Below, piece by piece: positions 1 to 64,000 of a stretch of 64,000 nucleotides of DNA (the first letter of the stretch is position 1; every line of letters starts with the position of its first letter). A program made the translations under genes and the position numbers. The notes beneath the pieces are model-generated. The model was given only the letters and a program-made list of their open reading frames with translations. It did not search any database and had not been told where the DNA came from. The stretch comes from Reclinomonas americana ATCC 50394 (taxonomy: Eukaryota): NCBI GenBank assembly GCA_048213135.1, contig PS015009.1, positions 2,170,001 to 2,234,000 on the forward strand. The letters run 5' to 3'.

Positions 1-739
1 TGAATCGGATATGGGGTTCAGTAATCTCGTTAATGCCACAGCGATCGGTGCCAAAGCGCAGGTGGATACTTCCAATGCGCTGGTGCTGGGTTCGGTGTCG
101 GCAGTTAATGGTGCTACCACCAGTGTGAACGTAGGTATTGGCACCAGTAAGCCATTGCGCCGCCTGCATGTGCGGCAAGGCACTTCGGGAGGCAGTTTCC
201 AGGTTAATACCAGTCTGGCCCTTGAGAGCCAGACGATTGTTTTCATGGAAATGTCGAATCCTTCAACAGCGCCCAGCGGTATTGTGTCCAGCACCAATCT
301 TACTTCAGTGCGAAGCCGGATTTTGTTTGAAGCCGATAGCTCCATCACTTTCAGCAGCGGTGGTTCGCTTACCCGGATGTCATTGGAGAACAATGGTAAC
401 CTGGGCATCGGTACCACGGCGCCCGGTGCCAAACTGGATGTAAACGGAACCTTCACACTTGGTGCTAACGGAACGGTGAATACAGCATTAATAAAAGATA
501 CGGTAACGTTTGATGTGCCTTCTCTTACAACGGGAAGTGAAACAACGGTAGTTATTGCGTTGGCGGATGTTACCTCGAATGCTGCGGTAGCCATATCTCC
601 TTCATCGGATCTTACAGCGGGAATGGCGATTATGTGGGCAAGGGCAACAGCGGGGAATATCAGGATAAGGTTCAGGAACATGTCGGCAGGCACTATCGAC
701 CTGGCTTCCATGGATTATTATATCTCTGTTGTACAGTAG
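1..739 (+). CDS. 5'-truncated fibre/adhesin-like protein (Bacteroidota GIGTxxP repeats, C-terminal beta-rich head)
   Basis: Frame open from the window edge; ATAIGAKAQV, NVGIGTSKP and NLGIGTTAPGAKLDVNG motifs; stop TAG at 737-739. Confidence 0.7.
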   Translation, partial: ESDMGFSNLVNATAIGAKAQVDTSNALVLGSVSAVNGATTSVNVGIGTSKPLRRLHVRQGTSGGSFQVNTSLALESQTIVFMEMSNPSTAPSGIVSSTNLTSVRSRILFEADSSITFSSGGSLTRMSLENNGNLGIGTTAPGAKLDVNGTFTLGANGTVNTALIKDTVTFDVPSLTTGSETTVVIALADVTSNAAVAISPSSDLTAGMAIMWARATAGNIRIRFRNMSAGTIDLASMDYYISVVQ

Positions 740-799
740 AGTTTTCTTTATGCTTGAAGCCGGTTCATCGTCCTGGGGGAGATGGCCGGTTTTTTATTT

Positions 800-841
800 A
801 GATGCCGGATGCCAGATATAAGATACGGGATACCAGATACA
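800..841. repeat. Degenerate heptamer tandem array, RGATRNN x6
   Basis: AGATGCC GGATGCC AGATATA AGATACG GGATACC AGATACA. Confidence 0.85.
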
Positions 842-879
842 AAACCCGAAATCATAACTTGTCCTAACTCAAAAGGGCT

Positions 880-935
880 CTTCACATTCACTAATCCGCA
901 CATTTCTGTATTCGCATATCCACACATGCGCAATT
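880..935. repeat. Degenerate octamer tandem array, ~7 units, same family as 29113-29176
   Basis: CTTCACAT TCACTAAT CCGCACAT TTCTGTAT TCGCATAT CCACACAT GCGCAATT. Confidence 0.8.
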
Positions 936-1743
936 ACTCCATCGTCTCTTTTCTTTCCTCTTCTTCACTGTCTTCACGAAGTGTAGGTTCATTCAACTGA
1001 ACAACCCTGCGTTTCTTGGCTTTGCTTACCATGGCCAGGTTGAGCAGTTCTACGATGAAGGAGAAAGCCATGCCGAAGTACACATAGTTTTTCAGGTGCA
1101 GGTCGTGTGCTTTTTCTGAATCCCATCCTTCAATCACCAGCGTAAGACCGATCATCACCAGGAAGGAGAGGGCCAGCATTTTAAGCGAAGGATGCTTATG
1201 TATGAACGAAGCGATCTTGGGGCTGAAAAGGAACATGATGATCATGGCGATCACTACCGCGGCGATCATGATCTCCACATGTTCTGCGGTACCGCCTGCG
1301 GTAATGATACTGTCGAAAGAGAACACCATATCGATAAGGATGATCTGTACGACGGCTTTACCCAGTGTAAGCACCGGTTTGTTATTGCCCTGCAGACTTT
1401 CATCCTCACCTTCCAGTTTATGATGTATCTCCCGGACCGTTTTATAGATCAGGAACAAGCCGCCGCCGAGCATTACCAGGCTGGCCAGGTCGAATCCTTT
1501 GCCAAAGAGGGTAAGCACGGGTTTGCCTTTCTGCGCCAGCAACCAGCCCAGTGCCATCAGCAGCAAACTGCGTACAATAATGCCCGTTACCATCCAGATG
1601 CGCCTGGCGGTTTTTTCTTTTGATTGCGGAAGGCGGTTAATGATAATGCTGACAAAGATCACGTTATCGATGCCCAATACCACTTCAAGAAGAACCAATA
1701 CAAAAAAGCTGATGATGCTTTCGGAGGTGAAAAGATGTTCCAT
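934..1743 (-). CDS. TerC family membrane protein
   Basis: LEVVLGIDN and DMVFSFDSIITA motifs; multiple TM segments. Confidence 0.92.
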   Translation of the reverse strand: MEHLFTSESIISFFVLVLLEVVLGIDNVIFVSIIINRLPQSKEKTARRIWMVTGIIVRSLLLMALGWLLAQKGKPVLTLFGKGFDLASLVMLGGGLFLIYKTVREIHHKLEGEDESLQGNNKPVLTLGKAVVQIILIDMVFSFDSIITAGGTAEHVEIMIAAVVIAMIIMFLFSPKIASFIHKHPSLKMLALSFLVMIGLTLVIEGWDSEKAHDLHLKNYVYFGMAFSFIVELLNLAMVSKAKKRRVVQLNEPTLREDSEEEERKETME

Positions 1744-1766
1744 TCTTTGTTTAAATTCTAAAAATT

Positions 1767-1836
1767 AAAATCCTAAATCCTAATTCGTAATTCCTAATTC
1801 GTAATTCCTAATTCGTAATTCGTAATTCGTAATTCG
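1767..1836. repeat. Heptamer tandem array: 8 x TAATTCS preceded by AAAATCC and TAAATCC
   Basis: Read directly between the TerC start and the pyrD stop. Confidence 0.95.
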
Positions 1837-1847
1837 TATCATGAATC

Positions 1848-2885
1848 CTAATTGGCGGCAAGATACTTACAAATCTTCTTCACAATGCCCGGTCCTTCAT
1901 AGATGAACCCGGTCCATACCTGCACAAGTGAAGCGCCTGCGTCCAGTTTTTCCTTCGCGTCGGCGCCGGTGAAGATGCCGCCGCTGGCCACCAGGGGTAT
2001 CTTCCCGTTGGTTTGCTGGTGAATGTAACGGAGCAATTCCGTTGCTTTTGTTTTTACGGGTAGCCCGCTGAGTCCGCCTGCACCGATCTTTTCAGCTTCC
2101 TGCTGTGACGGGGCCGATAAACCGCTCCTGTCGAGCGTGGTATTGCTCACCACCAGTCCGTCGAGTTGTATCTCCAGCGCCAGGCTCACCACATCGTCTA
2201 CCTGCGTTAACGTCAGGTCCGGAGCTATTTTCAGCAACAACGGCCGGGGCGTTGACAAAGCCTGGTTGACAGACTGCAGGTTGGTCAGTATCTTCTTTAA
2301 CGCGTCCTTTTCCTGCAATTCGCGGAGACCCGGTGTATTCGGGCTGCTTACGTTCACTACAAAATAATCAACATAGGGGTGCAGTGCCCGGAAACATTTT
2401 TCATAATCCGTCCACGCCTCTTCGTTTGGGGTTACCTTATTCTTACCAATATTACCGCCTATAATGAGGGTACCGCTTTTTTTACCGGCCCTCCATGCTT
2501 TCAGTCTTTCCACGATAGCGACAGCGCCGTCGTTGTTGAATCCCATGCGGTTGATGAGGGCTTTATCGGCCGGCAGCCTGAACAGTCTTGGTTTTTCGTT
2601 GCCATCCTGTGGTAGGGGTGTCACGGTTCCTATCTCCACGCAACCAAAACCCAGGTCGGCGAGCTCATTAAGATACAAAGCATTCTTATCGAAACCGGCA
2701 CCCAGGCCAACCGGGTTGGAGAAGGGCAGTCCGAATGCGGTAACCGGCAATTCCTTTGGGCTGAAAATGCTCCTGATCAAACCGCGGCCACCCAGGTTAC
2801 AAATGGAACGCAAGCTGTTCATGGCAAAATAATGCACTTTTTCAGCGTCGAAGAAGAAGAGGAAAGAACGTAGGAGTTGATACAT
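1848..2885 (-). CDS. pyrD: Quinone-dependent dihydroorotate dehydrogenase (class 2)
   Basis: GLGAGFDKNA, INRMGFNN, NVSSPNTPGLR, GGLSG; start set at ATG 2885, 6 nt after a TAATTTTG box. Confidence 0.95.
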   Translation of the reverse strand: MYQLLRSFLFFFDAEKVHYFAMNSLRSICNLGGRGLIRSIFSPKELPVTAFGLPFSNPVGLGAGFDKNALYLNELADLGFGCVEIGTVTPLPQDGNEKPRLFRLPADKALINRMGFNNDGAVAIVERLKAWRAGKKSGTLIIGGNIGKNKVTPNEEAWTDYEKCFRALHPYVDYFVVNVSSPNTPGLRELQEKDALKKILTNLQSVNQALSTPRPLLLKIAPDLTLTQVDDVVSLALEIQLDGLVVSNTTLDRSGLSAPSQQEAEKIGAGGLSGLPVKTKATELLRYIHQQTNGKIPLVASGGIFTGADAKEKLDAGASLVQVWTGFIYEGPGIVKKICKYLAAN

Positions 2886-2996
2886 GTGGCGCAAAATTAG
2901 TTCAGTATTTTCAGTTTTTTAATTTCACCGGGAATTTCTAACTTTGATACAGAAAGTTGCATAAACAACTAAATAAAATACTACAAAGGAGATCTT

Positions 2997-4175
2997 ATGC
3001 AGGAAGCATATATAGTAGCGGGATTCCGCACCGCCGTGGCCAAGAGCAAAAAAGGCGGTTTTCGTTTTACCAGGCCCGATGACCTGGCGATTGATGTGAT
3101 CAAAGGCCTGCTGGCCAGCGTTCCCCAACTGGATGTGAAAAGGGTGGATGATGTAATTGTAGGCAATGCTGTTCCCGAAGCGGAGCAGGGCCTGCAGGTA
3201 GGCCGTATCATCGCGGCCAAAGCGGTAGGTTTTCACGCGCCGGGCATCACCATTAACCGGTATTGCGCCAGCGGACTGGAAAGTATCGCCATGGCAACGG
3301 CCAAAATACGCACCGGCATGGCGGAATGCATCATTGCCGGCGGCACCGAAAGTATGAGCCTGGTACCTACAGCCGGCTGGAAAACGGTTCCCGCTTATTC
3401 CATAGCCAAGGATGATCCCGATTATTACCTGAGTATGGGCCTTACCGCCGAAGCGGTTGCCAAAGAATACAATGTGAGCCGCGAGGACCAGGATGAGTTC
3501 AGCTACCAAAGTCACCTGAAAGCGGGTAATGCTATTAAAGAAGGCCATTTTAAAAGCGGCATACTGCCCATTAATGTGGAGCAGGTTTACCTGGATGAAA
3601 GAGGTAAAAAGCAAACCCGCAATTATGTGATCGACACGGATGAAGGTGTGCGTGCCGACACGTCGCCCGAAGGACTCGCCAAACTGAAACCGGCATTTGC
3701 CATGGGCGGCTCCGTAACGGCGGGCAACTCTTCACAAACCAGTGATGGTGCAGCTTTCGTGATCGTGATGAGCGAGCGTATGGTGAACGAGCTGGGACTG
3801 AAGCCCATAGCCCGGCTGGTGAATTGCGCCAGCGCGGGGGTTCATCCACGTATCATGGGCATTGGCCCTGTGGAGGCCGTTCCCAAAGTGCTGAAACAGG
3901 CGGGTATGAACCTGTCGCAGATCGATCTTATTGAACTCAATGAAGCTTTTGCTTCCCAATCTTTGGCTGTAATACGGGAACTCCAATTAAATCCCGATAT
4001 TGTGAATATAAACGGCGGCGCTATCGCCCTGGGACACCCGCTGGGTTGTACCGGTTGCAAACTCACCATTCAACTGGTGAATGATATGAAGCGGCTGAAT
4101 AAAAAATATGGAATAGTTACAGCATGTGTGGGCGGTGGACAGGGAATAGCCGGTATCATCGAGAACATCAGCTAG
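2997..4175 (+). CDS. Acetyl-CoA C-acyltransferase (thiolase)
   Basis: [34 protein letters not shown]. Confidence 0.95.
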
Positions 4176-4202
4176 TTTAACTTTGAATGTGTATATGAAA
4201 AT

Positions 4203-4231
4203 GCCTGGTTTCAACCGGGCTTTTCTTTTTT
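4203..4231 (+). terminator. Intrinsic terminator after the thiolase
   Basis: GCCTGGTT-TC-AACCGGGC followed by a T-rich run. Confidence 0.75.
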
Positions 4232-4309
4232 ATGGAGGTGAACATAAAAAGAAATGCCCCGGTTAAGGGGCATCTCCAATTGTCAGTTTTGTCGTCGGAT
4301 ATATTACTA

Positions 4310-5611
4310 TTACTTAGCTTTTACATTTACAGCCACCCTGCGGTTCTGCGCTCTTCCTTCGGGCGTTGTGTTGCTGGCGATGGGCCATTCAGGACCATAA
4401 CCTTTTGTGCCGGTGAAGGACTGCGGTGAAACGCCGAGTTTTTTCAGGAAAGCCGCTACCGCGTCAGCCCTGTTCTGGGAGATGGCGATGTTCTTCTGAA
4501 CAGGACCTGTACTGTCGGTATAACCGCCCAGTTTGAATTGTGCCTGCGGGAAAGCCTTGCAGATGGTCACGATATTCTTCAGCTGTGAAACAGAAGATTC
4601 GGTGATCTCTGAACTGCCGGTTTTGAAATGCACATTGGTCAGTTCAAACCAGTTGCCTTTTGCGGTGTCGAGTGTTTTGGACTGGTCTTTCAGGAAGTCG
4701 ATCAGCCTGGCTTCGGTGCTGTATTTACCAATACGCAGTGTTTCACCGCCGGGCATCGCCACACTGATGGTATCACCTTCGTCGTACAGCCAGTCGCCGG
4801 TGAGGGTGTCGATCTTTCCTTTGATCACAGCCATATCGCCGTTTATGGGCTTGTCGTTAGCATCTGTATTCACCTGCAGGGTGTCATTGACATTCGTATT
4901 ATGATCGCCGGAATTACCACAGCCTTTACCAAACAGGTACCAGGCCAGTAAAGCGGCAGCTATCAGCAACAGCAGGGGCAGCAGGATGCGGGAAGCGCTG
5001 CCTGAACTTTCGGTTTCTGTGCGATGATTCGACGTACGTGAAGACGGGGAATGCAGATCACTGATCTTTTGACTGGAAAAATTGTCAAAAATATTACCCA
5101 GGTTAAGCCCGTGAGGAACGGCTTTGCTGATGTTGTTCTTCTGGCTGCTGAACAGGGAAGTGATCCAGTTAATGATGTTGGAACCCGCACCTGCACTGTT
5201 TTTACCGATGAGTGCCAGCACTGCTGAAGTGATCCAGCCCAGCAAAGAGGAAGAAGTGGACGAACGGATACCGGAGAAGCCGGCCACCAGGTCACTTAAA
5301 GCGCCTGCCTTTGTTTCGCCGAGTAAACCAGACAGCATGGATGCGCTTTTCTCCTGTTGATTACTGTTATTGAAAAAGTCCGGGAGTTTGTTCAGGATGC
5401 CGGACTGGTGTTGTTCCTGTGCCAGTTGTAATACGGATTGCGTGCCTGCGGTTGATGTTGTTTTTTCCGACAGCATATTCAGCACGGCAGGTATAAGACC
5501 GCTAACGGCTTTCTTAACTGAAGATTCGCTTTCACCGAGCTGGCCCGATGCTTTCCGGATGAGATCGTCGGTAAACAGGTGTTGTACCGATTCGAGTAGG
5601 TTAAATGACAT
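4310..5611 (-). CDS. OmpA-family protein: N-terminal DUF937-like helical domain, single TM, C-terminal OmpA-C domain
   Basis: VHFKTGSS, GYTDSTG, SQNRADAV, GRAQNRRV. Confidence 0.85.
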   Translation of the reverse strand: MSFNLLESVQHLFTDDLIRKASGQLGESESSVKKAVSGLIPAVLNMLSEKTTSTAGTQSVLQLAQEQHQSGILNKLPDFFNNSNQQEKSASMLSGLLGETKAGALSDLVAGFSGIRSSTSSSLLGWITSAVLALIGKNSAGAGSNIINWITSLFSSQKNNISKAVPHGLNLGNIFDNFSSQKISDLHSPSSRTSNHRTETESSGSASRILLPLLLLIAAALLAWYLFGKGCGNSGDHNTNVNDTLQVNTDANDKPINGDMAVIKGKIDTLTGDWLYDEGDTISVAMPGGETLRIGKYSTEARLIDFLKDQSKTLDTAKGNWFELTNVHFKTGSSEITESSVSQLKNIVTICKAFPQAQFKLGGYTDSTGPVQKNIAISQNRADAVAAFLKKLGVSPQSFTGTKGYGPEWPIASNTTPEGRAQNRRVAVNVKAK

Positions 5612-5699
5612 AATATTGATTTATTTTTTACCATCATATGACGGGAGTGCAAGGCAAATGGTTGCAATAACCCACCCATTCTGGAAAAAAATGACAATA

Positions 5700-6428
5700 T
5701 CAGGTCAGCAGGAAGGAAAGATCATCATCGGCGGAGATTATTTTTTTCCGGATGACCTTTGTTTGCGGGTCGGTTGAAAACAGTACGCCACCGGGCTGAC
5801 CAATATAACGGAGTTGCCCGCCTGTTCTCTCCAGCCCCGATCCTTCAGGCAAAGCCACAACCGGTGTACCCGGGTTAAGCACCAGGAATTCTTCCAGCCG
5901 CTGATCCCGTGTTTCGCCATTGAAGCCTTCTGGTTTGTAATTGTTGTAGTGAGGATTGAGCTGGAAAGGAAGAAAAGCCAGCGCTTCAAACGCCGCAGGG
6001 GCAATGATGGGCATATCATTGGTGGTACTGATGGTGAGCCCGGTAATATTGGCGCCTGCACTCCACCCGATATAGGGTATTCCGGCATTTACCTTTTGTT
6101 GTACCAATTCCAGCAAATCAAGTGTATACAGGTCATGCAGCAATTTGAAAGTGTTGCCGCCACCGGTCATGATCACATCGGCCTTTTCAATGACAGCCGC
6201 GGCATCTTCATAAGTCACGGTTGTAAAAGTATACGGCAGGTGTGATAAAGCATCTGCCACCATCGAAGTATACAGCACATGATCATTCTTCACCGACGCG
6301 AAAGGGATGAAAGCTGCTTTCAATGGCTGCTCACCAAGGAACCGGTGAATAAGCGGCGCCGCTGTTTCCAGGAAACCCCCATTGCCAAAACGGGAACTGC
6401 TTAAGGCAAGAATACGTTGATTGTTCAT
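5700..6428 (-). CDS. pepE: Dipeptidase E (S51)
   Basis: GGGNTF, GWSAG, NPHY, GETRDQR. Confidence 0.92.
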   Translation of the reverse strand: MNNQRILALSSSRFGNGGFLETAAPLIHRFLGEQPLKAAFIPFASVKNDHVLYTSMVADALSHLPYTFTTVTYEDAAAVIEKADVIMTGGGNTFKLLHDLYTLDLLELVQQKVNAGIPYIGWSAGANITGLTISTTNDMPIIAPAAFEALAFLPFQLNPHYNNYKPEGFNGETRDQRLEEFLVLNPGTPVVALPEGSGLERTGGQLRYIGQPGGVLFSTDPQTKVIRKKIISADDDLSFLLT

Positions 6429-6454
6429 GATAACGTAAAGTTAAGAAGCCGCGT

Positions 6455-7144
6455 TTACAATAAGGTGTAACCGCTTTTGGCATCTCCTGTCCTGAACCGG
6501 TTCACCAGTTCGTGCGCCAGGCGTGTGGGTTCGGGAATGCGGTATTTGCCGGTACAGGCATGAATAATACGCAGGCTGTCGTGCAATCCCATACCATGTC
6601 CGGGTGAGACGAAAACAGGCAGCGTTTTATCTTTACTCCGGTACGCGTAACCGATTGTTTCTTCTTTATCAAGAACAGGTGAGTAAGCGCCTCTGCCGGC
6701 AGCGGGTTCCTCATATTTACCAAACAGGATCTTTTTGGCACAACCCATCGACGCCTGCCCGGTAAGCGTGCCGAAATGTGCAGCAATGCCCATCCTGCGG
6801 GGATGAGCGATACCATGACCGTCTACTACCAGCACATCCGGTTTCACCTGCAATTGCTCCCACGCCTGCACCAGCGCCGGCACTTCACGAAAAGCGAGGA
6901 ACCCCGGCACATAAGGAAAACGGGTTTCCGATTGTACCAGCGACCAGCCCAGCGGCTGCAGGGAAGGATACGACAACAGGATGATGCCTGCATACACGGT
7001 AGTACTGTACAGGTTAAGCGAAATATCAGCCCCGCCAATGATAGCAGGCAGAATACCGGTTTCCTCAACCTGCAATTGCGATCTTAAGTCCCGCTGTATG
7101 GCGGTGGCTTCTGTTATGCTGATGTTTTCATAACTGACCTTCAT
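6455..7144 (-). CDS. nfi: Endonuclease V
   Basis: FPYVPGFLAFRE, DGHGIAHPRRMGIA, RIPEPTRLAH. Confidence 0.95.
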   Translation of the reverse strand: MKVSYENISITEATAIQRDLRSQLQVEETGILPAIIGGADISLNLYSTTVYAGIILLSYPSLQPLGWSLVQSETRFPYVPGFLAFREVPALVQAWEQLQVKPDVLVVDGHGIAHPRRMGIAAHFGTLTGQASMGCAKKILFGKYEEPAAGRGAYSPVLDKEETIGYAYRSKDKTLPVFVSPGHGMGLHDSLRIIHACTGKYRIPEPTRLAHELVNRFRTGDAKSGYTLL

Positions 7145-7187
7145 GATTGTTGCTTTGATAACCAGTGCTCAAAAGGTATGCCTTTCC

Positions 7188-7877
7188 TCAGAGTTTATTC
7201 AGCAGATGCCGGAACGTTCTGCCAACGGGTATCTGTATGCCGTTTATGTCGAGGCTCGATGATGAGTAGGATTTTATTTTGTCTGTAGCCACAATATAAG
7301 ACCGGTGGACCTTTATAAAATGATCTTTGGGCAACAGGGTTTCCATTTCCGCGGTACTGAGTTTGCAGGTATGTGTGCCTTCCGGCGTTACTATTTTTAC
7401 ATATTCCCGCATACTTTCTACGTAAAGGATATCCTGGTAATTGATCTTTACATTTTTCCTGTTGATGGTAAGAAAAAGATATTGACGGTTATTGGTTGTT
7501 GCCACCTGGTCGCCGGAAGTTTCGCCTGTTCTTACTTTATTCACCGCCGCGAAAAAACGTTCGAATTCAAAAGGCTTCAGCAGGTAGTCAGTAACATTCA
7601 GTTCATAGCTTTCAACGGCATACTGGTGATATGCTGTCGTGATGATCACGGCAGGCGGGTCTTTCAGCGTCTTTAAAAAAGCCATGCCCTTTAATTTGGG
7701 AAGATGGATGTCGAGAAAAATAAGATCGGTTTTATTCTTTTGAAGAAACGCGGCAGCATAGATGGCATCCTTACAGGTGCCTGCCAGTTGCAGAAAGGGG
7801 ACCTGGCTGATATAGTCGGTAAGGATCTTTGTGGCCAGCGGTTCATCTTCCACTACCAGGCATTTTATTTTCTTCAT
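7188..7877 (-). CDS. LytTR-family response regulator
   Basis: VEDEPLA...FLDIHLP...YLLKP receiver; VHRSYIV LytTR domain. Confidence 0.93.
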   Translation of the reverse strand: MKKIKCLVVEDEPLATKILTDYISQVPFLQLAGTCKDAIYAAAFLQKNKTDLIFLDIHLPKLKGMAFLKTLKDPPAVIITTAYHQYAVESYELNVTDYLLKPFEFERFFAAVNKVRTGETSGDQVATTNNRQYLFLTINRKNVKINYQDILYVESMREYVKIVTPEGTHTCKLSTAEMETLLPKDHFIKVHRSYIVATDKIKSYSSSSLDINGIQIPVGRTFRHLLNKL

Positions 7878-8916
7878 AACTGTTAAGGTTAATGTTCAGT
7901 TTCACCATGAATATCCTGTCTTTTCTTTCTGTTGTAAAATCATATTGGCTGAACTGGAGTTCCAGTTGTTTCCTGATATTGCCCAACCCTATACTTTCCC
8001 TGATCTCTGCGGGTTCGTTGTCATTGCCGGTTGAATTTTCCACTGTGAAAGTCAGCCGGTCCCCCGCCAGCGAAAGTGCCAGGCGGATGAATGGCGCCTC
8101 CCTTGTTTCCGAAACGCCGTGTTTGAACGCGTTTTCCACGAGCGGGATCAGCAGCAGCGGTGGCATGAGCGGTAATGAGTCATCAGTTGCATACCGGAAA
8201 TCGATGGACAGTGAATCATCGTACCGCATTTTTTCCAGTTCGATATAATCTTCAATGATCTTTATTTCCTGGTGAAGGTCAATGCGGTTTTCACCGGTTT
8301 CATACAACATAAAGCGGAGGATCTTCGATAACCGGAGAACGCATTCGGCTGTAAGATCAGATTTATCTCGTGCCAGGGAATAAATATTGTTGAGGGTATT
8401 GAAAAGGAAATGCGGATTGGTCTGTGATTTCAGGAAATTAAGTTCTGATACATGTTTCTCAACAAGAAGCTGTTCATTCTTTTCCTTCAGCCGCAACGCG
8501 TCCAGGTAATATTTGATGGAACCGAAATAGATGAACGACAACAGGCCCGGTGCAAAAAGACTGATCGCCATTTCCGATATCTCCTGGTCATTGTTTTTTC
8601 CTTTCCAGAAAAGTATTTTACCCAGTTGCAGCCATCCGTACATGCCGGCGGTGTATAAAAGCAGCATCAGGATAATAACTGCCGCGATAGCCATCCACTT
8701 CCCTTTCTTCTTTGGAATGACCGGAAAAATGAAAACGTAGATAAGGGTATTAACGAGAGCAAGATAAGCGATACGCCAGCCTTCGCGGAATATGTACTCC
8801 CCGGCAACTGTCCAGTTACCCTTGGCAGAGGTGAACAGGATCACTGCCCACAGCAGCCAGTAAGAAAGCGTGATCCATAAAAAGGATAACAACTGCCGTC
8901 TTTTTTCTGATCTCAT
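7843..8916 (-). CDS. LytS-like sensor histidine kinase
   Basis: N-terminal TMs; QTNPHFLFNTLN, LVENAFKHG, IGLGN. Confidence 0.92.
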   Translation of the reverse strand: MRSEKRRQLLSFLWITLSYWLLWAVILFTSAKGNWTVAGEYIFREGWRIAYLALVNTLIYVFIFPVIPKKKGKWMAIAAVIILMLLLYTAGMYGWLQLGKILFWKGKNNDQEISEMAISLFAPGLLSFIYFGSIKYYLDALRLKEKNEQLLVEKHVSELNFLKSQTNPHFLFNTLNNIYSLARDKSDLTAECVLRLSKILRFMLYETGENRIDLHQEIKIIEDYIELEKMRYDDSLSIDFRYATDDSLPLMPPLLLIPLVENAFKHGVSETREAPFIRLALSLAGDRLTFTVENSTGNDNEPAEIRESIGLGNIRKQLELQFSQYDFTTERKDRIFMVKLNINLNSYEENKMPGSGR

Positions 8917-8994
8917 ACCGGAAATTTACCGCTTGTAAAATAGCTTAAAGCAAGGGAAAAGACGAGGTTCATTCCATAAGAACAAATTATCGGG

Positions 8995-9079
8995 CTACGA
9001 ACGGTGAAATATGGTCTACCAACGAAAATACCGGCCCGCAGCCGGTATCATTTTCATCTCTTCCAAAGGAGGTTTCATC
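8995..9079. promoter_or_regulatory. Candidate LytTR boxes in a divergent promoter
   Basis: CTACGAACG/CTACCAACG at 8995/9016 and TTTCATC at 9052/9073, each pair 21 bp apart. Confidence 0.6.
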
Positions 9080-9108
9080 AGCAATTTTGAGGTATTAAAA
9101 CAACCGAT

Positions 9109-9888
9109 ATGAAAATAGTTCAACAATTGTTCTTTATGCTCCTCCTGGTGGCTGCCGCAAAAATGGCAGCGGCTGCGGATACGGTCCGGGTCGATCCTGC
9201 CCATATCAATACCGGCGTATTAAAGGAAGGTACAAACCGGTACCTCGAGTATTTTAAAAAAGGAAAGGATTCCAGCCGCATCATGGTGCAGTTCTGGACA
9301 AGGAAGATCTCCTTCACGCAGTACGAAGGCAGGGATGCCATTCTCATAGAACAGGAGTGGGAGGATAAGGATACCATCGTACATACGGCAAAATCCTACT
9401 GCGACAGGAAAACGATGGCGCCCCTGTTTCACAACACCTGGTGGAAACAAAGACCGGGCGGTACATTTGATTTTATTAAAAAAACGGCCATCAGCAACGG
9501 GGCTCCCCTGACTGAACAGGATACCGCCAGGAAGCGGAAGGCGGCCTGGGGGGCTTTCAAAAAATCATTGGATCAGTATGTACTCAACTGGCACCTTGAC
9601 CTGGAAACCTTCCCCCTGCTGCCTTATAAAGAAGGACGTGTATTTATGATCCCTTACTATGAACCGGGATACACAGAGTCGGAAGCTGTTGCTTACACGG
9701 TAACCGGGTCGGCCATGCTGGAAGGCTATAACGGCCAGCAGATTGATTGCTGGATACTCACACACGAAACAAAAGGCAATAAAGAGGTGTTCTGGATCAG
9801 CAAAAAGACAAAGGAAGTACTGAAACTGGAGCAAACACTTAATGATAAATGGTACAGGTACAAGATCAAGCTGGGATTTAGTGTATAG
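9109..9888 (+). CDS. Secreted hypothetical protein (DUF3108-like)
   Basis: Signal peptide; beta-rich C-terminus IDCWIL...VFWISKKTKEVLK. Confidence 0.65.
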   Translation: MKIVQQLFFMLLLVAAAKMAAAADTVRVDPAHINTGVLKEGTNRYLEYFKKGKDSSRIMVQFWTRKISFTQYEGRDAILIEQEWEDKDTIVHTAKSYCDRKTMAPLFHNTWWKQRPGGTFDFIKKTAISNGAPLTEQDTARKRKAAWGAFKKSLDQYVLNWHLDLETFPLLPYKEGRVFMIPYYEPGYTESEAVAYTVTGSAMLEGYNGQQIDCWILTHETKGNKEVFWISKKTKEVLKLEQTLNDKWYRYKIKLGFSV

Positions 9889-9989
9889 CCATACCGGATA
9901 AAAGACAGGATCTGCGTATTTTGAACAGGGGTGCCCTTGATTGCGGCATCCCTGTTTTTTGTGCCCAATCACTTAAATTTGCCCGAACT

Positions 9990-11159
9990 ATGCAACTTAT
10001 ACCCGTAACTGATCCCGCAACTGCCCGGGCATTTATACAGGTCGCCGTAGACCTGAACCAGCATGACCCCAATTGGATAAGGCCGCTGGATAAGGATATC
10101 AATGAAGTATTTGACAAGGATAAAAACAAAGCTTTCCGCTTCGGGGAAGTGCAGCGCTGGATAATGAAGGATGACCAGGGGAAACTGGCCGGCCGTATTG
10201 CCGCTTTTGTCAACAAAAAATACAAGAACAAAGGCGATGATGTACCTGTAGGCGGCATGGGTTTTTTTGAATGCATCAACGATCAGCAGGCCGCTAACCT
10301 CCTGTTTGATACCGCTAAGAACTGGTTACAGGAAAAAGGTATGGAAGCAATGGACGGTCCCATCAATTTCGGCGAACGCGACCGCTGGTGGGGACTCATC
10401 ACCGATGGTTTCAAGCCGCCGCTGTATTGCATGAATTATAATCAGCCGTACTATGTACAGCTCTTTGAGCACTATGGTTTCCAACTGTTCTTTAACCAGG
10501 TTTGTTTTGGATTGGACGCACAGAAAGAACTGGCGCAGAAAACGCTGGACAGGCATAAGATGCTGGATGAAAACCCGGATATCAGTTGCCGCATCATGGA
10601 AAAAAATAACCTGGAAAAATATGCGCTTGATTTTGTTGAAGTCTATAATAAAGCCTGGGCGGGGCATGGCGGCTTAAAGCAACTCACGAAAGACCAGGTA
10701 CTCATTATGTTTAAAAAGATGAAACCGGTAATGGACGAAGAGATCATTTACTTCGCTTATTATAAAAGCACAGCCATCGCGATGTTCATTAACCTGCCCG
10801 ACATCAACCAGTATTTCAAACACATGAATGGTAAGTTTGGGCTTTTGCAAAAACTGCAGTTCGTCTGGCGCCAGAAGTTCAGGCGCTCCCAAAAATTTGT
10901 AGGCATGGTATTTGGCGTTGTGCCCGAGTGGCAGGGTAAGGGTATTGATTCCTATATTATCGGGGAGTGTAAAAAATACGTGCAGGTGAAAAATCCGGTT
11001 TATTATGAGTATGAAATGCAATGGATCGGCGACTTTAACCCCAAGATGATCAATGTGGCTGAGAGCTTCGGCGATACCTTCCGCACCCGCAACCTGTCTA
11101 CGTACCGCTACCTCTTCAACAGGGAGAAGGAGTTTAAAAGGCATCCCATAGTAGAATGA
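9990..11159 (+). CDS. GNAT-fold protein (YghO-like)
   Basis: GRIAAF, GFFECIND, MDGPINF, YNQPYY, VVPEWQGKGI; start set at ATG 9990 after a TAAATTTG box. Confidence 0.75.
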   Translation: MQLIPVTDPATARAFIQVAVDLNQHDPNWIRPLDKDINEVFDKDKNKAFRFGEVQRWIMKDDQGKLAGRIAAFVNKKYKNKGDDVPVGGMGFFECINDQQAANLLFDTAKNWLQEKGMEAMDGPINFGERDRWWGLITDGFKPPLYCMNYNQPYYVQLFEHYGFQLFFNQVCFGLDAQKELAQKTLDRHKMLDENPDISCRIMEKNNLEKYALDFVEVYNKAWAGHGGLKQLTKDQVLIMFKKMKPVMDEEIIYFAYYKSTAIAMFINLPDINQYFKHMNGKFGLLQKLQFVWRQKFRRSQKFVGMVFGVVPEWQGKGIDSYIIGECKKYVQVKNPVYYEYEMQWIGDFNPKMINVAESFGDTFRTRNLSTYRYLFNREKEFKRHPIVE

Positions 11160-11461
11160 AAGAGTGAAGGAGGGAAGGAATGAAGGAATGGGATCTTTGG
11201 GAGAAATTGGCTACGGACGACAATCCACAGACGACAGGAGCGTGACGAAACAATCAGCATATTATACGCCACCAGGGAGTTTCCTTGTGTCCTTCATGTC
11301 TTTGTGGGAAAATAAATAAAGAGGGAAAAATGGGTAAATATATATGAAGGGCTTGATAAGTTGAGAGTTGTACTTTTTAATCTTAACTTACTGTTTCGCG
11401 TCTTTGCTCCTTTGCGGGCCTTGCGTGAACCCTTTTTAATTTTTAATTTTGACTTTTACAT
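11154..11461. repeat. Mosaic of short-period arrays (8-, 7- and 9-mers) upstream of dnaX
   Basis: GAATGAAG-type x5 (11154-11193); CCACAGA/CGACA-type (~11211-11238); CCTTGTGTC-type (~11283-11307); CTTTGC-type (~11395-11428); TTTTAAT/TTTGACT x4 (11434-11461). Confidence 0.75.
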
Positions 11462-11464
11462 TTC

Positions 11465-13237
11465 ATGGATAAGTTCATCGTTTCAGCGCGGAAGTACAGG
11501 CCCCAGAATTTCTCAACTGTGGTGGGGCAATCGCATATCACCACTACATTAAAGAATGCCATCGGCAATAACCAGCTGGCGCATGCTTTCCTGTTCTGCG
11601 GACCCAGGGGTGTGGGTAAAACCACCTGTGCCCGTATCCTGGCCAAAACGATCAACTGCGAAAACCTTACCCCCGACGGCGAAGCCTGTAATACCTGCAA
11701 CAGTTGTGTTTCCTTCGATGCCGGGGCTTCACTCAACATTCACGAACTGGATGCCGCCAGCAACAACTCCGTAGATGATATCCGCAGCCTGGTAGAGCAG
11801 GTGCGCTTTGCTCCGCAGGCCGGTAAATACAAAGTGTATATCGTGGATGAAGTTCACATGCTCAGTTCATCCGCGTTCAACGCGTTCCTCAAAACACTGG
11901 AAGAACCGCCTTCCTACGCCATCTTCATCCTGGCTACAACGGAAAAGCATAAGATACTGCCCACCATCCTCAGCCGGTGCCAGATATTCGATTTCAAACG
12001 GATCACCAATAACGATACCATTGAACATTTGCAGGAGATCTGCGACAAAGAGTCAATAGAAGCTGAAAAAGCCGCCCTGCATGTGATTGCCCAGAAAAGC
12101 GAAGGCTGCATGCGGGATGCGCTGAGTATACTCGACAAGATCGTAAGTTTTACCAACGGCCACCTCAATTATGCCAATACACTCGAACACCTGAACATAC
12201 TCGACGAGGATTATTATTTCCGCCTGCTCGATTGTATGCAGCAGCAACAGTTAAGCGACGCCATGCTCCTGTTCGATGAGATCGACCGCAAAGGGTTTGA
12301 AGGCGATACCCTGCTCGAAGGTTATGCCGAATTCATCCGCAACCTGCTGGTGAGCAAAGATCCCAAGGCCGCCATACTGCTGGAAGTGGCCGATGACTTC
12401 AAACAGAAATACCTGGGCGCCGCTCAAAAGATACCAGCCGGGTGGCTGCTGGCCGCGCTCAACCTGCTCAGCGAAGCCGGCATCAGTTACAAACAGGCCC
12501 GCAACCGCCGCCTGCATGTGGAACTCGCCCTTATCAAACTCACCTACCTGGCGCAAGCCATTGAACTGACCGACCAGGACGGTATAGGTAAAAAAAAACT
12601 GGCTGAAACAGCCAAACCCGTAGCCTTCCGGGCATTGCCGGTAATAAGGGCTAAAGAACAACCCCGCGAAGCAAAGTTGACTATTGAAACACCAGCTGCT
12701 CCCAAAGAAAAAGTACCCGAACCGGTTACAGTAAAAACAACAGCGCCGGTTACACAACAACAGGAGACCACCGCCCCGCCGGTGACCACATCGCTGGGCT
12801 CTCTCCGGAAAATAAGGGAGAAGATCACCAGCAGGCAGAAAGAAAATGAAGGGCCGAAACCCGTTACCATGGAAGAGCTGAAAGCGGTATGGGAGGCTTT
12901 CATCAATATACTGGCAGAGAAAAAAAATCACTCCGCTGTTACCAACTTCAGAATGGCGACGTTGCAGGTGATCAGCGACAACAACGTGGAGATCATCACC
13001 GAAAGCAACATCCAGCAAAAATTCATCGAAAATGAAAGGGCCGCGCTGATCGATCACCTGCAGGGACATTTCTGCAACAAGCAACTCGTATATACCCTTA
13101 CGTTGATTGAGAAAGAGCAGGAGATGGTTACAACAGAACGGCCACTCAATACCAAAGAACAATACCAGAAACTGACAGAAGAATATCCGCTCGTTAAGGA
13201 ATTAAGAGACCGGTTAAAGCTGGAACTTGACTATTAA
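11465..13237 (+). CDS. dnaX: DNA polymerase III subunit gamma/tau
   Basis: ARKYRP, GPRGVGKT, zinc-binding Cys, DEVH, SRC motif. Confidence 0.97.
   Translation: MDKFIVSARKYRPQNFSTVVGQSHITTTLKNAIGNNQLAHAFLFCGPRGVGKTTCARILAKTINCENLTPDGEACNTCNSCVSFDAGASLNIHELDAASNNSVDDIRSLVEQVRFAPQAGKYKVYIVDEVHMLSSSAFNAFLKTLEEPPSYAIFILATTEKHKILPTILSRCQIFDFKRITNNDTIEHLQEICDKESIEAEKAALHVIAQKSEGCMRDALSILDKIVSFTNGHLNYANTLEHLNILDEDYYFRLLDCMQQQQLSDAMLLFDEIDRKGFEGDTLLEGYAEFIRNLLVSKDPKAAILLEVADDFKQKYLGAAQKIPAGWLLAALNLLSEAGISYKQARNRRLHVELALIKLTYLAQAIELTDQDGIGKKKLAETAKPVAFRALPVIRAKEQPREAKLTIETPAAPKEKVPEPVTVKTTAPVTQQQETTAPPVTTSLGSLRKIREKITSRQKENEGPKPVTMEELKAVWEAFINILAEKKNHSAVTNFRMATLQVISDNNVEIITESNIQQKFIENERAALIDHLQGHFCNKQLVYTLTLIEKEQEMVTTERPLNTKEQYQKLTEEYPLVKELRDRLKLELDY
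12590..12606 (+). other. A9 slippery run in dnaX followed by a -1-frame TGA
   Basis: GGT AAAAAAAAA CTGGCTGA; TGA at 12604-12606 in the -1 frame, TAG at 12621-12623 in the +1 frame. Confidence 0.65.
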
Positions 13238-13277
13238 AAGATCAATGCCCGGACAATCTTGTCCGGGCATTGATCTT
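13238..13277. terminator. Perfect 19-bp inverted repeat between convergent genes, probable bidirectional terminator
   Basis: AAGATCAATGCCCGGACAA-TC-TTGTCCGGGCATTGATCTT. Confidence 0.7.
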
Positions 13278-13295
13278 CATAACTCATCTTTATCA

Positions 13296-15707
13296 TTACA
13301 AATTTACCCGGTTCCCTTCTTCCTGTGACGCTGTTCTGCGTTGCCTGCTGCTCTTCACATTCATATTGCCGAATTTATAATTAAAGGAAAGTGAGATCCT
13401 TTTGCCTTCCCATTGATTGATCCATTTGATGTGCAGCGATTCATTCCTGAACAGTGCATTGTATTGCGTAGGACCAACAAAATTATTCAGGCTGAGCTTC
13501 AGGCTGCCTTTATCTTTCAGAACAGGTTTCTGTACGCCTGCACTCAGGTTCACCGAGCCCGCTACTTTCGCGATACCCGAACGGGTAGGGGCATTCATGT
13601 ATATACTCAGCTCTGCTTTTATTTTTTTAGGTAAGGTAAAACTGTTGGTCGAACTGAAACTGGCATCCCATGCTTTTGTATAGTAACTGTAGCCGGGGTA
13701 AGTGGATCTTTCCGTTCCATAACCTGCATTGCCGGTCAGGTCGGTGCTCCACCATTTGGTAATGGGGATGCCTGCACTGATGTTAAGCCCGATGTAATGG
13801 CTTGAGCCTACATTCTCCGTACGGCTTAAAGATATTTTAGTGGCCTCGTCCTGTTGTATTACCTCGGTTGAAATATTATTGCCATATACATAGCTGATGC
13901 TGGTGAACAGAAAATCACGGAACCCGTGTTTCAGCTCCACCGAATGTGCATAGGAAGGCCGGAGAAAAGGATTGCCTTCGAAATAAGTGTAAGGGTCCAC
14001 AAAATTAAGGAAGGGGTTCAGGCTCTGGTAGCCGGGCCTGTTGATGCGGTAAGTATAACTCAGGCTTAAGGTGTGCAATTGACTGGCTTTGTAATTTAGG
14101 AACACCGTAGGAAATACGTTAAAGTAATTCCGTTTGTCGGTGCGGTTGATGGTGATGGAGTTCCCGTTGGAATGGGTGTATTCTCCTCTCAAACCAGCCT
14201 GCACACTCAGTTGTTTAAATTCCTTGCTTACCGTAATGTAGGCGGCATAAATATTTTCATCGTATACGAAATGGTTGGTGCGGGCATTATCGATCACCCA
14301 TTGATTGCCGCTTACCGAATCCGCGATAAGTTCATTATTGTTCTTAACCAGGCTCAGTTTAATACCGCTCTCTATCTTCCAGGAGGAGTCGATGTATTTT
14401 GTCCAGTCTGCTTTTAAGGAATAAATATCAACCCTTACCGGTGTTGTATTCCTGAAAATATAGTCCGGTCGCGGGGCTCCGATAAAATTGCTGAATTGAT
14501 TGGTATTCACATCATGTCCGCGGCGGCGGTAGTAGCCATAGTCCAGGTCAATGTTGAAAGCGCTTCCCAGCGAGTCGATGTCTTTTTTATAATTCAGGTT
14601 AAGGGTGATGTTGCTGTTGTTCTCCCGGTCGTCTTTAACACTGCGGATATAAGACTGGGGCTTGCCCGTTATATCGGTGAACAGGCTCCTGTTGGTGGTA
14701 ATGGCATCCTCATCGGAGAAAGTGCCCCTGGCCAGGAAGCCGAGGGTACTCTTGTCGCTGAAACTGTAATCGATGCCTGCGCGGGCATTGCTGTAGATCG
14801 TTACCGGATGCCAGTAATTGTCGCGTTGCTGGAAGATGGTATTACTGCCGCTACCGATGATGCTGTTGAGATCGAGCTGATTAAAACTTTCAAACCGGCC
14901 CGTACCCGCACTGGAAAAAAGGTTCACTTTCTTATTGCGGTAATTGAGCGAACCGCTGCCCGACAATTTAGGGTAGGTGCCGTATCCCCCGGTGGCGGCC
15001 AGCGTACCATTGGTGCCGTACCGCTTGTTTTTCTTCAGCCTGATATTGATGATGCCGCCGGTTCCTTCTGCCGGGTATTTGCTGCCCGGGTTGCTGATGA
15101 GTTCTATTTTACTGATCTCATCCGCCTGCAAATTCTTCAGGTAATTCAGCAGTTGTTCCCCGCTGAGAAAAGCGGGTTTATCGTCAATGAATATTTTCAC
15201 GGCCTGGCCTTTCATCTTTACATTTTCCTGCGCATCGATATTTACACCGGGCGCTTTACGCAAAAGATCGAAGGCACTGTTTCCCGTGGCGATGATGCTG
15301 TTCTCTATATTCATCACGGTTTTATCGGCCAGCATCTCCACCAGTTTTTTCCTGCTGCTTACAGTTACACCCTGCATTTCTTTTGTTATAGCTGTTAACT
15401 GAAAATCAGTGCCGGAGTGGTCTTTATTGACCGTATCAACCCGGATCGTACCGCTTTTCATTTCGGCGTAACCGGTGGCGGATACGATGACCAGGTATTG
15501 CCCGGGTTTTACGTGACGAAATGTGTAAACCCCGGAAGAATCCGAAAGGTCCGCTTTCAGGGTCTGCTGACTGGTTCCGGAAACGAGGGCAACGGAAGCC
15601 AGCGGAAGCGGCTCATGTTTATGGTTGTAAATGGTACCGCTGATGGTTTGTGCCTGGGCGGGAAGCACCAGGAACAGGGAACAAAGCAGTTGTAATATCT
15701 TTTGCAT
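13296..15707 (-). CDS. TonB-dependent-like outer-membrane beta-barrel (family-3 type) with N-terminal carboxypeptidase-regulatory-like domain
   Basis: Signal peptide; LRKAPGV, IELISNP.SKY.AEG.GGIINI, GNPFLRP; ends FNYKFGN...EEGNRVNL. Confidence 0.85.
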   Translation of the reverse strand: MQKILQLLCSLFLVLPAQAQTISGTIYNHKHEPLPLASVALVSGTSQQTLKADLSDSSGVYTFRHVKPGQYLVIVSATGYAEMKSGTIRVDTVNKDHSGTDFQLTAITKEMQGVTVSSRKKLVEMLADKTVMNIENSIIATGNSAFDLLRKAPGVNIDAQENVKMKGQAVKIFIDDKPAFLSGEQLLNYLKNLQADEISKIELISNPGSKYPAEGTGGIINIRLKKNKRYGTNGTLAATGGYGTYPKLSGSGSLNYRNKKVNLFSSAGTGRFESFNQLDLNSIIGSGSNTIFQQRDNYWHPVTIYSNARAGIDYSFSDKSTLGFLARGTFSDEDAITTNRSLFTDITGKPQSYIRSVKDDRENNSNITLNLNYKKDIDSLGSAFNIDLDYGYYRRRGHDVNTNQFSNFIGAPRPDYIFRNTTPVRVDIYSLKADWTKYIDSSWKIESGIKLSLVKNNNELIADSVSGNQWVIDNARTNHFVYDENIYAAYITVSKEFKQLSVQAGLRGEYTHSNGNSITINRTDKRNYFNVFPTVFLNYKASQLHTLSLSYTYRINRPGYQSLNPFLNFVDPYTYFEGNPFLRPSYAHSVELKHGFRDFLFTSISYVYGNNISTEVIQQDEATKISLSRTENVGSSHYIGLNISAGIPITKWWSTDLTGNAGYGTERSTYPGYSYYTKAWDASFSSTNSFTLPKKIKAELSIYMNAPTRSGIAKVAGSVNLSAGVQKPVLKDKGSLKLSLNNFVGPTQYNALFRNESLHIKWINQWEGKRISLSFNYKFGNMNVKSSRQRRTASQEEGNRVNL

Positions 15708-15762
15708 ACAGATGATTTAGACAGCAAAAATTGCCCTGTTTTCAAGGACGATTTTTTATTTT

Positions 15763-15843
15763 CGGCGAACCGGCGCAAGGGTACGACCAACCCGGATTTT
15801 TCCGTTTTTGCCTGTTGGCAGATCAGAACAGGGTGTTGGTCGA
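15763..15843. promoter_or_regulatory. Candidate LytTR boxes in a divergent promoter
   Basis: CGGCGAACC/CGACCAACC at 15763/15784 and TGTTGGCAGA/TGTTGGTCGA at 15813/15834, each pair 21 bp apart. Confidence 0.6.
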
Positions 15844-15886
15844 ATCATCCCGGGTTGTGCGGGTACAGGCACTACTTTTACAACCA

Positions 15887-16915
15887 ATGAAACGATCTTA
15901 TAAAATAGTACTTCATCTCTGCTACTGGCTGTACTCGCTTGGGTTGCTGGGGGTATTGCGGGTGATGGTATTTGAACAGAAGCCGGTCAGGTGGGACAAT
16001 ATGGCAAACCCTTTGACCTTCAGCTATTTATTTATCGGCCTTTTGGTTTTTTACAGCAACTATTTTTTTGTGCTGCCTACCTGGTTCAGGGCAAAAAAAT
16101 TTGCCGGGTTATGGCTGGCATGGATATGCCTGCTGGTACTGGGTATAGGGCTGCGCTATACGATTGAGGAAGTGCTGTACATGAAGTGGTTCGGCATTCG
16201 AAACTATAATGAAGCTACGCCCGCCTCTTATTATATATTCGACAACCTGTATTTTATAGGCATCTATATTGTGATGAGTACGGTATTCTGGACCGTGGAT
16301 TTCTGGATCACGACGGAAAAAGAGAAGAACCATTTGCAACAGGAAAAATTCGACGCGGAAATGAGTATGCTCAGGAACCAGGTGAACCCGCACTTTTTAT
16401 TCAATACACTCAATAATATTTATTCACTGAGTTACAGCAAAAGCGACAAAGCGCCGGAGAGTATTTTAAAGCTGAGCGAATTGATGCGGTATATGCTGAA
16501 AGACAGCGCTGCCGGGAAAGTGATGCTGTCGCGTGAACTGGATTATATCCGCAATTTTATCGACCTGCAGCAATTGCGATACAATGATCCTTCGGTTATT
16601 GTTTTATCCCTTTCCTCCGATGATGAAAGTTATATGATCGCTCCGCTGTTGCTGATCCCTTTTGTAGAGAATGGTTTCAAGCACGGAAACCTGAACGATG
16701 AGACCAGGCCGTTGCGGATCTCCGTCACCGCTTTATCGGGCCGGCTTCACCTGCGGGTAGAGAACAGTAAAACAAAAGGGAATAAAGATGAAAGCAGTGG
16801 CATTGGCCTGGATAATGTAAGAAAACGCCTGGACCTCCTGTATCCCGGCAACTACACCCTCTCTGTTCAGGAAACCAGGGAAGAGTATATTTGTGAACTC
16901 GACCTAAATCTCTGA
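15887..16915 (+). CDS. LytS-like sensor histidine kinase
   Basis: QVNPHFLFNTLN, FVENGFKHG, GIGLDNV; start set at ATG 15887. Confidence 0.92.
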   Translation: MKRSYKIVLHLCYWLYSLGLLGVLRVMVFEQKPVRWDNMANPLTFSYLFIGLLVFYSNYFFVLPTWFRAKKFAGLWLAWICLLVLGIGLRYTIEEVLYMKWFGIRNYNEATPASYYIFDNLYFIGIYIVMSTVFWTVDFWITTEKEKNHLQQEKFDAEMSMLRNQVNPHFLFNTLNNIYSLSYSKSDKAPESILKLSELMRYMLKDSAAGKVMLSRELDYIRNFIDLQQLRYNDPSVIVLSLSSDDESYMIAPLLLIPFVENGFKHGNLNDETRPLRISVTALSGRLHLRVENSKTKGNKDESSGIGLDNVRKRLDLLYPGNYTLSVQETREEYICELDLNL

Positions 16916-16917
16916 CC

Positions 16918-17622
16918 ATGATACGATGCATAGCCGTAGATGATGAGCCCCTGGCACTTAATATACTCTCCGATTATATGGAGAAGATACCTTTCCTGCA
17001 ACTGGTTACGGCAACCTCCAATGTCTTTACTGCACTTCAGCTGGTACAGGAACAAAAAGTTGACCTTGTATTCCTGGATATGCAGATGCCTGAACTGACC
17101 GGCCTGCAATTCATGAAGATCGCCAATGGAAAATGCGCCATCATCCTCACCACTGCTTACAGCGAGTATGCCCTTGACGGGTACGAGCATAATGTGGTGG
17201 ATTACCTGCTTAAACCCATCGCTTTTGATCGGTTCTACCGGGCGGCGGAAAAAGCCCGGCAACTGCTCAGCAGGACTGTCGCTGAAATACCGGTTGCCGA
17301 TCCTTTCGTTTTTATTAAAACAGACGGGCGTATCGTCAAAGTGATGCTCGATGATATCCTGCTGATAGAAGGACTGAAGGATTATATCGCCATTCATACC
17401 CGTAAGGAGAAACTGATCACCTTGCAGAACCTCCGGACCATGGAAGAGGGCCTGCCTGCCGACAGGTTTATCAGGGTCCATAAATCCTGGATCATTGCCC
17501 TGGATAAGATCGACAGTATTGAGCGGAACCGCATTTTTATTGGCCAGGAAGTGATACCCATCGGGGAAACCTACCAAAAACCCTTCTTCCGCCTCATCGA
17601 CTCCCGCAACTTTAAGAAATAG
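16918..17622 (+). CDS. LytTR-family response regulator
   Basis: VDDEPLA, FLDMQMP, YLLKP, RVHKSWI. Confidence 0.93.
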   Translation: MIRCIAVDDEPLALNILSDYMEKIPFLQLVTATSNVFTALQLVQEQKVDLVFLDMQMPELTGLQFMKIANGKCAIILTTAYSEYALDGYEHNVVDYLLKPIAFDRFYRAAEKARQLLSRTVAEIPVADPFVFIKTDGRIVKVMLDDILLIEGLKDYIAIHTRKEKLITLQNLRTMEEGLPADRFIRVHKSWIIALDKIDSIERNRIFIGQEVIPIGETYQKPFFRLIDSRNFKK

Positions 17623-17699
17623 GCAGTCGCCAATAGACCGGTAATTCCCCATTTTGCACTAATTTCACACTTCAATTCTAAAAATTAGATTTTTTTATT

Positions 17700-19331
17700 A
17701 TGGCTGAAGTAATACGCATGCCGCTGTTAAGCGATACCATGACCGAAGGCAAGATCGTAGCATGGAATAAAAAGGTAGGCGATAAGGTAAAAAGCGATGA
17801 TGTACTGGCGGAAGTGGAAACAGATAAAGCCACCATGGAAGTGAACGGTTATGTGGACGGCACTTTACTGTACATAGGCGTACCGGCAGGAGAAGCAGCC
17901 AAAATCAACCAGATCATAGCCATAGTAGGTAAGGAAGGCGAGGATTATAAACCATTGCTGGAAGGCGAAGGCGCCGCGGCAAAGGCGCCCGCAGCCACTG
18001 AAGCCGCCCCCAAAGCGGAAGAAAAACCGGCAGCAGCTCCCGCAACCGGTAAAGTAGCGCTTCCGGAAGGTGCCAAAGAGATCAGGATGCCGCTGCTAAG
18101 CGATACCATGACCGAAGGCAAGATCGTAGCCTGGAATAAAAAAGTAGGCGATACCGTAAAAAGTGATGATGTACTGGCAGAAGTGGAAACGGATAAGGCC
18201 ACCATGGAAGTTGTGGGTTATGAAGAAGGTACCTTATTATATGTAGGTGTGGAAGCCGGCAATGCCGCGAAGATCAATGAGATCATCGCCATTGTGGGTA
18301 AGCCCGGCACCGATGTAAGCGCTTATGTAGCCGCTGAAAAAAGTGGTGCCAATGCAGCCACTCCCGCTGCTGCAGCAGCAACAGCAGCTCCCGCCGCCGC
18401 AGCAGCACAACCCGCACAGGAAACAGCGGCCCCTGCAACCGGCTCCGATCAGCGCGTGAAAGCTTCGCCGCTGGCCAAAAAAATGGCTGCCGAAAAAGGC
18501 ATCGACATCGCTAAAGTTGCCGGCAGCGGCGACAATGGCCGTGTTACTAAAAAAGATATTGAAGGGTATACCCCTGCGGGGGCTCCTGCTGTAGCAGCGT
18601 CAACCGCAGCGCCTGCCGCCCCTGTGCGTGCCTTTGCACCCGCCGGGCAGGAAGGTCATACCGACATACCGGTTACGCAAATGCGCAAGACCATCGCCCG
18701 CAGGCTGGGAGAAAGTAAATTCAGCGCACCGCATTTCTACCTTACCATGGAGATCAACATGGACAATGCTATGGCGGCCCGCGCTTCCATGAATGAAGTA
18801 AGTCCAGTGAAGATCTCCTTCAACGATATGGTGATCAAGGCTTGTGCCATGGCTCTGCGCCTGCACCCGGATGTGAACAGCAGCTGGCTGGGCGACGTGA
18901 TCAGGCAGAACCACCACATCCATATCGGCTCGGCCGTAGCGCTGCCCGAAGGACTGATTGTACCGGTGATTCGCTTTGCTGATCAGAAAAGCCTGTCACA
19001 GATCGCTTCGGAAGCCAAGGAACTGTATGCAAAGGCTAAAGACAAAAAGATACAACCAAGCGAATTCAGCGGTAACACGTTCAGCATTTCCAACCTGGGC
19101 ATGATGGACATTGAAGAGTTTACGGCCATCATCAATCCGCCCGACAGCGCCATCCTGGCCGTGGGACGTATTAAGGAAGTGGTGGTGAAAAAAGGCGACG
19201 GCTTTGGTGTCAACAACATCATGAAGATCACCCTCAGCTGCGATCACCGCAGTGTAGACGGTGCTGTAGGAGCCGCTTTCCTGCAAACACTGAAAAAGTT
19301 CCTCGAAAACCCGGTAACCATGCTGGTATAA
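17700..19331 (+). CDS. pdhC: Pyruvate dehydrogenase E2 (dihydrolipoamide acetyltransferase) with two lipoyl domains
   Basis: 2 x EVETDKATMEV, KASPLAKK binding domain, SCDHRSVDG. Confidence 0.95.
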   Translation: MAEVIRMPLLSDTMTEGKIVAWNKKVGDKVKSDDVLAEVETDKATMEVNGYVDGTLLYIGVPAGEAAKINQIIAIVGKEGEDYKPLLEGEGAAAKAPAATEAAPKAEEKPAAAPATGKVALPEGAKEIRMPLLSDTMTEGKIVAWNKKVGDTVKSDDVLAEVETDKATMEVVGYEEGTLLYVGVEAGNAAKINEIIAIVGKPGTDVSAYVAAEKSGANAATPAAAAATAAPAAAAAQPAQETAAPATGSDQRVKASPLAKKMAAEKGIDIAKVAGSGDNGRVTKKDIEGYTPAGAPAVAASTAAPAAPVRAFAPAGQEGHTDIPVTQMRKTIARRLGESKFSAPHFYLTMEINMDNAMAARASMNEVSPVKISFNDMVIKACAMALRLHPDVNSSWLGDVIRQNHHIHIGSAVALPEGLIVPVIRFADQKSLSQIASEAKELYAKAKDKKIQPSEFSGNTFSISNLGMMDIEEFTAIINPPDSAILAVGRIKEVVVKKGDGFGVNNIMKITLSCDHRSVDGAVGAAFLQTLKKFLENPVTMLV

Positions 19332-19350
19332 CCGGCAGCAACATAACTAA

Positions 19351-19380
19351 GGACGCCTGCACCACTGCAGGCGTTTTTTA
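19351..19380 (+). terminator. Intrinsic terminator after pdhC
   Basis: GACGCCTGCA-CCAC-TGCAGGCGTT followed by a T run. Confidence 0.85.
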
Positions 19381-19411
19381 TTCCGCGTTAAAATAATCGT
19401 ATCATTGATCC

Positions 19412-19624
19412 ATGAACAAGTATTACTTCTTCGGCGCCCTTGCAGTACTGGGTATCATCGGCGTTTCTTTTGGCGCCTGGGCTAAGATCACCCACCAGGC
19501 TTATGCCGATACCGCCATGACCATCGGCCTTATCTGCCGCGGTATAGGCCTCGCCGCACTGGCCTGGCTGCTGTTCATGTGGCTGAGAAAAAAGGATAAA
19601 TCTCAAAACAACAACCCAGAATAA
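19412..19624 (+). CDS. Small two-TM protein resembling the GldL N-terminal membrane segment
   Basis: GAWAKITH.AYAD.AMTIGL resembles the recalled GldL pattern GALFKIxH...MLxxGL. Confidence 0.6.
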   Translation: MNKYYFFGALAVLGIIGVSFGAWAKITHQAYADTAMTIGLICRGIGLAALAWLLFMWLRKKDKSQNNNPE

Positions 19625-19635
19625 AAATAAAGCCA

Positions 19636-19881
19636 CTTTGCGTATCTCCGCGTCCTCTCGTTCTTTGCGGTTAACAAGTGGGGCAAAGCCCCGCTCATCC
19701 TGACCTATCATCACTCCTTGCAGAAAACATCTTTGCGTTACCTCCGCGTCCTCTCATTCTCCGCGGTTAACAAGCGGGCAACGCCCGCCCATCTTTTTAC
19801 CTGATCTTCTCTTCAGGAAACATCTTAGCGTTACTCCGCGTCCTCCCGTTCTTTGCGGTTAACAATGGGGCAACGCCCCAC
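19636..19881. repeat. Three tandem ~94-bp units, each with a ~9-bp-periodic core and a GC hairpin
   Basis: Units start at 19636, 19731 and 19824; core CTT(T/A)GCGT..CTCCGCGTCCTCYCRTTCTYYGCGGTTAACAA followed by GGGC-AAM-GCCC. Confidence 0.9.
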
Positions 19882-19890
19882 TCCAAAATT

Positions 19891-19914
19891 AATTTTCAAA
19901 AAGTTTTGAAAATT
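19891..19914. promoter_or_regulatory. Palindromic operator candidate upstream of the GbsR/MarR regulator
   Basis: AATTTTCAAAA-AG-TTTTGAAAATT. Confidence 0.7.
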
Positions 19915-19954
19915 CAAAACTTGCGTTTATCTTTATATCATAAAAGAAGGGATT

Positions 19955-20461
19955 ATGAAATTAGCAGAAGCCAAAGCACAGTTCATCAGCAGTTGGGGAG
20001 CGTTTGGAACCCATTGGGGCATCAACCGCACCATGGCGCAGATACATGCCCTGCTGCTCATCAGTCCCGACCCGCTCACCCAGGATGACATCATGGAAGA
20101 ACTCAACATCAGCCGGGGTAACGTGAACATGAACACCCGGGACCTCATCGACTGGGGACTTGTGGAAAGGGTACTGATACCCGGCGAACGCAAGGAATTC
20201 TTCAGCGCAGAAAAGGACATCTGGAAAGTGGCCACGCAGATCGTAAAGGAAAGAAAGAAAAGGGAACTGGATCCCATGCTGAAACTGCTGAGCCAGCTCG
20301 AGAACATAGAAGAAAGCAGGAAGGACAAAGATGCCAAACAGTTTGTAGATACCATCACCGGCATCCGCAAATTTGGCAACCAGGCCGATAAAATGCTCGA
20401 CGTGATGATCAGGGCTGATGAAAACTGGTTCCTCAGCAATATGCTCAAACTATTCAAATAA
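19955..20461 (+). CDS. GbsR/MarR-family transcriptional regulator
   Basis: WGINRTMAQIHALL, ISRGNVNMN, L.DWGLV...GERKEFF. Confidence 0.88.
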   Translation: MKLAEAKAQFISSWGAFGTHWGINRTMAQIHALLLISPDPLTQDDIMEELNISRGNVNMNTRDLIDWGLVERVLIPGERKEFFSAEKDIWKVATQIVKERKKRELDPMLKLLSQLENIEESRKDKDAKQFVDTITGIRKFGNQADKMLDVMIRADENWFLSNMLKLFK

Positions 20462-20510
20462 TCAGCCTCAAAGTACAGGCAGCCGCTATGCGGCTTTTAT
20501 TTGGCGATAT

Positions 20511-20532
20511 ATTTTCAAATATTTCTGAATTT
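20511..20532. promoter_or_regulatory. Second TTCA-N8-TGAA operator candidate
   Basis: ATTTTCAAATATTTCTGAATTT, same spacing as the 19891 site. Confidence 0.6.
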
Positions 20533-20547
20533 TTTAAACTTACAATT

Positions 20548-20898
20548 ATGAGAAACTTTAAAATAGCCGATATGTGGTTCAGTATTACACTCATCGTGGG
20601 TTTCATGGTGTACTGTATTACTGCGCAGGATATTGAATACCTGTTCATCGGGTATTTCGTGGTGGGCGGATGGCAGGTGGTGAGTATGCTGGTACACGCC
20701 GCTACCCGCACCTTCACCTATACAGGCGGCGCAAGGGTCATCTACCACTGGGTAACCTTCTTCAGCCTGGTTACCATGCCGCTGGGATCATTCTGGATAC
20801 TCTGGTTTATAGCCCCTTTCATGGCCGTGTTTTATACCTGGCTTTGTTACCATGAAGTATATGTAAAAATGAAAAGACCCCTCGCCGATTTAAAATAA
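20548..20898 (+). CDS. Hypothetical membrane protein
   Basis: About four hydrophobic segments; start set at ATG 20548. Confidence 0.7.
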   Translation: MRNFKIADMWFSITLIVGFMVYCITAQDIEYLFIGYFVVGGWQVVSMLVHAATRTFTYTGGARVIYHWVTFFSLVTMPLGSFWILWFIAPFMAVFYTWLCYHEVYVKMKRPLADLK

Positions 20899-20903
20899 CG
20901 CAT

Positions 20904-21740
20904 ATGTCAGCCAGTAATAAGATCATCATTTACGACGACGCCTGCCCCCTTTGCGCAGCCTATACCAGTGCCTTTGTCAGCACAGGACTCATCAATCCGG
21001 AAGGAAGAAAAGATTTCAGTCACCTCGACGAAGAACTGTTGCCTCTTCTCGACACAGAACGTTGCAGGCAGGAGATCCCCGTTATCGACAGGCAAACCCG
21101 CCAGGTGTGGTACGGCATCGACGGTTTGCTGGAAATACTCGGCCATAAATACAACTGGATAAAAAAGACAGGACATATCCGCCCGGTAAAATGGATGCTG
21201 TACAAAATATACCGGCTTATCTCTTACAACAGGCGGGTGATTGTGGCCAATGCTGCGCCCGCCGGCAATTTCGACTGTACCCCGCAATTCAATACCCGCT
21301 ACAGGACCTTGCTGCTCGCCCTGTTTCTCCTGGTGAATACTTTCCTGTTATTACCGGTACGGGACTATGTGATGCAGAACAGTTACTTCTCCGCGTCAAC
21401 CGCCTTCTCCCTGCAACTGGTGCACTTTGGCCTGGTGGCGCTGAATATCATGTTGTGTTTTTCACTGCCCAGGATAACGGCCTGGGAATACATCGGGCAG
21501 ATCAGCATGCTGGCACTTTGCATGCTGTTGCTGCTGCTGCCGCTGGTATTGCTGAATCGTTTGTTACCGGAAATGTATGACCTCAATAATCTTTACCTCG
21601 GCGCCCTGTGTTGTTTTTTTATTTACGAATACAGGCGGCGTATGCGTTTCGCCGGTATACTCAGGCAATATAAATGGATCGTGGCCATACATGTTGCGGC
21701 CATCTGCGGTTTCCTCTTATTTCTCTCTGTAAAACTGTAA
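20904..21740 (+). CDS. DCC1-like thiol-disulfide oxidoreductase with a C-terminal membrane domain
   Basis: YDDACPLC (DxxCxxC) followed by TM helices. Confidence 0.75.
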   Translation: MSASNKIIIYDDACPLCAAYTSAFVSTGLINPEGRKDFSHLDEELLPLLDTERCRQEIPVIDRQTRQVWYGIDGLLEILGHKYNWIKKTGHIRPVKWMLYKIYRLISYNRRVIVANAAPAGNFDCTPQFNTRYRTLLLALFLLVNTFLLLPVRDYVMQNSYFSASTAFSLQLVHFGLVALNIMLCFSLPRITAWEYIGQISMLALCMLLLLLPLVLLNRLLPEMYDLNNLYLGALCCFFIYEYRRRMRFAGILRQYKWIVAIHVAAICGFLLFLSVKL

Positions 21741-21744
21741 TATC

Positions 21745-22722
21745 ATGAATGGCAAAAAGATCATCATCGCAGGCGGCACCGGTTTTATCGGCCAGTACCT
21801 CTGCAACTATTTTGGAAAAGATAATGAAGTGATCGTACTCACCCGCGGAACAAAAGGAGAGAAGGACAACGCTTTCGGTGAAAACATAGTTCATCCCGGC
21901 GTGAAGATCAGTTACCTGCAATGGGATGCACAGCAGGAAGGAGAATGGACCAAAGTACTGGAGAAAGCGGATGTACTCATTAATCTCAGCGGCAAGACCG
22001 TTAACTGCAGGTACAATACAAAAAATAAAAAAGAGATACTCGGCAGCCGGGTGAACGCGACCCGGGTACTGGGCGCAGCTATACAAAAAGCCGTTCATCC
22101 GCCCAAACTGTGGATCAACGCGGCCTCCGCCACCATCTACCCGCATGCAACAGATATACCCCGCGATGAGAGCTTTACAGATTTTGCCGGTGATTTTTCT
22201 GTACAGGTATGCCAGGCCTGGGAAACAACTTTTTATGAGCAGCGCACACCTTTCACCCGTAAAGTGGCATTGCGCATGGCCATAACGCTGGGACCGGGCG
22301 GTGTAATGGTGCCATACTTCAACCTGCTGAAATACGGGCTGGGCGGGCGCCAGGGCAATGGCAGGCAAATGTACAGCTGGGTGCATATTGATGATACCTG
22401 CCGCATGATCTGCTGGATAGAGGCCAATAAAGAACTGGAAGGCACTTTCAATTGCTGCAGCCCCAGGCCAGTGACCAACGAAGTATTCATGGAAGTGTTG
22501 CGCAGGGAAACGGGCCACCGGTTTGGATTGCCCGCCTTTACCTGGATGCTGGCCATTGGCGCACCGCTGATAGGTACAGAAACGGAGCTGGTACTGAAAA
22601 GCCGCTGGGTGCTGCCTACGCGGATACTCGCCACGGGTTTCCGGTTCAAATATCCTGTACTGAAAGGAGCGCTGCATGATATCGTAGGCAAAACGAACCG
22701 TAAACAGTATCATTTGTTTTAA
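21745..22722 (+). CDS. TIGR01777/YfcH-family NAD-dependent epimerase
   Basis: GGTGFIG, INLSG, SRVNAT, VCQAWE, SWVHIDD. Confidence 0.9.
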   Translation: MNGKKIIIAGGTGFIGQYLCNYFGKDNEVIVLTRGTKGEKDNAFGENIVHPGVKISYLQWDAQQEGEWTKVLEKADVLINLSGKTVNCRYNTKNKKEILGSRVNATRVLGAAIQKAVHPPKLWINAASATIYPHATDIPRDESFTDFAGDFSVQVCQAWETTFYEQRTPFTRKVALRMAITLGPGGVMVPYFNLLKYGLGGRQGNGRQMYSWVHIDDTCRMICWIEANKELEGTFNCCSPRPVTNEVFMEVLRRETGHRFGLPAFTWMLAIGAPLIGTETELVLKSRWVLPTRILATGFRFKYPVLKGALHDIVGKTNRKQYHLF

Positions 22723-22731
22723 ATTTGTATC

Positions 22732-23136
22732 GTGGAAACACAACCCGTAATATTATTTGATGGCGTATGCAACTTCTGCAACGGTGCCGTCAATTTCGTC
22801 ATCAAGAGAGACAGGAGGTCACGCATCCGTTTCGCTACCATGCAAAGCGATGCAGCCCGTGAGCTGCTGGCACATTACCATTGGCCGGTTGATGATATGA
22901 AGTCCTTCCTGTTTATAGAGAATGGCAAGCTGTATGACAGGTCAACCGCCGCCCTGCGGGTGTGCCGCTACCTGCGTGGCGGGTGGCCTTTATGCTATGG
23001 CCTGATCATTGTACCCAAATTTATACGCGATGGTATATACAATTGGGTGGCCCGGAACCGTTATAAATGGTTTGGACAGAAAGACCAATGTATGGTGCCC
23101 ACCCCCGATGTGCGGGCGAGATTTTTAAACGGATAG
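22732..23136 (+). CDS. DCC1-like (YuxK) thiol-disulfide oxidoreductase
   Basis: FDGVCNFC, ARNRYKWFG; GTG start 4 nt after TAAATTTG. Confidence 0.9.
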   Translation: METQPVILFDGVCNFCNGAVNFVIKRDRRSRIRFATMQSDAARELLAHYHWPVDDMKSFLFIENGKLYDRSTAALRVCRYLRGGWPLCYGLIIVPKFIRDGIYNWVARNRYKWFGQKDQCMVPTPDVRARFLNG

Positions 23137-23137
23137 T

Positions 23138-23503
23138 ATGGAAAAGAAAACAACACTGGTTTTGGGCGCTTCCGCCAATCCTGCCCGGTACAGCTACCTG
23201 GCCATACAGCGTTTGCGGGCGCATGACCAGCCGGTCATTGCCATCGGCAGGCGGAAAGGGGAGGTATTTGGTGTGGAAATCGGCACCGAACCGGTTGTTA
23301 CAGATGAGGTGGATACGGTTACCCTGTACCTGAACCCCGGCCACCAGGTTTCGTATTATGATTATATCCTTTCCCTTAAACCCAGGCGCATTATTTTCAA
23401 CCCCGGCACTGAAAATCCTGAATTAGAAGAACTTGCGGAACAGAACGGGATAAAGACCCGGGAAGCCTGCACCCTGGTGATGCTGGGCACAGGCCAGTAC
23501 TGA
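23138..23503 (+). CDS. CoA-binding protein (YccU-like)
   Basis: VLGASANPARYS, DTVTLY, IIFNPGTEN, ACTLVML. Confidence 0.9.
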   Translation: MEKKTTLVLGASANPARYSYLAIQRLRAHDQPVIAIGRRKGEVFGVEIGTEPVVTDEVDTVTLYLNPGHQVSYYDYILSLKPRRIIFNPGTENPELEELAEQNGIKTREACTLVMLGTGQY

Positions 23504-23642
23504 ACTACAGCCCCGTAGAAGGCATTCTACAATTTAAAAAAAAGTTATAATTTTTCGCTTTCCGGCAATAATAATGGCAACGTTTTTGCGTTTCCTTAAA
23601 CAGAGCTAGTCCAAATATCTGTAAGAAACCAAATTCAATACC

Positions 23643-24104
23643 ATGAAACGTGCTTTACCCCACGGCCTGTTATTGCTGTTTACCGTTGTTATCACTTCAG
23701 CAGCAGTTGCACAAAGTCCGACCGGGTCGAAACCAAGGCAATTCGCCCAATTTCCCCAACTGATCAATTGCTCCCAAACCGAGCTGGCCAGGGTTTTTAC
23801 ATCCGCCAGGGGACAACAGATCACCCTTAATTTTTCCGACAACTTTATTTTCAAAGGTCAGGTCACGAGCATCGTGGCGAAATACAGCAACCTCTATTCT
23901 GCCGTTATCACTTCCCCAGATTACGACAACACCATATTCAGTGTGTCGCAGATCACCAATAAGGACAATACCGTTACCTATGTGGGGCGGATCGTCAATA
24001 AAAAATACTTCGACGGTTTTGAACTGAAACCAGGGGCGACGGGAAATTACGAACTCGTAAAAATAGAAACCGACAGGGCAATACAGGACTGCAGCCAACA
24101 CTAA
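23643..24104 (+). CDS. Secreted hypothetical protein, possible stand-alone metalloprotease propeptide
   Basis: Signal peptide; beta-rich body; Cys four residues from the C-terminus; 66 bp upstream of a zinc protease. Confidence 0.65.
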   Translation: MKRALPHGLLLLFTVVITSAAVAQSPTGSKPRQFAQFPQLINCSQTELARVFTSARGQQITLNFSDNFIFKGQVTSIVAKYSNLYSAVITSPDYDNTIFSVSQITNKDNTVTYVGRIVNKKYFDGFELKPGATGNYELVKIETDRAIQDCSQH

Positions 24105-24170
24105 CAGGTCCCGCTCTTTACTATATTAATATCCAAGCTTACATCCAACAATCCTTTTAAACCAAAAGCT

Positions 24171-25760
24171 ATGAAAAAGCCATCTACTTTATTGCTGATA
24201 ATGGCCTTGCTTTTTTCTCTGACTGCATTCAGCGTCCCTAAGCTGAGCAGCTTACCATCTGCTACCGGAACCATATTCCTTGATTTCGACGGCCATTATG
24301 TACAGGGAACAGTATGGAACGGGGGCAACCCGATCAGTTGTCCGGCTGCGGCACTCACCGATGCACAGATCACTGAAGCGTTTAACCGCGTAGCCGAAGA
24401 CTACCGTCCTTTCAATGTCAACATAACTACCGATTCCACCGTGTTCCTGCAGGCGCCGCTTAACAGGCGTATACGTGTTATCATTACGCCCAACAACAGC
24501 TGGTATCCAGGCGTTGGTGGTGTGGCTTATGTAGGCACATTCACCAGTGGTGATGATACACCTGCATTTGTGTTCAGTGAAGCATTGGGCAACAGTCCGA
24601 AAATGATCGGTGAATGCTGTTCGCACGAAAGCGGTCATACGGTTGGCCTTTCGCACCAGTCCAAGTATGATGGCGCCGATTGCGTGAACCCGGTAGAACC
24701 GTATAACAGCGGCAGTGTTACAGGCGGTGAAATAGGCTGGGCGCCAATCATGGGCAACAGCTACTACCGCAACATGAGCAACTGGAACAATGGTCCTACG
24801 CCTTACGGCTGTACGGCCAACCAGGATAACCTGTCCATCATCGTTACACAAAACGGCTTTACTTACCGTACAGATGACTTTGGCGAAACACTGAACGCAT
24901 CTACTTATACTTTACCAGCAGGTAATTTCAATGTACCGGGTATTATTACCACCAACAGCGACAGGGATGCTTTCCGCTTTGTACTGGCAGCCAATTCTAA
25001 TTTCCATTTAACTGCTATACCCTATAATGTGGGAGCCAATTATATAGGAGCCAACCTCGATATCAAACTCGAATTACTCAACAGTGCAGGTACGGTTATC
25101 AGGACCTACAACCCGGCCACTACCATGAGTGTAACTATTGACACCATACTGAATGCCGGTACTTATTTCCTGAGACTGGATGGTACAGGTAATGTCAATG
25201 TGGGTGAATATGGCAGCCTTGGTTCTTATACCCTGAGCGGCACCAGCGGGGCGCTCCCCATTCACAGTGTGGTACTCAACGGTACCATCGACAACAACAA
25301 CAAACACAGCCTGGGCTGGAACATCATAGCAGATGAACCCATCAAATCTATCGTGGTTGAACTGTCTGCTGACGGAACGAATTTCCAACCGCTCACTTAC
25401 GCCGGCGCGGGTACCAGTAAGTTTACTTACCAGCCTTACCAGTCAGGCACACTTTATTATCGTTTGAAAGTAACATCCGTACTTGATCAAACGGTGTATT
25501 CCAATACCGTGGCGCTGAAAGCCAGCGGCGCATCTGACCGCCTGTTCACCGTTTCCACTATTGTTCAGAATGATATTGTGGTGAACGCATCGGCCAATTA
25601 CCAATACAGGATCACCGATGCCAATGGCAGGACGGTAGCCACCGGTAATGGCGTTAAAGGCATCAATCGCATCAATGTATTTAACCAGCCTGCGGGCATG
25701 TATATCATACAACTGCTCAGCAATGAACAGCAGCAGGCCGAAAGAATTATAAAACAGTAA
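24171..25760 (+). CDS. T9SS-secreted zinc metalloprotease (metzincin) with a PPC-like domain and C-terminal sorting domain
   Basis: Signal peptide; IFLDFDG, HESGHTVGLSH, APIMG Met-turn; ends PAGMYIIQL...ERIIKQ. Confidence 0.85.
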   Translation: MKKPSTLLLIMALLFSLTAFSVPKLSSLPSATGTIFLDFDGHYVQGTVWNGGNPISCPAAALTDAQITEAFNRVAEDYRPFNVNITTDSTVFLQAPLNRRIRVIITPNNSWYPGVGGVAYVGTFTSGDDTPAFVFSEALGNSPKMIGECCSHESGHTVGLSHQSKYDGADCVNPVEPYNSGSVTGGEIGWAPIMGNSYYRNMSNWNNGPTPYGCTANQDNLSIIVTQNGFTYRTDDFGETLNASTYTLPAGNFNVPGIITTNSDRDAFRFVLAANSNFHLTAIPYNVGANYIGANLDIKLELLNSAGTVIRTYNPATTMSVTIDTILNAGTYFLRLDGTGNVNVGEYGSLGSYTLSGTSGALPIHSVVLNGTIDNNNKHSLGWNIIADEPIKSIVVELSADGTNFQPLTYAGAGTSKFTYQPYQSGTLYYRLKVTSVLDQTVYSNTVALKASGASDRLFTVSTIVQNDIVVNASANYQYRITDANGRTVATGNGVKGINRINVFNQPAGMYIIQLLSNEQQQAERIIKQ

Positions 25761-25781
25761 GGTAGATTCATGTGTAAGCTT

Positions 25782-25816
25782 AGGGAGTAGCGTTAGGGGC
25801 TGCTCCCTTTTTTTTT
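25782..25816 (+). terminator. Intrinsic terminator
   Basis: AGGGAGTAGC...GCTGCTCCCT followed by a T run. Confidence 0.85.
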
Positions 25817-25890
25817 GACCACAGACCACAATACTCACTATGATCGCTACCCGCTTTCGTCATCTGTTGTCCGTTGTCTATTGTCTTCTG
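25817..25890. repeat. Inverted pair of GACNACN heptamer arrays
   Basis: GACCACA x2 on the left; complementary units CTGTTGT CCGTTGT CTATTGT on the right. Confidence 0.65.
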
Positions 25891-25960
25891 CAAACGTTAT
25901 CTAATTGTCAAGGCCTAACAACGTATCGCATTTTTCCTTAACTTTAAAAAACCCCATTTT

Positions 25961-26434
25961 ATGTTCTGGAGAAAATTCAATGGAGACCCCATCCAGTTGC
26001 CCATTAAACATGCAGTGGAACAGGCCATCAAAAGAGAGACCGACGCCGGTTACCACCTCAAAGTCTGCATTGGCACCGACAGCCAGGTTAAAGGAAAAGA
26101 AACTGAATTTGCAACCGTAATTGTCTTCCTGCGGGAGGGGCACGGGGGATTCATGTTCATTCACAATGAAAAGACCTTTCACAAGTACAGCATCAAGGAA
26201 AGGATGCTGGTGGAAGTTGCCAAAAGCATTGAGATTGCTTATGAGTTGTGCGACCTGTTCACCGGGTATGATGTGGATATGGAAGTGCACGCGGACATCA
26301 ACACCAATCCGCAGTTCAAAAGCAATGAAGCCCTCAGGGAAGCCATGGGTTATATCCTGGGTATGGGCTTTGCCTTTAAGGCCAAACCTGAAGCCTTTGC
26401 CAGCAGCAGCTGTGCCAACAAAGTGGTGAACTGA
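25961..26434 (+). CDS. RNase H-like YkuK (DUF458) family protein
   Basis: IGTDSQ, RMLVEVAKSI, EVHADIN, KPEAFASSSCAN. Confidence 0.85.
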   Translation: MFWRKFNGDPIQLPIKHAVEQAIKRETDAGYHLKVCIGTDSQVKGKETEFATVIVFLREGHGGFMFIHNEKTFHKYSIKERMLVEVAKSIEIAYELCDLFTGYDVDMEVHADINTNPQFKSNEALREAMGYILGMGFAFKAKPEAFASSSCANKVVN

Positions 26435-26505
26435 CCACTGTAATTGTTCCGTTCATTTTTCATGTTCCCCTTTGCAGGAATGGGAGCAACGGAACCCCTT
26501 CCCTC

Positions 26506-26781
26506 TTATTTTGCCGTTTTTCTTTTCCGCAGCAGGCCATAAGCGCCAATGCCGAGGATGGCAATGCCGAATCCCAGCCGCAGCCACATTTGTTTTTCTT
26601 CTTTGCGTTTCCGCTCATTCATCATACTGACCAGGCCGTTGAGGTTGCGGGTATTATTTTCCATTTCCCTGGCAACGGTGGCCGAATCGGGTTTATACAT
26701 GTCGCGGTAAAGGGTGTCGCCGCCCTGTGCATATGTAAGCAGGGTACAGGATAACAGGAACAGCACGAGTGTTGATTTCAT
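26506..26781 (-). CDS. Small exported/membrane hypothetical protein
   Basis: Signal peptide, C-terminal TM, basic tail. Confidence 0.65.
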   Translation of the reverse strand: MKSTLVLFLLSCTLLTYAQGGDTLYRDMYKPDSATVAREMENNTRNLNGLVSMMNERKRKEEKQMWLRLGFGIAILGIGAYGLLRKRKTAK

Positions 26782-26832
26782 AATGATCGTTTCTGCAAAG
26801 CAAAAGAAACGACAGGGCCGGGCAATACCCGT

Positions 26833-27468
26833 TTATGGGTATTTAAAAAGGGAGGGAGCGCCGTTCTTTTCAAACAGGTCCTGGTTGGTTTCACCGATAA
26901 AGGCCAGCAATTTGTCCCTGCCGGTTTTTTTAACGGAGCTGGTCATGAAGTGGCGGGGGAGGAACTGCCAGGTCTTTTTCATCGCTTCCAGGAACGCCTT
27001 TACATTCTTACTTACTATGGCCTGGGTTTCCTTATCGGTTTTAGTGAAGATGAGGCTGAACGGGATCTGCCATATTTTTAGCTGCTCCAGGAATTCGAGG
27101 TCGATGGCCTGCGGGCTGTGCCGGGCGTCGATGAGTACGAATACCATACTCAGGTTGTCGCGTTTGCGCAGGTAGTTCTCGATCATCTGTTCCCAGCGGC
27201 GGCGGCTGCTCTGGCTCACTTTGGCAAAACCATAGCCGGGAAGATCGACCAGGTACCACTCCTGGTTCACGATAAAATGATTGATGAGTTGTGTTTTACC
27301 CGGTGCTGCCGATGTTTTGGCCAGTTTATCATTATTGCAGAGCATATTGATCAGCGACGACTTACCCACATTACTGCGGCCAATAAAAGCATATTCCGGG
27401 CGGTCGGGCGCCGGGCATTTGAGATAATCGGGGCTGCTGATGATGTACCGGGCTGATTTTACCTGCAT
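26833..27468 (-). CDS. engB: Ribosome-biogenesis GTPase EngB/YihA/YsxC
   Basis: GRSNVGKSS, DLPGYG, TKTDK; start set at ATG 27468. Confidence 0.95.
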   Translation of the reverse strand: MQVKSARYIISSPDYLKCPAPDRPEYAFIGRSNVGKSSLINMLCNNDKLAKTSAAPGKTQLINHFIVNQEWYLVDLPGYGFAKVSQSSRRRWEQMIENYLRKRDNLSMVFVLIDARHSPQAIDLEFLEQLKIWQIPFSLIFTKTDKETQAIVSKNVKAFLEAMKKTWQFLPRHFMTSSVKKTGRDKLLAFIGETNQDLFEKNGAPSLFKYP

Positions 27469-27487
27469 ATAGCAAAGATAATAGAAA

Positions 27488-27522
27488 GATGACGGACAAC
27501 CGACCACCGGCGACTGACCACA
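27488..27522. repeat. GACNACN-type heptamer array, 5 units, in the engB/ubiE divergent promoter
   Basis: GATGACG GACAACC GACCACC GGCGACT GACCACA. Confidence 0.7.
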
Positions 27523-27587
27523 AAGGACAACCATCGGCACATCAGCAAATTATCATATTGGCACATTCTTACCGTATATTTGCAGCA

Positions 27588-28331
27588 ATGACTGGTTTTG
27601 AACACGATAAAGTGGTACCCTATAAGGATTCCAGCCTGGGTAAAAAAGAGCAGGTAGCTGAGATGTTTGATGATATCGCTTTCCGCTACGATTTTCTTAA
27701 CCGGTTCCTGAGTGCGGGGATAGATGTTCGCTGGCGAAAAAAAGCCATCCTGCAGTTAAAAGATAAAAAACCACAATATATCCTGGATGTGGCTACCGGG
27801 ACAGCGGATATGGCCATTATGGCATCTGGTTTGTTACAACCCCGGAAGATAACAGGTATCGATATCAGTGAAGGCATGCTCGAAATAGGCCGGAAAAAAG
27901 TGCAAAAGCTTGGATTAGAAGGTACAATAGAACTGTTAAAGGGCGATTCGGAGACAATAAATTTTGAGAACGGGACGTTTGAGGCGGTAACCGTAGCTTT
28001 CGGGGTACGCAATTTTGAACACCTGGAAAAGGGCCTGGGCGAAATACTCAGGGTACTGAAACCGGGCGGCAAACTGGTAGTACTCGAATTCAGCCGGCCA
28101 AAAAATCCAGCTACAAAAGTATTCTACAACCTGTACATGAAGATTGTAGCGCCCAATATGGGTAAACTATTCTCGAAAAACCGCAGCGCATACCAATATC
28201 TCGACGAATCGATCAAAAAATTCCCGGAAGGGAAGAATTTTACGGCGATCCTGGATAAACTGGGATACAAAAACACATACAGTAAACCACTGAGCTTAGG
28301 CATATGCAGCATTTATTGCGGAGAAAAATAA
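27588..28331 (+). CDS. ubiE: Demethylmenaquinone/ubiquinone methyltransferase
   Basis: MFDDIA.RYD.LN, LDVATGTAD, VAFGVRNF, LEFSRP; start set at ATG 27588. Confidence 0.93.
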   Translation: MTGFEHDKVVPYKDSSLGKKEQVAEMFDDIAFRYDFLNRFLSAGIDVRWRKKAILQLKDKKPQYILDVATGTADMAIMASGLLQPRKITGIDISEGMLEIGRKKVQKLGLEGTIELLKGDSETINFENGTFEAVTVAFGVRNFEHLEKGLGEILRVLKPGGKLVVLEFSRPKNPATKVFYNLYMKIVAPNMGKLFSKNRSAYQYLDESIKKFPEGKNFTAILDKLGYKNTYSKPLSLGICSIYCGEK

Positions 28332-29035
28332 CTTTCCTACTAACCGGTATATTCTGTACCCCCCTGTTTGTTTCGGCCCAGCTCAGGGAGCGGCTGAACC
28401 TGCCCGAGCACGACGAAAAGAAGATTCACTTCGGCATCAACATCGGTATGAACAGGTCACACTTCAGTTTTACGCATCATCCCGTTTTTTTGCAGCAGGA
28501 CAGTGTAATGGTGGTGGAAAGCATCAACAGTTCGGGCTTGAACCTGGCCTGGGTGGTGGATATGAAACTCAGCGAACACTTCAGCCTGCGCAGTACGCCG
28601 GTGAACCTGAGTTTTACTGAAAAAGCATTTGAATATAATCTTAAATACCCCGATCCGCCGGTAGGAGAAGATTCTGTTACCCAAAAGAAGGTGCAGTCGA
28701 TATCGCTGATGTTTCCCATACAGGTCAAATTCACCAGCGACCGTATCGAGAACTTTAAAGTGTATATGCTGGCAGGGGTAAAAGCGGAGTATGACCTGGC
28801 ATCCAATGCCGGCGCACGCAAAGCGGAAAACCTGATCAAGCTGAAAAAATTCGATTACGGGGTACAGGCAGCAGTGGGATTCCATTTCTACTTTCCCATG
28901 TTCGTACTTACGCCTGAGTTGCGCATCGACTGGGGAATGGCTAACCTGCACAGCCGCGATAAGAACCTTAAATTCTCCTACAATATTGATAAGATCAACT
29001 CACGTATGATCAACTTCTCGCTTACGGTCGAATAA
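28304..29035 (+). CDS. porT: T9SS outer-membrane beta-barrel protein PorT/SprT
   Basis: Small beta-barrel with signal peptide; NLPEHD..KIHFG, F.LTPELR; overlaps ubiE, the usual Bacteroidota arrangement. Confidence 0.75.
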   Translation: MQHLLRRKITFLLTGIFCTPLFVSAQLRERLNLPEHDEKKIHFGINIGMNRSHFSFTHHPVFLQQDSVMVVESINSSGLNLAWVVDMKLSEHFSLRSTPVNLSFTEKAFEYNLKYPDPPVGEDSVTQKKVQSISLMFPIQVKFTSDRIENFKVYMLAGVKAEYDLASNAGARKAENLIKLKKFDYGVQAAVGFHFYFPMFVLTPELRIDWGMANLHSRDKNLKFSYNIDKINSRMINFSLTVE

Positions 29036-29066
29036 TAATTTGAAAATAACCCGATGTGAAGATATG

Positions 29067-29104
29067 AAAATGGGGTCTCCAATGCCGGAGACCCCATTTT
29101 TTGT
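29067..29104. terminator. Bidirectional intrinsic terminator
   Basis: AAAATGGGGTCTCC-AATGCC-GGAGACCCCATTTT. Confidence 0.9.
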
Positions 29105-29112
29105 ATTAAGCT

Positions 29113-29176
29113 ATTTTCAAATTTTCACATCCACACATCCGCATATCCACTCATTCGCATATCCACACATCCGCAT
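29113..29176. repeat. Octamer tandem array x8, with a complementary short arm at 29037-29068
   Basis: ATTTTCAA ATTTTCAC ATCCACAC ATCCGCAT ATCCACTC ATTCGCAT ATCCACAC ATCCGCAT; left arm includes GATGTGAA GATATGAA. Confidence 0.9.
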
Positions 29177-29179
29177 ATC

Positions 29180-30898
29180 CTAAAAATCATAATGCCTCCT
29201 GAACATATTCAGGCGAACCCCGGCGGTTACAATGGTAGTATTCGTTTGCCCGGGCACGTTAGCGATCTTGTACATGCGGTATTGCCCAGATGCTTCCAGG
29301 AAAAGGTTTTCCCTCAGTTCATACGACACCTGCAGGAAAGTGTTGAGGCAGGTGGCTTTGGCGCCGCTTCCCACTTTAAAACCTTCGTCCATGGTACGTG
29401 TAGTATAGTCCCTGAAAATATTACCGCCAAAGTTGATGCCGGCGCTGTCGAGGCCCTGGTTGTAATATATCGTATTCAGGTAAATATTCCATTTGGGTGA
29501 AGGCTGGTAACGTACAATACCGATGAATTCCTGGAAATTAGCGCCCAGCGGGTGTGCCAGGGGTTGGTTGTAATGCGTGTAATTGGAAATGGTATCGTTG
29601 TGGGAATAGGTGAAAGGCCTTACACGGTTAACTTCGAATTGCAGATCGAGGTTGCGTACACCAAAGGCATCCACGTATTTCAAACCGCCCTGTATGCCCC
29701 ACTTGTTCACCCAGCTCGTAGGTTTGTTCTTGATCTCCGATAAAATAAATTCATCCAGCAGGAACTGGCCATACAGTTGTACGCGGTGACCGATATTGGC
29801 TTTAAAGTCGATACCGGCCAAAGCGTTATCCGGACTTCCTACCGTACCTTCTATATGACGGTAGAAAATGATGGGGTTGAGGTATTGAAAATCGAAACGG
29901 TTCTTACGGCCAAAAATAACGCCTTCAAAAACACCGATGTTCAGCCATTTGGTCACATTCACACTTAAATGGTGCATGGCGGCGTATTTGCGGTCGAGCA
30001 GGGTGTCGCCGCGTTTGCGGAACTGCGGCATCAGTTCCATGAACAGGTTCTGGTAATTGAGCTTCCACACTTTGGTATTCAGCTTCAGGAAAAGATAACT
30101 GTTGCCCCAGTCGCTGAGAAAAAGACTGCGGTAGCCGTTGCCGATGGTGTTTTTATCGTAACCAAATTGTACATCGATGAAATTGGTGGCTTTGAAAGTG
30201 ATGTAGCCACGGGCATCGAAATAATCAACGGCATCCGTTTTGAAGGGTTTGTAAAAACCTACGCCGGGTACCGCATCAGCATCCTTTACCCTTTGCTGGA
30301 AAAACTGCGGTCCGCGTTCCTGGTTATCGGTAATGAAAGCGGAGAAGCCCACTTTTCTTCCGATGAGACCACGGAGTGTAACACCACGGCTGTTGAGAAA
30401 AAGATTCTTTTTATAATCCGATTGGTAACCCTGCTGAAACTGCAGCACCGGGTTAAGGGCCAGGAAAAAATCACGGGTATTAACCTCAATAAAGTTGGGC
30501 TTCGTTTTGTAAAACGTCCTGAAGATGGGCCTCCTGCTGTTGAACTCTTCCTTGGGAACGGTTACCCATTCGCTGTTGTTCATGAGAAAGTGTTGCAGGT
30601 TGTATTCGTCAACAGGTGTGAGGGCCTGGTCGTACCATTCTTTGTATTTGTCTACGCCAACACTGTCGGAATAACCCAGCCTGGCGCTGTCGATGAACTC
30701 TGCCTGGCGTACAATATCCTTGCGGTTGAAGGGACGGAGTGTTGAAAAATTAAGATGGGTATTTTTTTGCTGCTTGATCTCGAGCCTGTCCACGAAATGA
30801 ATGTCTTTTGAACCCTGTGTAAGATAGGTGGACTGGGCTGATGCGAAAGCAGGACAAATAAAAATCAGCAGTTTGGTGAAGCTTTTAATAATTTGCAT
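29180..30898 (-). CDS. Outer-membrane beta-barrel, Wzi/RemB-like capsule-assembly family
   Basis: Signal peptide; IGNGYRSLFLSD, YLNPIIFYR, GSPDNAL, YGQFLLDE, RPFTYSH, PLAHPLGANF. Confidence 0.7.
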   Translation of the reverse strand: MQIIKSFTKLLIFICPAFASAQSTYLTQGSKDIHFVDRLEIKQQKNTHLNFSTLRPFNRKDIVRQAEFIDSARLGYSDSVGVDKYKEWYDQALTPVDEYNLQHFLMNNSEWVTVPKEEFNSRRPIFRTFYKTKPNFIEVNTRDFFLALNPVLQFQQGYQSDYKKNLFLNSRGVTLRGLIGRKVGFSAFITDNQERGPQFFQQRVKDADAVPGVGFYKPFKTDAVDYFDARGYITFKATNFIDVQFGYDKNTIGNGYRSLFLSDWGNSYLFLKLNTKVWKLNYQNLFMELMPQFRKRGDTLLDRKYAAMHHLSVNVTKWLNIGVFEGVIFGRKNRFDFQYLNPIIFYRHIEGTVGSPDNALAGIDFKANIGHRVQLYGQFLLDEFILSEIKNKPTSWVNKWGIQGGLKYVDAFGVRNLDLQFEVNRVRPFTYSHNDTISNYTHYNQPLAHPLGANFQEFIGIVRYQPSPKWNIYLNTIYYNQGLDSAGINFGGNIFRDYTTRTMDEGFKVGSGAKATCLNTFLQVSYELRENLFLEASGQYRMYKIANVPGQTNTTIVTAGVRLNMFRRHYDF

Positions 30899-30938
30899 TG
30901 AAATACGTCTGTTTATAACTTCTATCGGTTATCAAGAT

Positions 30939-32279
30939 ATGCAAAAATACCTTTTTAAGAACATACAGGTGGTAAATGAAGGTAAAATACGTACAACTGA
31001 CCTGCTTACTGCCGGGGGGCGGATTGAAAAGATCGCCCCGCAGATAGACACCCGCGAAAAAGTAACGGAGATCAACGGCGAAGGCCATTACCTGATGCCC
31101 GGTGTTATCGACGACCAGGTGCATTTCCGCGAACCCGGGCTTACGCATAAGGCCGATATCCGTACCGAGAGCAGGGCTGCCGTAGCAGGAGGTGTTACCA
31201 GCTTCATGGAAATGCCCAACACCATACCCAATGCCCTGACTATGGAGCTGCTGGAAGACAAATACAATATCGCTTCCCGTTCTTCCATGGGTAACTACTC
31301 CTTTTTTATGGGAGTGAGCAACACCAATGCCGATGAGGCTCTGAAAGCCAACCAGAAAAAGAAAGAAGTTTGCGGTATAAAAATATTCATGGGCGCCAGC
31401 ACAGGCAACATGCTCGTAGATAATCATTCCACACTCAACCGCCTGTTCAGCGAAAGTGAAATGCTGATTGCCACCCACTGCGAAGATGAACGCATCATTA
31501 AAAGCAACTACGATCGTATTAAACAGGAGAAAGGGGATTTGTCTGCAGCGGATCACCCGCTGATCAGGAATGAAGAAGCCTGTTTTGAATCCTCATTGCT
31601 TGCCATACAGTTTGCCAAAAAATACGACAGCCGCCTGCATATCCTGCACATCAGCACAGAAAAGGAATTGCAATTGTTTGGCAATATGCTGCCGCTGAAA
31701 GATAAACGCATCACAGCGGAAGTGTGTGTGCACCATCTCCATTTTACCGCGGATGATTATGAAAGGCTGGGCTACCGCATTAAGTGCAACCCGGCCATTA
31801 AAGCACCGCACAACAAGGAGGCCTTGTGGAAAGCGCTGCTTGATGATCGCCTTGATGTTATCGCCACCGATCACGCGCCGCACACCCTTCAGGAGAAAGA
31901 AGGTCCCTATGAGCATGCCCACGCCGGCCTTCCGCTGGTACAGCATCCGTTACTGATGATGTTGTATCATTATCATGATGGGCGCATCAGCCTGGAAAAA
32001 ATAGTGGAGAAAATGAGCCATGCTGTAGCCGATTGTTTCCAGATAAAAGAAAGAGGTTACCTGAGGGAAGGTTATTATGCCGATATGGTGATGGTGAACC
32101 TGGATAAAGCGCATACGGTTAACCGTGACAACATTTTTTATAAATGCGGCTGGAGTCCCTTGGAGAATTTCCGTTTTCCTGCATCTATAGTAAAAACATT
32201 TGTGAACGGTAACCTGGCCTGGGATGATGGCCGGTTTAACGAAGAGGTAAGAGGCGAAAGGCTTTTGTTCAACAGGTAA
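30939..32279 (+). CDS. pyrC: Dihydroorotase
   Basis: DDQVHFREPG, EMPNT, HCED, KCNPAIK, ATDHAPH; start set at ATG 30939. Confidence 0.92.
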   Translation: MQKYLFKNIQVVNEGKIRTTDLLTAGGRIEKIAPQIDTREKVTEINGEGHYLMPGVIDDQVHFREPGLTHKADIRTESRAAVAGGVTSFMEMPNTIPNALTMELLEDKYNIASRSSMGNYSFFMGVSNTNADEALKANQKKKEVCGIKIFMGASTGNMLVDNHSTLNRLFSESEMLIATHCEDERIIKSNYDRIKQEKGDLSAADHPLIRNEEACFESSLLAIQFAKKYDSRLHILHISTEKELQLFGNMLPLKDKRITAEVCVHHLHFTADDYERLGYRIKCNPAIKAPHNKEALWKALLDDRLDVIATDHAPHTLQEKEGPYEHAHAGLPLVQHPLLMMLYHYHDGRISLEKIVEKMSHAVADCFQIKERGYLREGYYADMVMVNLDKAHTVNRDNIFYKCGWSPLENFRFPASIVKTFVNGNLAWDDGRFNEEVRGERLLFNR

Positions 32280-32292
32280 TTCAAATCCAGGT

Positions 32293-33609
32293 ATGGAAAT
32301 AGATAAAACCACGATGGCCGACCTGGCCATTTTTAACGGGGAAGAAGATGTTTCGGTATTCAGTAAACTCGACAACTGCCGCACCATCCGTGGCAGGGAA
32401 AAGATGTACCACAATTTCCTGTACCTGCCCGGTAATATAGAAGCTGTACGGGGTGTGCAGCAAACCCTGCAGTTCCTCATCCGCGAAAAGGACCGTTGGC
32501 CCGGCCGGGTGAGCAATGGCTCCATTATGGTGATCGAAAAATTTTACGAAACGCCTGTCGATGCCATACCGCAGCAACCGGGTTCTGTTGCGGCGCTGTC
32601 CTATAAATTATTCCATGGCCCCGACTTCTCACTCGTGAAATATTCCACCGGGCATTGTTTTGATTTTATTAAGGATATGCAGGCGATGGTGGATATTTTC
32701 CTTACAGAAGATACTCCTGCGCCGTTGCGGCACCTGCTGGAAATGGTGCAAAAGACCATCAGTCGCGAACAATTCCGCCCGCTGGCCGATCATGAAAAGA
32801 TCGTCACCATGGCGATACCCGCCCAGCTCAACCTGGCGAATTACCTCCGGTATAAATACAAACAGCAGATGCTGGAGCTGCTTGATTTTTATGCACAACT
32901 GGATGCCTGGTATGGCATGGCCATGAGTGTATCGAAACTGGGCCTGGTATTCCCGGAATTCGTGGAAGATGAACGACCGCAATTATCGGCCAGTCATCTT
33001 TATCACGTGCTGCTGAATGATCCTGTTGATTATAATGTAACCCTGGTTCCCGGCGGCAATTTTATGTTCCTTACCGGGGCGAATATGGCGGGCAAAAGCA
33101 CTTTTATTAAAGCGGTGGGTACGGCTGTATTCCTGGCGCATATCGGTATGGGCGTTCCGGCAAAGCAGATGCGGCTGAGTTATTTCGACGGTTTGCTGAG
33201 TAATATCAACGTAGTCGATAACATCATCAAGGGAGAGAGTTTCTTTTATAATGAAGTTCAGCGTATAAAGGCAACCGTTAGTAAAGTGAGTGATGGCCGC
33301 AAATGGCTGATCCTGATTGATGAGTTGTTCAAGGGTACCAATGTGCAGGACGCGATGAAATGCAGCAATACCGTTATAGAAGGTCTGCTCAAGATCAGCA
33401 ATTCCTTTTTTATCCTGTCTACACACTTATACGAGATTGGCGAAGGGTTGAAAAAATATCCCAATATCATCTTCAGGTATTTTGAAACATCCATTGAAAA
33501 TGACCAGCTGCTGTTCAGCTACCAGTTGAAGGAAGGCATCAGCAACGACAGGCTGGGCTATCTTATCCTCAAACGCGAAGGCGTGGTCAAACAATTGGAA
33601 GAATTGTGA
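32293..33609 (+). CDS. MutS-related protein (domain V ATPase, no mismatch-binding domain)
   Basis: TGANMAGKSTF, SFFYNEV, IDELFKGTN, STHL. Confidence 0.88.
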   Translation: MEIDKTTMADLAIFNGEEDVSVFSKLDNCRTIRGREKMYHNFLYLPGNIEAVRGVQQTLQFLIREKDRWPGRVSNGSIMVIEKFYETPVDAIPQQPGSVAALSYKLFHGPDFSLVKYSTGHCFDFIKDMQAMVDIFLTEDTPAPLRHLLEMVQKTISREQFRPLADHEKIVTMAIPAQLNLANYLRYKYKQQMLELLDFYAQLDAWYGMAMSVSKLGLVFPEFVEDERPQLSASHLYHVLLNDPVDYNVTLVPGGNFMFLTGANMAGKSTFIKAVGTAVFLAHIGMGVPAKQMRLSYFDGLLSNINVVDNIIKGESFFYNEVQRIKATVSKVSDGRKWLILIDELFKGTNVQDAMKCSNTVIEGLLKISNSFFILSTHLYEIGEGLKKYPNIIFRYFETSIENDQLLFSYQLKEGISNDRLGYLILKREGVVKQLEEL

Positions 33610-33644
33610 CAACAGCGATCTTCATCTTTTTAAAAAAATAAAAA

Positions 33645-33679
33645 AAAGGGGCATTTCATAGATATTGAAATACCCCTTT
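33645..33679. terminator. Bidirectional terminator-like hairpin
   Basis: AAAGGGGCATTTCA-N7-TGAAATACCCCTTT with a flanking A tract. Confidence 0.75.
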
Positions 33680-33700
33680 CGCCTGTTAACAGGACTGTTG

Positions 33701-34264
33701 TCAGTGACCTGCCTGCTTCTGTTTCCGGTAAGCCCATATATAACCCACCAGTTCTTTCAGGGTGCGCTGCTTTTTTTCGAGCAGATCGGGCCTGTAAATG
33801 TCCGGGTGGTTATTGGTAATGCGGCATACCCTTGGATCAGCAAAGGCATAGGTGTAGAAGGAGCTTACCAGTACTTTAGACATATCCATTATACTGTCGT
33901 AAACGAATAAGGTACCCGTTACCAGTTGCCTGCGGGCGGTATCGGTTTCATATAAATTCATCAGGTGCCAGAAGGCTTTTTTCAGATCAAGTTGTTGTAT
34001 CAGCTGTAAAGCGGCTGGCCAGTTGTACACAGCCGGATAAGTAGCTTCGCGGTAGGCGGGATCTTTAAGCAGCCGCACGGTTTCTTCTTTTACAAAAAAT
34101 GAATCGTTGCGCATTTCCACGCCCAGTTCGTAAAGATCGTTGCTCCACTTTGTCCAAACCTGTTCCGCGATCACAACAGAGTCCGCGTGAGTTGCAGGGG
34201 AAAGCTGGCCAAATCCGGCCAGCTTTTGGAAAATCACCATGATCAGTAATAAAAACACTCTCAT
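33701..34264 (-). CDS. Exported hypothetical protein, last gene of the fibre operon
   Basis: Signal-like N-terminus; starts 9 bp after the fibre-gene stop. Confidence 0.7.
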   Translation of the reverse strand: MRVFLLLIMVIFQKLAGFGQLSPATHADSVVIAEQVWTKWSNDLYELGVEMRNDSFFVKEETVRLLKDPAYREATYPAVYNWPAALQLIQQLDLKKAFWHLMNLYETDTARRQLVTGTLFVYDSIMDMSKVLVSSFYTYAFADPRVCRITNNHPDIYRPDLLEKKQRTLKELVGYIWAYRKQKQAGH

Positions 34265-34273
34265 GCTACTGTC

Positions 34274-37200
34274 TTACTTATTTTTTTTGCTGTTGTTAAA
34301 TGAAGGTGTTCCCATGCGTAATGCTTCTTCAATGGTTTTTAGCCTGCTGTCGGTCTGTTCCTGTTTCTTTTTCATGTCGCTGATGATGTTGAGGAAACCG
34401 TTGTTTACAATGCCTACTACGGTATTCGCCACTTTAGGGCCTTCATTGCTGTTGGTAGCCCAGGAGCGGCCCACTACCAGTTTATGATCTTCAATGGTCA
34501 TGTCTTTGGGATGTATGGCGGTGCCGTAACCACTGATGGCCGATCGGGCAACAATGTAATCACCCGCGGTAACAGCACCTACTACTTTCACAGGTACCTG
34601 GCCCATGAATGCTACGTTATTACCCATGTCTGTTTTACCGGCTTCGGGTATATTGCCGAGTACGATGGGTTTGTGGGATACTGCCATGATCTGTTCGGCG
34701 CCTTTCAGGTCCTTAGTAATTCTGCCGCCTTTTACCCCCACAATATCACCGGCGCTGATCGTTTCATTCGGGTTCTCCCTTTCCAGCCACTCGGCATAGT
34801 CACCATGACCGGAAGCATATTCCACGCCGATATTATTAAAGTCGTCAGCCATTTCGGTAACGCCGGCAAAAACACTCAGCATGTCTTTCAGCAGGTCCAG
34901 ACCCACCATCTGGCTTACCATGTTCAATATTTTCACGCCATCGAAATAATCATATGAAAAGTCAACGATGGATTGTGCCCGTATGGCACCGAGTTTACGT
35001 CCGTCTTTATCGGCGAAGTTGATGAACTCGTTCGATTTGGTCAGGCTGTTGGTCACATCCGTACCTCTTAACGTTGGCCATTCCAGCGCGGGTAATCCTA
35101 CAACAGGGATGTTGGGAATTTTTGGCATAACCGTTACGCGGGGTATTACCTCCGTTGCAGGAATATCGAGCGCCGGAATTTTCAATGCGGGGATGCTGCC
35201 CAGCGGGTCAAGATCGATACCGGGGAAGATGGTGGTTTCGTTCCAGATGTGGATCTTGGGAATACCATATGGCCCGATCTGGTAAGGAAGTCCCAGCGCG
35301 TCATTGATCTGCTTGGTTACATAATTGGTCAGGTTAACCACGGTACCTACTACCCAGGTGTTGGGTACCAGGGTGATCATGTCAGTGATATCAAAATCAT
35401 CGCGGCCATAAGCCCAGTCACGCACCTGGTTCACCTGGTCGTTCAATCCGTCGAGATGCGGCAATGGTACACTTACCCAGTTGCTGCCGTCCCACATGGG
35501 ATTGGTTTTACCCAGTTTGATCTGTATACCATCACCGGCGGATGTGTTGGCGTTTTCAAACACAGCCAGGTAATCGGATGAATTGCCTTTTACCAGCAAA
35601 CGGCTGGAGTTCACACTATCGGTAACGTGTATACTCTTTTCTACGTCAAGATTATTTTTGAAACGGCCGGTTCCGTTCACCCATAATTTTTCAGCGGGTG
35701 TAAGGTTGCCGCCGCCAATGGCAATGTTGCCGGTGTTGCCATTGATGAGGAAACGGTTGGCATCGCCGCCGGATATATCATTGATCAGGAAATTACCGTT
35801 ACCAAAACCAGAAGTGCTTCCCCCTACAGTAAGGGCGAACTCTTTATTGCTGTTGTTCACCATACGCAGACGCAGGTTATTGCTGTTGCTGGTTTTCAGG
35901 CGCATACCATCGTCGCCGCCGGTGGCGAGTACATCCAGCCTGTATTGCGGTGTGTTGTTATTGATGCCTACATTGGTGCCGTCGTCGTACACCTGTGTAT
36001 TGAGCAGGCCGGTTCCGGAGGGCAGCCATTTGGCGAGATAATTTTGTGTGCCGGTGCCGGTAACAATGCCCACAGCCGCGGCGGTTTGCCAGGTGGCATT
36101 GCCTGCATTGTCGGTACTCAGTACTTTATTGAGTGATTCGCCGATGCCGGTGAACTGGATAGCGCCTTGTGTACGCAATGCTTTGGGCGCCGCGTTGCTG
36201 TTGACGATATTGGCAGCAAAACCAGTACCGTTGGTCGTTACATCCAGTGTGCTGTTATTATTGGTGGCGTTGGTATTTTTTAATGACGCCGTATGTCCTG
36301 ATCCGTTGGTAGTGGCAGAGAAAACATCACTGTTGTTCGCAGGGTTATTGATGCTGAGCTCCGTTACTTTTCCCGCGCCGGTTATATCTGCTGTGATCAC
36401 CGTGCCGCTGCCGTTGGAAGAAACTGCCAGTGTTGGCGATGCATTGGTGGAATTGGTGTTGCTGAAATTGGCGGTCTTACCCTGTCCGTTGGTCAACGCA
36501 TCGAGTACGATATTATTATTGGAAGAATTGTTGATGGCAAGGGAGACCGCTTTGCCATTACCCGTTGCCGTTACTACGGTGGCATCGCCTGCGCCGTTGG
36601 TGCTTACTGCCAGCGTTGGAGCCGTATTGAGTGAACCGGTGTTTACAAAATTACCGGCACTGCCCAGGCCATTGGTACTTACATCAAGTGTAGTAGCGGG
36701 GTTAGACGTGTTGGTGTTTTGCAGCGCGGCCACAGTTCCCCTGCCATTGGTGATGGCGCTGAGTACGCTGCTGCTGCTGGAACCATTGTTGATGGATAAT
36801 GCTGCGGCTTTTCCGGTGCCGGTCATTACCGACTGAAAAGCGTCGCCTGTGCCATTGGACACATTCATTAAGTTAACCGCAGGATTAGCGGTATTCGTAT
36901 TCTGAAAAACGCCGGCACTGCCGTTGCCCGACTGGAACCCCATTACGGAAGTACCGGAAGTGGATTGGCCATACACGCCGGTACCGGTGGTACTCGTACC
37001 GTACACACCTGTTCCGCCGGGGGCAATGCCGTATACTCCCCAACCATTGGCATTATGTTGTCCCATAACGCCGATACCGTTGGTGCCTGTTCCGTTATTC
37101 TGTCCCAGTACGCCTGCAGACATAGCGCCGGCACCGGTAGAGGACACGGTGCCTTTAATGGCGGCTACATTCGCGGCGGCAGAACCTGTACTGCCTTCAA

Positions 37201-37702
37201 GGGCAGAACTGTTGCTGTTGTTACCGGAATTAATAATGCGGAACAGGAACCCGTTATCAGATTGGGTTTTTGAAAATGGTAATACAATATCACCCGTAAC
37301 ATTGGAGTATAGCGTGAAAGGTGTACTCAGCATTTGCGTGGTGCCCAGGTTCACATAACTGGTACCGCCTTCAGGGTCTATTTCTACCTGCAGGTATTTG
37401 CTGCCGGTTTGCGCCCAGTTGATACCGGAGATTGTACCGGTAGTATTGATAGCGCCGGGGCTGCCTACAGCGATGTTGAAAAGTCCGAAAGCGTTGGTGA
37501 TGAGGTTACGTGTTTCCGAATACACAACAGCGCCGGTTGGCGAGCCCGAAATAATGCTCAGCCGGAGCGATATGCTTTTGTTGGGAATAACGTTACCTAC
37601 CGCGTTGCGGGCTACACCCTGGTAATTGAGCAGGTAGGGTGACTGCGCCAGTAAGGCCAGGTGAAAAAAGGCAACGCAAATGGTGAGCATTAATTTCTTC
37701 AT
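34274..37702 (-). CDS. 1142-aa phage-tail-fibre-like secreted protein with a C-terminal intramolecular-chaperone (peptidase G2/S74-like) domain
   Basis: Signal peptide; NYQGVARN...YSET...GLF N-domain; GVxG and TNGxG repeats; VGINNNTP; GDYAEW...GDIVGV...AFMGQVPVKV.G.V..GDYI; terminal coiled coil. Confidence 0.75.
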   Translation of the reverse strand: MKKLMLTICVAFFHLALLAQSPYLLNYQGVARNAVGNVIPNKSISLRLSIISGSPTGAVVYSETRNLITNAFGLFNIAVGSPGAINTTGTISGINWAQTGSKYLQVEIDPEGGTSYVNLGTTQMLSTPFTLYSNVTGDIVLPFSKTQSDNGFLFRIINSGNNSNSSALEGSTGSAAANVAAIKGTVSSTGAGAMSAGVLGQNNGTGTNGIGVMGQHNANGWGVYGIAPGGTGVYGTSTTGTGVYGQSTSGTSVMGFQSGNGSAGVFQNTNTANPAVNLMNVSNGTGDAFQSVMTGTGKAAALSINNGSSSSSVLSAITNGRGTVAALQNTNTSNPATTLDVSTNGLGSAGNFVNTGSLNTAPTLAVSTNGAGDATVVTATGNGKAVSLAINNSSNNNIVLDALTNGQGKTANFSNTNSTNASPTLAVSSNGSGTVITADITGAGKVTELSINNPANNSDVFSATTNGSGHTASLKNTNATNNNSTLDVTTNGTGFAANIVNSNAAPKALRTQGAIQFTGIGESLNKVLSTDNAGNATWQTAAAVGIVTGTGTQNYLAKWLPSGTGLLNTQVYDDGTNVGINNNTPQYRLDVLATGGDDGMRLKTSNSNNLRLRMVNNSNKEFALTVGGSTSGFGNGNFLINDISGGDANRFLINGNTGNIAIGGGNLTPAEKLWVNGTGRFKNNLDVEKSIHVTDSVNSSRLLVKGNSSDYLAVFENANTSAGDGIQIKLGKTNPMWDGSNWVSVPLPHLDGLNDQVNQVRDWAYGRDDFDITDMITLVPNTWVVGTVVNLTNYVTKQINDALGLPYQIGPYGIPKIHIWNETTIFPGIDLDPLGSIPALKIPALDIPATEVIPRVTVMPKIPNIPVVGLPALEWPTLRGTDVTNSLTKSNEFINFADKDGRKLGAIRAQSIVDFSYDYFDGVKILNMVSQMVGLDLLKDMLSVFAGVTEMADDFNNIGVEYASGHGDYAEWLERENPNETISAGDIVGVKGGRITKDLKGAEQIMAVSHKPIVLGNIPEAGKTDMGNNVAFMGQVPVKVVGAVTAGDYIVARSAISGYGTAIHPKDMTIEDHKLVVGRSWATNSNEGPKVANTVVGIVNNGFLNIISDMKKKQEQTDSRLKTIEEALRMGTPSFNNSKKNK

Positions 37703-37737
37703 ATCAGTTGGTTTAGTATCGGGTATATCAGGGTTTA

Positions 37738-38271
37738 TCAGTTTACTTTAATGATCTTGAATGCACCTTTTTTAGCGAGTATGCCGTTGTTAACAGGTTG
37801 CAGCATGATGTTGAGAAAATAAGCACCGGCGGGGTAGCGGGTAAGGTCCCATTTTTCAATACGGCCGGTACCATAGTAATCAAATTGCCTGGTGGCCAGC
37901 ATTCTTCCCGATCCGTCCACCAGTTGCATGGTCACTTTGCCTTTGTTCTTACTGAAAAAATCAATCTCGAGTACGTTACGTACAGGATTGGGGAGTACTT
38001 TGATCTCTTCCTTATCCCAGGGCTGACCGGGGTAAGTCGTGGCCGGGTTATTGGTATAGGGTTGAAGAATGCCATTGGTCACCTGCAGGCTCGCATTGGT
38101 ATTACTCATGGTCTCAACAGCAGTTGCCTCGCCGAAGCTCCATTCAAAACGGTAAAAAGTAAAGAAGTTGGTCCCACCTGTTGTATTGAAGGTGGAAGGC
38201 GTAACACTCTGCGACAGGGCCGCAGTATGCAGGGTTGCCAGCACCAGCAGGCAGCAATAAATTTTTTTCAT
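37738..38271 (-). CDS. Small T9SS type-A sorting-domain protein
   Basis: Signal peptide; EWSFGE...GILQP then LPNPV...PAGAYFL...FKIIK. Confidence 0.85.
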   Translation of the reverse strand: MKKIYCCLLVLATLHTAALSQSVTPSTFNTTGGTNFFTFYRFEWSFGEATAVETMSNTNASLQVTNGILQPYTNNPATTYPGQPWDKEEIKVLPNPVRNVLEIDFFSKNKGKVTMQLVDGSGRMLATRQFDYYGTGRIEKWDLTRYPAGAYFLNIMLQPVNNGILAKKGAFKIIKVN

Positions 38272-38414
38272 GCTAAGCAGTTAGAATACAGTGAACGCAA
38301 TAGGGGAAACGGGCTGAACGGGCAGTTTTAAAAGGGTTGCCGTGAACAAAGGCGGGATGGTTAGTAGTGGTTGACGGAAAGATAGGACGGCATATTGGCT
38401 GCCGCAATGTCAAC

Positions 38415-38464
38415 TAGATGAAAGGAATTGTTAAGTAGATGAAAGCGGGGTTCGGGTAGACAGG
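38415..38464 (-). promoter_or_regulatory. LytTR-type direct repeats upstream of the fibre operon
   Basis: TAGATGAAAG at 38415 and 38436 (21-bp period), degenerate third copy TAGAC at 38457; TATCTTTC -7-like box on the minus strand at 38377-38384. Confidence 0.7.
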
Positions 38465-38468
38465 GGGA

Positions 38469-39182
38469 TTATTTTCCCGGTAATGATTGCTGAACCGTTT
38501 CCCGGTAGCTCCTTCCCACCGGTATCGTCATGCCTTTTATTTCTACCGTTACAGCTGTATAGGCGGTTATCCTTTTACGGGCAGCTACAAAGGAACGGTG
38601 TATCCTTAAAAAATCTTCTTTCGGCAGTTGCAACAGTATTTCGGTAAGCGTGATCTTGGTCGTAAAGGATTGTTCAGTCGTAACGATGCTGATATATTCC
38701 TTCCTGCTTTCGATGTACAGGATGTCCTCGAGGAATATTTTTACTTTCTTCCTGTTCACATTGACGAGCAGGTGAGGCGGAGCTGTGGAAACTGCCGGAA
38801 ACGGGGATGAAGCAGTATCCTTGTGTAAACTGTTTTTCAGTTTATTCACCGCTGAAAGAAAACGATTGAAATGGATCGGCTTCAGCAGATAGTCCACCAC
38901 GTTCAGCTCGTATCCGTCAATCGCGTATTCGCGGTAGGCGGTTGTGATAATAACCTGCGGTGGCGCTTTGAGCGTCTTCAGGAAGTCGAGTCCTTTGATC
39001 CTTGGAAGGTGTATGTCCAGGAACATGACATCAATGTGTTCCTCTTGCAATACCTGCATCGCGTAGATACCATCCCGGCAAATATGATGGCATTGCAGAA
39101 AAGGTACCTGGTCAATATAGTCTTTCAGCACTTCCGCGGCCAGGGGTTCATCTTCCACCACCAGGCAGTTCATTTTTTCCAT
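38469..39182 (-). CDS. LytTR-family response regulator
   Basis: VEDEPLA, FLDIHLP, YLLKP, RIHRSF. Confidence 0.93.
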   Translation of the reverse strand: MEKMNCLVVEDEPLAAEVLKDYIDQVPFLQCHHICRDGIYAMQVLQEEHIDVMFLDIHLPRIKGLDFLKTLKAPPQVIITTAYREYAIDGYELNVVDYLLKPIHFNRFLSAVNKLKNSLHKDTASSPFPAVSTAPPHLLVNVNRKKVKIFLEDILYIESRKEYISIVTTEQSFTTKITLTEILLQLPKEDFLRIHRSFVAARKRITAYTAVTVEIKGMTIPVGRSYRETVQQSLPGK

Positions 39183-40233
39183 AGCTGTTAAGGTTTATGG
39201 TAAGCTCTACGGTAAAGACAGCATCTTTATTACTGATATCCAGCTTTTGTTCGCTGTACACCAGTTCAAGCTGGCGGACAATATTATGCAGCCCGATAGC
39301 AGCCGGCCGGGCAGGTTCAGCGGCGCCTTCGAAACTGTTCTCTATTTTGAAAGACAGCTGTGCTTTTTCCAGGTGCAGGGAAATATGAATAAAAGAATTA
39401 AAATGGTTTTCACCCGCTCCGTGTTTGAAAGCGTTCTCTACCAGCGGTAACAATAATAAAGGAGCGATCAATTCACCTTCATGGTCAATGTTTTTATGAA
39501 AAGTCAGTTGCAACTCATCCGTGTACCTGATCTTTTGCAGGGCGATGTAGTCTTCCAGGAATTGTACCTCTCTTGCAATGGAGATCCTGTCGTTACCCGC
39601 CTCATACAGCATGAAACTGAGCAGTTCCGATAGCTTCAGTACTACCTCAGGCGCCTGGTCACTTTTCTTGCGGGTAAGGGCGTAAATGTTGTTGAGTGTA
39701 TTGAAAAGAAAATGAGGATGCAATTGGTTCTTCAGCAGTTTTAATTCGGTTACCAATTTTTCTTTCTCCAGGTTCTTTTCTTTTTCCTTTGCCGCAAGAA
39801 GGGTATTTACAAACTCAACGGCAATGAGCAGTGCAGCCGGGAAGGCTGCTTCTATCATGATGCTGAAGAAATGCTGGGGTTCAAAAAATCCCTGTCGTGG
39901 TGTAACAACCCCTTCATAAATATAAGGCAGTACCAGCTGGCGGGCGAGCAGTATCACCATGCAGATAGCTGCCAGGTAGGGCAGCAGTATCATACCCAGG
40001 TTGGTAATGACACCACTTTTTTTCCTCACAATAGCGGGTAAGGCATAGTAACCGATGTAGTAAGCCAGCAGGCTGTGAGGGAGTCCATAAATCAGCGAAG
40101 CGGCAAACGATTTTACCATCATCTTGTCTGCAGGCCAGGTGTGGATATACTCCTTCATCCACAATCTCTCGAAATAGGCAAGAAGGCACCAGTAACCCAG
40201 CCAGAAAAATATATGCACAGCAGCCTTTTTCAT
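39148..40233 (-). CDS. LytS-like sensor histidine kinase
   Basis: QLHPHFLFNTLN, LVENAFKHG, IGLHN; start set at ATG 40233. Confidence 0.9.
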   Translation of the reverse strand: MKKAAVHIFFWLGYWCLLAYFERLWMKEYIHTWPADKMMVKSFAASLIYGLPHSLLAYYIGYYALPAIVRKKSGVITNLGMILLPYLAAICMVILLARQLVLPYIYEGVVTPRQGFFEPQHFFSIMIEAAFPAALLIAVEFVNTLLAAKEKEKNLEKEKLVTELKLLKNQLHPHFLFNTLNNIYALTRKKSDQAPEVVLKLSELLSFMLYEAGNDRISIAREVQFLEDYIALQKIRYTDELQLTFHKNIDHEGELIAPLLLLPLVENAFKHGAGENHFNSFIHISLHLEKAQLSFKIENSFEGAAEPARPAAIGLHNIVRQLELVYSEQKLDISNKDAVFTVELTINLNSYGKNELPGGGR

Positions 40234-40277
40234 AGTCCAAATATCGGCTAAAATGCACGCTTGCCCAATTGTTGCCG

Positions 40278-40307
40278 TGAACAGCAGGCGAAAGTCTATG
40301 AACAGCA
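40278..40307. promoter_or_regulatory. Candidate LytTR direct repeat
   Basis: TGAACAGCA at 40278 and 40299, 21 bp apart. Confidence 0.6.
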
Positions 40308-40459
40308 CATGAATGTTCCCGGCATTTTGTAACGCCCGGTATCCTGTTGTAAAAGGTATACAGAAAGCGGCTGCCGGTGGCCGTACAGATTGGGCATACA
40401 GGAGAGGCGGTAATAATTTTGATACCGGATTATTAAAAGAAAAATCAAACACTGGTAAT

Positions 40460-40849
40460 ATGAAAAAAATGATCCTGGCAGGAATGGCTGCTTTACTAAT
40501 GATAACGGGATTTACTTCCTGTGATAAAGATCCTGATGTATCCAACAGGGAAGTTACGTACGAGATTACCGGTAATTATTCAGGTCAACTTTTCGTTGTC
40601 ACCAGCGATAATGTAAATGGCAATGAAACCTTTACTGCCACTTCATTGCCCTGGATCATCGATAAGTCTTACGCGTCGAACGTTACCGGAATCGGTTTTG
40701 GGGGGAATAGTGTTGTCGGGCACCTGGGCGCAGCTGGCCAGACGGTAACTGTGAAGATATACGCAGACGGCTCAGTAGTACGCACAGGTACAGCTACCGC
40801 CGATGTCAACGGCATCGTATCATTGCCTTCACTGGGTTATGTATTTTGA
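40460..40849 (+). CDS. Small lipoprotein (beta-sandwich, MmpS-like)
   Basis: MKKMIL...FTS-C lipobox; VTYEITG...SLPW; start set at ATG 40460. Confidence 0.7.
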   Translation: MKKMILAGMAALLMITGFTSCDKDPDVSNREVTYEITGNYSGQLFVVTSDNVNGNETFTATSLPWIIDKSYASNVTGIGFGGNSVVGHLGAAGQTVTVKIYADGSVVRTGTATADVNGIVSLPSLGYVF

Positions 40850-40958
40850 GGCCGGGTAAAATTAAAAACCGGGAAACGGCAGTTTTCTTGCCCTTGAAAA
40901 AATAGCCGGATCTTTTGGATTGGCAAACTGAATAATTCTACATCAAAATATAAATTCC

Positions 40959-41372
40959 ATGCGGGCATTCCCCTTTCTTTCCCTCCGCCAGTACCTGGTC
41001 ATTTTACGCGTAAGCGTTGCTGTTATGTTCCTGGCACATGCTATAGTACGGCTGTTTACCAATGATTCGATTGCCAGTTTCTCGGCTTATCTCGATGGTA
41101 AGGGATTCCCATTAGCTACAGCCATGGTGTGGGTGATCACAATTTTTGAAATAGCCGGGGGGCTTCTCCTGCTGCTTGGATTTTTTGTCAAATGGCTCAG
41201 TGCCGGGTTCATAGCGTTGCTTATCGCGGGCATTATCATCATACATGCGAGCCTGGGTTGGTTTGTTGGCGAACATGGTACCGGTGGCTGTGAATACAGC
41301 GTTGTACTTATTGTGGCTTTACTGGTGATTGCGGCCGCCGGGGAAGGCCGCTACAAGGAAGCGGATCAATAG
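40959..41372 (+). CDS. DoxX family membrane protein
   Basis: LRV.V..MF.AH, FEIAGG, GGCEY. Confidence 0.85.
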   Translation: MRAFPFLSLRQYLVILRVSVAVMFLAHAIVRLFTNDSIASFSAYLDGKGFPLATAMVWVITIFEIAGGLLLLLGFFVKWLSAGFIALLIAGIIIIHASLGWFVGEHGTGGCEYSVVLIVALLVIAAAGEGRYKEADQ

Positions 41373-41476
41373 GTTTCAACTTTGCCTGCCCCGGAAAAGA
41401 GCATTGAGTGTTTGGGTATTCCCGCTTCCTTTTACTGACAAAGGGCGGGAATTTTTTATTGGTGATTTGTGCCGTG

Positions 41477-42982
41477 TCATACAGGCGAATTACCACCGGT
41501 AATAAAAGGAGGAGCCTGCTCTTTAATACCCAACACTTCTCGCATACTTTCCAGCGCGTTCTCATCTTCCGCCAGCACATACAGAATGTCATTGGCCAGC
41601 AGCATGGTTGATCCGTTTGGCGAAATATACAGGTCTGCCCGCTTAATGGCGAGAATATTGGTAGTGGCTGGTGTTGACAATTCAACAATTCTTTTGCCTG
41701 CAGCGGCTGAGCCCGGGGTGATCAGTATCTCTTCCATTTCGGATTTGATGTTGTCGGTCAGCTCAAAGTCGAGCCCGCGTCTTTTTTTGGTTTTGGGCGG
41801 AAGGGTCACATGCAGCAGTTTGGCCACATAGGAAAGTGTTGTTCCCTGTAATAGCACCGATGTGATCGAGATGAAGAATACCAGGTTAAAGATCAGCTCT
41901 GCTTTTGGTATACCAGCCAGTAAAGGATAGGTTGCAAATACAATCGGTACGCTGCCCCGTAATCCCACCCACGAAATGAACAGTTTGCTTCTTGTATTGG
42001 AAGAGAAGAATGACAGTGATGCGAAAACACCGATCGGCCTGGCAATAAATATCAGGAAAGCGGAGATGAGCAGTCCCATACCAATCAGCGGCATAATACG
42101 GGAAGGAAAGACGAGCAACCCGAGCGTAAGGAAGAGTATGATCTGCATGAGCCAGGCCTGTCCGTCATAAAATTTGATGAGGCTTCTTTTATGGACCATA
42201 TTGCTGTTGCCGATGATCACGGCGCACAGGTAAATGGCCAGGAAACCGTTACCACCAATAGCGTGTGTTACAGAGTAAGTAAATATGGCCAGCCCGAGGG
42301 TAAGAACAGGATAAAGTCCTTCAGTTTCGAGTTTGATGTTATTAATGAGCCACACGCTGGCCCTTCCCATTACAAAACCGATAGCGCCACCAAGGATAAA
42401 TTCTTTGAGGAAGGAAACAACCAGTTCCGGTACACTGGCATGGCCTGATGCCACAATACCGGTGAGGGTGATCGTAAGAAAATAAGCCATCGGATCATTA
42501 CTGCCGCTTTCCAGTTCCAGTACCGGGCGCAGGTAGCCTTTCAGTGCAACGCCCCTGTTGCGCAGGATGGAAAACACGGCCGCCGCATCTGTAGCGGAAA
42601 CTATAGACCCGAGCAGGAGACCCTCGAAGATGGTGAACCCGAAAACATAATGGACAAATACGCCTACAGCGATGGCGGTAAGAAACACGCCTAATGTTGA
42701 TAAAGCGATTCCTCTCCATATGACGGGCCTGATACTTTGCCAGTTCGTATCAAGCCCGCCGGAGAAGAGTATAAAGTTCAACGCCGTTATACCGATCAGC
42801 TGAGCAATAGCCGCATTGTCGAAATGGATACCACCAATTCCTTCCGAGCCGGCAAGTACGCCGACAATTAGAAAGAAGATGAGGGTGGGCACGCCCAGCT
42901 TGTGGGTTGTTTTGCCTGCAATGATGCTGATCAGCAACAGAACTGATCCTGTCAGCAGGATGTTTCCGGCGTCGATGGACAT
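41477..42982 (-). CDS. cvrA: K+/H+ antiporter (NhaP2/CvrA) with a C-terminal TrkA-C domain
   Basis: ILFSGGL, ATDAAAVFS, LESGSNDPMA, WVGLRGSVPI. Confidence 0.9.
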   Translation of the reverse strand: MSIDAGNILLTGSVLLLISIIAGKTTHKLGVPTLIFFLIVGVLAGSEGIGGIHFDNAAIAQLIGITALNFILFSGGLDTNWQSIRPVIWRGIALSTLGVFLTAIAVGVFVHYVFGFTIFEGLLLGSIVSATDAAAVFSILRNRGVALKGYLRPVLELESGSNDPMAYFLTITLTGIVASGHASVPELVVSFLKEFILGGAIGFVMGRASVWLINNIKLETEGLYPVLTLGLAIFTYSVTHAIGGNGFLAIYLCAVIIGNSNMVHKRSLIKFYDGQAWLMQIILFLTLGLLVFPSRIMPLIGMGLLISAFLIFIARPIGVFASLSFFSSNTRSKLFISWVGLRGSVPIVFATYPLLAGIPKAELIFNLVFFISITSVLLQGTTLSYVAKLLHVTLPPKTKKRRGLDFELTDNIKSEMEEILITPGSAAAGKRIVELSTPATTNILAIKRADLYISPNGSTMLLANDILYVLAEDENALESMREVLGIKEQAPPFITGGNSPV

Positions 42983-43003
42983 AAGTAATGGTTTTACCTG
43001 CTG

Positions 43004-43141
43004 TTAATCTGCAGTGTTACGAGATATGGTGTTGTTTTGTGCGGCTTCGGATTTTTTATCCCTGTTGTGCACATATACCAGTATACCCACAATGAGGGCG
43101 AGAAAGCCCAGCAATGCCAGGGCCGTAAGAATTGTCGACAT
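43004..43141 (-). CDS. 45-aa single-TM peptide
   Basis: MSTILTALALLGFLALIVGILVYVHNRDKK...; lies between the leader ORF and the antiporter. Confidence 0.55.
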   Translation of the reverse strand: MSTILTALALLGFLALIVGILVYVHNRDKKSEAAQNNTISRNTAD

Positions 43142-43225
43142 AATTTCTTTTTTAAGATGGAAACGATAATGAAGTAAAATGATACATGCCGCTGTTGTAA
43201 AACAGCGCATATACGTTTACCGGTC

Positions 43226-43579
43226 TTACCAGAAATTATGCGAAGGGTAATTATAAGAAAGATGATTATTCCCGTATATTTCTGTAAGGGGAATAAGAGG
43301 AGTGAAAGTGGCCGTAATGATGACGGCACTTTTTTCTTTTGCCGTGTAATGCAGGTAGCCCGGCGCTTTTTGTATACTGTGTGTTGCCTGCGTGCCTGCG
43401 GAAACGGCGAAGCCGGCCAGTTCTATATCCGGAACGATACTGCCTGAGCCCGGGTTAACAAAATGCCCCGGCTGTGTAACTGTTGCCAGATCAGGCTTTT
43501 GTAAGGCAGCCCCGTCGTTGTTGCCCAGTACCGCAGTAAAGAGAAACAATAAGAATATGGTGAGGCTGCGTTTTTTCAT
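43226..43579 (-). CDS. Signal-peptide ORF ending YPSHNFW, candidate leader of the K+ transport unit
   Basis: ATG 5 nt after TATCTTTG (43585-43592, minus strand); signal peptide. Confidence 0.65.
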   Translation of the reverse strand: MKKRSLTIFLLFLFTAVLGNNDGAALQKPDLATVTQPGHFVNPGSGSIVPDIELAGFAVSAGTQATHSIQKAPGYLHYTAKEKSAVIITATFTPLIPLTEIYGNNHLSYNYPSHNFW

Positions 43580-43711
43580 TGTTACAAAGATAACGAATTT
43601 AAAAAACGTCGTTTTTGGGAGGATGATTGGGGTTTAAAAGGGATAGTTTTTTTCTTTCAGTATTACGTTTTTTTCTTCTGGTCAGTTTGTACAACAGTTC
43701 TAGTTTTACCC

Positions 43712-45256
43712 ATGCTTGTGAAAACTTTCGGTTCCGCGGTTTATGGCGTTGAAGCGGTTACCATCACCATCGAGGTCAATGTAAACGGGCAGGGAACCAA
43801 TTATTACCTCGTCGGTTTGCCGGATAATGCGGTTAAAGAAAGCCTGCAAAGAGTAGAGAGCGCCATCAAGAGCAATCATTATGAAATGCCGCGTACCAAA
43901 CTGGTGGTGAACCTGGCGCCGGCCGATATCCGGAAAACGGGCACCGCCTTCGATCTGCCCATCGCCATTGGTACACTTGCCGCTACGGGGCAGGTGGATA
44001 ACCCGGAATGGCTGTCGGATTACGTGATCATGGGAGAGTTGAGTCTTGACGGAGAGTTGCGGCCTATCAAAGGCGCCCTGGCCATCGCCCTGCAGGCGCA
44101 ACGCGAAGGGTTCAAAGGATTCATACTGCCACATCAGAATGCAAGAGAAGCCGCCATGGTAGATAACCTGCAGGTATTCGCCGTAACGCATATCAATGAG
44201 GTAACCGGTTTCTTCAGCAACCCCGCATCGTTGCAGCCTACGGTGGTCGATACACGGGCAGCATTTGCAGGGGCACAAACTCACGCTGATGTAGACTTCA
44301 GCGATGTAAAAGGACAGGAAAATATTAAAAGGGCGCTGGAGATCGCGGCAGCAGGCGGACATAACGCCATACTCATAGGTCCGCCCGGGGCGGGTAAAAC
44401 CATGCTCGCCCGCAGACTACCAACCATACTCCCGCCGCTTACATTAGAGGAAGCGCTGGAAACGACCAAGATACATTCCGTAGCAGGCAAACTGGCAGAG
44501 AATGCCACGATCATATCAAGACGTCCTTTCCGTTCACCACATCATACCACCAGCGATGTGGCATTGGTAGGTGGAGGCGGGCACCCGCAGCCGGGCGAAA
44601 TTTCACTGGCCCACAACGGCGTCCTTTTTTTGGATGAACTGCCCGAATTCAAACGTACGGTACTCGAAGTAATGCGGCAACCGATGGAAGAAAGAAAGGT
44701 AACGATTTCACGTGCCAGGATGGCGATGGATTTCCCAGCTTCGTTCATGCTTATTGCCGCGATGAACCCATGCCTCTGCGGCTTTTTTAATCATCCCGCA
44801 CGGGAATGTACCTGTCCGCCTGGTGCCGTACAAAAATACCTGAACCGCATTTCCGGCCCTTTACTGGACCGGATCGATCTGCATGTGGAAGTAACGCCGG
44901 TTGATTTTGATGAACTGGCATCACATCAGCCATTTACCCGCAGCGAGACTATACGGCAACGCGTAATTGCCGCACGGGAAATACAAGCCAAACGATACGA
45001 GGGATCGCCGGGCATTTATGCCAATGCGCAAATGAGCAGCCGCCAGTTGAAAGAGATCTGCCGGGTTAACGCGGCCGGGCAAACGCTTTTGCAAAAGGCG
45101 ATGGAGAAGCTCGATCTTTCAGCCCGGGCTTACGACCGTATCCTTAAGGTCAGTCGTACCATTGCCGACCTGGCAGCCAGCACAGTCATTGAACCGGAGC
45201 ACCTGGCGGAAGCGATACAATACCGCAGTCTTGACAGGGCAGGATGGGGGAAATGA
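43712..45256 (+). CDS. comM: YifB/ComM Mg-chelatase-like AAA+ ATPase
   Basis: VGLPD.AVKES, GPPGAGKT, RPFRSPHHT, GVLFLDELPEF, AMNPC. Confidence 0.93.
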   Translation: MLVKTFGSAVYGVEAVTITIEVNVNGQGTNYYLVGLPDNAVKESLQRVESAIKSNHYEMPRTKLVVNLAPADIRKTGTAFDLPIAIGTLAATGQVDNPEWLSDYVIMGELSLDGELRPIKGALAIALQAQREGFKGFILPHQNAREAAMVDNLQVFAVTHINEVTGFFSNPASLQPTVVDTRAAFAGAQTHADVDFSDVKGQENIKRALEIAAAGGHNAILIGPPGAGKTMLARRLPTILPPLTLEEALETTKIHSVAGKLAENATIISRRPFRSPHHTTSDVALVGGGGHPQPGEISLAHNGVLFLDELPEFKRTVLEVMRQPMEERKVTISRARMAMDFPASFMLIAAMNPCLCGFFNHPARECTCPPGAVQKYLNRISGPLLDRIDLHVEVTPVDFDELASHQPFTRSETIRQRVIAAREIQAKRYEGSPGIYANAQMSSRQLKEICRVNAAGQTLLQKAMEKLDLSARAYDRILKVSRTIADLAASTVIEPEHLAEAIQYRSLDRAGWGK

Positions 45257-45319
45257 TATGCCCCGGGTATAAAAATGTATTAGATTTACTTACCCCTTTT
45301 TTAACCTAAACCTTATGCC

Positions 45320-46297
45320 ATGCCCAATGATGCTTCTATCCCGTTGCTTTGTCAAATGATGTGCGCCTGCGGCTGCGCCTATTATATCAATGCTGCCGAC
45401 GGCTCCTATAGTCCTCCTTCAGATGATCCGTTTGGACAGGCCATAGGCTGGCACGATCTTACATCAGCTTCCGTATGCCTGAGTACGCCAGCTCCCAAGC
45501 CTGATGTTTCCGCCGCACTTGTTGCCGTAATGAACGCGAATATCGACGACAGTAGTACCGATGCGATTGTAGTGGCTTTCCGCGGAACACAACCTTTAAC
45601 AAATGATCCCGACGGTATCATCGACTGGCTGAAAGATTTCCTGGGATCGCCGGTGGCCGGCCCGTCGCCCATCCGGGGAAAAGTGCACAGCGGTTTTCTT
45701 TCCGATACACAGTCTGTTCTCAGTGGAGTGATTGATATGATCAATAACCTGCAAAGTAATTATACCGATCCCTTGCCGGTGATCATTACCGGGCACAGCA
45801 AGGGTGCGGCAATGGCCACACTTTGCACGGCGCTGATTGTTTCAGGTAAGCTGTTGCCGCAAATGCCTTACGCGGTTTATACGTTCGGCTCGCCTTACCC
45901 GGGCGATAGTACATTTGCTGCCTACTTTGAATCGAATATAGGGGTGCCGGTATACCGTACGGAAAACTACCTCGACATCGTACCTTTTTTACTGCCGTCG
46001 GCAACACTCATCAATGCGCTGGAACAATCGGGTAACGGAGCAGAAGCATTGCTCGGTATCCTGCTGTCAGGATACGACAATGACCAGTACGCACCCATAG
46101 GTACGCTGCAATTTATACAGATGAACGGAACCTTTGCACCCCCGGGTACATTCAATAACAGTGATACGGATATTGTTACAACACTTGGTCAGCCGAATGG
46201 TTTTGCAACGGTGGGTGATGCGCACAACCATAACTGCGGGTATGGGTATATGAACGGTAGTTGCGGCGCGACAGGCGTATGCTCTGTAAGCAGCTGA
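45320..46297 (+). CDS. Class 3 lipase family protein
   Basis: VVAFRGT, VHSGF, TGHSKGA, YTFGSP, DIVP. Confidence 0.88.
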   Translation: MPNDASIPLLCQMMCACGCAYYINAADGSYSPPSDDPFGQAIGWHDLTSASVCLSTPAPKPDVSAALVAVMNANIDDSSTDAIVVAFRGTQPLTNDPDGIIDWLKDFLGSPVAGPSPIRGKVHSGFLSDTQSVLSGVIDMINNLQSNYTDPLPVIITGHSKGAAMATLCTALIVSGKLLPQMPYAVYTFGSPYPGDSTFAAYFESNIGVPVYRTENYLDIVPFLLPSATLINALEQSGNGAEALLGILLSGYDNDQYAPIGTLQFIQMNGTFAPPGTFNNSDTDIVTTLGQPNGFATVGDAHNHNCGYGYMNGSCGATGVCSVSS

Positions 46298-46320
46298 TCC
46301 GCATAAAAAAGGAGACAGGC

Positions 46321-46743
46321 TTATTTGTATTTGCGCTTCATATGTTTTACAGACTCGGAGATCATCTTCTTCAATACCGGTACCTGGATGTCCTCCAGTT
46401 TATTAAAGTAGATGCAGGCTTTGGATATTTTGTGTTTGCCTAGTTTTTGTAACAGTTCATCTCTTTTGGCAAAGTCGGTGGCAAGGTAAATGGTAATGGC
46501 ATTTTTGCGGGGAGAAAAACCAGCCATGGGCGCATCACCTTCGTGACCGGTTGCATACCGGTAATGATAGCTGCCAAAGCCGATGATGGCAGGCCCCCAC
46601 ATTTTAGCCGGAAAGCCTGTCGCCTCTTCAAACAGGCTGATCAGTTCAAAACTGTCGGCCTGCTTCCTCTTGTCATCAACAGTTTTAATGAAACCGCTTA
46701 CGCTGTTGTTGTTTTCGGTTGTTTTGGCGGGAGCTTTTGCCAT
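46321..46743 (-). CDS. DUF1801 (YdhG-like) protein
   Basis: MWGPAIIGFGSYHYRY, GFSPRK, LGKHK..KAC.Y. Confidence 0.85.
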   Translation of the reverse strand: MAKAPAKTTENNNSVSGFIKTVDDKRKQADSFELISLFEEATGFPAKMWGPAIIGFGSYHYRYATGHEGDAPMAGFSPRKNAITIYLATDFAKRDELLQKLGKHKISKACIYFNKLEDIQVPVLKKMISESVKHMKRKYK

Positions 46744-46777
46744 GTGTCTGGTCTTTTATGAAAATGAAGATAATCGT

Positions 46778-47173
46778 TTATATTTTCTTTTCAATCATCC
46801 ATAAATGTCCGAACGGATCCCTGAACCTGCCCTGGCGGTAGCCGTAATCATAATCCATTGCCGGGCTTACCAGTTCAGCACCGGCATCAAGCGCCTGTTG
46901 CATAATGGCATCCACATCCGGAACAAACAGGCCAATCAATGCTGTAACGCCCATATGCCTGCCGGGGTGAAACTGGCCTTTGGTTTCTGCTTCTTCATGA
47001 AGATGAAAGATACAATCATATACAGAGAGTTCCGCCACGTGAATGCTGCCATCGTCATTGGTAAAACGCCTGATCTCTGTTGCATTAAAGGCTTTGCTGT
47101 AAAAGCTGATGTCGGCTACACCATGCGGAATATATAATTGCGGTGCGAAGAAATTTTTTTCACTGCTGCTCAT
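46778..47173 (-). CDS. VOC/glyoxalase (PhnB-like) protein
   Basis: FYSKAF, HVAEL, DYGYRQG.FRDPFGH.W. Confidence 0.88.
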   Translation of the reverse strand: MSSSEKNFFAPQLYIPHGVADISFYSKAFNATEIRRFTNDDGSIHVAELSVYDCIFHLHEEAETKGQFHPGRHMGVTALIGLFVPDVDAIMQQALDAGAELVSPAMDYDYGYRQGRFRDPFGHLWMIEKKI

Positions 47174-47287
47174 GTCTCTTGATTTTAGATATAGCCTGAC
47201 TGTGATAAGAGCCCGGGAGATACGAAAGATAATAAAAATCGCCGGCCTTTTCAGGAGCCGGCGGTCTGTAATGTTCTTTAACTGCGG

Positions 47288-47722
47288 TTACTGGATAGAA
47301 CTGCCTCTCAATAATACATTGATCACTACTTTGCCTTCGCAGTTGCCTTTTATCGTGATCTGCTGACCTTTTTTTAACTGGGCGGCTTCTTTCTCGTGAT
47401 CTTTAGAGAAATAACATTGGATGTCTCCGCCAAATTCCTTCCCGGTCAACGTAACATAGATGTCATCTCCAAAATCTTTCGAAATGTCATCAACGGTACC
47501 GCTTACCGACAGCACCTTGTCTTTATATTTCAAATCGGCAGATACTTCATTCGCCTCATAATCGCTGTACAATTGGGCTGCAGTAACCTGGATAGCAGGC
47601 TGGGAAACTTCTTTTTCCGCTACTTCTTTTTCTGTTTTTTTATCATCCGAGCACGCAATGGCAAGAACGAAAAATACACACACCGTTAAAACAGAGAATA
47701 AATGTCTGGTTGTTTTTTTCAT
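47288..47722 (-). CDS. OB-fold lipoprotein (tRNA_anti-like)
   Basis: AIAC lipobox-like; LY.DYEANEV.AD.KYK.K...V.GTV, LKKGQ.ITIKG.C.G. Confidence 0.8.
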   Translation of the reverse strand: MKKTTRHLFSVLTVCVFFVLAIACSDDKKTEKEVAEKEVSQPAIQVTAAQLYSDYEANEVSADLKYKDKVLSVSGTVDDISKDFGDDIYVTLTGKEFGGDIQCYFSKDHEKEAAQLKKGQQITIKGNCEGKVVINVLLRGSSIQ

Positions 47723-48090
47723 GTTGATTTAGGTTTATAAGCAAAAAGGGTTAAAAAAGCATTGTTCAGTAAAACTGCGGCGGCTCCGAAAAGCAGGTAC
47801 ACAACGATGTCCAATACGTCTCCTGTTCCGGCAATGATATTCACTGCCTGCAATATTTCAAACAGGGAAAAAACTGAAATAATAAAGAACAACCATGGCA
47901 AATGAATTTTTCTGTCCCATATGATAAGGATCGTCGAACAAAATGCATAAGCCCATAATCCATCAGGCAGGTAATTCCTTACCGGTGAAAAGGAAACAGT
48001 GATTGCTGAAAATATCCAATAACAAACTGTTCCCGCAAGGATCGGCAAAATAGCATTCCATACAATGTCCTGTCTTTTAGTGAATTGCAT
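47719..48090 (-). CDS. Hypothetical membrane protein, translationally coupled to the OB-fold gene
   Basis: About four TMs; LPDGLWAY, FEILQ, GT.D..DI; ATGA overlap. Confidence 0.7.
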   Translation of the reverse strand: MQFTKRQDIVWNAILPILAGTVCYWIFSAITVSFSPVRNYLPDGLWAYAFCSTILIIWDRKIHLPWLFFIISVFSLFEILQAVNIIAGTGDVLDIVVYLLFGAAAVLLNNAFLTLFAYKPKST

Positions 48091-48279
48091 CGGGGTTGAT
48101 ATTAGGATTCCGGTTCTTTGGAAACAAGCATCACCAAAAAGTAATGCTTTGGCGTATCAATCGTTATTAATTATTTCCCGCAAATAACGAAAGCCGGGCA
48201 ATTTTATTATCCGGTTAACCGTAAAGGGGTATAAAAAATCCCGGGAAATTCCCCGGATGACTGGTTTCAGACAAAGGTT

Positions 48280-48405
48280 TTACGAAGAGGAATGCGTAAT
48301 GCTGATCTCCACGGCATTGAATGCTTTATTATAAAAACTGATGTCTCTTACCCCATTCGGAATATAGAGTTGCGGAGCGAAAAAAATATTTTCTGTGTGA
48401 CTCAT
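48280..48405 (-). pseudogene. Truncated 5' copy of the VOC gene (41 codons, absent from the ORF track)
   Basis: MSHTENIFFAPQLYIPNGVRDISFYNKAFNAVEI matches the 47173 N-terminus at 26 of 34 residues, then diverges and stops. Confidence 0.85.
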
Positions 48406-48547
48406 AACATGTGCAGCAGTAAAATCAACTATTTAAAATATTAATTCCGAAAGATCCGGGCATCACATCATCAACAAGACAATTCGCTTGTAAGCAAAAA
48501 GAATAATGCACTCAGGTTAGTTGTCATTACAGAAAATTTATTTGAGA

Positions 48548-49393
48548 TTATTTCTCACCATAAATCACCAGTGCACCCGAATCGATCACGACATTGCCGT
48601 CGGGAAATCTTTCTGCAACGGCTTGGTACACTTCTGTTTTTATTTTTTCTTTCATGGCATCATCCGCTTTACTTAATGCGGCTACAATTGGGGCACCGAT
48701 CTCTGTCATCATGTTCCAATAGGTATCGGTGGTTTTGGAATTGAGTTGTCCTGCTACTTCTTCCTGCCGGGTATTGCGGAATCCTGCTTCTGATAACAGT
48801 GCTGTCATAAATCCTTCTTTGGCGCAGCGAAACATGCCCGGAGCGCCCGGAGGTGGCGGGGGCAATTCCATATTCCTGTTGATGGTCCCCATAATGGCAG
48901 TTATCCAGAAATTCTTCTCGGGCACATTCCATACGGAAGTGGCCATTCTGCCACCCGGTTTCAATACCCGGAACATTTCCCTGGCTGCCATCAGCATGTC
49001 GGGGAAGAACATGAACCCGAAGCGGCAACTGATGGCATCGAAAGTATTGTCGGCAAAAGGCAGTTCACATACATCACAGGCTACGGTTTCAATATTGTCA
49101 ATACCCCGCCTGGTGGCATTTTCTCTTGCTACCTGCAGCATATCTTCCGAAAGATCGGTGATGATCACTTTACCGCCGGGCAGCATGGAGGCAATCGTCA
49201 ATCCCGGTTCCCCGGTGCCTGCAGCGATGTCGAGTATATGATCTTCAGGTTCGGGGTGCACCAGTTCGATGATCTTGTCGCCCATAGGTTTCAGGAAATC
49301 CATCGTCATATCATCCCATTTTTTCCAACCCGGGGCAAATTTGTTCCAGGAGGCTTTCTGCTGTTCACGAATTTCTTCAAATTGCTGTTCCAT
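48548..49393 (-). CDS. Class I SAM-dependent methyltransferase
   Basis: LDIAAGTGEPG, LPFADNTFD, CRFG.MFFP, VLKPGG. Confidence 0.9.
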   Translation of the reverse strand: MEQQFEEIREQQKASWNKFAPGWKKWDDMTMDFLKPMGDKIIELVHPEPEDHILDIAAGTGEPGLTIASMLPGGKVIITDLSEDMLQVARENATRRGIDNIETVACDVCELPFADNTFDAISCRFGFMFFPDMLMAAREMFRVLKPGGRMATSVWNVPEKNFWITAIMGTINRNMELPPPPPGAPGMFRCAKEGFMTALLSEAGFRNTRQEEVAGQLNSKTTDTYWNMMTEIGAPIVAALSKADDAMKEKIKTEVYQAVAERFPDGNVVIDSGALVIYGEK

Positions 49394-49791
49394 AACGCGT
49401 TTATTTTAAATTGAGAAAGTATTGATACCGGCAGCAAGACTGAGGAATGTTAATGTACAAAGTTTTACCCGGAGATGCAAAGGGTAAAGTTGGAAATATA
49501 TTTCCGCAAAGACATAACGATGGCAGGTACCAGCCTGGATATCCTGATCCGTGACTTGATCCTGAAATATCAATGAACAAGGGATTTTTTCCGAATGCAT
49601 GCTATTTTTTTTGCATGAGAAAATCTTTTCTCCGCCCAATCGTCCATCTTCAAGGGAAAAAATAAAAATTTACCAGCCGGCACTGACAGGAAAATGACTG
49701 CTTTTTCTGCCATCCCGTCATTTTTCCCGACCTTGTACGATATTTGATGCATCGAATTATTTCGATATAACCAAAACACCCAACACCCCGA

Positions 49792-51606
49792 ATGAAAGTT
49801 TTATTACAATACCTGAAGCCGTATAAATTACTGGTCATACTGGTACTGCTCCTTGCCGCGATCAACATGGGCTTTTCACTGGTCGACCCGATCCTGTTTG
49901 GCAAGCTCATTAACCTGGCGGCCGATTTTAAAGATGCTTCCAAAGACGGCAACCCGATGTCTGATGGCAGGTTCTTCTATTCCTTCTCCTGGAATGCACC
50001 CGGCGTATGGTTCATCGTCATCTGCTCCATAACGGTAGCCATGATCAGCCGTATCGCTAAAAATTTCCAGGACTATTTCCTGAATGTGATCATACAGAAA
50101 TTTGGCGCCAAAGTATTTACCGACGGTCTGCAGCACGCCATGAAACTGCCTTACCAGGAGTTTGAAGACCAGCGCAGCGGCGAAACATTGTCTGTACTCA
50201 CCAAGGTGCGGTCCGACGTGGAAAAATTCATGATCAACTTCATCAACATCCTTTTCGGGGTTCTTGTTGGTGTTGTGTTCGTATTTGTGTACGCGGCCAT
50301 CTTCATACACTGGAGCGTACCGGTAGCCTATCTTGTAGGGATATTCATTCTTACCTTGATCACCAATTTCCTGAGTAAGAAGATCAAACTCATCCAGAAG
50401 AACATTGTAAAGGAAACCACCGCGCTGGCGGGCTCCACCACGGAATCGCTGCGAAATATTGAACTGGTAAAAAGCCTGGGTCTTACCACGCAGGAAGTAA
50501 GCCGCCTGAACACCAATACATATAAAATACTCGGGCTGGAACTGAAGAAAGTGAAGCGGGTGAGGAGTATCGGTTTTATACAGGGAACCATGGTGAATAC
50601 GTTGCGCCAGGTGATCCTGTTCATCCTCATGTGGCTGATCTTCCAGGGTAAAATGGATGCCGGACAACTGGTAACGATGCAGATATTCTCCTTCTTTGTT
50701 TTCGGTCCGCTGCAGGAGATCGGCAATATCCTTCTCTCTTACCGCGAAGCGGAAGCTTCCCTGAATAATTTCCATAACCTGATGCAGAAAGCACCGGAAT
50801 CGGAACCGGCTCAGCCCAAACACCTCGGTAAGATTGAAAACCTTGCATTTCGTGGCGTTTCTTTCAAACACCAGACAGCTGCGCACAAAGCCATCGACAA
50901 TATCAGTTTTGATGTGAAGGCCGGTGAAACGATCGCGTTTGTCGGGCCCAGCGGTTCGGGTAAATCAACACTGATGAAATTGCTGGTGGGCTTGTACCGC
51001 CCGCAGGAAGGAAAGATACTGTATAATAACCTTGATGAGACGGAGATCCTTTTCGACGACCTGCGCAAACAGATCGGTTTTGTTACACAGGATACCAATC
51101 TCTTCAGCGGTACCATACGTGAGAACCTCATGTTTGTGAACCCCGCGGCATCGGAAGAAGACCTGAACGATGTATTGCAAAAAGCCAGTTGTACCAACCT
51201 GCTGGCACGTGCTGAAAAAGGACTGGATACCATGATCGGTGAAGGCGGACTTAAATTATCGGGTGGTGAAAAGCAAAGGCTGTCCATTGCCCGCGCCCTG
51301 TTGCGCAAGCCACGCCTGCTTATTTTCGATGAAGCTACATCGGCGCTGGACTCCTTAACGGAAGAAGAGATCACCGATACCATCAGGGAAATTTCTTCAC
51401 AGGCCGGGCAGATCACCATACTCATTGCCCACAGGCTGAGTACAATTATGCATGCCGACCGTATTTATGTGCTGGAAAAAGGTGATGTGGTGGAAACCAA
51501 CAATCATCAACAATTACTGGCAGACAAAGGCCTGTACTATGCAATGTGGCGTCAGCAGATCGGTGAAAGAAGGAGCAACAGGCTGGCGGAAGCCGCTGTG
51601 TCATAA
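49792..51606 (+). CDS. ABC exporter, fused permease/ATPase
   Basis: TMD plus GPSGSGKS, LSGGEKQR, DEATSALD, IAHRLST. Confidence 0.93.
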   Translation: MKVLLQYLKPYKLLVILVLLLAAINMGFSLVDPILFGKLINLAADFKDASKDGNPMSDGRFFYSFSWNAPGVWFIVICSITVAMISRIAKNFQDYFLNVIIQKFGAKVFTDGLQHAMKLPYQEFEDQRSGETLSVLTKVRSDVEKFMINFINILFGVLVGVVFVFVYAAIFIHWSVPVAYLVGIFILTLITNFLSKKIKLIQKNIVKETTALAGSTTESLRNIELVKSLGLTTQEVSRLNTNTYKILGLELKKVKRVRSIGFIQGTMVNTLRQVILFILMWLIFQGKMDAGQLVTMQIFSFFVFGPLQEIGNILLSYREAEASLNNFHNLMQKAPESEPAQPKHLGKIENLAFRGVSFKHQTAAHKAIDNISFDVKAGETIAFVGPSGSGKSTLMKLLVGLYRPQEGKILYNNLDETEILFDDLRKQIGFVTQDTNLFSGTIRENLMFVNPAASEEDLNDVLQKASCTNLLARAEKGLDTMIGEGGLKLSGGEKQRLSIARALLRKPRLLIFDEATSALDSLTEEEITDTIREISSQAGQITILIAHRLSTIMHADRIYVLEKGDVVETNNHQQLLADKGLYYAMWRQQIGERRSNRLAEAAVS

Positions 51607-51621
51607 AACAACCTCCTGATC

Positions 51622-51879
51622 ATGACATCAATTGAGATCCTGGGCCTGGCCGCGGGCACCATCACGTCGATCACCTTCATACCGCAGGTGATCAAAATCT
51701 GGCAAACGAAATCGGCGAAAGACCTTTCGGTCATAATGCTGATGCTCCTGCTCATCGGTACGTCTGCATGGCTGCTCTACGGCATATTGCAACGCGATAC
51801 GGCTATCATCTATACCAACAGTATGGTGTTGTCGATGGGGTTGCTGATGTGCTACTTTAAGGTTAGGTATAAAAGCTGA
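51622..51879 (+). CDS. SemiSWEET (PQ-loop) transporter
   Basis: FIPQVIK..QTKSAKDLS; three TMs. Confidence 0.88.
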   Translation: MTSIEILGLAAGTITSITFIPQVIKIWQTKSAKDLSVIMLMLLLIGTSAWLLYGILQRDTAIIYTNSMVLSMGLLMCYFKVRYKS

Positions 51880-51926
51880 CAACAGCTTAAAACCCCGGTC
51901 GTCTGTCTTTTTTGTATCTTTGCAGC

Positions 51927-52364
51927 ATGAGTACAACCAGGAAACCAGCGCCCAATTATTTCTGGAGCATCCTTAGCATGAAGTGTCCCAGGTGCCGCCG
52001 GGGACCAATGTTCAACAACAGCAATCCCTACAGCAGCCTGAAGTTGTCCCGTATTTTTGATATGCCCGAAAATTGTCCCGTATGCGGACAGAAGTATGAT
52101 ATGGAGCAGGGATTCTGGTACGGAACAGGGTATGTGAGTTATGCGCTGGCAGTGGCGGTATCCGTAGCCACCTTTGTGGCCTGGTATGTGCTGATTGGCG
52201 TATCTATCAACGATAACCGTGTTTTCTGGTGGCTGGGTACGAATACGGTGGCGCTTATTGTACTGCAGCCCTGGCTCATGCGTTTAAGCCGTGTTATTTA
52301 TATCTACTTCTTCGTAAAATACAACCCCGATTACGAGGCTACCAAGCCAAAAGAGTTTGATTGA
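51927..52364 (+). CDS. DUF983 family protein
   Basis: CPRC..G, CPVCG, GF.YG..YVSY; start set at ATG 51927. Confidence 0.82.
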   Translation: MSTTRKPAPNYFWSILSMKCPRCRRGPMFNNSNPYSSLKLSRIFDMPENCPVCGQKYDMEQGFWYGTGYVSYALAVAVSVATFVAWYVLIGVSINDNRVFWWLGTNTVALIVLQPWLMRLSRVIYIYFFVKYNPDYEATKPKEFD

Positions 52365-52370
52365 GTTTTT

Positions 52371-52485
52371 TATCGCAAAGAAATAAGTACGCAAAGTTAT
52401 CGCAAAGGAATAATTAGAAAATCTTGGCGTAACCTCCGCGTCCTCCCGTTCTTTGCGGTTAAAAAAAGTGGGGCAAAGCCCCACT
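52371..52485. repeat. Dispersed copy of the 19636-19881 unit with an inverted CGCAAAG left arm
   Basis: CGCAAAG x3 (52374-52407), then CTTGGCGTAACCTCCGCGTCCTCCCGTTCTTTGCGGTTAA and AGTGGGGC-AAA-GCCCCACT. Confidence 0.9.
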
Positions 52486-52515
52486 CTCACTATCAAAACG
52501 CTATGAGAAAAACTC

Positions 52516-54912
52516 TTACTTCTTCAACTCAAACTCCAGCGGAATATTCACTTTAACACTGAAATTCCTTCCCATGTTATAAACACCCGTTCTTCCTGTC
52601 ACCGGGTTTTCCGCCGCGTATTTCAAACGGCTCAGGTGGTTCTGGTAAGCCACATCGCCGATGTTGATCGCAGAAAAATAAATGCTGAACAAAGTTTTGT
52701 TTTTCGCATTCACCACATCAGTACCAATACCAGCATTCAGTAAAGTATAAGCCGGGGTTGCCGTCTCTGTATTATAAGTGCTGAAGACATTTTTTTGTGC
52801 AAACGTGTTATCAGCTTCAAATTTGATATAGCTGTTGCGCAAACGGCCACCAACTTTGTTGAAATTGGCCCTCAGCTCGCTCACGAGTTTAGCCGCGGGG
52901 ATGAAAGGGATGTCTTTATCTCCTTCAACAGCCTCGGAAAATCTTCCCCTTACATAAGAGAACGTGTTCTCAAAATGCAACCAGTCCAATGGATGCGGGT
53001 GAATGTCGATGCTGGCCTCAAAGCCTGCAAGACTTGCTTTTTTCTGACCAAACTGGAAAGCGGTGAGGTCTTCACCATTAACATTGATGATCGAATCGCC
53101 GCCGTTAACCGATTCCAGTTTGCTGTAAAAAATGAAGTTGTTGAAGTAATTGTAAAAACCGGTAATGCCCAGCGACAAGTGTTTGGTCTCAAAGTCCAGG
53201 CCGGCATCAAACTGCCAGCTGGTCTCGCTTTTAAGATTCTTGTCGCCATACTCATACCGCGAAGTGCCTTCGTGTGAACCATTGGAAGCCAGCTCGGGAA
53301 TGCTGGGGGCACGATAGCCGCGGGCCGCGTTCACTTTCAGGGTGAGTTGTCGTGTAAGGGCGGCACTCATACCCAGGCTGCCCGAAACATTGGAAAAGTC
53401 CTGCGTAAAGCCTGTTCCTTTTACTGCGCCCGCGTCCAGCAGGTCGGCTGTTTTTACATGGCGGGTATCAAAACGAAGACCACCGCTCAGGTTGAATTTG
53501 CCGATCGCTTTTTGTGCGTAGCCATAGATACCGAGATCAAACAGGTTGTAATCGGGCACCAGTTGTTCAACACCGCGGTTGGTATTATCCTGCTGCATAC
53601 CATTGATACCGATGGAAGACTTCCAGCCTTTTTTTTCAGCCAGGTGAAACTGTGCCGTGTAAGTAAAACTGCGCAGGTCGAAGTACAGCGCCCTTTCTGA
53701 AAGATCATCGGGGTTACCGAATTCTTCCCGCTGGTTGCGCTGGTAACCCAGGTTAAGCGAAAGCCTGTTCTTACCGATCTTGAAATTATTGTCCGACGCA
53801 ATCTTGAAATGACGGATGTGCTGGTAAGGCACCTGTGGTGTAGTACTTGTAAAATCGTCACTGGTGGCAGGCACTTCCGTTCCGCCTGCTATGGGCTTGA
53901 TGAAATGGCCATCAGCATCACGTTCCCCTTCCACCAGTCCTGTTTTCAGGTTGAACTGGCTTACGAGCAGGTGACTGTATCCCCAGTTGCCATTGTATCC
54001 CACATACCCACCTATGTTGTTCTCTTTGAATTTGGAATTAAAAACCCTGCCATCATATTTATTCCGGTAATCTTCCGCTGCCCTGTTGCTGCTGTACAGG
54101 TTCCAGTTAAAACCCTTGATATTGCCACCAACATTGGCGTTGAGCGATCTGAGGTTGTTGTTGCTCTGGTAATTACTGCCGATGTTGGCCTTAATAGTAC
54201 CGGCCGGAACAGGTACATTACTGATGATATTGATGACGCCGGCCAGCGCATCGCTGCCGTAGATGATGGACGCCGGTCCTTTAAGCAATTCTACTTTATT
54301 CACGCTGGCTTCATCTACTTCAATTCCATGCTCGTCGCCCCACTGCTGGCCTTCCTGTCGTACCCCATCATTGATGGTGAGTACACGGTTGTAACCCAGC
54401 CCGCGGATAACGGGTTTGGAGATGGCCGGGCCGGTAGACAGGGTAGACACACCACCGATCTTCGTAAGCGATTCGATAATATTGGTACTTGCCGCCTGCT
54501 GCAGTTCCTGCTTGCGCATAACATCAACCGCGAAAGGAACTTTTTTCACCTGCGTGGCGGAGGTAACACCGGTTACGATCACGGCATTGTTCTCAACGAT
54601 GGATTCGGTAAGGCTGAAATCTTTTTTGGTATCACCGCTGATGTCAATGGCAATGGCGATTGACTGGTAACCGATATGCGACACTTCCAGTAAGTGCCTG
54701 CCTTCGGGAATATTGAGTATGCTGAAGGAGCCGCTGGTATTGGTGGAACCACCGGTTTTGAGATCGGAGAAATAAACGGACACGCCGCTGAGGGGTTTCC
54801 CTGTTTTGGCGTCGGTAATCGTCCCGCTGAAACTTCCTTTAAGCTCAACAGCATGTGAGGTAAATGGCAGAATAACAATAACGAACAGTATAGACAGAAT
54901 ATATCTTTTCAT
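52516..54912 (-). CDS. TonB-dependent receptor, probably metal-related
   Basis: Signal peptide; KPVIRGLGYNR, QQWGDEHG, KGPAS..YGSDA.AGV, ELASNG.HEG, YQNHLSRLK. Confidence 0.9.
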   Translation of the reverse strand: MKRYILSILFVIVILPFTSHAVELKGSFSGTITDAKTGKPLSGVSVYFSDLKTGGSTNTSGSFSILNIPEGRHLLEVSHIGYQSIAIAIDISGDTKKDFSLTESIVENNAVIVTGVTSATQVKKVPFAVDVMRKQELQQAASTNIIESLTKIGGVSTLSTGPAISKPVIRGLGYNRVLTINDGVRQEGQQWGDEHGIEVDEASVNKVELLKGPASIIYGSDALAGVINIISNVPVPAGTIKANIGSNYQSNNNLRSLNANVGGNIKGFNWNLYSSNRAAEDYRNKYDGRVFNSKFKENNIGGYVGYNGNWGYSHLLVSQFNLKTGLVEGERDADGHFIKPIAGGTEVPATSDDFTSTTPQVPYQHIRHFKIASDNNFKIGKNRLSLNLGYQRNQREEFGNPDDLSERALYFDLRSFTYTAQFHLAEKKGWKSSIGINGMQQDNTNRGVEQLVPDYNLFDLGIYGYAQKAIGKFNLSGGLRFDTRHVKTADLLDAGAVKGTGFTQDFSNVSGSLGMSAALTRQLTLKVNAARGYRAPSIPELASNGSHEGTSRYEYGDKNLKSETSWQFDAGLDFETKHLSLGITGFYNYFNNFIFYSKLESVNGGDSIINVNGEDLTAFQFGQKKASLAGFEASIDIHPHPLDWLHFENTFSYVRGRFSEAVEGDKDIPFIPAAKLVSELRANFNKVGGRLRNSYIKFEADNTFAQKNVFSTYNTETATPAYTLLNAGIGTDVVNAKNKTLFSIYFSAINIGDVAYQNHLSRLKYAAENPVTGRTGVYNMGRNFSVKVNIPLEFELKK

Positions 54913-54983
54913 GATTAAACAGAATAGGCAACCAATGGCTGGTTAATGAATAAAATAAGAGAAGGCTGCCATAAAACGGCAGA

Positions 54984-55325
54984 TCAGGCATTGGCTGCGG
55001 GCGGCCCGCGGAGGGAAGAGGCAACAGGAACCAGGTAGGGAGCCTTTTCCTGTGACGGCGAGTTGATCACCAGGCTGGAGGTTACAGGTTGAACCAGCAC
55101 AGCCGGTTCGGGGAATGTAAAAGGCGTATCGACTACAATATTATCGCAATGGCAATTGAAATGTTCAGCGGAAACCGCTTCTTCACCATTGCCGGATATA
55201 TAACCATAGGTGTCGGTGTGCTTTGCGAAAAGATCATGCAGCCAGCGTTTGGGCGTTGCACTGAAAGTGAACAACAGCAGCATCGCCAGCGGCAGTACAA
55301 ATGATATGGATGATCTTTTTTGCAA
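54984..55325 (-). CDS. Upstream ORF with N-terminal TM/signal, His/Cys motifs and C-terminal LRGPP (CruR/DUF2946-like)
   Basis: LHDLFAKHTD, EHFNCHCD, SSLRGPPAANA*; ends 71 bp before the receptor start. Confidence 0.7.
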   Translation of the reverse strand: MQKRSSISFVLPLAMLLLFTFSATPKRWLHDLFAKHTDTYGYISGNGEEAVSAEHFNCHCDNIVVDTPFTFPEPAVLVQPVTSSLVINSPSQEKAPYLVPVASSLRGPPAANA

Positions 55326-55510
55326 TTCAGTGGTCAGGTTATGGCTGCAAAGTAATGACGATGTGTACGGACGAGCTTTTCTTTTACAGAAACGGTCGAT
55401 CCGGATGTTACCCGGTCATTTTTAAGTTTGCAACTATGATGCAAATATAGATATTCCTCTCAATAAAACAAATAAAGGATTTTAGGGAGCGCTTCAGTTT
55501 GATGCTTTTA

Positions 55511-55602
55511 GTCATCCCGACGAAGAGCCTGTCCCGATGAGGAACGATATCGGGAAGGGGTCTCTTTAATAACCGATAGATGCCTCGTTTCCTCAGCATG
55601 AC
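55511..55602. repeat. REP-like palindromic element with a nested 28-bp hairpin insert
   Basis: GTCATCCCGACGAAGAG[CCTGTCCCGAT...ATCGGGA]AGGGGTCT ... AGATGCCTCGTTTCCTCAGCATGAC. Confidence 0.75.
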
Positions 55603-55636
55603 CATAGGGTGGAATTCAAACCGGTGTACAACTGGT

Positions 55637-56371
55637 TCAGGACGCATTATTATTCTTCAGTTTTTTATAGAGGGATGCATCCACCTGGTGGCCGTCATTT
55701 CTGCGGGTAATGACAAGTACTTTATCTTCTTTGTGCTGGTATTCAAAATGAACAGGCTGTTCTGTAATATCACCGGTGGAGAGAAAACATCCTGTAAGCT
55801 GATTGCCTTCAATAGCAATACGGGTACAGATATCGTGGCTGGAATTATTCCGGAACCTCAGGTCTTTGTAGCCATATACAACAGTGGCATCGCTGCCAAG
55901 CGGGGTAAAACGTTCCGCCTCGGTATAGATGTCAACCGTGTGCGCATGCCGTTCGAGTATGGTGAGCCCCGATCGCAGGGCCAGGTAATAGAGTAGTCCC
56001 GACAACTGGCACAGTCCGCCACCGGTGGTAGCTGCCAATTCACCATCCTGCAGTGAACGGCTGGGCAGGTACCCTTTTCGTTCCGATGGATCACCCAGCA
56101 ACTGCCAGAATGAAAATATTTCACCCGGTCGTATGCGGACCTGATTTACCCTGGTAATGGCGAGCTGAAGGTTATGCCATTTATTCTGCGACGTGGGAGT
56201 AAGATGTATAGGTTGTGTAACGGTAACGACAACATGCAGGTTGCTGTTGTCCATATTGCTCCTGGCAAATTTCCGGTGATGACCGTTGAAGACGTCACCT
56301 GCTGAGCGCATCAGCAGCCTGATCTTCTTTTTTACAGGAGAAGGGATATAGTGTTTCCAGTGCTTCATCAT
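55637..56371 (-). CDS. VanW family protein
   Basis: NL.LA, PGEIFSFW, GGGLCQLS, ERHAH, DATVVYGYKDLRF.N; start set at ATG 56371 (ATGA overlap). Confidence 0.85.
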   Translation of the reverse strand: MMKHWKHYIPSPVKKKIRLLMRSAGDVFNGHHRKFARSNMDNSNLHVVVTVTQPIHLTPTSQNKWHNLQLAITRVNQVRIRPGEIFSFWQLLGDPSERKGYLPSRSLQDGELAATTGGGLCQLSGLLYYLALRSGLTILERHAHTVDIYTEAERFTPLGSDATVVYGYKDLRFRNNSSHDICTRIAIEGNQLTGCFLSTGDITEQPVHFEYQHKEDKVLVITRRNDGHQVDASLYKKLKNNNAS

Positions 56372-57036
56372 GATTTGCGGAACACGACTGCCTGGTAGGA
56401 GGCGTAGTTTTTTAAGAAAGTCCTGCACAGCAAACTGTCGAGCCGCTGAAAGAGGCCCCGGCAAAAAGAAGGCAGCCGGTGAACAGGAAACAGCATCAGT
56501 CCGTAATATTCTTCTTTTACCAGCCCGTCAATCTCCAGTTTCACGGCGTCGTAAGCGGTGCTGCCGTGCCAGCCTTCCCGTTTGCGGGAAAATAAATTCC
56601 GCCTGCGCAAAGAAGGAAAATCAAAGATGAAAATTCCGCCCGGTTGCAATACCCTTTCCGCTTCCGCGAATATGGTGAAGGCTGTCTGTTGATCGAGGTG
56701 CATGAATACATGAAAACTGAACAGCGTATCCATACTATCGGAAGGAAAAGGCAGTTTCGTGAGATCCGACAAAATAAAATCCTTTGCCGGCCATTTCTTC
56801 TTTGCCTCTTCCAGCATCGCCGCGCTGAAATCAACACCTGTTGACGCAAAGCCCGTCAGCCGTCCGGTACCACAACCCAGGTCAGCAGTATTTACATTCC
56901 TGCCAGCCAGCAACCGGGTGAGCAGCTTTACTTCCTGCTGATGAAGATAACGGCCATAGCTGTTGCCGAAACGATCGGCGTCATAGGCGCTTGCCAGGTC
57001 ATTGTAATAGGTCTGAACGGTTGTGGTATTACTCAT
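56368..57036 (-). CDS. Class I SAM-dependent methyltransferase
   Basis: DLGCGTG, GVDFS..ML, LPF..DS.D, VLQPGG. Confidence 0.88.
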   Translation of the reverse strand: MSNTTTVQTYYNDLASAYDADRFGNSYGRYLHQQEVKLLTRLLAGRNVNTADLGCGTGRLTGFASTGVDFSAAMLEEAKKKWPAKDFILSDLTKLPFPSDSMDTLFSFHVFMHLDQQTAFTIFAEAERVLQPGGIFIFDFPSLRRRNLFSRKREGWHGSTAYDAVKLEIDGLVKEEYYGLMLFPVHRLPSFCRGLFQRLDSLLCRTFLKNYASYQAVVFRKS

Positions 57037-57119
57037 ATTGCCGGTATATAAATGTACTCAAAAACAGGACTGATCTTTTCGCCGGGAAATAAATTATCTT
57101 CAAAGCAAATTCAACGGTC

Positions 57120-58610
57120 ATGCTTAGCTACATTCTCGCCTTCGACCAGGGAACCACCAGCAGCAGGGCTATCCTGTTTGACCGGAAAGGACAGATCGTT
57201 TCCCTGGCGCAGAAAGAATTCACACAACATTTCCCCGAGCCCGGCTGGGTGGAACACGATGCCGCGGAAATATGGAGCACGCAACTGGGTGTGGCAGTGG
57301 AAGCCATTACCAAAGCGGGGCTCACCGCGGAAAACATCGCTGCCATTGGTATTACCAATCAAAGGGAAACCACCATTGTATGGGACAGGCTCACAGGCAA
57401 ACCTGTTTATAATGCCATCGTTTGGCAGGACAGGCGAACGGCGGCTTATTGCGATGAACTCAGGGCACGCGGACTGGAATCCACGATCAGGGAAAAGACC
57501 GGGCTGGTGATCGACGCTTATTTTTCCGGCACCAAGCTTAGGTGGATACTCGATCATGTACCGGGAGCAAAAGATAAAGCCAACAGGGGCGAACTCTGTT
57601 TTGGGACAGTCGACAGCTGGCTAACGTGGAACCTTACCCGCGGACAGGTGCATGCCACAGATGTTTCCAACGCGTCAAGAACGATGCTCTGCAATATTAA
57701 TACCCTTCAGTGGGATGAGGAATTGCTGCAATTGCTGGATATCCCCTCGTCTGTTTTGCCGGAGATCCGCAGCAGCAGCGAAGTGTACGGGCATACACAA
57801 AATATCCTCACGGCACATCATATACCGGTGGCAGGCATTGCCGGTGATCAGCAGGCGGCCTTATTCGGGCAGATGTGTATACACCCCGGCATGGTGAAGA
57901 ACACCTACGGCACCGGTTGTTTCATGCTGATGAACACCGGCGAAAAACCCGTGACCTCGCGGCATAACCTGCTCAGCACCGTGGCCTGGCAGGTGAACGG
58001 CATTACGCAATATGCGCTGGAAGGAAGTGTGTTTATTGCCGGCGCGGCGGTACAATGGTTGCGTGACGGGCTCGGTATCATCAAAACATCAAAAGATGTG
58101 GAAGCGCTGGCTTCATCGGTGGCCGACAGCGACGGCGTGTACCTGGTGCCTGCCTTTGCAGGATTGGGAGCGCCTTACTGGAACGCTTATGCCAGGGGTA
58201 CCATCACGGGCATAAGTAGGGGTACTACGGCAGCACACATTGCCCGGGCGGCAGTGGAAAGCATCGCTTACCAGTCCATGGATGTACTGAATGCCATGGA
58301 AGCTGATGCCGGTATCGCTATAAAAGAATTACGGGTTGATGGTGGGGCCACTGCCAACAATGCCTTGATGCAATTTCAATCTGACCTGCTCAATTGTAAA
58401 GTGGTCCGCCCGCAGGTAACGGAAACCACGGCACTGGGAGCAGCCTACCTCGCCGGGCTGGCCGTGGGTTACTGGGAAAGCCTGGAAGAAATACAGGACC
58501 AGTGGCAGGTAGACAGGAAATTCACTTCGACCATGGACGATACCGAAAGAGAGCGTTTCACAAAAGGCTGGAAACGGGCAGTGAAGACAGCCGTGGCCTG
58601 GGCGGAATAA
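57120..58610 (+). CDS. glpK: Glycerol kinase
   Basis: [38 protein letters not shown]. Confidence 0.97.
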
Positions 58611-58611
58611 T

Positions 58612-58709
58612 AGTCGCAAGTATCAAGTAGCAAGTAGCGAGACGAACTCTTCCGTATTTGAAGCGTATTCTTTCTTGATACCTGATACTTAATACTCACT
58701 ACTCTTACT
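58612..58709. mobile_element. Gene-less element: inverted AGTAKCA heptamer arrays around a ~30-bp core (MITE-like)
   Basis: AGTCGCA AGTATCA AGTAGCA AGTAGCG ... TGATACC TGATACT TAATACT CACTACT; shares AGTATCAAGTAGCAAG and CCTGATACTYAATACT with the flanks of 61108-61467. Confidence 0.6.
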
Positions 58710-58733
58710 AAAACAACCAAAGACTAACGACTC

Positions 58734-59447
58734 ATGACTAATTTCCTCTTCGAACTCATCGGCACTGCCTTCCTCATTTTACTGGGCGACGGGGTAGTGG
58801 CCAATGTGGTACTGAGCAAAACAAAAGGCAATAACAGCGGCTGGATCGTGATCACTTTCGGGTGGGCGATGGCCGTTTTTGTTGGTGTTTATATAGCGGC
58901 CCCCCACAGCGGGGCGCACCTGAATCCTGCCGTAAGTGTGGCGCTGGCCACAGCGGGAAAATTTCCATGGGACCAGGTGCCCATATATATAGCCGGGCAG
59001 TTTGCCGGGGCCATGCTGGGTTCCCTGCTCGTATGGGTGGGATATAAGCAGCATTTCGATGCCACGCAGGACGCCGATGCCAAACTGGCTGTATTCTGTA
59101 ACAGTCCGGCTGTACGCAGTACCGTTCACAACCTGCTGACCGAGATTATCGGTACCATGGTGCTGGTACTGGGTGTAATGTATATGACGGCTCCCGGGGT
59201 AAAACTGGGCACCCTGGATGCCTTGCCGGTAGGTTTACTGGTGCTGGCCATCGGGCTAAGTCTTGGCGGACCAACAGGTTATGCCATCAATCCTGCCCGC
59301 GACCTGGGTCCCCGTATCATGCATGCTATCCTGCCCGTTAAAGGGAAAAGGGACAGCGACTGGGGGTACAGCTGGATACCCGTGGCAGGCCCGCTTGCGG
59401 GGGCGGTACTGGCCGCTCTCCTGTATGGCCTTATCCCGCAGGGTTAA
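58734..59447 (+). CDS. glpF: Glycerol uptake facilitator (MIP)
   Basis: Two NPA motifs (HLNPAV, AINPARD); adjacent to glpK. Confidence 0.93.
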   Translation: MTNFLFELIGTAFLILLGDGVVANVVLSKTKGNNSGWIVITFGWAMAVFVGVYIAAPHSGAHLNPAVSVALATAGKFPWDQVPIYIAGQFAGAMLGSLLVWVGYKQHFDATQDADAKLAVFCNSPAVRSTVHNLLTEIIGTMVLVLGVMYMTAPGVKLGTLDALPVGLLVLAIGLSLGGPTGYAINPARDLGPRIMHAILPVKGKRDSDWGYSWIPVAGPLAGAVLAALLYGLIPQG

Positions 59448-61058
<1,611 letters not shown>

Positions 61059-61060
61059 TA

Positions 61061-61090
61061 GAGTTTAGTAGTGAGTATCAAGTAGCAAGA
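61061..61090. repeat. Left heptamer array of the four-helix-bundle element
   Basis: GAGTTT AGTAGTG AGTATCA AGTAGCA AGA. Confidence 0.85.
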
Positions 61091-61107
61091 AAAGAGGAGG
61101 ATGAGTA

Positions 61108-61467
61108 ATGAGGGTGCATAACTTTAAAGAGTTACAGGTATGGAAAAATGCTATTGAACTTGCAGAGTTTATCTATCGGCTTACTACTAATTTCCCGAGG
61201 GAAGAAAAATTCGGACTGACTTCACAGATACAACGATGTGCTGTCTCGATTCCGTCAAATATAGCTGAAGGCGCCGGCAGGGTATCGAAAAAGGAGTTTC
61301 AGCATTTTATAAGTATCGCAATGGGGTCGGCGTTTGAATTGGAAACACAGATCTTTCTTGCTTCGCGGTTTAATTATATAAGTGCAGAGCAGCTGGCAGA
61401 GTTTGAAGTTAAAATGACTGCGATACAGAAAATGGCATTTGGATTGTTTAACAGCTTGGAAAAGTAA
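61108..61467 (+). CDS. Four-helix-bundle protein (23S rRNA IVP/S23-like, Avd-related fold)
   Basis: F.EL.VW.NA..L...IY.LT..FP.EEKFGLTSQIQR.AVSIPSNIAEG.GR....F..F..IA.GS..ELETQ. Confidence 0.92.
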   Translation: MRVHNFKELQVWKNAIELAEFIYRLTTNFPREEKFGLTSQIQRCAVSIPSNIAEGAGRVSKKEFQHFISIAMGSAFELETQIFLASRFNYISAEQLAEFEVKMTAIQKMAFGLFNSLEK

Positions 61468-61478
61468 TAGGTTGCCAA

Positions 61479-61508
61479 TCCTGATACTCAATACTTGCTA
61501 CTAAATAC
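61479..61508. repeat. Right (inverted) heptamer array of the four-helix-bundle element
   Basis: TCC TGATACT CAATACT TGCTACT AAATAC, an imperfect reverse complement of the left array. Confidence 0.85.
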
Positions 61509-61513
61509 AGATT

Positions 61514-61765
61514 ATGGTACTTGAAATATTGACACCGGAAAAAAAGATCTTCAGCGGCGACGTATACGGCGTTCAGTTGCCGGGCATTGAAGGTTCATTC
61601 GAAGTGCTCGACAGGCACGCACCACTGGTAAGTGCGCTGAAATCCGGTAAGCTGAAGATACTGAAAGATAAAACTGCAACCAGTTCCTATACCATCCAGG
61701 GCGGTTTCGTTGAGGTACTCAATAACAAAGCAACTGTGCTGGTGGAAGGAGCGGAAGAGTTGTAA
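61514..61765 (+). CDS. atpC: F1F0 ATP synthase epsilon subunit (short form)
   Basis: LEILTPEK, LPG.EG.F.VL..HAPL, GGFVEV. Confidence 0.93.
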   Translation: MVLEILTPEKKIFSGDVYGVQLPGIEGSFEVLDRHAPLVSALKSGKLKILKDKTATSSYTIQGGFVEVLNNKATVLVEGAEEL

Positions 61766-61789
61766 GCATAAACGCATTAATAATTGGAT

Positions 61790-61822
61790 AAGGCCTGCGC
61801 TCTTGCGCGGGCCTCTTTATTT
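61790..61822 (+). terminator. Intrinsic terminator after atpC
   Basis: AGGCCTGCGC-TCTT-GCGCGGGCCT followed by a T-rich tail. Confidence 0.8.
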
Positions 61823-61852
61823 TAACGACCAGCACAGATGGTAACTGCTCTT

Positions 61853-62815
61853 TTAATCAAATTGATGCTTGAGTTGTACATAACTCCGGGCACAAAAAGG
61901 GAGCACGATCAGCAACAACCAGCACCAGTGTGAGCCCGTCAGCCAGACAGCCACACCGGTAATAAGCAACAGGTAAACCGGGTAAAGAAGGAAGAGTAAC
62001 CCCACGATCACGGAGTCGTAATGATCATTGTGTTTGGTCCGTGGCCAGGTGAGTTTTTTGATGGGGAAGAATAACGGGGCATGTACAAGCCAGCCCGCAG
62101 CAGCCGGAACAGCCAGCAGTATTTTTTTCAGCAGCGGCACCTTTACCTCAAATGTATTGCGGATGCCTTCTTTGTCCGACGCGTCCTTTTCAATCACCAA
62201 CTCTTTCAACTGGTTGCCCAGGTTATTGTTGAACATCACCACGGAACGGCCGTAGGTACCATCCAGTATAACATCTTCACGGGTGATCAGCTGACCAAAA
62301 CGGATCTGCATATTCTTACCGAAAGTATGAAAGGAACTGTAGTTGATGCCGGCGGGAAGAACGGTTAAGGGGATGCCATCCTGCCAGCTGCTGATCGCCA
62401 GCCGGGCCGTGCCTTTTTTTAAGGGACGCAAATGCCATTCATTGATACATCGCCCTTCACTGAAAATAAGCACAATGCCATTGCGTTTGAAAAGTTCTTT
62501 ACAATCGTCGAAGGTTTTGTAATTGTGATCGAGGTTTTCAACGCCTTCACTTACACGATAAACAGGGAACATGTTGAGTGAGCGTAAGAGTTTCGCGTAA
62601 AAAGGTTTGCCGAATGCATCACCGCGGGCCAGGGAGTACACTGGTTTGCGGAACAAGGTAGACAGTATGATCGCGTCGAGAAAAGAGTTGGGATGATTGC
62701 AGGCGATGAGCAGCGGTCCTTCGTGCTGTAACCACGACCGGTCATTGATCTGCACCGATCTGCAATAGATCAGCAATGCCAGTTTCGCCGGTATTTTCAG
62801 GAGGTCGTAAAGCAA
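61853..62815 (-). CDS. PlsC-like glycerolipid acyltransferase
   Basis: NHPNSFLD, FPVYR, FSEG, KKGTAR. Confidence 0.85.
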   Translation of the reverse strand: MLYDLLKIPAKLALLIYCRSVQINDRSWLQHEGPLLIACNHPNSFLDAIILSTLFRKPVYSLARGDAFGKPFYAKLLRSLNMFPVYRVSEGVENLDHNYKTFDDCKELFKRNGIVLIFSEGRCINEWHLRPLKKGTARLAISSWQDGIPLTVLPAGINYSSFHTFGKNMQIRFGQLITREDVILDGTYGRSVVMFNNNLGNQLKELVIEKDASDKEGIRNTFEVKVPLLKKILLAVPAAAGWLVHAPLFFPIKKLTWPRTKHNDHYDSVIVGLLFLLYPVYLLLITGVAVWLTGSHWCWLLLIVLPFCARSYVQLKHQFD

Positions 62816-62842
62816 ACAGCTTGTTTTTCGGTTGCGGGTGTA

Positions 62843-63394
62843 TTAATTCAGTTGCGGGTCGATCGGGAAGTTGATCATCATTTCATATTCACCACCCAGT
62901 CTTTTTAAACTGTTCTTCCACACATCGCCGTGATGGGTATCAAAGACCAGGTTTCGGGTAGCGTCAACAGTTACCCAGCTTTTTTCTTTCAGTTCACCGG
63001 TCAGCTGGCCTTCTCCCCAGCCGCTGTACCCGATAAAGAATTTTACTTTATTCAGGTCAATGGCATTATTGACGATGAGTTGTGTCAGCACTTCAAAATC
63101 ACCACCCCAGTAAATGCCGTTGCTTACCTCTACAGCGTCGGGCACCATGTCGGGGTACTGGTGAAGGAAATGGATCGTATCCATCTGTACAGGGCCGCCA
63201 TGATAAACCGGTATAGGAAAGCCTTCCAGCGCGCTGATGAGTTCATCGATCGTTTGCTCAAACAGTTTGTTCAGCACAAAACCAAAACTCCCCTGTTCGC
63301 GGTGTTCACAAAGGAAAACCACCGTTCTGCTGAAATTCGGGTCTTTAAGAAAAGGATCTGCTATAAGTAATATGCCGGGTCCTGGTTCAATCAT
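62843..63394 (-). CDS. YqgE/AlgH family protein
   Basis: DPNFSRTVV..CEH, GFVLN, GGPV, GYSGW..GQL..E. Confidence 0.92.
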   Translation of the reverse strand: MIEPGPGILLIADPFLKDPNFSRTVVFLCEHREQGSFGFVLNKLFEQTIDELISALEGFPIPVYHGGPVQMDTIHFLHQYPDMVPDAVEVSNGIYWGGDFEVLTQLIVNNAIDLNKVKFFIGYSGWGEGQLTGELKEKSWVTVDATRNLVFDTHHGDVWKNSLKRLGGEYEMMINFPIDPQLN

Positions 63395-63520
63395 GAACCT
63401 AATTTAGTATTAATCTTCGAATGTGCCACTTGTATCAGGTTTGTTAAATTTCCCGTTTCAGGAAATTGCCTTATTTTACAGCAGCCTAACCAGCGTATTT
63501 TTGTATTCATTATTTGCTTG

Positions 63521-64000
63521 ATGAAAAGAATTCTTCCTGTTATCACCATCCTGATCCTGCTCTCCCTTCTCGGGCTGATCTTTTTCCAGTTTCTCTGGAT
63601 CGAGAGTGCCAGGGGGGCGAAGGATAAGCAAATAGAGGAAAGCATCGTTCATGCTATGGCAGAAGCGGCTATAACGCTCACCCAGGACAAATCCTCCATA
63701 CTGCCGATGCCGAAAAAGAACGACTTATTGTTTCCCACCGACCGCTTGCAGACACAGTATTTCCGGCCTTCGGTTATACAGCGTTATTCCCGCGATGAAA
63801 TATACGAGGTCATCCGCCGGGCATTCAATAAAAACAACCTGCAGAACTACCCGTTTGAGTTTGCCGTAACGGTGAACACACTCAATGGGGGACAAATACT
63901 TTCGGAAGGTTTTTACAATCTCTATATCGACTCTGCCAATAATAAAAACCATGTGATCGCACTTGAACCGCAAAGCGGTACTAATTTCGAGAACCTCGTC
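63521..64000 (+). CDS. 3'-truncated membrane protein, probably a sensor histidine kinase N-terminus
   Basis: MKRILPVITILILLSLLGLIFFQFLWI...; frame open to the window end; catalytic domains lie outside the window. Confidence 0.6.
   Translation, partial: MKRILPVITILILLSLLGLIFFQFLWIESARGAKDKQIEESIVHAMAEAAITLTQDKSSILPMPKKNDLLFPTDRLQTQYFRPSVIQRYSRDEIYEVIRRAFNKNNLQNYPFEFAVTVNTLNGGQILSEGFYNLYIDSANNKNHVIALEPQSGTNFENLV

Follow-up and report, generated by a model that had tools for sequence, protein, structure and literature searches.

The 64-kb stretch of DNA analysed here (the window) carries the ATP synthase genes atpD and atpC with a third gene between them, which encodes a four-helix-bundle (FHB) protein and is bracketed by two heptamer arrays. 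The features discussed below are as follows:

58611-58733, forward strand: gene-less copy of the atp array family, filling the spacer between glpK and glpF (left array 58612-58644, right array 58672-58706)
59553-61058, forward strand: atpD (ATP synthase beta), 501 amino acids, intact, Pfam ATP-synt_ab; the left array adjoins its TAG stop codon
61059-61107, forward strand: left flank of the cassette, containing a heptamer array rich in purines (AGTAGTG AGTATCA AGTAGCA; arm 61064-61090), then a GGAGG-containing leader up to the FHB ATG
61108-61467, forward strand: FHB gene (four-helix-bundle, 119 amino acids), PF05635 / TIGR02436, the 23S-rRNA-intervening-sequence protein family
61468-61513, forward strand: right flank of the cassette, containing a complementary array rich in pyrimidines (TGATACT CAATACT TGCTACT; arm 61479-61505; array to 61508), with 5 nt to the atpC ATG
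61514-61765, forward strand: atpC (short epsilon, beta-sandwich domain only), 83 amino acids, intact; TIGR01216 at 82.2 bits (cut-off 67.25)
61791-61814, forward strand: terminator-like hairpin 3' of atpC, the sole one of the atpD-FHB-atpC unit

A first-pass annotation of this DNA had described an FHB gene separating two intact host genes, in an insert without a terminator and a window without a visible transposase, reverse transcriptase (RT), or integrase. The reading-frame layout and the family matches agree with that description. Both atpD and atpC are intact and match their families, no terminator-like site was found between them, the only one lying past atpC, and no transposase, RT, or integrase family is present among the 59 predicted proteins of the window at E≤1e-5, a search in which 20 of the 59 have no match to any family. 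RAYT-type families are likewise absent from the window proteins. Rfam gave no match at the gathering score in the window and four further loci; at E≤1 the region 58550-61850 has only chance Leu-leader matches, on the atpC terminator, and the gap of L018 has none. PADLOC returned no defence family match, and a tblastn comparison with phages returned none at E≤1e-6.

The FHB protein lies above the family cut-offs of PF05635 (137.1 bits, cut-off 33.8, E=3e-40, residues 7-110) and TIGR02436 (124.5 bits, cut-off 24, E=2e-36). It also matches PDB entries 2gsc (E=2e-26) and 2rld in sequence, both of which were deposited with five chains. Its scores against the Avd profiles are under the curated cut-offs, at 28.8 bits for NF033474 (E=1e-6, equivalog cut-off 80) and 38.7 bits for PF22296 (cut-off 40). 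Among 8,000 scored candidates, 7,938 are PF05635 relatives at E≤1e-10. The dN/dS values of relatives of the FHB gene, 0.03-0.12, reflect purifying selection and argue that the protein is functional. To our knowledge, no function has been assigned to PF05635 proteins since their discovery in 23S rRNA intervening sequences.

The flanking arrays consist of at least three head-to-tail 7-nt units with a shared core in intergenic DNA, as tandem heptamers are defined. The two arms are 27 nt long and 78% complementary, and they also pair in registers offset by 7 or 14 nt, for example over 14 nt at 93%. The pattern AGTA-N3-AGTA-N3-AGTA occurs four times in the window, two occurrences flanking the FHB gene and two lying between glpK and glpF, and does not occur in any of 100 dinucleotide-preserving shuffles of the window; in mononucleotide shuffles, AGTA-type heptamer runs number 0.005 per window. 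As RNA, the two FHB flanks form a duplex of -28.4 kcal/mol, compared with -14.4 ± 3.5 for shuffles (z = -4.0; 1 of 1,000 shuffles equal), and the arms pair in both the minimum-free-energy and the centroid folds of the insert, the whole-insert fold having a stability near that of shuffles (z = -0.72). These 27-nt arms and their duplex energy give the atpD|atpC insert the arm complementarity of an intervening sequence. The same arrays also have two features of a MITE, namely terminal inverted repeats and more than one copy, the array family being present twice in 64 kb, once with a gene and once without. The inverted heptamer arrays of the first-pass annotation do bracket the gene, as arm complementarity and the shuffles confirm, but they are not unique to it, since an inverted pair of the same units stands without a gene at 58611-58706.

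This gene-less copy is situated 2.4 kb from the FHB cassette, and its arms match the atp arms at 21 of 24 and 20 of 23 positions. Its fold is weakly better than shuffles (z = -1.25), and 13 of 1,000 shuffles have a duplex as good. Arrays of the same family without a gene are also present at positions 407-672 of L099. Gene-less arrays are in fact far commoner than gene-bearing ones, an observation absent from the first-pass annotation. Outside the atp gap, 28 array pairs were found in 1.26 Mb and one of them contains a gene. The array scan counted 86 direct and 68 inverted pairs, the direct count being inflated by the long arrays of L010 and hence set aside as a control. The left arm begins between -24 and +4 nt from the end of the neighbouring gene in 25 of the 28 pairs, and none of the 25 pairs with both neighbours called lies in a divergent spacer, compared with 195 of 966 spacers overall.

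Such placement would suit a post-transcriptional regulator serving the host, where the protein binds arrays ahead of start codons, its own included, and tunes translation or coupling, the cassette being kept as useful rather than selfish. Arrays that span stop to start codon, their avoidance of divergent spacers, and the low dN/dS are consistent with this, and two studies, in their accessible parts, propose a regulator, yet to be identified, that binds heptamers ahead of start codons (PMC4679880; bioRxiv 10.1101/2022.06.06.494920). A regulator of this kind is nevertheless unlikely. The module is also found inside 23S rRNA, where there is no translation to regulate, and in antisense copies, and its extreme patchiness at a single junction, together with pseudogenes, is more readily expected of a dispensable element than of an ATP synthase regulator.

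This patchiness is evident at the atpD|atpC junction of 77 related Chitinophagaceae loci: 13 carry the FHB gene, 6 have an empty spacer of 5-18 nt, and some of the others contain arrays without a gene. Carriers are scattered over the host tree, on which parsimony needs 10 changes for 10 carriers (67 rows). Empty 5-nt spacers occur in close kin of carriers (L049 versus L030, atpD dS 0.40; L023 versus L072). In AU tests, the FHB tree rejects the grouping of the window with L054 (p=0.00065) and the host tree rejects that of the window with L023 and L049 (p=0.0052); the protein tree and the host tree thus reject each other. Several copies are degraded, with frameshifted FHB genes in L074, L075, and L028 and a left array without the reading frame in L077, while L067 has an FHB gene at the atp site without arrays. 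From the scattered carriers, the empty spacers, and the tree conflict it follows that FHB is not a fixed atp gene.

The contrary explanation, that FHB is a vertically inherited atpDC accessory gene flanked by ordinary regulatory hairpins, could draw on the location of the gene in the related loci L001-L080, of which 14 bear FHB, 13 of them at atpD|atpC just as in the window (L060 is the exception), and on L023 and L049, which have a cassette type in common and an FHB dS (0.86) not below that of atpD (0.49). It is already contradicted by parsimony, by the AU tests, and by the empty sites of Nostoc described below, and the occurrence of the module in unrelated operons and rRNA makes it scarcely credible. 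The search for empty sites that the first-pass annotation had proposed has therefore yielded both filled (13/77) and empty (6/77) junctions, and the fixed, vertical inheritance that it had named as the outcome contrary to its reading is not what the parsimony count and the AU tests in both directions describe. The comparison genomes are all diverged from the window (atpD dS 0.3-2), so that no recent insertion event was caught, and no clear target-site duplication was found at atpD|atpC. An identity profile of window atpD and atpC against 11 relatives shows no clear switch toward type-A carriers, and is neither for nor against transfer through the flanks by homologous recombination.

If gene and arrays form one unit, as the first-pass annotation had claimed, the arrays should be associated with FHB genes wherever these occur, and this is the case. 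A flank inverted-repeat score of at least 12 is found for 12 of 14 Chitinophagaceae FHB genes compared with 8 of 354 other genes, and for 16 of 19 plasmid-borne FHB homologues, mostly from Cyanobacteria. The units themselves are also specific. At the atp junction, AGTA/GTAGC units are present in 12 of 13 gene-bearing gaps, while TTAGC or TTTGA units are present in none of the 13 but in 15 of 64 gene-less gaps. Over genera and contexts, unit types and protein clades correspond (L083+L086+L087, support 100/99; L084+L090, 96/98; L085+L088, 99/98), and the Nostoc GGGAGTA cassette is the sister of the Chitinophagaceae AGTA clade in the protein tree. A Mantel test of unit sequence against protein, with unit consensus sequences chosen by eye, gave r=0.46, with none of 5,000 permutations as high. 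The expectation that unit sequence tracks protein phylogeny is accordingly upheld by clade support and by the Mantel test, although relatedness of the cassettes alone, without recognition of the repeats by the protein, would also yield such a correlation.

These associations bear on the view that arrays and gene are unrelated neighbours, the arrays being general slippage-prone filler of permissive intercistronic spacers in which FHB genes also gather. Gene-free arrays with periods of 7, 8, and 9 and many unit types do fill the same spacers (atpD|atpC, glpK|glpF, and mraZ|rsmH) in different genomes, and heptamers have been reported, in the portion of the source available, as the commonest intergenic periodic repeat of prokaryotes (bioRxiv 10.1101/309039). 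However, filler would account neither for the flank scores of FHB genes relative to controls nor for a unit type that is peculiar to gaps with a gene and matches the protein clade in different phyla and contexts. The arms complement each other and have a consistent polarity with respect to the reading frame. This view, already disfavoured, is very improbable. The patchy carriers, the tree conflict, the recurrence elsewhere, and the tracking of protein by unit establish that gene and arrays are a heritable unit, inherited and moved together, which moves horizontally; the unit is exchanged between lineages and decays to gene-less arrays.

Recurrence elsewhere takes several forms. In L060 a second site of insertion is found, with an FHB cassette at an ABC-transporter junction, and other cassettes occupy cas6|cas4, cas10|cmr3, parA|parB, and nrdB|nrdA. 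The order is a purine-rich array, the reading frame, and the complementary array, and the module reaches from stop to start codon; in 15 of 16 plasmid cassettes purines make up at least 69% of the left arm, and three plasmid loci have no clean left/right array pair. One Nostoc plasmid operon has two different cassettes in two junctions, for which matching empty sites exist (TAG GTT ATG and TAA KTT ATG), with target-site matches of 6/7 and 5/7. The entry into operons proposed in the first-pass annotation is supported by this stop-to-start placement and by filled and empty sites at atpD|atpC and the two Nostoc junctions. Three of the 17 annotated plasmid cassettes are antisense to their operon, so no dependence on host read-through is possible there. 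Finally, the Azospirillum 23S rRNA gene (L092) has an FHB cassette within the LSU rRNA whose arms contain five heptamers per side; it is a classical intervening sequence with the same array architecture.

A non-autonomous, MITE-like DNA transposon would have arrays of this kind as terminal inverted repeats for a transposase encoded elsewhere, with FHB as cargo that has no part in movement or array recognition. The ends do resemble terminal inverted repeats, gene-less copies outnumber gene-bearing ones (one of the same family being in the window itself), insertion occurs in both orientations, and one Nostoc junction has a possible 7-nt duplication. Against this, dozens of unrelated unit types would each require a transposase of their own, while FHB is the single protein to accompany the arrays throughout, and a passenger would not be expected under strong purifying selection. 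Symmetric DNA ends also leave the purine polarity relative to the reading frame (15/16) unexplained, the atp site has no clear duplication, and no transposase family is represented among the 59 window proteins. A transposon of this type is therefore somewhat unlikely. The strand-specific purine/pyrimidine polarity is consistent with a retro-mobile cassette, the transcript of which is held by an Avd-like pentamer, copied by an RT that a group II intron or diversity-generating retroelement (DGR) supplies in trans, and integrated after stop codons. Homology to Avd (NF033474 at E=1e-6; PF22296 at 38.7 bits) points in this direction, as Avd is described in the available text as an obligatory RT cofactor contacting an RNA whose segments upstream and downstream of the template pair. 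Both matches are below the curated cut-offs, however, no RT was found among the 59 window proteins, some insertions are antisense, and there is no poly-A-like or template-repeat signature, so that copying through RNA is quite improbable.

The preferred explanation, which is probable, if by no great degree, is an intervening-sequence-type cassette: a PF05635 gene without promoter or terminator which, with its complementary heptamer arrays, fills the atpD|atpC spacer exactly. Because the insert has no terminator, it would be co-transcribed with atpDC, and the left array and leader would serve as the translation-initiation region of the FHB gene. In the transcript, the arrays may pair to form an imperfect stem of about 27 bp from which the reading frame is looped out; a stem of such kind is an RNase III substrate in rRNA intervening sequences, which leave the transcript with no rejoining of its ends, and could be one in the cassette. 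A pentameric protein would recognise the 7-nt units in its own element as well as those in gene-less copies, and in this way unit sequence and protein lineage would be held in step. The cassette presumably inserts as DNA, immediately behind a stop codon, in either orientation, by a function that would act in trans or through recombination. The duplex energy (z = -4.0) speaks for pairing, and the five chains of 2gsc and 2rld for a pentamer. Evidence against the cassette model includes the array-free gene of L067, the three plasmid loci without a clean pair, and the lack of a clear target-site duplication, as well as the abundance of gene-less arrays relative to genes, many of them with no visible cognate protein. 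The lack of a G.U excess also counts against it. Among 46 Chitinophagaceae array pairs there is no sense-strand excess of G.U in the arms (24 G.U and 49 A.C mismatches, with 114 of transversion type), so compensation at the RNA level does not visibly maintain the stem there. In the plasmid set the arm mismatches are 26 G.U and 13 A.C, a non-significant trend (p=0.053).

A more general proposal, offered tentatively as a possibility, is that the PF05635 family is the partner of bacterial heptamer repeats. A pentamer might read its own 7-nt units on single-stranded nucleic acid, one unit per subunit, with lineage and unit co-varying as a recognition code; the gene-bearing cassette would then be the autonomous form of a family with gene-less arrays, and 23S intervening sequences and the Avd of DGRs would be special cases. 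Two old puzzles, the function of PF05635 and the function of heptamer repeats, become one testable question in this way. In four phyla the protein gene travels with complementary heptamer arrays, unit sequence following protein lineage, and for each repeat family this tracking points to one particular protein as a candidate. Elements of the intervening-sequence type are not confined to rRNA, as they also occupy 3-5 nt stop/start junctions of essential operons, and the operons that have been colonised (ATP synthase, ribonucleotide reductase, CRISPR-cas, and parAB) are left unbroken. This is relevant to operon annotation and to non-polar insertions, and the family is a possible source of short sequence-specific nucleic-acid-binding modules.

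Several known systems have features in common with the cassette. Integron gene cassettes have a promoter-less reading frame, an imperfect palindrome, orientation with an upstream promoter, and tiny spacers, all of which resemble the FHB cassette; the integron palindrome, however, lies together at the 3' end of the reading frame, while the halves in the FHB cassette flank it, and the FHB cassette has neither integrase nor attI. Integron-type core sites were tried as a candidate and rejected, as the cassette junctions do not fit GTTRRRY. The closest likeness is to 23S intervening sequences with a reading frame, which encode "S23p" in Leptospira, Coxiella, Xanthomonas, and Brucella. According to the accessible text of that source (PMC4990558), these have a PF05635 protein, complementary borders able to form a stem, a sporadic distribution read as horizontal transfer, and no encoded mobility enzyme, as does the atp cassette. 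In Azospirillum L092 the arms are also built from heptamers like those of the atp cassette. The 23S elements sit in an rRNA helix, whereas the atp cassette sits in the stop-to-start spacer of a protein-coding operon. The Coxiella reading frame is reported there as decaying and probably untranslated (PMC4990558), while the atp cassette has a purine-rich leader and its reading frame is under purifying selection in relatives. In the literature searched on intervening sequences, neither the heptamer construction of the arms nor gene-less copies were found described. Avd is pentameric and contacts an RNA element, and the FHB protein has a homologous four-helix-bundle fold, the pentameric basic barrel and RNA contacts being those of Avd in the available portions of the sources (bioRxiv 10.1101/2023.10.23.563531; PMC10053308). 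The FHB gene differs from DGR Avd in having no RT, template repeat, or variable repeat nearby, its neighbours being atpD and atpC, and in its flanking heptamer arrays, which are not a described DGR feature.

In Cyanobacteria, tandem heptamer repeats are known as STRR. Heptamer repeats of the unit TAACTGA have been reported from Beggiatoaceae, Cyanobacteria, and Bacteroidetes (PMC4679880), a study of Nostoc heptamers explicitly asks for the protein that binds them to be identified (bioRxiv 10.1101/2022.06.06.494920), and tandem heptamers, described as the commonest periodic repeat between prokaryotic genes, are said to come "with no clear clue" to function (bioRxiv 10.1101/309039). As far as the accessible parts of these sources describe them, such repeats are like the FHB arrays in having 7-nt units, 2 to tens of copies, species-specific units, and the same phyla, in often ending beside a start codon or extending over a stop codon, and in having an unidentified binding partner. 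They are treated there as stand-alone direct repeats with one inverted case (PMC4679880), while FHB arrays are complementary pairs around one protein family; neither "helix bundle" nor "intervening" occurs in the text of PMC4679880. A literature search, with subscription journals mostly outside its scope, found no paper that connects PF05635 proteins with heptamer arrays or with insertion into operons. REPIN/RAYT systems are similar in that a gene-less copy has a pair of inverted arms separated by a short spacer, in the accessible text of two studies (PMC3116915, PMC3337134), but the FHB arms are internally tandem 7/8-mers, and RAYT is described as a single-copy tyrosine transposase, while FHB is a 119-residue helical bundle inside some of the copies. 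Gene-less arrays of several unit types can also be found close together, as in L026, where they occur within one 20-kb locus.

In the window, which has a G+C content of 48%, a four-helix-bundle (FHB) gene lies between atpD and atpC, which otherwise form a two-gene unit, and a gene-less element lies upstream.

58611-58733, glpK|glpF spacer: gene-less AGTA inverted pair, no ORF, 2.4 kb upstream of the atp element
59553-61058, plus strand: atpD, 501 aa
61108-61467, same strand as atpD and atpC: FHB ORF, 119 aa
61514-61765, plus strand: atpC, 83 aa, beta-sandwich domain only

The FHB protein belongs to the four-helix-bundle/23S rRNA intervening sequence (IVS) family (TIGR02436, E=2e-36; PF05635, E=3e-40) and matches the solved relatives 2gsc (E=2e-26) and 2rld, for each of which five chains are deposited. 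It scores under the curated cut-offs for Avd, the accessory protein of diversity-generating retroelements (28.8 vs 80 bits; 38.7 vs 40 bits), and has no match in PADLOC. The spacers to its left (49 nt) and right (46 nt) both hold heptamers, and the arms (61064-61090 and 61479-61505) are 27 nt long, 78% complementary, and also able to pair when displaced by one or two units. Four runs of three AGTA cores at 7-nt spacing are present in the window, and 100 dinucleotide-preserving shuffles yield no such run. Of 1000 shuffles, one equals the RNA duplex formed between the two flanks (-28.4 kcal/mol), and the arms are paired in both the minimum-free-energy and centroid folds; the whole insert is not unusually stable. 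Gene coordinates, family matches, arm complementarity, and shuffles thus confirm the layout proposed in the first-pass annotation, an FHB gene within atpD-atpC flanked by inverted heptamers. Two absences reported there also hold: the sole terminator-like hairpin of the atpD-FHB-atpC unit is 3' of atpC, with none inside the insert, and no transposase, reverse transcriptase, or integrase family is matched among the 59 predicted proteins of the 64-kb window. A TAnnTTTG-type motif (TACCTTTG) is found about 45 nt 5' of the atpD ATG, in the 59448-59552 spacer. Motifs of this type fit the Bacteroidota -7 promoter consensus, so a promoter distinct from that of glpKF is probable for atpD-FHB-atpC. The FHB ATG overlaps a TAA (TAATG) and has GGAGG 9 nt ahead of it (61090-61107). 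Shine-Dalgarno-like leaders are unusual in Bacteroidota, and this one is absent in two relatives with the same type of FHB protein (L023, L049).

The glpK|glpF pair represents the other two AGTA arrays of the window, with about 30 nt between its arms. These arms match those of the atp element at 21/24 and 20/23 positions, as good as the arm-to-arm match within either element, so a single array family is represented twice in the window, once with the gene and once without. Arrays lacking a gene predominate. In related loci (best 80 of 450), a scan for inverted array pairs (minimum of four invariant columns, three units, 7- or 8-nt period, up to 1.5 kb between arms) found 46, with 18 within the atp gap and 28 elsewhere, and one of those 28 has a gene. 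The left arm starts -24 to +4 nt from the end of the neighbouring gene in 25 of the 28, and none of the 25 pairs outside the atp gap with both neighbours called is in a divergent spacer, compared to 195 of 966 spacers overall. The glpK|glpF and mraZ|rsmH junctions recur as array sites, the units differing between genomes. At glpK|glpF, L035 and L049 have inverted arrays of 9-nt period where the window has AGTA 7-mers, L030 has none, and the two genes are about 1.7 kb apart in L020, L057, and L071. At mraZ|rsmH, the spacer is occupied by inverted 8-mer arrays in L016 (14365-14501) and also in L013, L017, L026, L030, L033, L049, and L057; the right arm in L016 is within the longest rsmH ORF, and translation would give an N-terminal repeat (STNQLINQNTNQ).

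The related loci were obtained by an AtpC scan of GTDB species genomes, and the best 80 of 450 confirmed loci (L001-L080), all Chitinophagaceae-type MAGs with AtpC identity of 78-88%, were used. There is one genome per species and these are well diverged (atpD dS 0.3-2). The spacer was measurable in 76, and a 77th locus (L008) starts inside an FHB gene just 5' of atpC. Within this best 80 of 450, 13 of the 77 atpD|atpC gaps have an FHB gene with 41-71% identity to that of the window, and six have spacers of 5-18 nt, three of which read TAA + 5 nt + ATG. The remaining gaps are 26-286 nt of non-coding sequence, many being inverted 7- or 8-mer arrays of other units (TTAGC-type, TTTGA-type, and others). 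The intact FHB genes are under purifying selection (dN/dS 0.03-0.12); three of the 13 (L028, L074, L075) are disrupted, although many comparison genomes are MAGs and the frameshifts may therefore be assembly errors. On the host tree (atpD+atpC DNA, 67 rows), the 10 carriers require 10 changes, which is the maximum. Carrier L023 has an empty sister (L072), carrier L049 is close to the empty L030 (atpD dS 0.40), and L077, sister of the frameshifted L075, retains the left array and about 25 further nt with the ORF lost. The FHB proteins are of two types, A (window, L023, L049, L052) and B (all others), and the type-B carrier L054 is among the nearest host relatives of the window. For groups named after the trees had been seen, AU tests reject window+L054 in the FHB tree (p=0.00065) and window+L023+L049 in the host tree (p=0.0052). 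The patchy presence, incongruent trees, and broken copies indicate that the gene is neither fixed nor simply vertical at this junction; fixation with vertical inheritance was the pattern counted against a mobile unit in the first-pass annotation. Lineages acquire or exchange the gene, selection maintains it for some time, and it is then disrupted and lost.

The arrays flanking the FHB gene of L010 (3379-4562) have grown to about 320 nt (left) and about 500 nt (right), so that atpD and atpC are 1184 nt apart. L054 also has a half element (11166-11226, minus strand) of four AGTATTN units ending in AAGAC, directly 3' of a stop codon; the complementary right arm is absent, and the atp junction of the same genome has a type-B cassette. 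A non-coding sequence of about 90 nt, conserved and with GC-rich mini-hairpins, is the core of at least 15 gaps among the best 80 of 450 loci (L005, L006, L013, L016, L017, L018, L024, L029, L036, L041, L051, L058, L061, L063, L066). Inverted GC-rich mini-hairpins or TTAGC-type 8-mer arrays lie on either side of it, and small palindromes are inserted into it at one point in L013, L036, and L051. The core has no match in Rfam; candidate identities are a small RNA, an atpC leader, and cargo of another kind.

AGTA/GTAGC-type units are present in 12 of 13 gene-bearing atp spacers and TTAGC or TTTGA types in none, while the 64 gene-less atp spacers include eight of the AGTA class, eight TTAGC, seven TTTGA, and 41 with none of these. 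A flank score was defined as that of the best inverted repeat without gaps formed by the 160 nt 5' of a gene with the region that begins 25 nt before its 3' end and extends to 130 nt beyond it. Scores of at least 12 were obtained for 12 of 14 Chitinophagaceae FHB genes (12.0 for the window) and for 8 of 354 non-FHB genes in these loci, called by a crude longest-ORF heuristic. A profile of ten intact FHB proteins against 1.26 Mb of six-frame ORFs found the family elsewhere in L060 only, where the gene is between co-oriented ABC-transporter ATPase and permease genes and has four NNTTAGC units on one side and four of the complementary form on the other. Plasmid homologues were identified by tblastn against PLSDB, and 19 of 23 records were taken (L081-L099), omitting two second plasmids of sampled species and two partial matches. 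A flank inverted repeat scoring at least 12 (15-46 nt) is present in 16 of the 19, and the other three have arrays on one or both sides; the pairing of gene and arrays proposed in the first-pass annotation is thus seen in both sets.

The plasmid units vary (GGGAGTA, GGGTGTA, GGCAGAA, AAAAGGG, GGGAACA, AGGAGTC, TTTTAGC, with 8-mers in two cassettes), but the layout does not: the space between the upstream stop codon and the FHB start is occupied by a purine-rich array, and that between the FHB stop and the following start codon by the complementary array. Purines make up at least 69% of the left arm in 15 of 16 cassettes. Within 250 nt of the ends of the FHB gene (9.5 kb in total) there are 30 heptamer arrays, vs 17 in the other 35 kb, and four of those 17 overlap the stop codon. 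Host junctions include cas6|cas4 (twice, with differing cassette types), cas10|cmr3, parA|parB, nrdB|nrdA, and others, and 3 of 17 annotated cassettes are antisense to their neighbours. L099 has a gene-less inverted pair of the unit type of its own cassette (AGGAGTC) in the next spacer upstream, and L093 (Gemmatimonadota) has four 8-mers per side. Left arrays of G3N4 type, the form of a G-quadruplex motif, occur in L081, L085, L088, L089, L093, and L096 (cyanobacterial and Gemmatimonadota); the AGTA, TTAGC, and AGGAGTC types are not G3N4, so this form is not general.

Cassettes that share a unit form clusters in a tree of 30 FHB proteins, whatever the host order or genomic context. Clades include Stanieria with two Nostoc (GGCAGAR, support 100/99), Pseudanabaena with Calothrix (TTAGC type, 96/98), Geminocystis with Nostoc (GGGAAMA, 99/98), and the AGGAG group (100/99); a Nostoc GGGAGTA cassette is sister of the Chitinophagaceae AGTA clade (85/89). 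The expectation that unit sequence tracks protein phylogeny is supported, with unit consensus assigned by eye, by protein and unit distances (Mantel r=0.46, 0/5000 permutations) and by a mean per-unit difference of 0.7 letters in pairs at least 60% identical vs 3.0 in the rest. Common descent of whole cassettes would also give this correlation without protein-repeat recognition; with or without such recognition, the gene moves in one piece with its arrays.

The same operon is present on three Nostoc plasmids, with two independent insertions and a matching empty site for each. L095 and L099 have an AGGAGTC-type cassette between genes of 441 and 288 nt, where L096 reads TAG GTT ATG; L096 has a GGGAAAA-type cassette between the 288-nt gene and one of 1542 nt, where L095 and L099 read TAA KTT ATG. 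At both junctions and at atpD|atpC, the insert starts directly 3' of the stop codon and ends 2-7 nt ahead of the start codon. A target duplication is at best suggested at the Nostoc junctions (6/7 and 5/7 letters) and is absent at atp. Empty sites at atpD|atpC, which the first-pass annotation proposed to look for, are represented by the six short spacers. As clues to the insertion mechanism, no clear duplication, no enzyme in the 64-kb window, and no recombination tract around its atpD/atpC were found. The unit of inheritance and horizontal movement is the cassette of array, ORF, and complementary array, which enters stop/start junctions in both orientations, is maintained by selection, and decays to arrays.

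Having no terminator of its own, the cassette would be transcribed by read-through from the atpDC promoter, and the purine-rich left array and leader may serve FHB translation. The arms could pair as an imperfect stem of about 27 bp, and such stems are described as RNase III substrates in rRNA IVSs (PMC4990558). The FHB gene of L092 (Azospirillum lipoferum) is inside a large-subunit rRNA gene and is thus a classical ORF-bearing IVS; its arms of 36 nt, five heptamers per side, show that heptamer arms serve in rRNA IVSs. The G.U excess expected of a selected sense-RNA helix is not seen in the Chitinophagaceae arms (24 G.U, 49 A.C, and 114 transversion-type mismatches), and in the plasmid set reaches p=0.053 (26 G.U vs 13 A.C). 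The conserved feature is the core of each unit, not pairing at variable positions, a pattern suggesting that the units themselves are recognised. Strand polarity, the five-chain relatives, and the contact of Avd with RNA (bioRxiv 10.1101/2023.10.23.563531) likewise point to unit recognition, and on these grounds binding of the FHB protein to its own arrays is favoured.

The closest known system is the ORF-bearing 23S rRNA IVS, and the window element is the same module in a protein-coding operon. In the literature searched (subscription journals and supplements being outside its scope), heptamer-built arms and abundant gene-less copies are not mentioned, and no paper linking the FHB family to heptamer arrays was found. 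Tandem heptamers of Cyanobacteria, Bacteroidetes, and Beggiatoaceae have been described as having unknown function and binding partner (PMC4679880; bioRxiv 10.1101/309039; bioRxiv 10.1101/2022.06.06.494920), and PMC4679880 does not mention the FHB family. The interest is that two old open questions, the FHB family and the heptamer repeats, become testable together. In a table of PMC5524665, an FHB gene of Flavobacterium columnare is listed between gmk and nadD, its spacers being about 35 nt. The CRISPR-cas operons of three cyanobacterial plasmids contain FHB cassettes that differ in unit type (cas6|cas4 in L084 and L091, cas10|cmr3 in L097), and these may explain the '23S rRNA IVP' entry among the CRISPR-linked domains of a terascale survey (PMC10910872).
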